Part shown: in pieces, positions 1 to 11,732 of the stretch
Numbering within the stretch: the first letter of the stretch is position 1
How the letters are laid out: every line of letters starts with the position of its first letter
Virus record (IMG/VR): IMGVR_UViG_2534682139_000022
Location: 1-11,732 of that record
Length of the DNA: 11,732 nt
Direction: 5' to 3' (one strand)
Source of the DNA: a virus
Lineage: Duplodnaviria > Heunggongvirae > Uroviricota > Caudoviricetes
Position numbers and translations under genes: made by a program
Notes under the pieces: model-generated
The model's database searches: none
What the model saw: only the letters and a program-made list of their open reading frames with translations
What the model was told of the DNA's origin: nothing

Positions 1-549
1 ATGCAATTTAATATCCCTACGTTGCTTACACTGTTCCGTGTCATCCTTATCCCATTCTTTGTATTGGTCTTTTATCTGCCTGTCACCTGGTCGCCGTTTG
101 CCGCCGCGCTCATTTTCTGCGTCGCGGCGGTGACTGACTGGTTCGATGGTTTTCTGGCACGCCGCTGGAACCAGAGTACCCGGTTTGGTGCTTTCCTTGA
201 CCCTGTAGCAGATAAAGTTCTCGTGGCTATCGCCATGGTGCTGGTAACCGAGCATTATCACAGCTGGTGGGTGACCCTACCGGCGGCAACGATGATCGCC
301 CGTGAAATTATTATTTCTGCGCTACGCGAATGGATGGCGGAGTTGGGTAAACGCAGTAGCGTGGCTGTCTCCTGGATTGGGAAAGTGAAAACCACTGCCC
401 AGATGGTGGCGTTGGCCTGGCTGCTGTGGCGTCCGAACATTTGGGTTGAGTACGCCGGTATTGCACTTTTCTTTGTGGCTGCGGTACTGACTCTGTGGTC
501 AATGTTGCAATATTTGAGCGCTTCGCGTGCAGATTTGCTTGATCAGTGA
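1..549 (+). CDS. pgsA: CDP-diacylglycerol--glycerol-3-phosphate 3-phosphatidyltransferase (phosphatidylglycerophosphate synthase)
   Basis: 182-aa ORF starting at base 1 with TGA at 547-549; translation recognised as enterobacterial PgsA (CDP-alcohol phosphatidyltransferase motif region DWFDG...DPVADK); immediately followed by the glyW-cysT-leuZ tRNA cluster as in E. coli. Confidence 0.93.
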
Positions 550-599
550 TCGTTTCGGCGTAATTTTCAGCAAACGATCAAAAGTGGTGAAAAATATCG

Positions 600-627
600 T
601 TGACTCATCGCGCCAGGTAAGTAGAAT
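600..627 (+). promoter_or_regulatory. candidate sigma70 promoter of the tRNA operon (TTGACT -35 at 600-605, 16-bp spacer, TAGAAT -10 at 622-627, AT-rich upstream, GC-rich discriminator downstream)
   Basis: Hexamers read directly from sequence about 75 bp upstream of tRNA-Gly; the spacing is a plausible 16 bp; not experimentally anchored. Confidence 0.4.
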
Positions 628-700
628 GCAACGCATCGAACGGCGGCACTGATTGCCAGACGATAATAAAATCAAGTGATTAACTGATTGCTTGATGAAT

Positions 701-776
<76 letters not shown>

Positions 777-830
777 GTTTAAAAGACATCGGCGTCAAGC
801 GGATGTCTGGCTGAAAGGCCTGAAGAATTT

Positions 831-904
831 GGCGCGTTAACAAAGCGGTTATGTAGCGGATTGCAAATCCGTCTAGTCCGGTTCGACTCCGGAACGCGCC
901 TCCA
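831..904 (+). tRNA. cysT: tRNA-Cys (anticodon GCA)
   Basis: 74-nt sequence GGCGCGTTAACAAAGCGG...GGAACGCGCCTCCA, anticodon loop ATTGCAAAT, encoded CCA. Confidence 0.95.
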
Positions 905-916
905 CTTTCTTCCCGA

Positions 917-1003
917 GCCCGGATGGTGGAATCGGTAGACACAAGGGATTTAAAATCCCTCGGCGTTCGCGCTGTGCGGGTTCAAGTCCCGCTCCGGGTA
1001 CCA
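917..1003 (+). tRNA. leuZ: tRNA-Leu (anticodon TAA), class II tRNA with long variable arm
   Basis: 87-nt sequence GCCCGGATGGTGGAATCGGTAGACACAAGGGATTTAAAATCCC...GGGTACCA, anticodon loop TTTAAAA, encoded CCA. Confidence 0.95.
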
Positions 1004-1045
1004 TGGGAAAGATAAGAATAAAATCAAAGCAATAAGCAGTGTCGT

Positions 1046-1072
1046 GAAACCACCTTCGGGTGGTTTTTTTGT
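1046..1072 (+). terminator. rho-independent terminator of the tRNA operon
   Basis: GC-containing hairpin GAAACCACC-TTCG-GGTGGTTT followed by a T-run (TTTTTTTGT) about 45 nt after leuZ. Confidence 0.7.
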
Positions 1073-1543
1073 ATTTGTATTTTGTTAAATGGCGGTAAAG
1101 TGGCGATGGTGTGGCGATATGCAGAAATAATGATAGTACACGTCTGTTTAAACTCTAAGGGTGAAGCAAAACTCTCCTGCAACTCATCTGCATTTCGCAT
1201 ATTGAACTAGGGCCTTGGTTAAACCAAAGTTTTTTCTGGGATCTTCCCACTCAACTTCATTTTTCCTCCTACCATCCACCAAAAGGTGTCTGCGCTACTC
1301 TATCTTTTTTAATCTGACAACATCCTGAGAAAAAGACAAATTCGTTAGATTTACTGTCTTTCTGCTGCCTCGAATGCTGATGTCTGCAGCACTGATAATA
1401 ACTCTATCTCTTTGATATAGATCTTTTTTTTGATGAATTGCACGGCATATTATCGTGATGGCACCTTCTTGTTAAAGGTGTTGTACTCCTCATCTCGATT
1501 TTATGATGTGGGCTATGATTGGTTAGTAATAGAGTGTATCGGT

Positions 1544-1825
1544 ATGCGATGTGGTTTATTAATGGCAATCTGCCTTTGTTTGGTATCTTTTAGTGGGTAT
1601 GCAGCAACAGGAAAGTCAGATGCTCAGATCAAGAAAGAAATAATTAAAGAATCCATTGAATCTTATCCAGGCAATTGTGCGTGTCCGTATAATCATGCAA
1701 GGAATGGTAGTAGATGTGGTGGACGCAGTGCATATAGCCGTACTGGAGGGTATGACGTGGTATGTTATGAAAGTGATGTTACCGATGAAATGATCCGGCA
1801 ATGGAAGCAGGAGAATGCTGAGTAA
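1544..1825 (+). CDS. small secreted Cys-containing protein of unknown function (predicted signal peptide; motif C-x-C-P-Y...R-C-G-G-R-S-A-Y)
   Basis: ORF 1430-1825 in the six-frame track; internal ATG at 1544 begins a signal-peptide-like N-terminus (MRCGLLMAICLCLVSFSGYAA) followed by a hydrophilic body with 4 Cys; lies in an AT-rich block; the start codon is uncertain (1430, 1544 or 1562) and no strong RBS was seen. Confidence 0.45.
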   Translation: MRCGLLMAICLCLVSFSGYAATGKSDAQIKKEIIKESIESYPGNCACPYNHARNGSRCGGRSAYSRTGGYDVVCYESDVTDEMIRQWKQENAE

Positions 1826-1900
1826 TCTCTTTTAACTGATTTGTTGTGCGAGCATTATGTGCAGTTAACGGCTCACTAGCTAGTGAGAGTTCCAAAAAGA

Positions 1901-1932
1901 AACCCCGCAGTTTTTACGCTGCGGGGTTGTTA
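1901..1932 (+). terminator. hairpin plus T-rich tail downstream of the small secreted-protein gene
   Basis: CCCCGCAG (1903-1910) pairs with CTGCGGGG (1919-1926) around a loop TTTTTACG, followed by TTGTTATTC; preceded by an A-run so it may act in both directions. Confidence 0.5.
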
Positions 1933-1983
1933 TTCATGCCTATGAGATAGGGTGCCTTATCGGCCTTACCCTAGCAACCGATT

Positions 1984-2005
1984 GACGGGGAGTTGCCTCC
2001 CCGTC
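1984..2005 (-). terminator. perfect 9-bp stem / 4-nt loop hairpin immediately 3' of the Hok-like ORF
   Basis: GACGGGGAG-TTGC-CTCCCCGTC read directly; lies 10 nt beyond the minus-strand stop at 2015-2017; there is no clear U-tract, so it may be an mRNA 3' stability or fold-back element rather than a classical terminator. Confidence 0.35.
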
Positions 2006-2014
2006 GCGGTTTCC

Positions 2015-2155
2015 TTACTGCTTACACTGTAAGAACGCCGCAAACTCCGCTCCCCAGAAGCTCATCCGTATTTCACACAGCGAACCGTGCAGCATCCAGA
2101 TGATGAGGATTACCGTCACGCAGAACGTGATGGCCGTAAGCGATTTTTGCGACAT
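2015..2155 (-). CDS. Hok/Gef-family type I toxin-like small membrane protein (46 aa)
   Basis: Not in the ORF track (under 60 aa). Minus-strand translation is MSQKSLTAITFCVTVILIIWMLHGSLCEIRMSFWGAEFAAFLQCKQ: an N-terminal transmembrane helix followed by the Hok-family signature (S/D)LCE(I/V)R ... G-x-E(V/F)AAF. RBS AAGGAG sits 8 nt upstream of the ATG. Confidence 0.6.
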   Translation of the reverse strand: MSQKSLTAITFCVTVILIIWMLHGSLCEIRMSFWGAEFAAFLQCKQ

Positions 2156-2344
2156 AGCGCTTGCTCCTTTGTTGGAGAGGCGCTAACCTATCACTTGCTA
2201 GGTTGACGGGTTAGGGCCTCGGTTAAACAGAAATGTTTTCCGGGGCCTTTCCACATCCGGCCTTCGGGTATTCCCTCCGACCATCAGCCGAAAGGCACCC
2301 GCACGTAATCTATCGCTTTTTTGTTACTCCGGCAATTCTGCCTG

Positions 2345-2605
2345 TTAATTCTGAGGTAAAGGCAAACTCATCTGATTGTTTCCCCTGTGTGAAGCTGGCA
2401 GCTCATGCCACGGGATACCTTCTGATGAGTGAACGCCGGAGGCGTGTTTCGATGTGAATTTATGGAAAGCTTCCAGTGTTGAGAAGCATACGCCGCATTC
2501 CAGGTTGTTACACTGGTAATACTTTTGCCGCACGGTGTTTGAATCATTTTCCGGACGACTGGTGCGGATACGGGCAGATGCGCCACAAAGCGGACAACGG
2601 AACAT
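2345..2605 (-). CDS. ogr: Ogr/Delta-family zinc-finger late-gene transcriptional activator (P2 Ogr-like)
   Basis: N-terminus MFRCPLCGASARIRTSR...YYQCNNLECGVCF matches the P2 Ogr C-x2-C-x22-C-x4-C zinc finger; consensus RBS AAGGAGG 5 nt upstream of the ATG; the ORF is 86 aa, somewhat longer than the 72-aa P2 Ogr. Confidence 0.85.
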   Translation of the reverse strand: MFRCPLCGASARIRTSRPENDSNTVRQKYYQCNNLECGVCFSTLEAFHKFTSKHASGVHSSEGIPWHELPASHRGNNQMSLPLPQN

Positions 2606-2647
2606 AGCGACCTCCTTTAACGTGGTGCTGCCGCTATTCTAAGTTGC

Positions 2648-3757
2648 TCACTCTGTTTCCGCTATCCATTCCGGGATTTTTGCCTCAAGCTCAAGCTGCG
2701 TGGTAAAGCCGCTGTTATCAATGGTGTGCTCGGCTTTTGCAATAATCCAGTCCTGATTATCAATCTCGCTTTTAAATCCTGTTACCGTGCCATGCATTTC
2801 GGGGTAGAGTTCTGCTCGTCCACGTGCCAGCGTGATGGAGAATGATGCGGCTCCGCGTTGTAGTTGTTGCCACTTTGCCGCCGCTGCGCGTCTTGCTGCC
2901 TGCTCGTTCTGATAAGTCTTGCGTAACACAAACACATTGCCTTCCGCGCCTTCCATATAATCACCTTCACGGCTGCTGCTTTTCTCTTTTTTCGGTTTTG
3001 GCGGTTTGCGGCGTTTCACGCTGACTTTTTTCTTTTTCCCGTAATTAAGATCAAGCCAGTAAGCGCGTACCCCCGTATACGCCTCGCGGTCAGCAATGCG
3101 GAACTGATGGCGATCGCCGCTGCTGCGTGTGATGGCGAACGATGGCAACGGCTGGCCCTGTGCGTTCACGCCACCGCCGGGCATGATGAATAACAGATTA
3201 CCGCTTTTTACCGTGGTGATTGCGCCCAGCATTTCCGCCATGCGCGTAAGGAAGGACATGTCACTTTCTTCGGTCTGGTCGGCGTGGTCGATTTCGATAT
3301 CCATCAGCATTTCGCTGATTTGCGGTTTCAGACCGTACCGATGAGCGATGGCGGATACCACACGCTCAACGGTCACATCATGCCAGGACACCTCACGTTT
3401 AACGTTAAATTCATCCCGAAAATCTGCGCTTCTGGCTGAAACAGTCAGCCTGTCCGGCGGTCCTTCGTGTGCGATTTCATCAACAATGTAAGAGCCTTTT
3501 TCTGTCAGCGGTTCGCCTTTCCAGCCAATGAGAACCGTCAGGCGCGCGCCCCGTGGCGGTAGCCGCAACTGACCATCCGCATCATCCAGCGTGATGGTGA
3601 GCTGGTCTGCCTCAAATCCCCGGTTGTCGGTCAGCGACAGGCTCATCAGGCGCTCTGCCACGCCGGACAGCGTTTTACCCTCCGCGAGAATATCAAAATC
3701 CGGCATTTTTACGGGGTCTGTGCCCTGACTGAGCAATTGCATGGTGGTGTCGGTCAT
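2648..3757 (-). CDS. P2 gpD-like tail protein (late control gene D family)
   Basis: The ORF track shows 2648-3889; an internal start at 3757 (MTDTTMQLLSQG...) matches the P2 gpD N-terminus and has RBS GGGAGGG upstream; homology continues across the protein (LSLTDNRGFEADQL, RSADFR, SWHD, EGDYMEGAEGNVF, lysine-rich segment, NSGFTT). Confidence 0.9.
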   Translation of the reverse strand: MTDTTMQLLSQGTDPVKMPDFDILAEGKTLSGVAERLMSLSLTDNRGFEADQLTITLDDADGQLRLPPRGARLTVLIGWKGEPLTEKGSYIVDEIAHEGPPDRLTVSARSADFRDEFNVKREVSWHDVTVERVVSAIAHRYGLKPQISEMLMDIEIDHADQTEESDMSFLTRMAEMLGAITTVKSGNLLFIMPGGGVNAQGQPLPSFAITRSSGDRHQFRIADREAYTGVRAYWLDLNYGKKKKVSVKRRKPPKPKKEKSSSREGDYMEGAEGNVFVLRKTYQNEQAARRAAAAKWQQLQRGAASFSITLARGRAELYPEMHGTVTGFKSEIDNQDWIIAKAEHTIDNSGFTTQLELEAKIPEWIAETE

Positions 3758-3914
3758 CTGTTCCCTCCCTGTGCGGCATGGTCGCATGTGCGTGCGGAGG
3801 GGGTTACTGCTTTTTGTTGTCGCCGGGTCGGGAGAACGGCGCAGGGGTGAGATTACGCGCGTGGTGGGTGATGATTGTTGCCGAATCATTTAACGGATAC
3901 AAGGGGCTGAAGCT

Positions 3915-5099
3915 ATGAGTGAAACTCGTTTTCATGGTGCCCGTGTTACGGAAAATACCGACCTGGTAACAGCGATTAACGATGTTGATTCCAGCGTTAT
4001 CGGTATCGTGGCAACGGCGGATGATGCGGACGCGAAGCTGTTCCCGCTGAACAAGCCTACACTGCTGACCCGCGTCAATGACGTGCTGGGAAAATGCGGA
4101 ACAACGGGGACGCTTTATCGTGCGCTTAAGGCCATCGCAGACCAGGTGAGCACAAAGGTGATCGTCGTTCGCGTGGCTGAACACAAAGAAGAAGACGGTA
4201 AGACGCAGGATCAACTGGTTATCGGTGGTTCTGAGGATGACGGCAGCTATACGGGGATGTATGCGCTGCTTGTTGCAGAGCAGGATGAAAGCATCGGATA
4301 CCGTCCGCGTATTCTGGCCGCGCCGGAGCTGGACACGGAGGCGGTGACAAAATCCCTGTGCGTGATTGCGGGTAAACTGCGCGCGTTTGTGTATGCCACA
4401 TGTCATGGTTGTAACACGATGGCTGAGGCGATTACCTACCGCCAGAAATTCAACGAACGTGAGGTGATGCTCTTATGGCCTGACTTCATCGCCTACAACC
4501 CGAAAAGTGGCAAAAACGAAACGTTCCCCGCGCCTGCTTATGCGTGCGGCCTTCGTGCGTACATTGACCATGAGCAGGGCTGGCACAAATCGCTGTCCAA
4601 TGTTCCGGTTAAAAATGTGCTGGGAATGTCCAGGCATGTGTTCTGGTCGTTGCAGGCCGAAGACAGTGATGCCAACAGCCTCAATAACAAAGAAATCACG
4701 ACCATTATTCGTCGCAACGGGTTCCGCTTCTGGGGCAACCGCACACCGGAAACGAACGCCTACATCTTTGAGGTGTATACCCGAACCGCACAGGTGCTGG
4801 CTGATTCAATTGCGGAAGCGCAGTTTGAAACCATCGACAGTCCACTGACGCCTGCGAACGTGAAGGATGTTATCAGTGCCATCAGGGCAAAACTGGATTC
4901 GCTGGTTACTGCCGGGAAACTGATTGGTGCGGAGTGCTGGTATGACGTGGTGGATAACGGCACCACGGATTTACGTCAGGGACGTGTGCGTATTCGCTAC
5001 AAATATACGCCCGTTCCGCCACTGGAAGACATGGAGCTTTACCAGACGTTTACCGATGAATTCTTTGGTCCCGCATTTGCGGTGCTGGGAGGTGCCTGA
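3915..5099 (+). CDS. P2 gpFI-like contractile tail sheath protein
   Basis: 394-aa ORF with RBS AAGGGG; conserved blocks shared with P2 FI (FPLNKP, QGWHKSLSNV, IRRNGFRFWGNRT, YTRTAQV, YTPVPPLE). Confidence 0.95.
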   Translation: MSETRFHGARVTENTDLVTAINDVDSSVIGIVATADDADAKLFPLNKPTLLTRVNDVLGKCGTTGTLYRALKAIADQVSTKVIVVRVAEHKEEDGKTQDQLVIGGSEDDGSYTGMYALLVAEQDESIGYRPRILAAPELDTEAVTKSLCVIAGKLRAFVYATCHGCNTMAEAITYRQKFNEREVMLLWPDFIAYNPKSGKNETFPAPAYACGLRAYIDHEQGWHKSLSNVPVKNVLGMSRHVFWSLQAEDSDANSLNNKEITTIIRRNGFRFWGNRTPETNAYIFEVYTRTAQVLADSIAEAQFETIDSPLTPANVKDVISAIRAKLDSLVTAGKLIGAECWYDVVDNGTTDLRQGRVRIRYKYTPVPPLEDMELYQTFTDEFFGPAFAVLGGA

Positions 5100-5611
5100 T
5101 GGCTGTGCCAAAACATCTTCGCTTTTTTACGTTGTTTGTGGATGGTGAAAACGAAGTGGGCAAAGTGACATCCGTCACGCCGCCCAAACTGACGCGCAAA
5201 ACCGACAGCTATCGTGGTGGTGGCATGATGGGGGCGGTAAGTATTGATCTCGGTCTGGACGACTCCGCGCTTGATGCGAGTTTTGTTATGGGGGGAGCTG
5301 TTCGTGCGCTGTTCCTTAAATATGGCGGCACGATTGACGGCACGCTGCTGCGTTTTGCGGGTGAATACTACACCGATGCAGAAAGCGATCTGTATGAGAT
5401 CGAGATGCGCGGGCGTGTGACGGAAATTGATATGGGGGAAGCCAAACAGGGGGAAGCCACATCACACACTTACGCTGTCAAAAACACCTACTACAAGCTG
5501 AGCGTTAACGATCGCCCGCTGTGGGAAATCGACCTGTTGAACCACATCTACCGGAAGGACGGCAAGGACATTGTGCCTGACCGTATCCGTTCCGCGCTTG
5601 GGCTTGGCTGA
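5099..5611 (+). CDS. P2 gpFII-like tail tube protein
   Basis: 170-aa ORF whose start overlaps the FI stop (ATGA-type overlap at 5097-5101); conserved blocks PKLTRK, YRGGGM, DLGLDD, RFAG, EIDMGE, KQGE. Confidence 0.93.
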   Translation: MAVPKHLRFFTLFVDGENEVGKVTSVTPPKLTRKTDSYRGGGMMGAVSIDLGLDDSALDASFVMGGAVRALFLKYGGTIDGTLLRFAGEYYTDAESDLYEIEMRGRVTEIDMGEAKQGEATSHTYAVKNTYYKLSVNDRPLWEIDLLNHIYRKDGKDIVPDRIRSALGLG

Positions 5612-5666
5612 TAAGTAATATGCAGGCGGCGCAGTGCGTCGCCTCTGACTGAAAAGGAGACAACTG

Positions 5667-6041
5667 ATGAAAGACATCGATACTGAAACCCGGAATAACA
5701 CCGTGGCGGATGATGTGACGGCAGGTGAGGATATGGCTGTCGAACGTGGCGTAAAACTGACCCGACCAATTGAGCGTGGTGGCGAAAAAATCACGTATGT
5801 GGAGATCACCGGGGCTATTGAGCAGGCTGGATCCCTGCGTGGTCTGTCGCTGTCTGATGTGCTGAATCTGAAAGCGGATACCATGTTTATGCTGTTGCCT
5901 CGCGTGACCTCGCCACGACTGGATGAAGTGATGATTAAAAAAATGTCGTCACGCGATTTTATTCAGTTGTGCGCTGTGGCTGTAAATTTTATGAGCGAGC
6001 CAGACTCTGGCGCGAAGAGCGTGCAGGAGACGGCAGCGTAA
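5667..6041 (+). CDS. P2 gpE-like tail assembly chaperone (zero-frame product)
   Basis: 124-aa ORF with RBS AAGGAG; contains PIERGGEKIT and GSLRGL motifs typical of gpE; position between tail tube and tape measure genes. Confidence 0.85.
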   Translation: MKDIDTETRNNTVADDVTAGEDMAVERGVKLTRPIERGGEKITYVEITGAIEQAGSLRGLSLSDVLNLKADTMFMLLPRVTSPRLDEVMIKKMSSRDFIQLCAVAVNFMSEPDSGAKSVQETAA

Positions 6042-6205
6042 TCACCCTGGTGTGCTTTGAGCACATCGAAGATCTGGTGGCGGATATTGCCGCCATTTTC
6101 AACTGGTCGCCCGCCGAAATCTTCATGATGACGCCCGGCGAAGTGGTTAGCTGGCGCGAGCGGGCGGCACTTCGCAGCGGGAATGCAGATAATGAAGACT
6201 CTTGA
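5939..6205 (+). CDS. E' extension frame (-1 relative to E) for the programmed-frameshift product gpE+E'
   Basis: The -1 frame is open from 5939 to TGA at 6203-6205, overlaps the 3' part of E and the start of T, and encodes a protein-like tail (SVITLVCFEHIEDLVADIAAIFNWSPAEIF...); there is no convincing independent start; this mirrors the P2 E/E' and lambda G/GT arrangement. Confidence 0.55.
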   Translation, partial: KNVVTRFYSVVRCGCKFYERARLWREERAGDGSVITLVCFEHIEDLVADIAAIFNWSPAEIFMMTPGEVVSWRERAALRSGNADNEDS

Positions 6206-8999
6206 TATCCGGGTCGCTTTCAGCGCCGTTGACAGGCTGACCCGGCCTGCCGAAAACGCCCGCCGCCTGATGGGGCAGTTTGGTGACTCCATCCAGCGAA
6301 CGCAGGGGGCGATTAAAAATCTCGAGCGTCAGGCGCGTTCATTTGAGCGCGCCCGTGACGCTGTCAGTAAAGCGGATGCTGGCATCGTGAAAGCACGACG
6401 CCAGCTTAACGCCCTTAATCAGTTACAACGTACGGGTACAGTGCTCAGCGAAAAACAACAAAAGCTGATGCAGCAGTTAAGCACCCGGCTTGAACGCCTG
6501 AATGAATCGCGCACACGGGAAATTCAAAAAATGCGGGAGCTTGGCGGAGAGCTGAAACGCCACGGCATTTCCCTGACAGGCAGCGATAACACCATCCAGC
6601 AGGCCATCAGACGCACCGAACAGTACAACAACCAGCTTGAACGCGAACGGCAGGCGCTTGCGCGTGTAACGCGGGCGCGTGAGCGGTATTCGCGCGCGCA
6701 GGAAACAGCGGGAAAACTGAAAACAGGTGGTGCACTGGCAATTGGTGCGGCAGCGGCGGGCGGCTATGCTGCCGGGCGTTTTTTGCAGCCTGCGATCGGG
6801 TTCGGCAAAGAGATGTCCCGCGTTCAGGCACTGACGCGAATCGACAAAAACAGCCCGCAGTTTAAGGCGCTGCGTGAGCAGGCGTTAAAACTTGGATCTG
6901 AAACACCGTTTACTGCGAGTGATGCCGCCAGTGGGCAGAGCTTTCTGGCAATGGCTGGTTTTACTCCGCAGGCCATTCAGGCCGCATTGCCCGGTGTTCT
7001 TAATATGGCGCTGGCAGGTGGCGTCGAACTCGGCGAGACGGCTGATATAGGCTCCAATATCCTCACACAGTTCAACCTGACAGCCGATCAAATGGACCGG
7101 GTTGGCGATACGCTGACAGCGGCATTCACCCGGACCAATACTGATTTACGCGCGCTGGGCGAAACCATGAAGTATACCGGTCCGGTTGCCGCAAAACTTG
7201 GTATCAGTCTTGAAGAAGCGGCAGCCATGGCCGGGATGCTTGCCAGTAATGGTCTTCGTGGAAGCGATGCTGGTACGGCCATGCGCGCAAGTCTGTCCCG
7301 CCTTGCATCACCGCCAAAAGCTGCGGCTGATGCGCTGAAAGAGCTGGGGGTGTCAGTTGCTGACGCCAGGGGCAAAATGCGCCCGATGGAGGATGTGCTG
7401 CTTGATCTCTATAAGGCGACACAAAAATACGGACAGGTGGACCAGGTTTCCTTCTTCAAGGACATCGCCGGAGAAGAGGCGTTCGTTGGTTTGCAGACGC
7501 TTGTTGCGGCGGCTGGTTCAGGAGAGCTGCAAAAACTGACCAGAGAATTGCAGGGGGCAAGGGGAGAGGTCGATCGCGTCGCAAAAGTAATGGCCGATAA
7601 TCTTGATGGGGACCTGAAAAATCTCGACAGCGCATGGGAAGGTCTTCGTATTCGCATCAGTGATCTGGTTGACGGTCCGCTGCGTTCTGTCACGCAGTGG
7701 CTCACGCGGGTGCTTGAAAAAATCACCTCGCTGGCGCAGGCCCATCCGGTACTGACGCGCCAGCTACTGATAGCAGGCGGTGCGTTGCTGGCAATGACTG
7801 CAACGGTTGGCTCGTTGTCGCTGGTTATTGGTGTGCTTTACGGAAAGCTGGCCACCCTGCGTCTTGGCTTTGACATTCTTACCCGGTCAATGAATGTCGT
7901 CAGGGTGTTGCCTGCGCTGTGGGGAATGCTGACGGGTTCCGTTTCGTTACTGGGAGGCGCTATCGGGGCGCTGTTCAGTCCGGTTGGCCTTATCGTGGCT
8001 GCGCTTGCCGGAGCTGCCGTTCTTATCTGGAAATACTGGGATCCCATCAGGGCATTTTTTGCCGGGGTGTTCAGCGGGATTATGGAAAGGCTGACCCCGT
8101 TGCGCGAAACCTTTGAACGGTTTGGCCCTGTTTTTGACGCAATCGGAAGCGGGATCAGCCAGGTGTTTAACTGGTTTAAATCGCTGCTGTCACCGATGGA
8201 GTCCAGCAAGGAAACGCTGGATAAATGTACCAGTGCTGGCGAGATATTCGGTAACGTTCTTGGCGGTGCGTTACAACTTGTTCTGACACCTGCAAAAATG
8301 CTACTGGATACGCTGGCGTGGATACTTGAAAAGCTTGGCGTGCTTCCGGATGAAGCTGAAAGGGCGCGCAAGAAAATCGAAGACGCACAGCGTGCGGCCA
8401 TTCTTCGGGACAAGGTTGCCTTACTTCAGGGGGACCTGGCGAAAATCAATCCGCCGAAGCCTGTGGAAAATGGCAATGGCACCGGAGGTGATAACCCCAA
8501 AGACAATAAACCGCTCACAGACAGCAATACCGGTACGCTGCGCAGACTCAGCAAAATTGCTGATAACACAGGTAAGCTGGTTGATGAGACGAAAAAACGC
8601 ATTGGCCCTGGCGATATTGTCTTTAAGAACCTGCCCCGCGCACTTGCTGTTCGTGGGGAGTGGCAGGAGCGGAAGATTGCGCAGGTCAGTAAGCCTGCCC
8701 CCGCAATTAATATCACACCCGTAGTCCCGGCTCCGCTGCCTCCGGCGCTGGTCCCTGTTGTTGCGGCCAGCTCCCGCCCGGTGGCGGAGGCCATACGATC
8801 GCCAGTGGCATCAGTTCCTGCAGCTTCCCGTAATCGGGAGCCTGCTGTCTCCAGATTTGGCGGTGAAATTCATGTTCATCTGCATAACGTTGTTACGCAG
8901 AATCCCCGCGAACTGGCGAAACTGGTCGGTGAAATGGTCAGGGCAGAAATGGAACGGCGCGCCCGTGCCGGGCGTGGCAGTTTTTACGATAAAGATTGA
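6183..8999 (+). CDS. P2 gpT-like tail tape measure protein
   Basis: 938-aa ORF between the E/E' and U homologs; coiled-coil-rich N-terminal third, central hydrophobic/Gly-rich segment and Pro-rich C-terminal region typical of tape measure proteins; start may be ATG 6183 or ATG 6192 (the latter has better RBS spacing). Confidence 0.9.
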   Translation: MQIMKTLDIRVAFSAVDRLTRPAENARRLMGQFGDSIQRTQGAIKNLERQARSFERARDAVSKADAGIVKARRQLNALNQLQRTGTVLSEKQQKLMQQLSTRLERLNESRTREIQKMRELGGELKRHGISLTGSDNTIQQAIRRTEQYNNQLERERQALARVTRARERYSRAQETAGKLKTGGALAIGAAAAGGYAAGRFLQPAIGFGKEMSRVQALTRIDKNSPQFKALREQALKLGSETPFTASDAASGQSFLAMAGFTPQAIQAALPGVLNMALAGGVELGETADIGSNILTQFNLTADQMDRVGDTLTAAFTRTNTDLRALGETMKYTGPVAAKLGISLEEAAAMAGMLASNGLRGSDAGTAMRASLSRLASPPKAAADALKELGVSVADARGKMRPMEDVLLDLYKATQKYGQVDQVSFFKDIAGEEAFVGLQTLVAAAGSGELQKLTRELQGARGEVDRVAKVMADNLDGDLKNLDSAWEGLRIRISDLVDGPLRSVTQWLTRVLEKITSLAQAHPVLTRQLLIAGGALLAMTATVGSLSLVIGVLYGKLATLRLGFDILTRSMNVVRVLPALWGMLTGSVSLLGGAIGALFSPVGLIVAALAGAAVLIWKYWDPIRAFFAGVFSGIMERLTPLRETFERFGPVFDAIGSGISQVFNWFKSLLSPMESSKETLDKCTSAGEIFGNVLGGALQLVLTPAKMLLDTLAWILEKLGVLPDEAERARKKIEDAQRAAILRDKVALLQGDLAKINPPKPVENGNGTGGDNPKDNKPLTDSNTGTLRRLSKIADNTGKLVDETKKRIGPGDIVFKNLPRALAVRGEWQERKIAQVSKPAPAINITPVVPAPLPPALVPVVAASSRPVAEAIRSPVASVPAASRNREPAVSRFGGEIHVHLHNVVTQNPRELAKLVGEMVRAEMERRARAGRGSFYDKD

Positions 9000-9005
9000 G
9001 GAGTC

Positions 9006-9347
9006 ATGGCCATGATGATGATCTATGGCATGTTTGTTTTTGAGCTGCGCACGCTGCCGCATCAGCAGTTACAGCAAAACAAAAGCTGGCGGCATGTGAA
9101 AAATGAACGCGTTAACCGTTCAGCAAGCTGGCAGTATATCGGTGCAGGTGATGATCGCATCGTTCTTTCTGGTGTGCTTTATCCTGAAATTACAGGTGGC
9201 GAAGTGTCGCTGTCTCTGCTGACCACGCAGGCGTATACAGGACGACCCTGGCCTTTGATTGATGGCGTCGGGCAGATTTACGGCATGTATGTCCTGACTG
9301 AAACGATACGACCCGCTCCGAGTTTGATCCGTAATAACTTCGTATAG
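9006..9347 (+). CDS. P2 gpU-like tail protein, 3'-truncated (about 111-113 aa versus about 159 aa expected); stop codon lies inside the loxP-like site
   Basis: N-terminus [14 protein letters not shown]...WRH...GDD..SGVL.PEITGG resembles P2 gpU; RBS GAGGAG favours ATG 9012 as the start; the frame ends at TAG 9345-9347 inside the loxP-like sequence; the last roughly 10 codons before that are not recognisably gpU-like. Confidence 0.78.
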
Positions 9348-9912
9348 CATACATATATACGAAGTTATACGATACTGTTGTATCACACGATTCACAATAC
9401 CGATATGTCTTCCATGCAGCCAGTAACGATGCCTCTTCTTCCGTCGCAATATCCAAATCTACAGCATCCTGAAGTGGCGCAATATGCTCGCTAGCTACCT
9501 GCATCAGGCTGTTTTTTGTTTCTTCCGCCTCCTGGCTCCGAAACAGTTTTTCTGCTTCTGCATCTTTCACCCAGGATGTACCGTTCCACTTCTGAAACTC
9601 CCCTTCCGGGGATAACCAGGTGACATTTTCCGGTAATGGGCCAAGTTCAGAAATAAATAACGCGTCGCCGGAAGCCACGTCATAGACGGTATAACCCCGA
9701 TGGTCTTCAACGAGATGCCACGATGCCTCATCACTGTTGAAAACGGCCACGAAGCCAGCCGGAATATCTGGCGGGGCAATATCGGTACTGTTTGCAGGCA
9801 GACCTGTATGAGGTGGAATGTATGCATCACCTTCACCAATAAACTCATTGGTTCCGGTCAGTAGATTATAAATTTTTATGGTCCGTGAGTGTTCACTCAT
9901 TCTGAATGTCAT
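9190..9912 (-). CDS. tfa: tail fibre assembly protein (lambda Tfa / P2 gpG family) with aberrant C-terminus; native homology stops near 9400 and the frame then reads through the loxP-like site and antisense gpU
   Basis: N-terminal 166 aa ([59 protein letters not shown]...LLAAWKTYR) closely match lambdoid Tfa; the start overlaps the tail-fibre stop (TAATG); the C-terminal 70-odd residues are not Tfa-like. Confidence 0.8.
9334..9368. other. loxP-like recombination site (ATAACTTCGTATA-GCATACAT-A-TATACGAAGTTAT), 35 bp, canonical loxP plus one extra A
   Basis: Read directly: 13-bp left arm, 8-bp spacer GCATACAT and right arm identical to loxP except for one inserted A at the spacer/arm boundary; no cre gene or P1 sequence context in the window. 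Confidence 0.85.
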
Positions 9913-11732
9913 TATGCAAGCCTCACAATATAGTTAAATGCGATGTTTTTTACGGTGTTTTCTTCGTTACCCGTAGCGTTAACGGTGATGGTGTGTCCGT
10001 GGGGACCAATAATGACAGAATGGGCATGAGCACCAATGCCGATAGTGTGGTTATGGGCACCGATATATACATTGTGAGCATGCTCGCCTGCGCTCGACGT
10101 GGTACCAGTACCTAACGCAGCGTTATAACCGGCTGATACACCATTCCCCGCGCCAGTGTGACCAACAGGTATATTGTGTGAATGATTTCCAGCGCTATTC
10201 GTAGTTTTTGTGCCGTAATCAAATGAACTGGTCGTTTTAGTACCGTAATCAAACGACGATGTGGTTTTCGTCCCCAAATCCGTACTGGATGCGCTGGCGC
10301 TGTGGGTGTGCGATTTAATGCCGTCCTGTTCCTGAGACAATACGGCACGACCACTGCCGGGCTTGCCCTTAATCGTCCAGCCACGCATATCAGGAATAAC
10401 GCCTGACGGATAAGCGACTGCAAGTTTCGGGTATGCAGATTTGTCAAAAGTCTGCCCCTGCATCAGGGCATAACCAGACGGAACGGTATCTGATGGCCAC
10501 GGAATCGGTGCACCGACTGGATAAAACTCTTCAGGAGGATGAGCCGAGGTGTAAAGCTGCGCCCACGGCGACCAGTTTGCGTCGGGCGTATCCCGTCGTG
10601 AACGAATAAATGCCGGAGCATGAGCACCGCTTATACCACTCCAGCCGATGAGTAATTCGCCTTCGCCAACGGCTGTCATCCCTTTCAGGTGAATGATATT
10701 TCCATACGTTGTTGGATATCCGTTGTTATACGCCTCGTATAACTCCAGACCTGTGGCCCCCTGCATATTATCTGTCAGGGCGGTCAGCCGACCTTTTGAA
10801 GCCAGATTAACTGACGATACTGCTGTCCCATCTGACGGTAACGCCCCGATCTCTGATGCTGTTGGCTTATTCCTGGAGTTATAGTCCCTTCGCCAGCCAG
10901 GAGCATAAGCATCACCATGATTAATATAAGTAAATTGAGCATTAGGGATGCCTTCACCGCTGGATGTACTCGGTGTGGTAATGCGTATGGTCATTGCGCC
11001 GCGGGTGCCAATAACTTCCACAACAGCACCTGCAAGACAAATACTTCCGCAACCTGTATCTGTAATGACCTTATTATTTGCATAAGCCCATGAGCCTTTG
11101 CACATCCAGTAAGGATGGTTAAATGCCCCCTGACTCTCTAGCCAAAAAATCAACTGCGCAGTTGTCCATGCTTCACTATCTCCACCAATATTCAGCTCTG
11201 CACTATATGCACGGCAGGCACCGATATTTTTCGTAAAGGTGTCTTTATCAGAGATATCCTCACCATTCTTAGCTTTCTGCAGACGTTTTTCAGCATTGTC
11301 ATAGGCAGCTTTTACTGCATTTGATGTTGCCGCCAGCGTTTCAGATGTACTGTTGGTTGCACTACTAAGCTGGACAAGGCCTTTTCGCGCTGTTGTGGCA
11401 TCCTGCGCTGTATATTTTCCGTTAGCAAGATCATACGCGACCTTAACCGCTTTCGGCGTTGCAGCCAGCGTTTCAGAATCGCTGTTAGTGGCGCTACTGA
11501 GTTGAACAAAGCCTTTTGCGGTCAGCGAGGCGTCCGGGTGACGTCGTGACTGTTCATGTTCTTTCAGTTTGTCATTCACGTAATCCACTGTGGCCATAAC
11601 CATGGTGTTATCCACGGTAAGCGCCACGGTGGCAGTGCTGGATACGGTCAGAATGGTGCGAAATGTTTGTGCACGTCCGGATCCTTCGGCAACGGCTGGC
11701 TTGTAACTTTCGGCAGTATTGCCCACCGCGAT
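9912..11732 (-). CDS. tail fibre protein, P2 gpH-like N-terminal region with side-tail-fibre-type C-terminal receptor-binding region (5' end outside the window)
   Basis: The frame is open to the window edge; the N-terminal part in window ([13 protein letters not shown]...[37 protein letters not shown] repeated) matches the P2 gpH conserved region; the C-terminus carries HxH motifs ([34 protein letters not shown]) typical of phage tail-fibre tips. Confidence 0.9.
10204..10293 (-). repeat. three tandem imperfect 30-bp in-frame repeats inside the tail fibre gene (encode [10 protein letters not shown] x2 plus a degenerate third copy)
   Basis: Units at 10204-10233, 10234-10263 and 10264-10293 read directly; about 22/30 identity between units 1 and 2, weaker for unit 3. 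Confidence 0.6.

What the first reader, a model, noticed from the sequence alone, without database searches (positions are those of the whole stretch)
1984..2340. Unannotated Hok/Gef-like type I toxin ORF (46 aa) with good RBS and a perfect downstream hairpin
The minus-strand ORF at 2015-2155 is below the 60-aa cut-off of the ORF track. It encodes MSQKSLTAITFCVTVILIIWMLHGSLCEIRMSFWGAEFAAFLQCKQ: a single transmembrane helix followed by the Hok-family LCEIR...G.E.AAF signature. It has AAGGAG 8 nt upstream and a 9-bp perfect-stem hairpin (1984-2005) just downstream. Hok loci normally also carry an overlapping mok frame and an antisense Sok RNA. I found no overlapping mok-like ORF upstream (short frames stop before the hok start), so the locus may be a decayed or atypical hok homolog, or translation may be regulated differently. 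Its position as prophage-end cargo next to ogr suggests a role in prophage or island maintenance.
Basis: partly seen in the sequence, partly recalled or inferred. Interest (0 to 1): 0.6.

Follow-up and report, generated by a model that had tools for sequence, protein, structure and literature searches.

The report
Known Hok/Sok toxin module in prophage
The 46-codon gene is a real, intact and already catalogued Hok membrane toxin, part of a complete hok/sok toxin-antitoxin RNA module at the end of a P2-like prophage of E. coli; its one unusual feature is that it has no conserved "mok" leader reading frame.

Summary
The minus-strand ORF 2155..2015 encodes a 46-aa peptide with AAGGAG 8 nt upstream and a perfect 9-bp hairpin (2005..1984) 9 nt after the stop. 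It matches Pfam HOK_GEF above the curated cut-off and PHROG 251.

It is not new. An identical 601-nt stretch is annotated "Hok/Gef family protein" in RefSeq E. coli genomes. A peptide one residue away (cluster 72) was among the homologs tested in a 2026 preprint, which lists only three others as non-toxic.

The feature is a roughly 440-bp hok/sok module (2335..1894). It has a hok promoter and a 5' tac element that pairs with a 3' fbi element. It also has ucb/dcb alternative pairings, a putative antisense Sok promoter and RNA (about 2197..2253, + strand), and a separate terminator.

The "downstream hairpin" is not a terminator. It matches the terminal protective stem of the truncated, active hok mRNA of plasmid R1 and shows compensatory changes across homologs.

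Across 49 homologs, leader ORFs end at scattered positions, so mok is not conserved in this subfamily. The locus is not decayed: dN/dS is 0.03-0.35 and the RNA structure is conserved. Low novelty.

The parts
2307..2335 (-). Putative hok promoter: -35 TTGCCG (2335..2330), 17-nt spacer, -10 TAGATT (2312..2307). It starts 9 nt after the ogr stop codon (2345..2347).
   Evidence: Read from the sequence. The -10 is 7 nt upstream of G2300, where the Rfam leader model starts. Conservation across different genomic contexts begins a few bases upstream of G2300. Phage 933W has TTGCCC-17-TAAATT at the same place. Each hexamer matches only 4 of 6, so the consensus scan did not list it. Inferred, not shown.
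1894..2300 (-). Full-length hok mRNA (about 407 nt), predicted.
   Evidence: The MFE is -182.5 kcal/mol, z -7.67, with 0 of 100 shuffles folding as well, and the two ends pair. On 49 homologs 94.1% of cells are paired, against 37-45% for slid controls. 31 pairs change on both sides, against 13.8 in shuffles (0 of 500).
2286..2300 (-). tac (translational activator) element, GGGUGCCUUUCGGCU. It pairs with fbi in the full-length RNA and with ucb in the truncated RNA. It can also form a 5' metastable hairpin with 2282..2266.
   Evidence: The tac/fbi helix is 96.7% paired in 49 homologs and the tac/ucb helix 99.1%. The latter is invariant, so it gives no covariation evidence.
2240..2252 (-). ucb (upstream complementary box), GGAAAGGCCCCGG. 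It pairs with the GAGG box in the full-length form and with tac in the truncated form.
   Evidence: (helix 5, four pairs with double changes).
2215..2222 (-). CCGAGGCC, the box homologous to the mok Shine-Dalgarno of R1 (GAGG). No start codon follows it here.
   Evidence: An R1-type locus has GAGG, 8 nt, then ATG of a 71-aa Mok. The window has GAGG followed by CCCUAACCCGUC, with a TAA in the mok-equivalent frame.
2177..2220 (-). Sok-target hairpin of the truncated mRNA. GAGGC (2220..2216) pairs with dcb GCCUC (2181..2177). The loop CAACCUAGCA (2205..2196) contains CUAG, a YUNR-type motif.
   Evidence: It forms in the MFE of RNAs truncated at 1975 or 1980. The stem base is invariant in 49 homologs, and the loop is the most variable part of the module.
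2164..2169 (-). hok Shine-Dalgarno AAGGAG. In the full-length fold it sits in an 11-bp local hairpin with anti-SD CUCC (2177..2174).
   Evidence: Helix 7 is 97% paired in homologs.
2015..2155 (-). hok coding sequence: a 46-aa toxin with one hydrophobic helix followed by LCEIR...GAEFAAF.
   Evidence: RefSeq WP_000078920.1.
1984..2005 (-). Terminal stem-loop of the processed (truncated) hok mRNA. It probably blocks 3'-to-5' exonucleases.
   Evidence: Folds at -19.8 kcal/mol, z -5.88. It is 99.8% paired in 49 homologs, with 13 and 10 double (compensatory) changes at two pairs. It has the same 9-nt distance from the stop as the R1 stem 342-359. That stem holds G345 and C358, whose mutation abolishes Tr-hok (PMC9841398).
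1969..1983 (-). 3'-UTR segment AAUCGGUUGCUAGGG. In the full-length RNA it pairs with the Sok-target loop region and hides it from Sok.
   Evidence: Helix 6 has 6 pairs changed on both sides across homologs.
1950..1965 (-). fbi (fold-back inhibition) element, GGCCGAUAAGGCACCC, complementary to tac.
   Evidence: In other genomic contexts, sequence conservation of the module ends within about 10 nt after GGCACCC.
1894..1928 (-). Intrinsic terminator of hok transcription: a 10-bp GC-rich stem followed by UUUCUUUUU. Similarity to phage P88 ends at 1894.
2161..2189 (+). Putative Sok promoter: -35 TTGCTC (2161..2166), 17-nt spacer, -10 TAACCT (2184..2189).
   Evidence: Read. The complement of the -10 hexamer (AGGTTA) is invariant in 49 of 49 homologs. 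933W has TTGACT-18-TAACCT. Each hexamer matches only 3 of 6, so the scan did not list it. That R1 carries its Sok promoter at the same place is taken from my own knowledge. Inferred.
2197..2253 (+). Putative Sok antisense RNA (about 57 nt). It has a 5' single-stranded tail GCUAGGUUGACG complementary to the target loop, then a 15-bp stem-loop and UUUCC.
   Evidence: Folds at -24.0 kcal/mol, z -2.87. The 933W counterpart folds the same way, z -5.73. The ends are predicted, not mapped.

Best explanation
[quoted passage not shown] It is carried as a moron next to ogr at the end of a P88-like (Xuanwuvirus, P2-related) prophage, which lies beside the glyW-cysT-leuZ tRNA genes of E. coli. The proposed mechanism follows; steps 1-4 and 6 follow the plasmid R1 paradigm.

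(1) A weak promoter (2335..2307) makes a stable transcript of about 407 nt (2300..1894).

(2) The 5' tac element pairs with the 3' fbi element. The Sok-target loop pairs with a 3'-UTR segment. The hok SD sits in a local hairpin. The full-length RNA therefore can neither be translated nor bound by Sok. These pairings are shown by folding and covariation.

(3) Slow 3' trimming stops at the terminal stem 2005..1984. This removes fbi and the loop partner. The leader then refolds into tac:ucb plus the GAGGC:GCCUC target hairpin. The refolding is predicted by folding; the trimming is inferred from R1.

(4) The unstable antisense Sok RNA (about 2197..2253, + strand) attacks the target loop with its 5' tail, and the duplex is destroyed. 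This step is inferred.

(5) When Sok is no longer made, Hok is translated from its own AAGGAG site. In the refolded RNA this site has lost most of its hairpin. There is no overlapping mok frame, so translation is probably not coupled to a leader ORF. This step is inferred and is the least certain.

(6) Hok inserts in the inner membrane and kills or arrests the cell. This rests on family knowledge and on the preprint's toxicity assay, which included a peptide one residue away.

The most likely biological roles are stabilising the prophage or island, or aborting infection by other phages.
For: Family: Pfam HOK_GEF scores 30.1 bits against a cut-off of 22. PHROG 251 gives E 2.5e-23. All 68 database relatives with a name are Hok/Gef proteins of E. 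coli, Shigella, Salmonella and Klebsiella.

Conserved residues: five of the seven positions the preprint lists as conserved in over 80% of 1264 Hok peptides (M1, L30, C31, E32, E41) correspond to M1, L26, C27, E28 and E37. Four of these are invariant and L26 nearly invariant in the subfamily. The other two, C12 and T14, are present here but vary in the subfamily.

Prior annotation: the sequence is identical to RefSeq-annotated hok genes. A related module is present in 1554 of 5426 complete E. coli genomes.

Toxicity: cluster-72 representatives 72_1621 (V15A relative to the window) and 72_1589 were cloned and assayed. They are not among the three non-toxic constructs.

Selection: dN/dS is 0.03-0.35 against six divergent homologs.

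RNA: the full-length fold closes tac with fbi, z -7.67. The truncated RNA switches to tac:ucb plus the target hairpin. On 49 homologs 94.1% of cells are paired against 37-45% in slid controls. There are 31 double-change pairs against 13.8 in shuffles. The terminal stem and the loop/3'-UTR helix carry compensatory changes.

Comparison with R1: the Rfam hok-leader model ('sok', RF01794) matches 2300..2145 with E 1.8e-9. The terminal stem has the same position as in R1. The Sok candidate folds as a 5' tail plus stem-loop.

Context: ogr, gpD, tail sheath and tail tube lie beside it. The module is 92% identical to its phage P88 counterpart (a 601-nt query gave 95%).
Against: There is no expression data for either RNA. 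Both promoters are weak by consensus: hok matches 8 of 12 positions and Sok 6 of 12, and neither passed the scan. The Rfam match is below the gathering score (47.3 against 59) and lies on the hok strand, so it says nothing directly about Sok. In R1, mok translation is reported as required for hok translation (PMC9841398; PMC4147584). The lack of mok could therefore mean that this hok is poorly translated or not translated from its native RNA. Ensemble calculations did not show a clear opening of the hok SD in the truncated RNA: P(unpaired) is 0.20 in the full-length and 0.24-0.25 in the truncated form. The tac:ucb and target-stem pairings are invariant, so covariation cannot confirm them. The toxicity test used an artificial SD and an inducible promoter, not the native locus.
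Confidence: 0.8

Rival explanations
1. The module is a classical mok-dependent hok/sok locus. A leader ORF that starts at one of the two conserved leader AUGs plays the role of mok. These are 2284 (28 codons) and 2256 (21 codons, MWKGPGKHFCLTEALTRQPSK, preceded by GAAGG). Ribosomes translating the leader ORF open the hok SD hairpin, and Sok blocks that ORF.
For: Both AUGs are present in 47 of 49 homologs. The ORF from 2256 runs across the whole Sok-complementary region and stops 22 nt before the hok SD. In 12 of 47 unique leader sequences one of these ORFs reads through the hok start, in the frame offset I recall for the original R1 mok; the R1-type locus fetched here has mok in frame with hok. 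Mok translation is essential in R1 (PMC9841398).
Against: The ends of these ORFs scatter from -119 to +136 relative to the hok start. In 933W they stop after 4 and 8 codons, upstream of the GAGG box. One- and two-base indels in the target loop change their frame freely. The most divergent members (L009, L010) lack both AUGs. The AUGs lie in segments conserved for RNA pairing (metastable hairpin, tac:ucb partner), which explains their conservation. The AUG at 2284 has no SD and is 16 nt from the 5' end.
Confidence: 0.12
2. The locus is a decaying or silenced hok remnant. It lost mok and is no longer expressed as a toxin, like several chromosomal hok loci of E. coli K-12.
For: There is no mok. 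Frameshifted, read-through and truncated copies of this subfamily exist in databases. Both promoters are weak by consensus.
Against: The window copy is intact and identical in at least 15 listed genomes; 81 records are 99% identical or more. dN/dS is 0.03-0.35. The 46-aa length and the N-terminus are conserved from E. coli to Salmonella, Citrobacter and Klebsiella. Compensatory changes keep the RNA helices. The lack of mok is shared by the whole subfamily, including free phages P88 and 933W, so it is not a recent lesion. The preprint does not list the near-identical peptide among its non-toxic constructs.
Confidence: 0.06
3. The ORF and hairpin are a chance small ORF followed by a transcription terminator of ogr.
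For: The ORF is short. The hairpin is GC-rich and lies downstream of ogr on the same strand.
Against: The Pfam and PHROG matches are significant. The hairpin is followed by CAAUCGGUUG, not a U-run, and the scan placed the terminator at 1928..1901. The same module occurs next to lom in lambdoid Stx phages, without ogr.
Confidence: 0.01

Closest known systems
Hok 'cluster 72' of Escalera-Maurer et al. (bioRxiv 10.1101/2025.08.07.668861); RefSeq WP_000078920.1 'Hok/Gef family protein'; PHROG 251 'MokW-like host killing' (phage P88 gp52)
   Same: It is the same protein: identical to the RefSeq entry, and one residue (V15A) from the tested construct 72_1621. It has the same 141-nt ORF, the same SD (GGAGC) and the same prophage habitat.
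   Different: Nothing at the protein level. Those sources describe only the coding sequence. The RNA anatomy (tac/fbi, terminal stem, Sok, absence of mok) was worked out here, and the preprint explicitly left it aside.
hok/sok (parB) of plasmid R1
   Same: It has the same element order: 5' tac, ucb, GAGG box, target hairpin closed by GAGGC:GCCUC, AAGGAG, hok, a terminal stem 9 nt after the stop, fbi, terminator. Both have a C·A mismatch in the ucb:GAGG pairing. An antisense promoter overlaps the hok SD-ATG spacer and the 3' side of the target hairpin.
   Different: Only 12 of 31 aligned residues are identical, and Hok is 46 aa rather than 52. The leader is about 145 nt, against 168 in the R1-type locus fetched and 173 inferred for R1 from the paper's numbering. 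No ATG follows the GAGG box, so there is no mok, whereas R1-type has ATG 8 nt after GAGG and a 71-aa Mok. It is prophage- and chromosome-borne: 35 plasmid records, against at least 5000 for the R1 type.
hokW-sokW of Sakai prophage Sp5 / 933W (Takada et al. 2021, PMC8621323)
   Same: Both are prophage-borne hok/sok modules of E. coli. hokW-sokW is experimentally shown to be a type I TA system, partly dependent on RNase III and Hfq, that promotes lysis and phage release after induction.
   Different: It is a different locus. HokW is a 51-aa HokC-like peptide (MKQQKAM...DYESEK, read from primers YO-357 and YO-369). The relative of the window's gene in 933W and VT2-Sakai is a second hok, unannotated in those two phage records, just downstream of lom. 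It is 76% identical in protein. The PHROG label 'MokW-like' is a family name, not an identity.
Chromosomal hokA-E loci of E. coli K-12 (Pedersen and Gerdes 1999; own knowledge)
   Same: Same Pfam family. The best NCBIfam match is the HokA model.
   Different: It scores far below the HokA equivalog and Hok subfamily cut-offs: 35.8 against 89, and 23.6 against 73. The K-12 loci have mok frames and most are inactivated by IS elements (own knowledge). This one is intact.

Membership tests
Hok/Gef protein family (Pfam PF01848) | The profile HMM score is above the curated gathering threshold. | tested here: met
   30.1 bits against 22, E 3.7e-7, covering residues 7-44 of 46. PHROG 251 gives 82.8 bits.
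Hok/Gef protein family (Pfam PF01848) | A small peptide (about 50 aa) with one N-terminal hydrophobic helix and the conserved positions M1, C16, T18, L30, C31, E32, E41 of the Hok logo. | tested here: met
   The peptide has M1, C12, T14, L26-C27-E28 and E37 in the corresponding order and spacing, and a hydrophobic stretch at 6-22 (sequence). The list of conserved positions comes from preprint section 5. M1, C27, E28 and E37 are invariant and L26 nearly invariant in 15 subfamily members; C12 and T14 vary.
Hok/Gef protein family (Pfam PF01848) | Toxicity (membrane damage) on expression. | not testable with these tools
   The preprint cloned and assayed 72_1621 (1 aa different) and 72_1589. Only 19_179, 60_1482 and 69_1540 were non-toxic. 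The exact peptide and the native locus were not tested.
NCBIfam NF007290 (HokA equivalog) / NF007279 (Hok family toxin subfamily) | The score is above the curated cut-off. | tested here: not met
   35.8 against 89 and 23.6 against 73 bits. It is a separate subfamily within Pfam HOK_GEF.
[quoted passage not shown] | A long-range 5' tac / 3' fbi pairing locks the full-length mRNA. | tested here: met
   15 bp with one bulge in the MFE, z -7.67. The helix is 96.7% paired in 49 homologs. Divergent members (L009, L010, P88) keep the pairing with different sequences in the distal half.
[quoted passage not shown] | Alternative pairings (tac:ucb; SD box:ucb versus SD box:dcb) give a closed and an open leader. 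| tested here: met
   Both conformations appear as MFE structures of the full-length and truncated RNAs. The pairs are conserved but mostly invariant, so the support is thermodynamic rather than covariational.
[quoted passage not shown] | A stable terminal stem-loop just after the hok stop defines and protects the truncated mRNA. | tested here: met
   The stem is 2005..1984, 9 nt after the stop as in the R1-type locus. It is 99.8% paired, with 23 compensatory cells at two pairs. The function is inferred from the R1 mutants G345A and C358A.
[quoted passage not shown] | A cis-encoded antisense Sok RNA has its own promoter, a 5' tail that targets a loop in the leader, and a stem-loop body. | tested here: inconclusive
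   The hexamers TTGCTC-17-TAACCT are in the positions where I recall the R1 Sok promoter. The complement of the -10 is invariant in 49 of 49 homologs. The predicted RNA folds as a tail plus a 15-bp stem-loop. The hexamers are weak (no hit), their conservation is confounded by sense-strand structure, and there is no transcript evidence.
[quoted passage not shown] | An overlapping mok reading frame starts after the GAGG box, and its translation is needed for hok translation. | tested here: not met
   No ATG, GTG or TTG lies within the region after GAGG. The mok-equivalent frame opens only after a TAA and has no start. In 49 homologs, leader ORFs end at scattered positions from -119 to +136. The R1-type control has GAGG, 8 nt, then ATG and a 71-aa Mok.
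Rfam RF01794 'sok antitoxin (CssrC)' | The covariance-model score is above the gathering threshold. | tested here: not met
   47.3 bits against 59, E 1.8e-9, at 2300..2145 on the minus strand. The model's consensus is the hok leader in sense orientation. The match therefore shows homology of the leader, not the existence of Sok.

The most novel reading that the evidence does not exclude
The whole 46-aa 'MSQKSL' Hok subfamily (P88-like prophages, the lom-adjacent locus of Stx phages, Salmonella and Citrobacter chromosomes) works without mok. Sok binds more than 40 nt upstream of the hok ribosome-binding site. It would control hok without translational coupling, either by triggering RNase III decay alone or by releasing the dcb box (GCCUC). 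The released dcb would then re-form the 11-bp hairpin that buries the hok SD. That would be a natural exception to the textbook rule that mok translation is obligatory for Hok synthesis.
Probability: 0.45. Interest if true: 0.4.

Novelty: already known. Interest (0 to 1): 0.17.

Why it matters
For genome annotation it matters little. The gene is already named in RefSeq, belongs to a catalogued Hok cluster with tested representatives, and is common: 1554 of 5426 complete E. coli genomes carry a related module.

Two smaller points are useful. First, the module is an accessory (non-structural) gene unit found at a prophage end in both P2-like and lambdoid phages. It is therefore a candidate for prophage stabilisation or superinfection exclusion in pathogenic E. 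coli.

Second, the subfamily keeps every RNA element of the R1 folding pathway, including the GAGG 'mok SD' box, but has no conserved mok frame. If Hok is still made from the native RNA, translational coupling is not a universal feature of hok/sok. The GAGG box would then be kept for RNA structure alone. This can be tested directly with a handful of point mutants.

Tried and rejected
This was solved by aligning database relatives.

(2) Rfam at gathering thresholds found nothing in the region. The only hit came from the permissive search.

(3) The sigma-70 consensus scan found no promoter on either strand. The promoters given are from reading the sequence and from positional homology.

(4) I first took the gene for the published hokW, because of the PHROG name 'MokW-like' and the 83% match to Stx phages. 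The primers of Takada et al. encode MKQQKAM...DYESEK, a different 51-aa Hok, so this was rejected.

(5) Candidates for a hidden mok were all rejected as not conserved. They were: non-canonical starts (CTG, ATT, ATC, ATA); a 3-codon GTG mini-ORF at -39, absent from 933W-type and E. albertii members; and the two leader AUG ORFs.

(6) I tested whether truncation opens the hok SD in the Boltzmann ensemble. There was no clear change (0.20 against 0.24-0.25), so the direct-initiation step stays an inference.

(7) A global alignment with an R1-type locus gave 44% identity and was uninformative. The comparison was made by landmarks instead.

(8) The longer database proteins (59-81 aa) were checked as possible Mok-Hok fusions. 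They are C-terminal read-through or frameshift products, not N-terminal extensions.
Full report
**Observation**

The minus-strand ORF 2155..2015 exists as described: ATG start, 46 codons, MSQKSLTAITFCVTVILIIWMLHGSLCEIRMSFWGAEFAAFLQCKQ. AAGGAG lies at 2169..2164, 8 nt from the ATG. A perfect 9-bp stem with a GCAA loop lies at 2005..1984, 9 nt after the TAA. It folds at -19.8 kcal/mol, z -5.88. No ORF with a canonical start overlaps the hok start on that strand.

**Identity of the protein**

- The peptide passes the curated threshold of Pfam HOK_GEF: 30.1 against 22 bits, E 3.7e-7. It matches PHROG 251 ('MokW-like host killing') with E 2.5e-23.
- It stays far below the cut-offs of the narrower NCBIfam HokA and Hok-subfamily models. 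Only 12 of 31 aligned residues match R1 Hok.
- The large protein database returned 68 relatives, and every one that carries a name is called Hok/Gef. They come from E. coli, Shigella, Salmonella and Klebsiella, and the standard length is 46 aa.
- The longer entries are C-terminal read-through or frameshift products, not N-terminal extensions.
- Against divergent members, dN/dS is 0.03-0.35, so the peptide is under purifying selection.

**It is already known**

- The 601 nt around the ORF are 100% identical in the 15 listed complete E. coli genomes, and 81 records are at least 99% identical. A related module occurs in 1554 of 5426 genomes.
- RefSeq annotates exactly this 141-nt ORF as WP_000078920.1, 'Hok/Gef family protein', next to an ogr/Delta zinc-finger gene.
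- Phage P88 (Xuanwuvirus, Peduoviridae) carries it as gp52. The 601-nt query is 95% identical to P88; the aligned module is 92% identical.
- A 2026 preprint that catalogued 1264 Hok peptides lists two representatives of this group as cluster 72. These are 72_1621, one residue from the window's peptide, and 72_1589, the Stx-phage type.
- Both were cloned and assayed. The text names only three other constructs as non-toxic.
- The published hokW-sokW system of prophage Sp5 is not this gene. Its primers encode a HokC-like 51-aa peptide, MKQQKAM...DYESEK.
- The relative of the window's gene in 933W and VT2-Sakai is a second hok, unannotated in those two records, just downstream of lom.

**Anatomy of the module**

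- *Start.* The Rfam hok-leader model starts at G2300, and conservation across different genomic contexts begins a few bases upstream of it. G2300 lies 7 nt after a TAGATT hexamer, with TTGCCG 17 nt further up. 933W has TTGCCC-17-TAAATT at the same place.
- *Full-length fold.* The RNA 2300..1893 folds at -182.5 kcal/mol, z -7.67. Its first 15 nt (tac) pair with GGCCGAUAAGGCACCC at 1965..1950 (fbi). In this fold GGCCCCGG (ucb) pairs with CCGAGGCC, with a C·A mismatch. The hok SD sits in an 11-bp local hairpin. The variable loop region pairs with 1983..1969 in the 3' UTR.
- *Truncated fold.* RNAs cut at 1975 or 1980 switch, in the MFE, to tac:ucb plus a hairpin closed by GAGGC:GCCUC. Its loop, CAACCUAGCA, contains a YUNR-type CUAG. 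A cut at 1968 instead shows the 5' metastable hairpin. These are the states described for R1 hok mRNA (PMC9841398).
- *Terminator.* The true terminator is at 1928..1894. In other genomic contexts the conserved module ends within about 10 nt after fbi and a different terminator follows.

**Comparative support**

I collected 90 loci from viral and genome collections and annotated records, giving 49 distinct RNA-module sequences that are 68-100% identical to the window over the aligned module.

- The window-derived full-length structure is paired in 94.1% of cells, against 37-45% when partners are slid.
- 31 pairs change on both sides, against 13.8 in shuffles (0 of 500).
- The terminal stem is 99.8% paired, with 13 and 10 compensatory cells at two pairs (AU to GC, GC to AU or CG).
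- The helix between the loop region and the 3' UTR has six double-change pairs.
- The tac/fbi helix is 96.7% paired.
- The tac:ucb and target-stem pairs are conserved but invariant, so they are uninformative for covariation.

**The 'downstream hairpin'**

In an R1-type locus fetched for comparison (L093), the stem GGCGGGC-GCAG-GCCCGCC also starts 9 nt after the hok stop. It covers R1 positions 342-359. [quoted passage not shown] The window's hairpin is therefore best read as the 3'-end protective stem of the processed, active mRNA. It is not a terminator, because no U-run follows it on the hok strand.

**Sok**

On the + strand, TTGCTC (2161..2166), 17 nt and TAACCT (2184..2189) occupy the position where, from my own knowledge, R1 carries its Sok promoter. 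They overlap the hok SD-ATG spacer and the 3' side of the target hairpin. The complement of the -10 is invariant in all 49 homologs, though this is confounded by the sense-strand stem.

A transcript from about 2197 to about 2253 would have a 12-nt single-stranded 5' tail complementary to the target loop, a 15-bp stem-loop and UUUCC. The hexamers are weak, and the consensus scan lists no promoter. The Rfam 'sok' match (47.3 bits, below the threshold of 59) lies on the hok strand, because that model represents the leader in sense orientation. Sok is thus well supported by homology of position and shape, but it is not demonstrated.

**mok**

The R1-type control has GAGG, 8 nt, then ATG of a 71-aa Mok. 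The window keeps the GAGG box (2220..2217) but continues CCCUAACCCGUC. The mok-equivalent frame opens only after that TAA and has no start codon for 45 codons.

- Two leader AUGs (2284 and 2256) are conserved in 47 of 49 homologs.
- Their ORFs end anywhere from -119 to +136 relative to the hok start.
- In 933W they stop after 4 and 8 codons.
- One- and two-base indels in the target loop shift their frames freely.
- The two most divergent members lack both AUGs.

I conclude that no mok-like frame is conserved in this subfamily. The mok-less state is shared by free phages and several genera, and it coexists with purifying selection and maintained RNA structure.

**Mechanism and uncertainty**

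Steps shown here by computation:
- family membership;
- the closed full-length fold;
- the refolding on truncation;
- covariation in the terminal stem and the long-range helices.

Steps inferred from R1:
- slow 3' trimming to the terminal stem;
- Sok attack on the loop and RNase III decay;
- membrane killing.

Least certain is how Hok is translated without mok. The simplest reading is direct initiation at AAGGAG. In the refolded RNA the dcb box is engaged by GAGGC, so the SD hairpin loses its base. Sok binding would then free dcb and restore that hairpin. Ensemble accessibilities did not clearly separate the states (0.20 against 0.24-0.25), so this remains a hypothesis.

**Context**

- pgsA (1..549) and tRNA-Gly, -Cys and -Leu (701..1003) are followed by about 0.9 kb of variable cargo. 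This includes a small ORF (1544..1825) that matches PHROG 27544.
- Similarity to P88 starts at 1894, the hok terminator.
- After that come hok/sok, ogr (2605..2345), gpD and the tail genes.
- The module is rare on plasmids: 35 records, against at least 5000 for R1-type hok.

**Verdict**

This is a correct spot of a real gene, but an ordinary and already annotated one. The only aspect with some novelty is the subfamily-wide absence of mok in an otherwise canonical hok/sok RNA module.

Noticed in passing
window 2196-2214 (-) and 1969-1983 (-); alignment A2 columns 120-142 and 364-378: The Sok-target loop is the most variable part of an otherwise highly conserved module. At least six variants differ by substitutions and 1-2-nt indels. 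Its 3'-UTR pairing partner changes with it (six double-change pairs). This looks like diversification of Sok/hok specificity, which would let several copies coexist in one genome (up to 7 places per genome).
   Followed up: partly
L091 (phage 933W, NC_000924.1 45660-45797) and VT2-Sakai AP000363.1 44701-44838: The reference records of the Stx2 phages 933W and VT2-Sakai carry a 46-aa hok of this subfamily just downstream of lom, with no annotated feature. It is a second hok locus, distinct from the published hokW-sokW of the same prophage.
   Followed up: partly
window 2145-2300 (-): The Rfam family RF01794, named 'sok antitoxin (CssrC)', matches the strand of the hok mRNA. Its 157-nt consensus starts with the tac sequence and ends near the start codon. 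The model therefore describes the hok leader in sense orientation rather than the roughly 60-nt antisense Sok.
   Followed up: partly
window 9371-9569 (-): There is a full-length match to Rfam IS009 (RF02111): 169.3 bits against a threshold of 117. It lies inside the ORF 9190..9912 (-), which looks by position like a tail-fibre assembly gene (not checked), next to the tail-fibre gene 9912..11726.
   Followed up: no
window 1544-1825 (+): A small ORF lies between the tRNA cluster and hok. RefSeq annotates 93 aa as a hypothetical protein; the ORF listing gives a longer 131-aa form from 1430. It has a hydrophobic N-terminus and several cysteines, and it matches PHROG 27544 (E 1.5e-59, unknown function). 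It is convergent with hok and shares the hairpin 1901-1928 as a possible bidirectional terminator. In strain 2011C-4251 an IS3 element sits between it and tRNA-Leu.
   Followed up: no
L004, L005, L008 (genome contigs): Contigs labelled Planococcaceae MAG, Vagococcus sp. and Xanthomonas pisi carry this enterobacterial hok at 100%, 100% and 74% protein identity. Assembly contamination is the most likely cause.
   Followed up: no
L015, L020, L023 and about 20 other IMG/VR loci: Many IMG/VR viral contigs end exactly 3 nt after the hok coding sequence (locus length 1641). Prophage boundaries were probably cut at a gene end there, which removes the 3' third of the hok RNA module.
   Followed up: no
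window 1983-2006 (+): Read on the + strand, the terminal stem is followed by CGGTTTCCTT, and the scan flags it as terminator-like. It might also stop antisense read-through from the convergent gene at 1544-1825.
   Followed up: no

Follow-up and report, generated by a model that had tools for sequence, protein, structure and literature searches.

An apparent lox site in a P2-like prophage of Escherichia coli 3.2608 is a sequencing-library linker, and neither a genomic nor an engineered lox site. Together with the frameshifted sequence on both of its sides, it almost certainly represents an assembly artefact that arose through a leftover 454 linker, reflecting neither biology nor genome engineering. 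Using exact-protein look-up, we identified the window (the whole stretch of DNA that was analysed, 11,732 nt) as the terminal 11,732 nt of a draft contig of 63.6 kb (AEZS02000014.1; assembly GCA_000215205.2, E. coli 3.2608). The same look-up found the 111-aa U-like ORF in one record, on this contig, where the protein is titled “phage P2 GpU [Escherichia coli 3.2608]” (GenBank protein id: EIH53345.1, 111 aa). The window contains pgsA and genes for tRNA-Gly, tRNA-Cys and tRNA-Leu, followed by the tail half of a P2-like prophage (hok, ogr, D, sheath, tube, E/E', tape measure T and U); after U, the minus strand carries tfa and the tail fibre gene H. Two intact prophages served as references, one at serS in strain FWSEC0007 (L001) and one at pgsA in strain 2011C-4315 (L002). 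The features discussed below are as follows, in window coordinates.

9012-9347, plus strand: artefactual “GpU” ORF (EIH53345.1, 111 aa), in which U residues 1-98 are genuine and are followed by a frameshift and read-through of the linker to a stop codon
9216-9329, plus strand: left contig piece, reaching 114 nt into a 1,457-bp identical block (comparison of L002 and L001)
9306, plus strand: U-side deletion (native AA to A), with U frameshifted after ...LTET (alignment to L001 and L002)
9330-9372, no strand assigned: Roche 454 Titanium paired-end/mate-pair circularization linker, CGTA + loxP + ACGA, 43 nt (42-nt linker plus an inserted A)
9334-9368, no strand assigned: loxP core within the linker, with 13-nt arms at 9334-9346 and 9356-9368, spacer GCATACATA and an extra A at 9355
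9373-9733, plus strand: right contig piece, reaching 361 nt into the 1,457-bp identical block (comparison of L002 and L001)
9373-9912, minus strand: tfa (tail fibre assembly gene), with its last 36 nt missing and frameshifted near the linker
9385-9401, minus strand: three homopolymer shortenings at the 3' end of tfa, AA to A at 9385, AA to A at 9394 and CCC to CC at 9400-9401 (alignment)

In a global alignment, positions 9330-9372 matched CGTAATAACTTCGTATAGCATACATTATACGAAGTTATACGA with 42/42 matches and one gap. This sequence and its reverse complement have been published as the Roche 454 circularization (Cre) adaptor, for trimming from mate-pair reads (PMC5199103, PMC7038657). Both loxP arms in the window are perfect, and the spacer has 9 nt versus the 8 nt that loxP requires. 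A match to the annotated P1 loxP (GenBank accession: X03453.1) paired 38 query nucleotides with 37 subject nucleotides. In a search of a phage collection, matches to P1, P7 and P1-like phages covered query positions 33-70 only, which is the 34-bp core plus 1-2 nt; the sequence around the core is thus not that of P1. The probability that the eight extra flanking bases (CGTA and ACGA) match the linker by chance is ~1.5e-5.

The sequence-only reading had proposed that homolog-like coding beside the site survives only in shifted frames, owing to a cluster of single-nucleotide indels, and base-level alignment with L001 and L002 bore this out. Compared with these intact relatives, the window has four 1-nt deletions, one on the U side and three on the tfa side, at distances of 14-28 nt from the linker. 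On the U side, native ACGAATACG appears in the window as ACGATACG, leaving one A at 9306. In native U the sequence is ...YVLTETNTTRSEFDRYGKAKK; the tail of U in the window differs, and TTRSEFD persists in the -1 frame, as had been suspected. Over this stretch, native ...LTETNTTRSEFDRYGK changes to a 17-residue sequence in the window. On the tfa side, native TCAACACG is changed to TCACACG by the deletion at 9385, TTCAACAAT to TTCACAAT by that at 9394, and ATACCCGAT to ATACCGAT by that at 9400-9401. The Tfa frame is lost past KTYR and, because three single nucleotides were lost, is restored at DTTV, in agreement with the earlier reading of this side.

The alignments revealed no further indels in 1-9305 relative to L002 or in 9402-11732 relative to L001. 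If spread at random, five indels in 11,732 nt would all fall inside one given 112-nt interval with a probability of ~8e-11. All four flank deletions shorten a homopolymer run, although only ~36% of local positions lie in runs (P ~0.016); this pattern and the restriction of the deletions to 14-28 nt from the linker both support an artefact. The extra A in the linker core falls outside the homopolymer pattern, as it splits a TT (CATTATA to CATATATA). An alignment of the flanks with related prophages had been suggested as a check, and it found that relatives with intact genes do not share the indel-bearing flanks: the deletion-bearing sequence was absent from every close relative checked, and these relatives have the full bases. 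Likewise, the right piece, a query of 2,360 bases, spans 2,363 subject bases in all top matches listed, which therefore carry the three bases missing from the window. Of the two sources that the sequence-only reading had offered for such a cluster, locally poor sequence quality was essentially the right one, as homopolymer shortening is a typical 454 error.

The linker stands in the place of 978 bp that are found between the same flanks in intact relatives (L001 10632-11609). The order at the junction is deletion-like: its left part runs up to L002 9330, and its right part resumes at L002 10309, after a gap of 978 bp. In relatives, this segment comprises the last 56 codons of U, a 573-bp gene annotated as “serine O-acetyltransferase,” and the last 11 codons of tfa. 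The native acetyltransferase gene (L001 10958-11530; 190 aa, GenBank protein id: WP_000954201.1) is AT-rich and is sited between U and tfa, at the convergence of the two tail-gene blocks. It is likely a cargo (moron) gene, and its predicted product possibly modifies surface polysaccharide.

In relatives such as FWSEC0007, P2-like prophages occupy two sites, pgsA/tRNA-Leu and serS. A 1,457-bp block is identical in pgsA-type and serS-type prophages (L002 9216-10672 and L001 10517-11973), with no differences between L002 and L001 from L002 9215 to 10673; it contains the acetyltransferase gene together with most of U and the 3' two-thirds of tfa, and the two types diverge on both sides of it. For this comparison, L002 stood in for FWSEC0007's own pgsA copy; identical accessions are assigned at these two loci to the tape measure, U, acetyltransferase, tfa and tail fibre proteins. 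Around the block, the T and tail-fibre genes diverge by 3-14% between the two prophage types of FWSEC0007 (O103:H2). The identity of the block suggests recent gene conversion or exchange of a cargo-gene module.

Both contig pieces end within this block. The right piece in full covers 9373-11732 (2.36 kb) and reaches the contig end. A 454 Titanium read is ~400 nt long; an exact repeat of 1.46 kb exceeds such a read, and assemblies tend to break there. U protein fragments of 79-121 aa in the native frame, most of them labelled “partial,” occur in many other draft assemblies, which suggests that contigs often break at the U location.

Megablast searches with each flank covered the 5,426 complete E. 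coli genomes in RefSeq. The U-side flank had matches in >1,300 genomes and the tfa-side flank in >4,500 genomes; however, the junction itself was absent from all 5,426, including those in which ≥80% of the left flank (1,365 genomes) or of the right piece (763 genomes) was covered. A search for distant matches to 9290-9420 in E. coli genomes returned a sole extended lox match, on a plasmid contig of E. coli PMV-1 (pECOS88-like contig 1, NZ_CBTO010000001.1, positions 19-71), where it lies 19-71 nt from the contig end. This contig reads ...ACGTA-ATAACTTCGTATAGCATACATTATACGAAGTTAT-ACGAA..., and thus has the non-lox flanks CGTA and ACGA in common with the window. We considered whether PMV-1 could be a second strain engineered in the same way, and this was ruled out by its genome announcement, which describes a clinical strain of wild type and sequencing “using pyrosequencing by Macrogen.” The PMV-1 linker, 18 nt from the contig end, adjoins an annotated truncated sitA-like pseudogene; this “incomplete” gene call is likely due to the linker spur.

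The linker was also found well beyond E. coli. We scanned bacterial and archaeal genomes, one representative per species, and identified 94 stretches with the exact 42-mer in unrelated draft genomes, including Leptospira, Legionella, Gemmata, Kitasatospora, Streptococcus and Xenorhabdus, and many of these stretches lie 5-75 nt from a contig end. Some of the linker-bearing Leptospira contigs have names of the form “ctg1134...” and are presumably JCVI assemblies. Several drafts hold the linker in numbers: dozens of copies occur in the assembly of Candidatus Paracaedibacter symbiosus PRA9, with as many as 7 within 8 kb, scaffolds of Litoribacter populi have copies regularly spaced 129 nt apart, and the Legionella tunisiensis assembly has many copies at contig ends. 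Within the phage collection, Lactococcus phage Q33 (JX564242.1/NC_049809.1, positions 17544-17584) matched 41 of the 42 linker nucleotides, probably through an assembly artefact of the same kind. The stretch in Q33 lies between the annotated Orf34 and Orf33 and overlaps the annotated 5' end (start) of the portal gene; the record is that of a “complete” phage genome and has a RefSeq accession as well.

The linker in the window agrees with Roche 454 GS FLX Titanium paired-end linker contamination in having the same 42 nt, including the non-lox flanks, near the end of a draft contig, which is also where it occurs in PMV-1, in GTDB representative drafts and in Q33. In contrast to those cases, it bridges two genuine neighbouring segments rather than forming a terminal spur, and it has one inserted base. 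The deletions resemble 454 homopolymer undercalls (AA to A three times, CCC to CC once) at the place where coverage or quality is expected to be lowest; however, the runs concerned are short (2-3 nt), and runs of that length are usually accurate in 454 data, which implies very low coverage or read-end quality at the join. The join also resembles the breaks and misjoins that repeats induce in co-resident P2-like prophages of STEC, as it lies inside the 1,457-bp identical block, but a gap is the usual outcome of such breaks, and in this case the linker falsely closed it.

Literature searches for AEZS, GCA_000215205 and strain 3.2608 returned nothing on the sequencing method of E. coli 3.2608; the presence of the linker suggests that the reads came from a 454 paired-end library. 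In such libraries, genomic fragments are circularized with loxP adaptors, and Cre leaves the 42-nt linker between fragment ends, from which software has to detect and trim it. In this assembly, one linker almost certainly escaped removal and bridged two pieces of contig. The two contig ends would have stalled within the 1.46-kb shared repeat and then been falsely joined via the linker, with the true 978 bp between them skipped. Coverage at the join was presumably low, and the consensus adjacent to the linker probably represents one or very few low-quality read ends, in which 454 homopolymer undercalls and a miscalled linker base would have stayed uncorrected; uncorrected undercalls beside the linker would in turn produce the apparent frameshifts.

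Because the order at the junction is deletion-like, an additional event is needed. A single unsplit mate-pair read was ruled out, since it would be expected to have the opposite order, with the left sequence one insert length downstream of the right, and on a circular excised phage genome the fragment would have to be ~30 kb or longer. The route to the join may instead have been a single chimeric linker-containing read or a merge by the assembler of two linker-tipped contig ends. In the first case, an intermolecular Cre chimera would have been accepted by the assembler as consistent with scaffold adjacency; in the second, the contig ends would have merged on their common linker, which might also explain the extra A.

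An engineered deletion is very improbable. It would have been made in a lambda-Red-like manner with long oligonucleotide homology arms and a floxed marker, leaving a Cre scar with n-1 errors in the arms, as the sequence-only reading had supposed. The lox core is present, and all of the indels fall within ~30 nt of the site, which fits arms of 40 nt. In common with an engineered loxP scar, the window has two 13-nt arms with the GCATACAT spacer sequence, in place of ~1 kb of native DNA; unlike such a scar, it has a 9-nt spacer, sequencing-adaptor flanks and endpoints that show no rational design. The premise of Cre/lox engineering found no support, as the supposed scar and its 4-nt flanks correspond exactly to the commercial 454 linker and the same “scar” is present in unrelated, non-engineered, pyrosequenced genomes. 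A lox site with a 9-nt spacer should be a poor substrate for Cre, and the site in the window is unlikely to be a product of excision. The endpoints fall in mid-codon (U after residue 106 and tfa after residue 181), without design logic. Oligonucleotide synthesis errors, an idea that depends on this premise, would not favour homopolymers, whereas all four deletions shorten them; nor would such errors account for the adaptor flanks or for finding the same “scar” in unrelated genomes. We found no sign of engineering for strain 3.2608, part of a series of natural isolates: the adjacent WGS prefixes (AEZV, AEZX, AEZZ and AFAA-AFAC) belong to JCVI drafts of natural STEC isolates whose strain names follow the same numeric style, and E. 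coli 3.2608 itself appears to be a natural isolate.

We regard it as equally improbable that the linker is artefactual while the 1-nt deletions in its flanks are real mutations of U and tfa in this strain. Such mutations would have to occur beside the linker and nowhere else in 11.6 kb, shorten a homopolymer in every case and be shared by no relative. Still less probable is that E. coli 3.2608, or its sequenced stock, is an undocumented engineered derivative with a true lox-marked deletion of 978 bp, whose scar matches the 454 linker by coincidence; were that deletion true, it would have removed the prophage acetyltransferase gene and the ends of both neighbouring genes. The least credible alternative is a natural event in which Cre recombination captured a P1-family loxP, with a real 978-bp deletion and local decay: loxP is native to P1, and P1-like plasmids are common in E. 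coli (588 plasmid lox matches), but similarity to P1, P7 and P1-like phages ends 1-2 nt past the 34-bp core, CGTA and ACGA are not P1 sequence, the window has no other P1 DNA, the junction occurs in 0 of 5,426 complete E. coli genomes, and five indels within 95 nt with none in the other 11.6 kb are unlike natural decay.

With the linker read as a sequencing artefact, the consequences are confined to data quality and annotation. EIH53345.1 is an artefactual truncated and frameshifted protein in GenBank; the acetyltransferase gene is falsely absent from contig AEZS02000014.1, and no tfa gene is called in the deposited record. Comparative analyses could misread the state of these three genes as gene loss or pseudogenisation in an STEC prophage. 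The CGTA-loxP-ACGA 42-mer should be filtered out when scanning for engineered DNA, since this sequencing adaptor persists in many public assemblies.

The window also changes prophage type inside T (6192-8999), at 7757-8495. Positions 1-7750 correspond to the pgsA-type prophage (1 mismatch relative to L002) and positions 8495-11500 to the serS-type prophage (0 substitutions relative to L001), while the stretch of T at 7757-8495 differs from both references. This combination of prophage types within T was found in no complete E. coli genome, the best match reaching 98.7% over 7000-9305. Either natural recombination or a second chimeric join of co-resident prophages could account for the switch. 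In the comparison of the right piece with L001, all nine substitutions fell in 11500-11732, in the tail-fibre gene and the last 230 nt before the contig end, and this region may be a further repeat or variant boundary at which the contig ended. Gene D (2648-3757, minus strand) is annotated in the GenBank record of the contig as a 369-aa Phage_GPD protein, whereas for identical DNA in L002 and in a further sequence (L099), RefSeq calls a 266-aa “VgrG/Pvc8 family” protein and a small pseudogene; this discrepancy is one of annotated start site, the sequence being unchanged.
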